12,258 nt of DNA from Candidatus Iainarchaeum sp. (GTDB taxonomy: Archaea > Iainarchaeota > Iainarchaeia > Iainarchaeales > CSSED10-239), in the NCBI GenBank assembly GCA_003559395.1, contig PWLL01000027.1, forward strand, positions 1 through 12,258, in the 5' to 3' direction. Shown in pieces: positions 1-12,258 of the stretch (position 1 is its first letter; each line of letters starts with the position of its first letter). The notes under the pieces are model-generated. The model was given only the letters and a program-made list of their open reading frames with translations, was not told the DNA's origin and did no database searches. A program made the translations under genes and the position numbers.

Positions 1-12
1 AGTTTGTTTTAT

Positions 13-645
13 CTACGAATAACTATATAAGAAAACGCCTCTAAAATCTTTTACTTTTTTATCATTATCAAAAACAGTAACTAACCTATAGTCGTCATTC
101 CAATCTTCCCAAGAAATCAAAACTGGTTTATTTTTTACAAAACCATCTTCTATTGCTTCTTTTAAGTTATCATAATAAGTAACGTGTTCTAGATTAAAAC
201 TATCAACAACATGCTCATCTAAATAAGTGTTTATTTCTATCAAATTTAGTTGAGAGATATCAACGCCGCCATCTATTTTAAAAACTAGAGTATATCCTGA
301 TCGTAGAACTTCTTTTTGTATATTTTTATTTATCTCGTTTATTCTTGCCTTTCTTCCAATCATTCCATAATCTATTTCTTTTAGCCTTAGTTTTTCTAAA
401 ACTTCTCCAGACGAAGAAAACAAGATAGGTTCTATGTTTTTATCTTCTACAAAAGCAAAAACATCTTCTTTCATAGTTAAACAATAGCCTATTTTTTTTG
501 GTTCTGTTTCTTCTAGAGTAAGTGTTTCTTTTGTAGGGTTGTTTATTTCTGTTGGTTCTTCAGAAACATTCACAGATAATCTTATCACTAACACAATTGA
601 TAAAAAAACTAACAAACAAAACAGAACAACAATTATTTTTTTCAT
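13..645 (-). CDS. hypothetical secreted or membrane-anchored protein (N-terminal signal-anchor helix)
   Basis: Uninterrupted 210-aa ORF. The N-terminus MKKIIVVLFCLLVFLSIVLVIRL is a basic stretch followed by a hydrophobic helix. An acidic, Thr/Pro-containing linker and a mixed globular region follow. I recognise no catalytic or family motif. Confidence 0.55.
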   Translation of the reverse strand: MKKIIVVLFCLLVFLSIVLVIRLSVNVSEEPTEINNPTKETLTLEETEPKKIGYCLTMKEDVFAFVEDKNIEPILFSSSGEVLEKLRLKEIDYGMIGRKARINEINKNIQKEVLRSGYTLVFKIDGGVDISQLNLIEINTYLDEHVVDSFNLEHVTYYDNLKEAIEDGFVKNKPVLISWEDWNDDYRLVTVFDNDKKVKDFRGVFLYSYS

Positions 646-714
646 AGTTTTTCTTTTTTATTATCTTTAATATATATAATAGGTTACAAAAAATATATAA
701 AACACAACGAACTT

Positions 715-1752
715 TTACCATCCTGTTTCTTGCAAAAGAGAAGAAATTGATTTCCCAAGATGTATATAACAAATAACTTTTGCAAAATATTCTGAAACAT
801 CAACTTGTTTAAACCAGTCTGTATTTTTTACAAATTCTTCTGAATGATAGACTGCATTAGTTCCAATTACTTTTGTTAAATAATTATTTTTATAAAGATC
901 ATTAAGTCTATCAACACACGGTCCATTAAAAAAAGGAAGAGATGTTGCAAAATATATTTGTTTTGCTCCTTTTTCTTTAAGTATTTTTATTGCATTACAT
1001 AAGGTACCACCAGTATCAACCATATCATCAACTAACAAAACGTCTTTGTCTTTTACATCTCCAATAACAAACATTTTATTAATACAATCTAGTTTAACAT
1101 AGCTTCTTTCTTTATATATAGAAACAAGGTTTAGTTTTAGTTCAGAAGCATATTTTTCTGCTCTTTTTAACCCACCAATATCTGGTGCTGAAACAACTAG
1201 TTTTTCTAAAGAAATGTTTTTTTTAATATGTTTTATTAAATTTTTAAAACCATATAGATTTTCAAAAACACAATTATTAAAAAATCCTGCAATTGCAAGA
1301 TTATGAATATCTAAAGTAATTATGGTGTCTGCTCCTAAATACTCCATTTCTTTTGCAAAAAGCTTTGCTGTGATTCCTTCTCTTCCAACTGATTTGTCTT
1401 GTCTTGAATAAGGATATGTTGGAATAACAACATTTATTCTTTTAGCATCTGATATTCTAGCAGCATTAACAAGTGTTTTTAGTGCCATTACATTATCGTT
1501 TACTGAATATCCAAAAGAAGTATTTGTTACATCTTGAAGAATATATACATCTTTGCCTCTTATAGATTCTAAAATATTTGTTTTTATTTCTGTATTTTTA
1601 AATTGAATTTCTTCTGTTTTTGTAAGGTCTATTTCTTCTAAATTATTTTTTTTTAAATAATTATTTAAATAAGGCAAAATAAGGTTTGCAAAATGTAATC
1701 CGCCTTTACAAGACAATAAACAAATTCCGTTTCCGTTTAGCATAAAAAACAC
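715..1752 (-). CDS. prs: ribose-phosphate pyrophosphokinase (PRPP synthetase)
   Basis: Family motifs are present: VIPTYPYSRQDK (the RQD loop), TLDIHNLAIAGFF (DxH...GFF) and the PRPP-binding loop VLLVDDMVDTGGTL. Length is typical. The real start may be the second ATG at 1743 (MLNGNG...). Confidence 0.9.
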   Translation of the reverse strand: MFFMLNGNGICLLSCKGGLHFANLILPYLNNYLKKNNLEEIDLTKTEEIQFKNTEIKTNILESIRGKDVYILQDVTNTSFGYSVNDNVMALKTLVNAARISDAKRINVVIPTYPYSRQDKSVGREGITAKLFAKEMEYLGADTIITLDIHNLAIAGFFNNCVFENLYGFKNLIKHIKKNISLEKLVVSAPDIGGLKRAEKYASELKLNLVSIYKERSYVKLDCINKMFVIGDVKDKDVLLVDDMVDTGGTLCNAIKILKEKGAKQIYFATSLPFFNGPCVDRLNDLYKNNYLTKVIGTNAVYHSEEFVKNTDWFKQVDVSEYFAKVICYIHLGKSISSLLQETGW

Positions 1753-1820
1753 TTTTTAAAATATTTGATATATTTATAGTATCAATAGATATAAAAGAAT
1801 ATCTTTTAAAAACAAGATTT

Positions 1821-2534
1821 TTAACCAAACATCTTTTCTTTTATCTTTTTTGGTGTAGTGTTTTTATGTTCTGCAATCAATTTTATGTTTGCTTTTAGTT
1901 TTCTTATATCTAATTCTCCTTTAGATCTAGAAAAAACAATTACATGTCCGTTATCATCAACATATTTTCTATGCTTTCCACCACCTTTATAAACATAGCC
2001 TAGTTTTTGTGTTAGAATCTTAGAAAACTCCAAATGTGTTATTGTTGGCAATCCAATACCAATAGATTGATGAGCAATAATTGTTTCTTTTGAAAGTTTT
2101 TTAGGTTTTTTTTGTTTTTCAACTTTTGAGGGTGTGTTATTGTTATGATTATTATTTTTTCTTTTTTTATTATTATCTTGCTCTTGCTTTTCTTTTTTCT
2201 TTCTTAATAGCCATTCTTTTTCTTTTCTTTCTTTTTCTTTTTGTTTTCTTTCTTGTCTTTCTCTTATTTCTACATCTTCGTTTAATTGTTGTTTGATTCT
2301 ATTTATTTCTTTTTTTGAAAATTTTCTTTCTGCTCTTTTTATTTCAATTAGTGTTTGTAGTACTCTTGGATGTGTAGGATCTATTTTAGTTGTGTTTCTA
2401 GACTGATTATAAAAAAAAGCTTTTAATTTTTTTAAAACTTCTGGAGAAATATTTTTTTTATCTTGTTCTATTCGTTTATATAATTCTTGTTTTTTATTTT
2501 CTTTTTTAGGTCTATTTTTATTAACATGTGTCAT
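1821..2534 (-). CDS. Lys/Glu-rich basic protein with C-terminal HicA/YcfA-like domain
   Basis: The track ORF runs to 2654, but its first 40 residues look like read-through of promoter DNA, so I start at ATG 2534 (MTHVNKNRPKK...). The centre is a low-complexity K/E/R/N coiled-coil-like tract. The C-terminus HLEFSKILTQKLGYVYKGGGKHRKYVDDNGHVIVFSRSKGELDIRKLKANIKLI follows the HicA pattern (xxLxKxGF/Y..., G-x-H, short strand, basic helix). The family call is by eye only. Confidence 0.5.
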   Translation of the reverse strand: MTHVNKNRPKKENKKQELYKRIEQDKKNISPEVLKKLKAFFYNQSRNTTKIDPTHPRVLQTLIEIKRAERKFSKKEINRIKQQLNEDVEIRERQERKQKEKERKEKEWLLRKKKEKQEQDNNKKRKNNNHNNNTPSKVEKQKKPKKLSKETIIAHQSIGIGLPTITHLEFSKILTQKLGYVYKGGGKHRKYVDDNGHVIVFSRSKGELDIRKLKANIKLIAEHKNTTPKKIKEKMFG

Positions 2535-2737
2535 AAAATCATCTTTTTTATTATGAGATGCAACTATAATAAAAGAATTACCAAAACAAATATAAAGGTA
2601 TTTAAAATTCCAAAAATATCGCAATCTAAAACACTTATTTTTCAAATCAAGCATATATATTTAAATACTAACAACAATATATTTATTGTTAAAAAAACAA
2701 TCTAACTTGTCAAAAAAATTTAAAAAAACGTGATCAT

Positions 2738-4054
2738 ATGTCTATTTTCAAACCAATACCAAAAAAAGAAGAATTTTCTTTAAAAAAAAACTTAGGCTTA
2801 TTTGAAGCTACGATGGCTGGTGTTGGGTTTATTCTTGGTGCAGGAATATATGTTTTAATTGGTGCTGTTGCAAGTTTTTCTGGCTCAGCAATATGGTTAT
2901 CTTTTATTTTTGCAGGACTTGCAGCAATTGCTTCTGGTTTTAGTTATGCTGAAGTGTCTTCTATGTTTCCTGTTATAGAAAGCGAATATGTGTATGCTAA
3001 AGAAGGCCTTGGTAAGTTTGCTGGATTTTATACATATATTGCAGTTATTCTTGCGTTAACAATTGGTATTGCTGGTGTATCTTTAGGATTTGCTAGTTAT
3101 TTTAAAGAACTATTTGGGTTGCAGAACGTAAAGTTAATAGCTTTTACAGTAATCCTATTCTTTGCAATTGTTAATTGGTGGAGTATAAAAACATCTGCAA
3201 AGTTTGTATTTATTTGCACTTTAGCCTCTATTTTAGGTTTATTAACTATTGTATTTTTAGCATTTTTTACAACATCCACAAACACAAATTATTTAATAAT
3301 GCCTCAAGGATTTTCAGGAGTTGTAAAGGGTGCTTCTTTGATCTTTTTTGCATATCTTGGTTTTGAAGGAATTGTAAAAATGACTGATGAAACTAAAAAT
3401 GCACGAAAAAACATTCCTTTGGCAATTATTCTTTCAATAATAATTTCTACAATTGTTTATATTGCTGTTGCTGTTGCAGCAGTAAGTGTTTTGTCATGGG
3501 AAGTACTTGCTACATCTCAAGCACCTTTAGCAGAGGTTGCTGCAGCAGTTCTAGGAAACAAAGCTTTTGTTTTTTTAGGAATAATTGCATTATTATCTAC
3601 AGCAAACACAATCTTAATGGGGCTTTTGTCTGGATCAAGAAGTTTTTATGGAATTGGGCAGATATTTTACAAACTTAAATGGCTTTCAAAAGTAGGTAAA
3701 AGAAACACGCCTACAAGAGCAATAATCATTACTTTTTTTATTGCAGTTCCTTTTTTATTTTTTGGAAACATATCTACTGTAATTGGTTTTACAAACTTTT
3801 TAATATTTTCAAACTTTATATTAATTAATCTTTCAGCAATAAGACTAAGATACAAACATCCAGACATTATTAGAAAATTTAAAATGCCATTAAACATAAA
3901 ACGATTTCCTTTATTTTCTTTGTTTGGTATATTAATATCATTAGTATTAATTTTTAATCTAGATATGTTACATATTGTTGGTGGAAGTATTATAAGTGTT
4001 ATTATATATATTATATTTGTAATTATTAATCAAAAAACAGGACTACAATACTAA
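2738..4054 (+). CDS. APC-superfamily amino acid/polyamine permease
   Basis: 438 aa with about 12 hydrophobic segments. The N-terminal signature LGLFEATMAGVGFILGAGIYVLIG (GxG-containing TM1) and the FFAYLGFEGI segment are typical of amino acid permeases. Confidence 0.85.
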   Translation: MSIFKPIPKKEEFSLKKNLGLFEATMAGVGFILGAGIYVLIGAVASFSGSAIWLSFIFAGLAAIASGFSYAEVSSMFPVIESEYVYAKEGLGKFAGFYTYIAVILALTIGIAGVSLGFASYFKELFGLQNVKLIAFTVILFFAIVNWWSIKTSAKFVFICTLASILGLLTIVFLAFFTTSTNTNYLIMPQGFSGVVKGASLIFFAYLGFEGIVKMTDETKNARKNIPLAIILSIIISTIVYIAVAVAAVSVLSWEVLATSQAPLAEVAAAVLGNKAFVFLGIIALLSTANTILMGLLSGSRSFYGIGQIFYKLKWLSKVGKRNTPTRAIIITFFIAVPFLFFGNISTVIGFTNFLIFSNFILINLSAIRLRYKHPDIIRKFKMPLNIKRFPLFSLFGILISLVLIFNLDMLHIVGGSIISVIIYIIFVIINQKTGLQY

Positions 4055-4067
4055 AAAGTGTTAAAAT

Positions 4068-4817
4068 ATGGAATTAAAAAACAAAATTGCTTTAATTACT
4101 GGAGCTGCTAGAGGAATAGGTAAAGCAACTGCTTTAGAGTTTGCAAAAGAAGGAGCAAAGTTAATTTTATCTGATATAGATATTGATAATTGCGAATATA
4201 CTTGTGATGAAATAAAAAAACAAGGATATGATGCTATAGCTATAGAATGTGACGTAACTAAAAAGAAAGATGTTGAAAAACTTGTTAAAAAAACCTTAAA
4301 TAGATTTCAAAGAATAGATATTCTTGTAAACTGTGCAAGCGAAGAAATAATAAATCCTTTTTTTGAAATTAAAGAAAATGAGTGGGATTCTATTATTGAT
4401 GTAAACTTAAAAGGAGTTTTTTTAATAACTCAACTTGTTGCTAAGAAAATGGCTTTACAAAAAGAAGGAAAGATAATATCTGTATCTTCTATTGCTGGAA
4501 AAGTAGGATTAACTTATGCTTCTTCTTTTTGTGCAGCAAAAGCAGGAATTATAAATCTTACAAGAGAACTGGCTTTAGAACTTTCTGAATATAGAATAAA
4601 TGTAAATTCTATTGTTTCTGGTGTTTTACCAACAAAAATAACAAACAATATTTTAGAAGATAAAGAAAATAAAGAAGACTTGTTAGCTAACATACCACTA
4701 AAAAGAATAGGAAAACCAGAAGATATTGCAAAAGCAGCTGTGTTTTTAGCTTCTGAAAGAGCAAACTATATTACTGGTCATAACTTGGTCGTAGATGGTG
4801 GTTGGTTAGCGCATTAG
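4068..4817 (+). CDS. classical short-chain dehydrogenase/reductase (FabG-like), catalytic Tyr replaced by Phe
   Basis: The Rossmann motif TGAARGIGKA, catalytic Asn (DVNLKG) and Ser (SVSSIAG) are present. The YxxxK position reads FCAAK (ttt tgt gca gca aaa), and NNAG is replaced by NCAS. The gene starts 13 nt after the permease stop. Confidence 0.85.
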   Translation: MELKNKIALITGAARGIGKATALEFAKEGAKLILSDIDIDNCEYTCDEIKKQGYDAIAIECDVTKKKDVEKLVKKTLNRFQRIDILVNCASEEIINPFFEIKENEWDSIIDVNLKGVFLITQLVAKKMALQKEGKIISVSSIAGKVGLTYASSFCAAKAGIINLTRELALELSEYRINVNSIVSGVLPTKITNNILEDKENKEDLLANIPLKRIGKPEDIAKAAVFLASERANYITGHNLVVDGGWLAH

Positions 4818-4827
4818 GGTGTTTATT

Positions 4828-5577
4828 ATGAAATTAAAAAATAATGTTGCTATAGTAACTGGAGGAGCAAACGGAATTGGAAAAGCAATTGCTTTAGAGT
4901 TTGCTAAACAAGGAGCAAAAGTTGTTATTTGTGATATTGATAAAGTAGCTGGAAAAGAGGTTGTAAATCAAATAGAACGTCTTGGATATAAAGCTATTTT
5001 TGTTAAAGCAGATGTTACTAAAAAAAACGATGTTCAAAGAACTATTAAAAGAACAATAAAAGATTTTGAAAAAATAGACGTATTAATAAATAATGCAGGA
5101 ATATTTATACAAGAGAAAATATCGAAGATTAAAGAAGAAGAATGGGATAATTTAATAAATACAAATCTTAAAGGCATGTATTTGTTTATCTCTTGTATAG
5201 CAGAACACATGATTGAACATAAGAGAGGAAAAATAATTTCAATAGGTTCTATTTTTGGAGAGGTTGGTTATAATAACACTTCTGTTTATTCTGCAGCAAA
5301 CGGAGGAATTATAAGTCTAACTAAGGCAGTTGCTTTAGAACTTGCTCCATACAGAATCAATGTAAATATTGTATCTCCTGGAATCATTGCTACAAAAATG
5401 AATGAAGACGTTTTAACAAATCCAGAACTTAAAAAAAAAATCATCTCCAACATACCTTTAGAGAGAATTGGGATTCCTGAAGAAATTGCAGATGCTGTTG
5501 TTTTTTTAGCATCCAACAGATCTGATTTTATTACAGGTCACAACTTGATTGTTGATGGTGGTTGGACTATACATTAA
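4828..5577 (+). CDS. classical short-chain dehydrogenase/reductase (FabG-like), catalytic Lys replaced by Asn
   Basis: TGGANGIGKA, NNAG, NTNLKG and SIGSIFG are all present. The YxxxK position reads YSAAN (tat tct gca gca aac). I take the start at ATG 4828 (MKLKNN..., colinear with MELKNK of the upstream paralog). AGGGTG lies 6 nt upstream of that ATG. The track's GTG at 4819 is the alternative start. Confidence 0.85.
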   Translation: MKLKNNVAIVTGGANGIGKAIALEFAKQGAKVVICDIDKVAGKEVVNQIERLGYKAIFVKADVTKKNDVQRTIKRTIKDFEKIDVLINNAGIFIQEKISKIKEEEWDNLINTNLKGMYLFISCIAEHMIEHKRGKIISIGSIFGEVGYNNTSVYSAANGGIISLTKAVALELAPYRINVNIVSPGIIATKMNEDVLTNPELKKKIISNIPLERIGIPEEIADAVVFLASNRSDFITGHNLIVDGGWTIH

Positions 5578-5645
5578 TATTGATGTTTTAATTTGTCTAG
5601 TTTAGATATTTACAAAAACAAATCTTTATTTACACTAATAACAGA

Positions 5646-6311
5646 TTATTTTGCATGTATTTTATAAAAATCATGTTTATTTCCTTCAAACCAAGAAAAC
5701 ATATCTCTTCTTAACTTACACATTTGGTTTGTTTCTTTATTATAGAAAACAATTCCTTCAGCAAATATTTTTTCTCCAGTTTTTCTTCTATAATAAAGAC
5801 TCCAAAGATCTTTAAAAATATTACTTACTTTTTCAAAAATATCTTCTGAACTTAGATTTTTATTTTCAATTTCAGTTTCTATAAATTTTGTCCAAAAGTT
5901 ATATGCACATTTTTTTTTAAGATAAGAAAAAGGAACCCATAAAGCTCTTTTTTCATTATATGCGTTATTGTTAATAGAAGGACCAACAAGTTCTCCAAAA
6001 AACTGACCAGTTGTATTTGTTCTAAATAATTCTTTATATAATGAATAGTTTATACCATCAATAAATCTAAAATACTTTTTATGAGATAATATTTCTATTT
6101 TGTTTTTACGATTATAAATATCAATAATTTTATTATTTTCAACAATAACTGAAACATTTGTGCCATCTATTTTTTCTGAAGCTAACACTTTTGTTTTATC
6201 AAATATCCATTCATAAATAGGGTTTATTTTTGAAGTGACTATATATTTATCGTCTATTGTTTCTCTTATAAATGGAGATTCTAGTTTTGGAAAGTCTTTT
6301 ATATTTTTCAT
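5646..6311 (-). CDS. ATP-dependent RNA-ligase-like covalent nucleotidyltransferase (minimal, single domain)
   Basis: Motif I is EKIDGTN (Lys47 would be the adenylylation site). Motif III-like FFGELVG, motif IV-like AEGIVFY and motif V-like CKLRRDMF follow in the correct order. At 221 aa there is no room for an OB or other accessory domain. Confidence 0.65.
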   Translation of the reverse strand: MKNIKDFPKLESPFIRETIDDKYIVTSKINPIYEWIFDKTKVLASEKIDGTNVSVIVENNKIIDIYNRKNKIEILSHKKYFRFIDGINYSLYKELFRTNTTGQFFGELVGPSINNNAYNEKRALWVPFSYLKKKCAYNFWTKFIETEIENKNLSSEDIFEKVSNIFKDLWSLYYRRKTGEKIFAEGIVFYNKETNQMCKLRRDMFSWFEGNKHDFYKIHAK

Positions 6312-6418
6312 AATCGTCCGTCCTACAAATAATACAGAACCAAAATAAATATAAATAGAGGAGATTATTAAAAAATTGTGATTGGTAATTATGTTATATC
6401 AAAAATTTAAACACATAT

Positions 6419-6490
6419 TGAATATAAATTCATAACCATTTAAAAACCTTTTGCTTCTATAATATGTACATAATGAATACTAATTCATTA
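6419..6490. promoter_or_regulatory. pair of operator-like palindromes TGAAT-N4-ATTCA upstream of the DUF5320/DUF134 operon
   Basis: TGAAT-ATAA-ATTCA lies at 6419-6432. TGAAT-ACTA-ATTCA lies at 6474-6487 and extends to 8-bp arms TAATGAAT/ATTCATTA at 6471-6490. The centres are 55 bp apart. The second site ends 2 nt before the GGAG (6493-6496) of the first gene. Confidence 0.35.
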
Positions 6491-6505
6491 TAGGAGATGA
6501 TATAT

Positions 6506-6637
6506 ATGCCAGCAAAAGATAAAACAGGTCCAAGAAGTGGATCAAGAGGCCCAAGAGATGGAAGAGGGCAAGGTAAAGGAAGAGCACCAGGAAAAGGTGT
6601 TGGTAAAAAACAAGGTGGACAAAAAGGAAATTGTTAA
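6506..6637 (+). CDS. DUF5320-like Gly/Arg/Lys-rich small protein (43 aa)
   Basis: Not in the ORF track because it is under 60 aa. GGAG lies 9 nt upstream of the ATG. The product is MPAKDKTGPRSGSRGPRDGRGQGKGRAPGKGVGKKQGGQKGNC. The N-terminus MPxxDxTGP...G.GP..GRG matches my memory of the DUF5320 signature and the paralog at 6826. Confidence 0.65.
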   Translation: MPAKDKTGPRSGSRGPRDGRGQGKGRAPGKGVGKKQGGQKGNC

Positions 6638-6665
6638 ATTTTCGTATAGTTAAGGAGAAAAAAAC

Positions 6666-6842
6666 ATGTCAAAAGATTACTTACTTATACTAATAGTTAT
6701 TTTAGGTTTAATTACCTTGTTTTTTTTTCCTAAACCTCAAAGTAATTTTTTACTTTATCTTTCAACAATCTTTTATTACTTTATTGTAATAAAGGTTTTA
6801 TTTTTAAAAAAAGGAGGTAGACAATATGCCAGCAAGAGATAG
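6666..6842 (+). CDS. 58-aa predicted two-helix membrane peptide
   Basis: Not in the ORF track. AAGGAG (6652-6657) lies 8 nt upstream of the ATG. The product is MSKDYLLILIVILGLITLFFFPKPQSNFLLYLSTIFYYFIVIKVLFLKKGGRQYASKR: two hydrophobic stretches separated by PKPQSN. The 3' end overlaps the RBS and start of the next gene. Confidence 0.5.
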   Translation: MSKDYLLILIVILGLITLFFFPKPQSNFLLYLSTIFYYFIVIKVLFLKKGGRQYASKR

Positions 6843-7005
6843 AACTGGACCAGAAGGAAAAGGACCATTAACAGGAAGAGGCTTTGGAGCTTGTAACCCA
6901 AATAACCAAAATCAAAGACTTTCACAAAGAGGGGTTGGTTTTGGAAGAGGTTGTAGACAAGGAAGAGGTTATGGATTTAGAAATCAAAACACAAATGAGG
7001 AATAA
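6826..7005 (+). CDS. DUF5320 family small protein (59 aa)
   Basis: Not in the ORF track. AAGGAGG (6811-6817) lies 8 nt upstream of the ATG. The product is MPARDRTGPEGKGPLTGRGFGACNPNNQNQRLSQRGVGFGRGCRQGRGYGFRNQNTNEE. MPxxDxTGPxGxGPxTGRGxGxC is the DUF5320 N-terminal signature as I recall it. The stop lies 3 nt before the DUF134 start. Confidence 0.75.
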   Translation: MPARDRTGPEGKGPLTGRGFGACNPNNQNQRLSQRGVGFGRGCRQGRGYGFRNQNTNEE

Positions 7006-7008
7006 CAT

Positions 7009-7293
7009 ATGCCAAGAAGAAAATGCCACAGAAATGTTCGTTTTAGTCCAGATTGTTTGTTTTTTAAACCTGCAGGTATAAAACTAAGAGATATGCAAAA
7101 TATTGTATTATACCCTGACGAATTAGAAGCAATAAGACTAAAAGACTTTTTAGGTTTAGAACAAAAAAAATGCGCAATAAAAATGAACATTTCACAACCA
7201 ACTTTTCATAGAATACTTTTAAGTGCAAGAAAGAAAGTTTCTGATTCTTTAGTAAATGGAAAAGCAATAAAAATAGAAAAAATAAAACAATAA
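7009..7293 (+). CDS. DUF134/UPF0251 family predicted DNA-binding (sigma-70 region 4-like HTH) protein
   Basis: The N-terminus MPRRKCHRNVRFSPDCLFFKPAG matches the family, followed by LYPDELEAIRLKDFLGLEQKKCAIKMNISQPTFHRILLSARKKV (helix-turn-helix). This matches the DUF134 pattern (MPRP.k.R.v...P....FkP.G, then a sigma-like HTH). Confidence 0.8.
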   Translation: MPRRKCHRNVRFSPDCLFFKPAGIKLRDMQNIVLYPDELEAIRLKDFLGLEQKKCAIKMNISQPTFHRILLSARKKVSDSLVNGKAIKIEKIKQ

Positions 7294-7722
7294 AACAAAT
7301 TTAAAAAAAAATTAAAATGGAGTGAAAAACATAAAATTATTAATTACTTTAAATAATAATAAACAATTAGATTCAGATTTAAGTGAAGTTATAGAAAATA
7401 TAAATAATTTAGAAGACATTACTGATGATTGTGAACACTAAAAATAAATTTTAACTAAATTATAATCAGAACTTAAAAAATTAGATGGTCTTTGAAAATC
7501 AAGCCCTGTATTGTTAAATACTTTTTTTAAAGAGCGATAATAATTATTTCTATTAACAAAGAGAATTATTTTTTCCATAAAATCATATTACAAAAATCTG
7601 CCCTTGCTCACGGCAACGACTGAGAGATAAATAACATATTATTTGTATAGAAATAGATTTAAATATATATTAATAAAACTACGCTTCTTGTAAAAATTAA
7701 ACCTAAAGATAAAAAAATTCAT

Positions 7723-8790
7723 CTAATATTTTTTTAAAATAACCTCTAAATAACTTAAAAACTGTTTAGTATCTAAAAAATAGTTTGGGTACGCTTTTTT
7801 AAGATCTTGTATATTATCAGCACTAACTAAAACAACATCATATTCATTTTTATTATATATTTTCTTTTCTGCTTGAGAATAAGCTAAAAGTGCTTCTTTT
7901 TCTTGTTTTTTTGTAAATGCAGAAATATTTAATCTTTCAAGTACTGTATCTAATTCTAAAAGATAAAAATGTGTGTTTTTCTTATTTTTAAAATTATCAA
8001 AATATTTTACAGATTCTGTCCAATGTTTCATTTTTTTTCTAACTTGTAATTCTTTTTCTTTTTGCTTAATTTGCAAATAAAGTTGTTTTTCATTTTGAGG
8101 AGTTTGAGAAACAATTGGAGATTTTTCTAATCTTGCAAATGCTGAACTTACTAATTTAAAAAAAGTTTTCCAATTTTCTTCTCCTTGATTAGATTTAATT
8201 GCTTGTCTTGTAAAAAAGTCTACAGTTTCTACAGCAGTTGCCCAAAGATGTTGTAGTTTAGATCTTATTTGAACTTCTACTAACAAACCATTATATTCAT
8301 CTCTACCTTTATCACTTTTATATCTATATATTAAATGTATACTTCTATAACCGTCTTCTTTAGGACTTGAAATATAGTCTTTTTCATTTATTTTTTTGTG
8401 TTTTAAGTCTCCATTATGATAATACTTGCTATATAATTCTCTTACTTGAGTTATGTTAGGCATAACTACTCTACACCCTGCAATATCTTGCATTTGAGTT
8501 AATTTCATTGTTGGTTTATTATCATTATATTTTCGTTTTAATTTTTTAATTATTGAAGACACTCTTTTTAATCTTTGAGCAGATACTGCATTTTTATCTA
8601 TTTTTTCAGAAACTCTTTTTAATCTTTTTTTAAACACATTCATAGGATAGCTATGCATTGCTTTCCAACTACTAACAATTTCTAAAGCGTCATTTATTTT
8701 TTCTATAGATTGATTTTTATCATCAGATAGATTTTTAGCTGAATTATTTATTTGTGATTTTGATGCTTTTTTAACATTTAATTGATTCAT
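7723..8790 (-). CDS. RelA/SpoT-domain nucleotidyltransferase (stand-alone synthetase-fold protein with uncharacterised C-terminal half)
   Basis: Synthetase-fold motifs occur in order: RLKRVSSIIKKLKRK, MQDIAGCRVV, DGYRSIHLIY and LVEVQIRSKLQHLWATAVE. There is no HD hydrolase, TGS or ACT region. I start at ATG 8790 (MNQLNVKK...). The track's GTG 8838 and ATG 8829 are alternatives that run into the upstream repeat motif. Confidence 0.85.
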   Translation of the reverse strand: MNQLNVKKASKSQINNSAKNLSDDKNQSIEKINDALEIVSSWKAMHSYPMNVFKKRLKRVSEKIDKNAVSAQRLKRVSSIIKKLKRKYNDNKPTMKLTQMQDIAGCRVVMPNITQVRELYSKYYHNGDLKHKKINEKDYISSPKEDGYRSIHLIYRYKSDKGRDEYNGLLVEVQIRSKLQHLWATAVETVDFFTRQAIKSNQGEENWKTFFKLVSSAFARLEKSPIVSQTPQNEKQLYLQIKQKEKELQVRKKMKHWTESVKYFDNFKNKKNTHFYLLELDTVLERLNISAFTKKQEKEALLAYSQAEKKIYNKNEYDVVLVSADNIQDLKKAYPNYFLDTKQFLSYLEVILKKY

Positions 8791-8826
8791 AATATAATAT
8801 AAGCGCCATTTATTTTTTAAACATAT

Positions 8827-9007
8827 CATTTTGCGCACAAATTAGTTAAAATAAAGTTAAATTGCGCAACAAATAAAACAAAACTAAATTTGTTCTAAAG
8901 CCAATAAATATAAAGATTTACAACACACTGCAACAAAATTTAAAAAAACAATTTAAAAAAAACACCATTTTGCGCGTTTTTATTAAAATTACACGGCATT
9001 TTGCGCA
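8827..9007. promoter_or_regulatory. array of four GC-rich TTGCGC boxes (two pairs, 31-bp spacing within each pair) upstream of the RelA/SpoT gene
   Basis: The boxes are CATTTTGCGCA at 8827-8837, the perfect 8-bp palindrome TTGCGCAA at 8862-8869, CATTTTGCGC at 8966-8975 and CATTTTGCGCA at 8997-9007. TTGCGC starts at 8831, 8862, 8970 and 9001, giving 31 bp within each pair. The surrounding DNA is almost pure A/T. Confidence 0.5.
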
Positions 9008-9089
9008 GAACCAAAAACTATTAATTTCAAATAGACCAAAATAACCTACACAATTGAACCTAAGATTAAAAGCATTCTTTTAATTTAAA

Positions 9090-9641
9090 TTATATTTTAA
9101 TATTCACTTTTTTTTTATGCCCATCTTCAACAACAAACAATTCTTTTGTATTATATTTTAACATTTTTGCAATAATATTATACGGTATTTGTTCTATTCT
9201 TGTATTATATAACATAACAGAATCATTAAAATATTCTCTTCTATCAGCAATCATATTTTCAATAACTGAAACTCTTTTTTGAAGATTCAAAAAATTTTTG
9301 TTTGCTTTTATTTCTGGATATTTTTCAACAGTCATAAAAAAATTAGATATTAAACTATGTGCATTTTCATTAACTTTTGCAACATCATGAATATCTTTTG
9401 CATGTCCATAATTTGTTCTTATTTTTGTAACATCACTTAATAGTTTTTTTTCATATTTTGAATATCCTTTAACGGTATTAATTAGATTAGGTATTTCATC
9501 AAATCTTTGTTTTAATAAAACATCTATATTACACCACGCTTTTTCTATATTATTTTTTAATCTTATTAAACTATTATAAATTGTAACAAAACAAAACAAA
9601 AGGATTATAAAAATCAACAACAAAATAAAATATAAATACAT
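9090..9641 (-). CDS. lemA: LemA family membrane protein
   Basis: An N-terminal TM helix is followed by the family signature YNSLIRLKNNIEKAWCNIDVLLKQRFDEIPNLINTVKGYSKYEKKLLSDVTKIR. Length (183 aa) is typical. The gene starts 6 nt after the upstream gene's stop. Confidence 0.9.
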   Translation of the reverse strand: MYLYFILLLIFIILLFCFVTIYNSLIRLKNNIEKAWCNIDVLLKQRFDEIPNLINTVKGYSKYEKKLLSDVTKIRTNYGHAKDIHDVAKVNENAHSLISNFFMTVEKYPEIKANKNFLNLQKRVSVIENMIADRREYFNDSVMLYNTRIEQIPYNIIAKMLKYNTKELFVVEDGHKKKVNIKI

Positions 9642-9647
9642 AATAAA

Positions 9648-10448
9648 TCACAATACAAAAAACAAAATCGCCCCAACAACACTTAACATAAAACCAAATA
9701 TAAAAGCCAAAATCACTTTTTTTTTAAATATTTTAATTAATTCTTTTTCAGTTTTATCAGAAATCACAAATGTTTTTTCATGGTTTCCTTTTTTTATTAT
9801 ATGTTTATCTTTTTCTTTAACACCAACAGTTCCTATCACATAGACATTATCATTCAATGCCACATATTTTTCTATAATTCTTATATCCCCATTCATTACT
9901 GCTAAAGGAAATTTTGGTCTACCATTAACAATTTCTAGTTCTTTTAAATTATCTAATATAAATTTATTTTGTTTATCTTTATTAAAAGAAAATGCAGTTT
10001 TTATATTATAAATACTTTTATTAATATTAAAACCACAAGAAAAATAACTAGCATATTTTACATTTAAAAGAAATTGTGCCTTTTTTGGACTGATTATTAT
10101 TTCTCCCGTGCCATCATCTACAATAAATTCAACACTATTTTTTTTACTTTCTAATTTACGCCAATGTGACCCGTTTTTTGATGAAATAAACCTTTCTTTC
10201 AAATATTCATAACAAACACACTCTTTTTTAGAAATTGGTGTTTTTAAAAGTTCATTTGATTTGACAGACCCATAAATTTCTGACAAACCCATTGCTACGG
10301 ATCTTATCTTAGATGTCGGAGTATCTTTAATAAGATATTTGACTTTATTTTTTTTATAAGCATCATATAAAAATACAATACCACTACATAGTAAAACTAA
10401 AGGAAAAAACATTTTTGCTATATTTCCTATCAAAATTGTGCTTATCAT
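9648..10448 (-). CDS. two-TM membrane protein with GIDE-like (MUL1 inter-membrane domain-like) architecture
   Basis: There is an N-terminal TM (FFPLVLLCSGIVFLY) and a C-terminal TM (VILAFIFGFMLSVVGAILFFVL). The segment after TM1, TPTSKIRSVAMGLSEIYGSVKSNELLKTPISKKECVCYEY, fits the prokaryotic GIDE pattern as I remember it. GAGG lies 9 nt upstream of the ATG. The family call is from memory and was not searched. Confidence 0.6.
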   Translation of the reverse strand: MISTILIGNIAKMFFPLVLLCSGIVFLYDAYKKNKVKYLIKDTPTSKIRSVAMGLSEIYGSVKSNELLKTPISKKECVCYEYLKERFISSKNGSHWRKLESKKNSVEFIVDDGTGEIIISPKKAQFLLNVKYASYFSCGFNINKSIYNIKTAFSFNKDKQNKFILDNLKELEIVNGRPKFPLAVMNGDIRIIEKYVALNDNVYVIGTVGVKEKDKHIIKKGNHEKTFVISDKTEKELIKIFKKKVILAFIFGFMLSVVGAILFFVL

Positions 10449-10753
10449 TTATTATAACCTCATAATCATTTTTTGATTTTTCTTCATAAATTGCAAAATA
10501 AACTTTATACAACACCAGTTAATCTTTATAACATTTATAATAATATAGGTATTATCTAATATTTAAAACTTTAGTTTTATAACCAATAACATGTTTTCAG
10601 TTCTATTTTTTTAAATCTTTAATAAAGTCTTTTAAGATATAATCCTCACACTCCTTAAATAAATATTAACTTACTTATATAAAATAATATATTAACAAAA
10701 TTTAAACCATTTCTGTTCTCATTTAAACCACATTTGTCTTTAATAACGCAAAT

Positions 10754-11557
10754 TTAATTATATAACTTTTCAACACGTTCTATAAGTTTATTTATAAAAA
10801 CAGAAGAACTCCAAAGATCATTATGTCCTTTTCCTTCAATAAGCACATATTCTTTATTATTACTTGGAATTTTTTCATACAGCCTTTTTGAAAACCTAGA
10901 AGGAATTACTAAATCCTGATCTCCATGAAAAATAACAACCTTATTTTCATAATTTTTTAACCATTCAACATTATCGTATCTTTCTTTTAAAATTAATGAT
11001 ACAGGATAAATAACAAATTTTGATTGTGCTACATCAATCAATCTAGAAAATGGAGTAATAAGAATTAAGTTATTTACTTTTCCTATATAGCTATGATAGC
11101 TTGCAGCACCAGCGCCAATACTTTCTCCATAGATTGTTACCTCTGTAAAGGAATTATCTTGAATAAAATCATTTATGTTTTGAACATCTTTAAGTATTAG
11201 TTTTTTTGATGGGTTCCTATTATCGTTTGAATAACCTGCATACTCAACAAACACTAACGAAGCATTAAAACGTTCAAAAATTAATCTAAGATAACTTCTA
11301 TCACAAGTTGACCCTGCATTTCCATGATAAAACACAATTACTTTTTCTGTAGACGCGTGCTTAAAATAAAATCTAGTTCCATTATAGTTTATTTTTTGAT
11401 AATCTTTAAAACTACTACATTGTTCAAAATTTTGATCATTTGGGTGGTATAACATAGATCTTTGATTAAAATACAAAAAAACGCCTAACAAAATATATAT
11501 TATAAAAATAAAAAGAAGTGTGTTAAAAAATTTAGATTGATTTTTTATTATTTTCAT
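10754..11557 (-). CDS. membrane-anchored alpha/beta hydrolase (BEM46/ABHD13-like serine hydrolase)
   Basis: An N-terminal TM (LLFIFIIYILLGVFLYF) precedes the HGNAGS oxyanion-region motif. The nucleophile elbow is GESIGAG. Asp is in HGDQDLVIP and His in GKGHNDL. I start at ATG 11557; the track begins at a TTG at 11593. Confidence 0.8.
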   Translation of the reverse strand: MKIIKNQSKFFNTLLFIFIIYILLGVFLYFNQRSMLYHPNDQNFEQCSSFKDYQKINYNGTRFYFKHASTEKVIVFYHGNAGSTCDRSYLRLIFERFNASLVFVEYAGYSNDNRNPSKKLILKDVQNINDFIQDNSFTEVTIYGESIGAGAASYHSYIGKVNNLILITPFSRLIDVAQSKFVIYPVSLILKERYDNVEWLKNYENKVVIFHGDQDLVIPSRFSKRLYEKIPSNNKEYVLIEGKGHNDLWSSSVFINKLIERVEKLYN

Positions 11558-11712
11558 AAAATCAATATTAAGTATACTTACCGTTGTTCGCAAACAATGG
11601 TAGGGAGATTAGTAAAATATTATATGTTTAGAAACATATTTAAACATAGAAGTTAAAGCACCTTTTTAAGCTTCTGTTGGGAATTGAACTTAAAGTAAAA
11701 AGCGCTCCTTTT

Positions 11713-11941
11713 CATAACAATTCTAAAAACTCTTCTCTTGTAATACCTAAATCTTTCTTTATTATCTTATTAAGAAGTCCAAAACCAATCTTTTCAGAAC
11801 CATGATCAGGAACAATTATTTTTTGATGATTATTTTTATTTATAAATGTCATATGACTACCAGTATGTTTTAATACTCATAGCCCAACTTAGAGATAATT
11901 TTACCTACTTATTTTCCTGTAAGTAAAGGTAAACTTGACAA
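11713..11941 (-). pseudogene. hicA: hicA-family toxin gene, disrupted (in-frame TAA plus 1-nt frameshift)
   Basis: My hand translation directly after the hicB stop gives (TTG)LSSLPLLTGK-TAA-VGKIISKLGYEY. A second stop follows at 11870-11872. The reading frame must then shift by one base at about 11873 to continue LKHTGSHMTFINKNNHQKIIVPDHGSEKIGFGLLNKIIKKDLGITREEFLELL-TGA (stop 11713-11715). Joined, this is a full-length HicA pattern (LP.L.GKE....L.KLG...GSH...vP.H). The TAA at 11909-11911 sits where HicA usually has Glu (GAA). Confidence 0.7.
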
Positions 11942-11944
11942 AAA

Positions 11945-12151
11945 TCACACCTTTATTTGTTGCACTGCAATAAAAGAAGATATTTCTTCTTTTGATTTAG
12001 TATCAACTTTATATGCTTTTATTGCTTCTTTTGTTCTTTCTATTAATTGGTCCATAGTTTTTGCTTGAGTGTGACAACCTGGCAATCCAATTACTTCTGA
12101 AACATACCAACCATCTTTATCTTTTTCAATAATAATATTATACTTTTCCAT
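11945..12151 (-). CDS. hicB: HicB-like antitoxin (UPF0150, short form without DNA-binding domain)
   Basis: IIIEKDKDGWYVSEVIGLPGCHTQAKTMDQLIERTKEAIKAY is the classic HicB N-terminal signature (DG.y.a.vP.lPGc.tqG.T.eEa..n..EAi). AGGTG lies 9 nt upstream of the ATG. It is followed at once by the hicA remnant. Confidence 0.8.
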   Translation of the reverse strand: MEKYNIIIEKDKDGWYVSEVIGLPGCHTQAKTMDQLIERTKEAIKAYKVDTKSKEEISSFIAVQQIKV

Positions 12152-12258
12152 ATTTTATTTCACCTAATATATTATAGAAATAAACAAAATTTAAAGCTTT
12201 GTTTTTTAAAAGATAGTAGTTAAAAACTCATATTCCAATCCACAAGTAAGATTATAAC

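Follow-up and report, generated by a model that had tools for sequence, protein, structure and literature searches.

A single-gene CapRel homologue with paired promoter repeats in a probable DPANN archaeon

A solitary gene for a RelA/SpoT-domain protein on the minus strand of the 12,258-nt window (the whole stretch of DNA that was analysed) raises the question of whether its product is an alarmone synthetase or a toxin that carries its own antitoxin. The first-pass annotation had favoured a fused, self-inhibited CapRel-like toxSAS, and all the sequence and structure tests that were run agree with this proposal in full-length homology, in the functional residues and in topology. Our preferred reading, to which we give a probability of about 0.68, is that the gene product is a CapRel-family toxin-antitoxin fused into a single chain, acting as a self-inhibited, tRNA-modifying antiviral switch in a probable DPANN archaeon.

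Gene layout, start codon and genomic setting

The ORF originally delimited at 7723–8838 is present on the minus strand, with 371 aa counted from a GTG, and every peptide string first quoted from it was found within it. The ORF itself is thus retained, and its start is moved to the ATG at 8790 (M17 of the ORF), which yields a protein of 355 aa. This ATG is taken as the true start because the database copy (P0001) has 355 aa, lengths of 350–370 aa are shared by almost all of its 120 nearest relatives, the PADLOC and PDB alignments begin downstream of M17, the TATA-like box is positioned for the ATG, and the GTG lies inside a promoter box. The resulting layout is as follows.

7723–8790, minus strand: coding sequence of the CapRel-like protein, with 355 codons followed by TAG (from the length of the database copy and the TATA spacing)
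8791–8838, minus strand: spurious 16-codon N-terminal extension, its GTG inside the proximal promoter box (GTG CGC AAA ATG)
8671–8790, minus strand: N-terminal helices, aa 1–40, with the lowest conservation in the protein (AlphaFold model, conservation)
8176–8670, minus strand: toxSYNTH (RelA/SpoT nucleotide pyrophosphokinase) domain, aa 41–205 (Pfam, PDB matches, residue mapping)
8572–8574, 8470–8472 and 8347–8349, minus strand: toxSYNTH residues R73, R107 and G-loop Y148 (residue mapping)
7987–8175, minus strand: three linker/anchor helices, aa 206–268, equivalent to alpha7–alpha9 of CapRel-SJ46 (models, BLASTP)
7822–7986, minus strand: pseudo-zinc-finger-like sensor subdomain, aa 269–323, with beta-beta-alpha-beta at aa 273–323 (topology, variability, PDB match)
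7726–7821, minus strand: C-terminal anchor helices with the YXXY autoinhibition motif (residue mapping, family alignment)
7780–7791, minus strand: the YXXY motif itself, YPNY, aa 334–337 (residue mapping)
V320, L321, S323 and A333, minus strand: interface residues assigned to the C-terminal anchor helices (residue mapping)
7294–7722, no strand: downstream spacer of 429 bp between convergent genes, outside the conserved unit and variable among homologous loci

The downstream spacer has the length first reported for it, and the upstream one measures 299 bp (8791–9089) if counted from the ATG and 251 bp if counted from the GTG. As had been noted at the outset, no antitoxin gene adjoins the ORF: no neighbour is conserved over 84 homologous loci, and neither spacer holds a credible small ORF. 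The 290 flanking proteins of these loci fell into 251 clusters, none of which recurs in more than four loci, and the flanks show no protein-level conservation among the homologous loci. A hidden small antitoxin was considered and rejected, since tblastx revealed no conserved small ORF and only low-complexity ORFs of 22–46 aa were present. Nor was there any antitoxin or activator (NAP) gene kept next to the ORF, such as marks the bicistronic toxSAS modules (FaRel, FaRel2, PhRel, PhRel2) and PANGU GRel/Pag1B. The neighbourhood forms no clear defence island, and many neighbours are housekeeping genes; some are defence or mobile-element candidates (AbiEii, RhuM, PDC-S01/S04/S13, Fic, ResIII).

The PRPP synthetase encoded on the contig is of class I, not the archaeal class III, and its nearest named relatives are from DPANN archaea; the host is therefore probably a DPANN archaeon, a call drawn from the named relatives of this one enzyme. 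The early suggestion of a lineage in which no such protein had been characterised agrees with this assignment. Other genes in the window show both SD-like and TATA-like signals. The clade to which the protein belongs is mostly archaeal, mainly from DPANN lineages with a few bacteria, and its peptide patterns were matched by about 400 GTDB species genomes. A viral origin of the clade is unsupported: IMG/VR returned mainly distant prophage-type CapRels, 33–44% identical, and one copy only at 55% identity.

Relationship to CapRel

RelA_SpoT (PF04607) was the sole Pfam match (ORF aa 88–201, E = 6e-20). HD, TGS and ACT domains were correctly said to be missing, and the Pfam search thus gives none of the HD hydrolase, TGS and ACT/RRM complement of the long RSH enzymes (Rel/RelA/SpoT). 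A phmmer search of the PDB matched CapRel-SJ46 (7ztb, 9erv) at E = 4e-48 over ORF residues 23–364 and RelQ/RelP at about 1e-13 to 1e-9 over the N-terminal half only; no toxSAS except CapRel was matched at E <= 1. Entry 7ZTB is the structure of CapRel-SJ46 (PMC9712102). The PADLOC model PDC-S33 was matched over the full length of the protein (E = 9e-118), and the same model also recognises the SJ46 CapRel (E = 7e-87) and diverse representatives of the family. PDC-S33, a single-gene phage defence candidate, is a computational family only; in the literature searched, neither PDC-S33 nor CapRel in DPANN archaea is treated.

The pairwise alignment with CapRel-SJ46 gave 35.5% identity, and the C-terminal halves alone were matched by BLASTP at E = 2e-14. 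The C-terminal stretch of about 150 aa, in which the first-pass annotation recognised nothing, is homologous to the antitoxin/sensor region of CapRel-SJ46; its description as unrecognisable was wrong, because the region is the known CapRel antitoxin. Judged by sequence, the gene is thus a full-length fused-CapRel homologue.

The predicted structure points the same way. The full-length AlphaFold model (pLDDT 85.7, pTM 0.84) has CapRel as its top Foldseek match in the PDB (E = 8e-23, TM 0.67–0.70, 362 columns). A separate model of the C-terminal half (pLDDT 87) was searched against the PDB, as had been proposed, and its significant matches were three CapRel chains only (E = 3e-6 to 1e-5), with a TM-score of only 0.47–0.49 and an rmsd of 7–8 A. 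The order of its elements, i.e. three helices, beta-beta-alpha-beta and helix-YPNY-helix, equals the published CapRel topology (PMC9712102). The full-length model superposes on the CapRel crystal structure with an rmsd of about 10 A, so that the relative placement of the domains would be unlike that in the open crystal form. The fold search of BFVD gave partial RelA/SpoT-domain matches only.

Of the ten CapRel residues that have been tested functionally, nine are identical in the alignment with SJ46, namely (in SJ46 numbering) A77, R79, R116, Y155, V338, L339, A351, Y352 and Y355. The tenth, A341, is replaced by S323, serine being the commonest residue of the family at this site. Of these, R79 and R116, which contact the ATP adenine, and Y155 of the G-loop correspond to R73, R107 and Y148, and the docking interface (A71, V320, L321, A333) is identical to its SJ46 counterparts. 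Across a family alignment of 150 diverse representatives, R73 and Y148 are invariant and R107 is present in 149; YPNY is found in 133–143 of the 150. The basic RLKR...KKLKRK stretch is also kept in the alignment with SJ46. The RelQ motif EH...YK that follows WAT is indeed replaced by AVETVDFF, as initially noticed, and CapRel-SJ46 likewise has SLEIIDTL at this position.

The sensor subdomain is the fastest-evolving region of the protein, matching the pseudo-ZFD that is the least conserved part of CapRel. Identity in the sensor is 0.24 versus 0.48 in toxSYNTH in the 150-representative alignment, 0.50 versus 0.70 within the clade, and 0.33 versus 0.60 between co-resident paralogues. An apparently unusual conservation of the sensor within the clade was rejected as a sampling artefact: it had arisen because the analysis was limited to the 120 most similar proteins, and over the wider clade the sensor evolves fast, as is usual. 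The segment has 55 aa versus 66 aa in SJ46 (about 11 aa shorter), and, the family median being 54, it is the SJ46 sensor that is a long outlier. The SJ46 trigger-contact residues L280 and L307 lie opposite alignment gaps and have no counterpart in the archaeal protein.

The closest characterised system is therefore CapRel-SJ46 (Salmonella phage SJ46, PDB 7ZTB/9ERV), a tRNA pyrophosphokinase of 373 aa with the same domain order as the 355-aa archaeal protein. The two are alike in aligning end to end, in C-terminal topology, in being single genes without a partner and in having the sensor as the most variable part; they differ in context, which is an enterobacterial prophage for CapRel-SJ46 and a probable DPANN archaeon here. 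[quoted passage not shown] By their published description, both pairs consist of two genes, whereas the archaeal protein is fused. RelQ and RelP (PDB 5DEC, 5DED, 6EWZ and others) share the N-terminal catalytic fold but have no C-terminal antitoxin region, and RelQ carries the EH...YK motif that the archaeal protein lacks.

Promoter and upstream repeats

Three elements were located upstream of the ATG.

8814–8821, minus strand: TATA-like box TTTAAAAA, 31 nt before the ATG
8831–8867, minus strand: proximal box pair, GCGCAA cores at 8831–8836 and 8862–8867, 31 bp apart (motif scan)
8970–9006, minus strand: distal box pair GCGCAAAATG, cores at 8970–8975 and 9001–9006, 31 bp apart

The distance from the TATA-like box to the ATG is 29–30 nt in 40 of 44 homologous loci, a position that fits a leaderless archaeal transcript, and the element thus reads as a TATA promoter of archaeal type, positioned for a leaderless mRNA. 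The first proximal GCGCAA core lies 9 nt upstream of the TATA box, and the box-to-TATA distance is 8–10 nt in 42 of 44 loci; the distal pair lies 108 bp upstream of the proximal one. Scans for terminators and sigma-70 promoters gave nothing above shuffle expectation. An RNA element in the upstream spacer was considered and rejected, there being no Rfam match and the leader folding no better than its shuffles (z = +1.08).

Direct repeats of AACCGCGCAAAA, two to four in number, precede the gene as a feature of its clade; they are on the same DNA face and paired about 32 bp apart, with the proximal copy adjoining the BRE/TATA region. GCGCAA is the most enriched upstream 6-mer: it occurs 172 times, in 60 of 75 loci, which is a 31.5-fold enrichment (p ~6e-188). 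Pairs spaced by 30–34 bp occur 50 times upstream in the sense orientation versus once elsewhere in 1.44 Mb. A metagenome-wide scan for paired boxes found no CapRel-like gene among the 80 loci listed, 75 of which have at least 45% GC; the matches listed are chance matches in GC-rich contigs. The paired motif is essentially only found upstream of the CapRel-like gene, which is a new observation, and the repeats travel with the gene between hosts. The archaeal clade differs in this from CapRel-SJ46, combining an archaeal-type promoter with repeated boxes where SJ46 has no boxes.

The boxes presumably bind a regulator that sets the expression of a potentially lethal protein. It is conceivable, if doubtful, that this regulator is the CapRel-like protein itself, the repeats being operators for autoregulation as at type II toxin-antitoxin loci; otherwise a transcription factor of the host might bind them, or they might be passive features of the promoter. 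The boxes enter unrelated contexts with the single gene and with no other gene co-transferred, they persist on a clearly bacterial contig (L007), and the paired signature is missing from the other ~0.7 Mb of host DNA sampled. Their spacings of about 32, 53 and 84 bp would fit whole helical turns, and in its fold the published pseudo-ZFD is similar to a zinc-finger transcription factor (PMC9712102). On the other hand, no CapRel is known to bind DNA, and autoregulation is not mentioned in the 2024 CapRel paper; the core of the motif is invariant, 16 of 79 loci do not have two or more copies, and SJ46 together with 77 more distant homologues is entirely without boxes. That the AACCGCGCAAAA repeats are self-recognised operators forming an autoregulatory loop that travels across archaeal phyla and into bacteria is a rather unlikely, bolder version of this idea; if true, such a control layer and a DNA-binding sensor domain would be undescribed for any CapRel.

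Proposed function and its alternatives

CapRel-SJ46 pyrophosphorylates the tRNA 3' CCA end using ATP (PMC9712102). By homology with it, the C-terminal region of the archaeal protein at rest would be folded back against the catalytic sheet, with the YPNY turn inserted between R73 and R107, so that the binding of ATP would be blocked. A foreign protein, most likely viral, would bind the sensor subdomain and hold the protein open; the open enzyme would then transfer pyrophosphate from ATP to the tRNA 3' CCA end, which would stop translation and abort the infection. All the biochemical functions given here to the archaeal protein are in this way inferred from homology, its only characterised relatives being about 35% identical to it. 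We know of no virus of the clade's archaea that could supply the trigger.

Three other readings were weighed. The protein might be an ordinary small alarmone synthetase of the RelQ/RelP type with an extra oligomerisation tail, as the Pfam RelA_SpoT match, a weak NCBIfam YjbM match and the superposition of RelQ and RelP structures on the N-terminal half (TM ~0.7, normalised to the target) could suggest. Yet the protein reaches 63.8 bits with the YjbM model, whose equivalog cutoff is 320 bits, so that it does not group with RelQ/RelP. From these single-domain proteins of about 200–230 aa it also differs in its 355 aa and its CapRel-type C-terminus; the acceptor-binding motif is missing, and the last 150 aa share homology with the CapRel antitoxin, YXXY motif included, and match no SAS oligomerisation domain. 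As far as sequence and structure reach, this reading is refuted, and we regard it as extremely improbable. It is much less far-fetched, albeit quite unlikely, that the same architecture serves a different chemistry, the activated enzyme making toxic (pp)pApp or an alarmone, as FaRel and GRel/Pag1B do, instead of modifying tRNA. The toxSAS that share this fold divide into those that pyrophosphorylate tRNA and those that synthesise nucleotides, and identity to CapRel-SJ46 is only 35.5%; but this tRNA-modifying enzyme is by far the nearest characterised relative (4e-48 versus ~1e-13 for alarmone synthetases) and the sole toxSAS of the PDB at E <= 1, the RelQ acceptor motif EH...YK is missing as it is in SJ46, and the basic RLKR...KKLKRK stretch is kept.

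The third reading accepts a CapRel-type switch and places it outside antiviral defence: a cellular protein would trigger it in place of a viral one, and it would serve addiction or the stress response, or be a weapon with which the episymbiotic DPANN cell and its host fight each other. The many housekeeping neighbours and the lack of a tight defence island would suit it, and the occurrence of the clade in many DPANN lineages and in a few bacteria is consistent with a selfish mobile cassette; moreover, CapRel-Ebc is reported to require the host factor FtsZ for its activation (PMC13423816). Nevertheless, the family is the PADLOC defence candidate PDC-S33, its characterised members protect against phages (PMC9712102), the sensor diverges fastest, and most of all between paralogues of one genome, as an arms race predicts, and defence or mobile candidates (AbiEii, RhuM, PDC-S01/S04/S13, Fic, ResIII) are among the neighbours. 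We consider a non-antiviral role unlikely, and retain the antiviral, tRNA-modifying switch as the preferred reading.

CapRel is among the best-understood prokaryotic immune proteins that directly sense a viral protein. To our knowledge, every member characterised so far is from an enterobacterium or an enterobacterial phage, and the viruses of DPANN archaea are very poorly known. RelA/SpoT-family proteins are reported to be rare in archaea (PMC3153485). In this setting, a large and coherent clade keeps all the catalytic and autoinhibitory residues while its sensor diversifies. The promoter boxes represent a concrete regulatory element for a toxic single-gene system, with no new principle overall. 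Given the reported rarity of RelA/SpoT proteins in archaea and how little is known of DPANN viruses, the clade may serve as bait for the archaeal virus proteins that are sensed, and it would provide a test of tRNA-CCA pyrophosphorylation as a means of abortive infection in archaea.

Identity of the CapRel-like protein

The open reading frame proposed in the first-pass annotation (7723..8838, minus strand) is present in the window with every peptide string quoted from it. The GTG listed as its start can be dismissed as spurious in favour of the ATG at 8790, which yields a protein of 355 aa. Several observations speak for this: the protein's database copy has the same length of 355 aa, nearly all of its closest 120 relatives measure 350-370 aa (mostly 350-360 aa), all alignments to profiles and structures start downstream of this ATG, a TATA-like box is appropriately placed, and the GTG falls within a conserved promoter box (see below). 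The spacers have the sizes described: the downstream one (7294-7722) measures 429 bp, and the upstream one 251 bp if counted from the GTG, or 299 bp from the real ATG. The absence of hydrolase, TGS and ACT domains was also confirmed, Pfam giving the RelA_SpoT domain only.

In a sequence search of the PDB, CapRel-SJ46 (7ztb, 9erv), the fused toxSAS toxin-antitoxin of Salmonella phage SJ46, matched essentially the whole protein (E 4e-48). The functionally tested residues of CapRel-SJ46 (PDB 7ZTB) have been published (Nature 2022, PMC9712102). Pairwise alignment with the product of the retrieved SJ46 gene (35.5% identity) showed nine of them to be identical (SJ46 to query: A77 to A71, R79 to R73, R116 to R107, Y155 to Y148, V338 to V320, L339 to L321, A351 to A333, Y352 to Y334, Y355 to Y337). 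A341 of SJ46, in contrast, is replaced by Ser, the commonest residue at this position among 150 diverse family representatives. In the same set no substitution occurs at R73 or Y148, R107 is found in 149/150 and the YPNY motif is nearly invariant. In addition, the query matches the PADLOC model PDC-S33, a phage-defence candidate, over its full length (E 9e-118); the SJ46 CapRel matches the same model (7e-87), and PDC-S33 therefore corresponds to the fused CapRel family.

The C-terminal half, previously regarded as unknown, is recognizable: residues 206-355 alone align with residues 213-373 of SJ46 (BLASTP, E 2e-14). The AlphaFold model of the full-length protein (pLDDT 85.7, pTM 0.84) has CapRel as its best PDB match (E 8e-23, TM 0.67-0.70, 362 columns). 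When the C-terminal half was modelled in isolation (pLDDT 87) and compared with known structures, as had been proposed, the only significant PDB matches were three CapRel chains (E 3e-6 to 1e-5), the first non-CapRel match appearing at E 0.05. At 0.47-0.49 the TM-score with CapRel was modest, probably owing to a hinge and a packing of helices that are not the same in the isolated model as in the open crystal form. The order of elements (three helices, beta-beta-alpha-beta, helix-YPNY-helix) is that of the published CapRel topology of anchors, pseudo-ZFD and C-terminal extension. The end-to-end match to SJ46, the conserved functional residues, the PDC-S33 match and the C-terminal homology support the original reading of a CapRel-like fused protein and, as far as sequence and modelled structure allow, demonstrate its membership of the family. 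This gene adds a new member, an archaeal one, to the known family of fused CapRels.

Proposed mechanism and sensor variability

Beyond family membership, the mechanism that we infer is drawn by analogy from CapRel-SJ46. The resting protein would be closed, with the autoinhibitory YPNY motif lodged between R73 and R107 so as to obstruct the adenine pocket. Binding of a foreign protein to the variable sensor subdomain would hold the enzyme open, and the open enzyme would pyrophosphorylate tRNA CCA ends, stopping translation. That the enzyme makes something else, for instance (pp)pApp, appears unlikely, and a role other than antiviral, such as addiction or symbiont-host conflict, only slightly less so. 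The idea of a housekeeping alarmone synthetase can draw on the similarity to RelQ and RelP in the PDB sequence search (about 1e-13 to 1e-9), but this is confined to the N-terminal half, whereas the C-terminal half aligns with that of SJ46; it is effectively refuted.

The sensor region varies more than the catalytic toxSYNTH domain. In the wider clade, sensor identity is 0.50 at a toxSYNTH identity of 0.70 and 0.44 at 0.60, while the whole-family values are 0.24 and 0.48, respectively. The same pattern has been reported for CapRel-SJ46 versus CapRel-Ebc (PMC9712102). An unusually conserved sensor among the top 120 matches was a sampling artefact, as the wider clade revealed. Two MAGs (L013/L067 and L036/L088) each carry two divergent copies; the identities between copies in these genomes (n = 2; sensor versus toxSYNTH) are 0.50 versus 0.63 and 0.33 versus 0.60, which suggests a repertoire of different specificities in one genome.

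Taxonomic distribution and genomic context

Earlier surveys found CapRel in bacteria only and RSH proteins to be rare in archaea (PMC3153485), and our literature search for an archaeal CapRel retrieved no paper. The 120 closest proteins are 62-84% identical to the query, and those that carry a name come from DPANN archaea or, in a few cases, from Patescibacteria. Scanning the GTDB species genomes gave 403 loci, the best 80 of which are 73 archaeal (Woese-, Nano-, Pace-, Aenigmat-, Micr-, Iain- and Nanohalo-archaea, besides Methanosarcinales, Methanoperedens and Nitrososphaera) and 7 bacterial (two Patescibacteria-group MAGs, one Dojkabacteria, two unclassified 'bacterium' MAGs and two MAGs labelled Gammaproteobacteria). 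The whole family comprises 1,436 representatives (50% clustering, E <= 1e-30), the query's clade accounting for one or two.

The PRPP synthetase of the window (715-1752, minus strand) has Candidatus Iainarchaeum as its nearest named relative (69%), followed by archaeon, Nanoarchaeota and Woesearchaeota sequences, with bacterial ones at <=47%. On this basis, the window probably comes from a DPANN archaeon. Despite these DPANN relatives, the synthetase belongs to class I, the bacterial/eukaryotic type: the human and B. subtilis enzymes match it at about E 1e-54 to 1e-50, archaeal class III structures at E 1e-23 or weaker. The Nitrososphaera provirus Pro-Nvie1 encodes, between its portal and capsid/protease genes (1917-2549), a protein of ~210 aa whose N-terminal domain is RelA/SpoT-like and which resembles the query in the catalytic part only (33% identity over aa 50-184).

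The isolation of the gene, without an adjacent antitoxin, was borne out. No credible ORF was found in either spacer, nor do the flanks show conservation at the protein level among homologous loci. The 290 proteins flanking 84 such loci fell into 251 clusters, none present in more than 4 loci, and even 82%-identical copies sit in completely different contexts. The neighbours include housekeeping genes (ribosomal L10, enolase, SRP54, gyrase B) and scattered defence or mobile candidates (AbiEii, RhuM, PDC-S01/S04/S13, Fic, Bro-N, ResIII), and the gene therefore lies outside any tight defence island.

Other features of the window are as follows.

1821-2654, minus strand: lysine-rich 277-aa protein, its C-terminus weakly (sub-threshold, E 0.003) like HicA toxin
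6826-7293, plus strand: adjoining DUF5320 and DUF134 genes, convergent with the CapRel-like gene, with a strong Shine-Dalgarno-like AGGAGG at the first
7598-7617, minus strand: isolated GC-rich island (GTTGCCGTGAGCAAGGGCAG, then a T run), ~105 nt past the stop codon, in a very AT-rich spacer
9090-10448, minus strand: LemA family gene and, immediately after it, a gene for a GIDE (E3-ligase-like) membrane protein; the two lie upstream of the CapRel-like gene on the same strand and are operon-like in appearance
11945-12151, minus strand: 68-aa HicB-like antitoxin ORF near the contig end (Pfam E 3e-7)

The HicA- and HicB-like sequences may be remnants of further toxin-antitoxin systems. The GC-rich island was not called by a terminator scan and lacks conservation in homologous loci.

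Upstream repeat boxes and promoter

The upstream spacer (22% GC) contains three copies of GCGCAAAATG and one of GCGCAATTT, belonging to a repeat that is conserved across the archaeal clade and all but confined to it.

8831-9006, minus strand, and upstream regions of homologous loci L003-L088: direct repeats AACCGCGCAAAA, in pairs ~32 bp apart

With the window excluded, no 6-mer was more enriched than GCGCAA in the 300 nt preceding the homologues (172 occurrences in 60/75 loci, 31.5-fold, p about 6e-188), and the remaining top 6-mers were overlapping shifts of AACCGCGCAAAA. The copies are in sense orientation and paired at 31-33 bp, with larger spacings of about 53, 84, 98 and 108 bp. Within the 320 bp upstream, the sense strand carries 50 pairs, against a single one elsewhere in the 1.44 Mb searched on both strands, which likewise lies upstream of a CapRel-like gene. 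A TATA-like octamer follows the proximal box after 8-10 nt in 42/44 loci and begins 29-30 nt before the ATG in 40/44 (31 nt in the window), the geometry expected of a leaderless archaeal mRNA.

No boxes were found upstream of SJ46 CapRel or of 77 more distant IMG/VR homologues (33-44% identical). Alone among the IMG/VR homologues, the one close copy in that viral collection (55% identical) has two; its contig, binned as a giant-virus MAG (GVMAG-S-1041346-124), may be a mis-binned archaeal one. A long tandem array of a box-like 11-nt unit, GCCGCGCAAAT, on an unrelated 52%-GC metagenome contig (L184, 2880-3750) is most likely a coincidental satellite caught by the pattern search. An RNA element in the leader was rejected, as there was no Rfam match and folding was no better than that of shuffles.

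Nucleotide homology between cassettes ends at the stop codon on one side and 45-137 nt before the ATG on the other; beyond this upstream limit the boxes alone persist. We infer that they are putative regulator-binding sites travelling with the gene; binding by the CapRel-like protein itself is conceivable, if rather doubtful. This clade-specific repeated promoter element represents an additional new detail beyond membership of the CapRel family.
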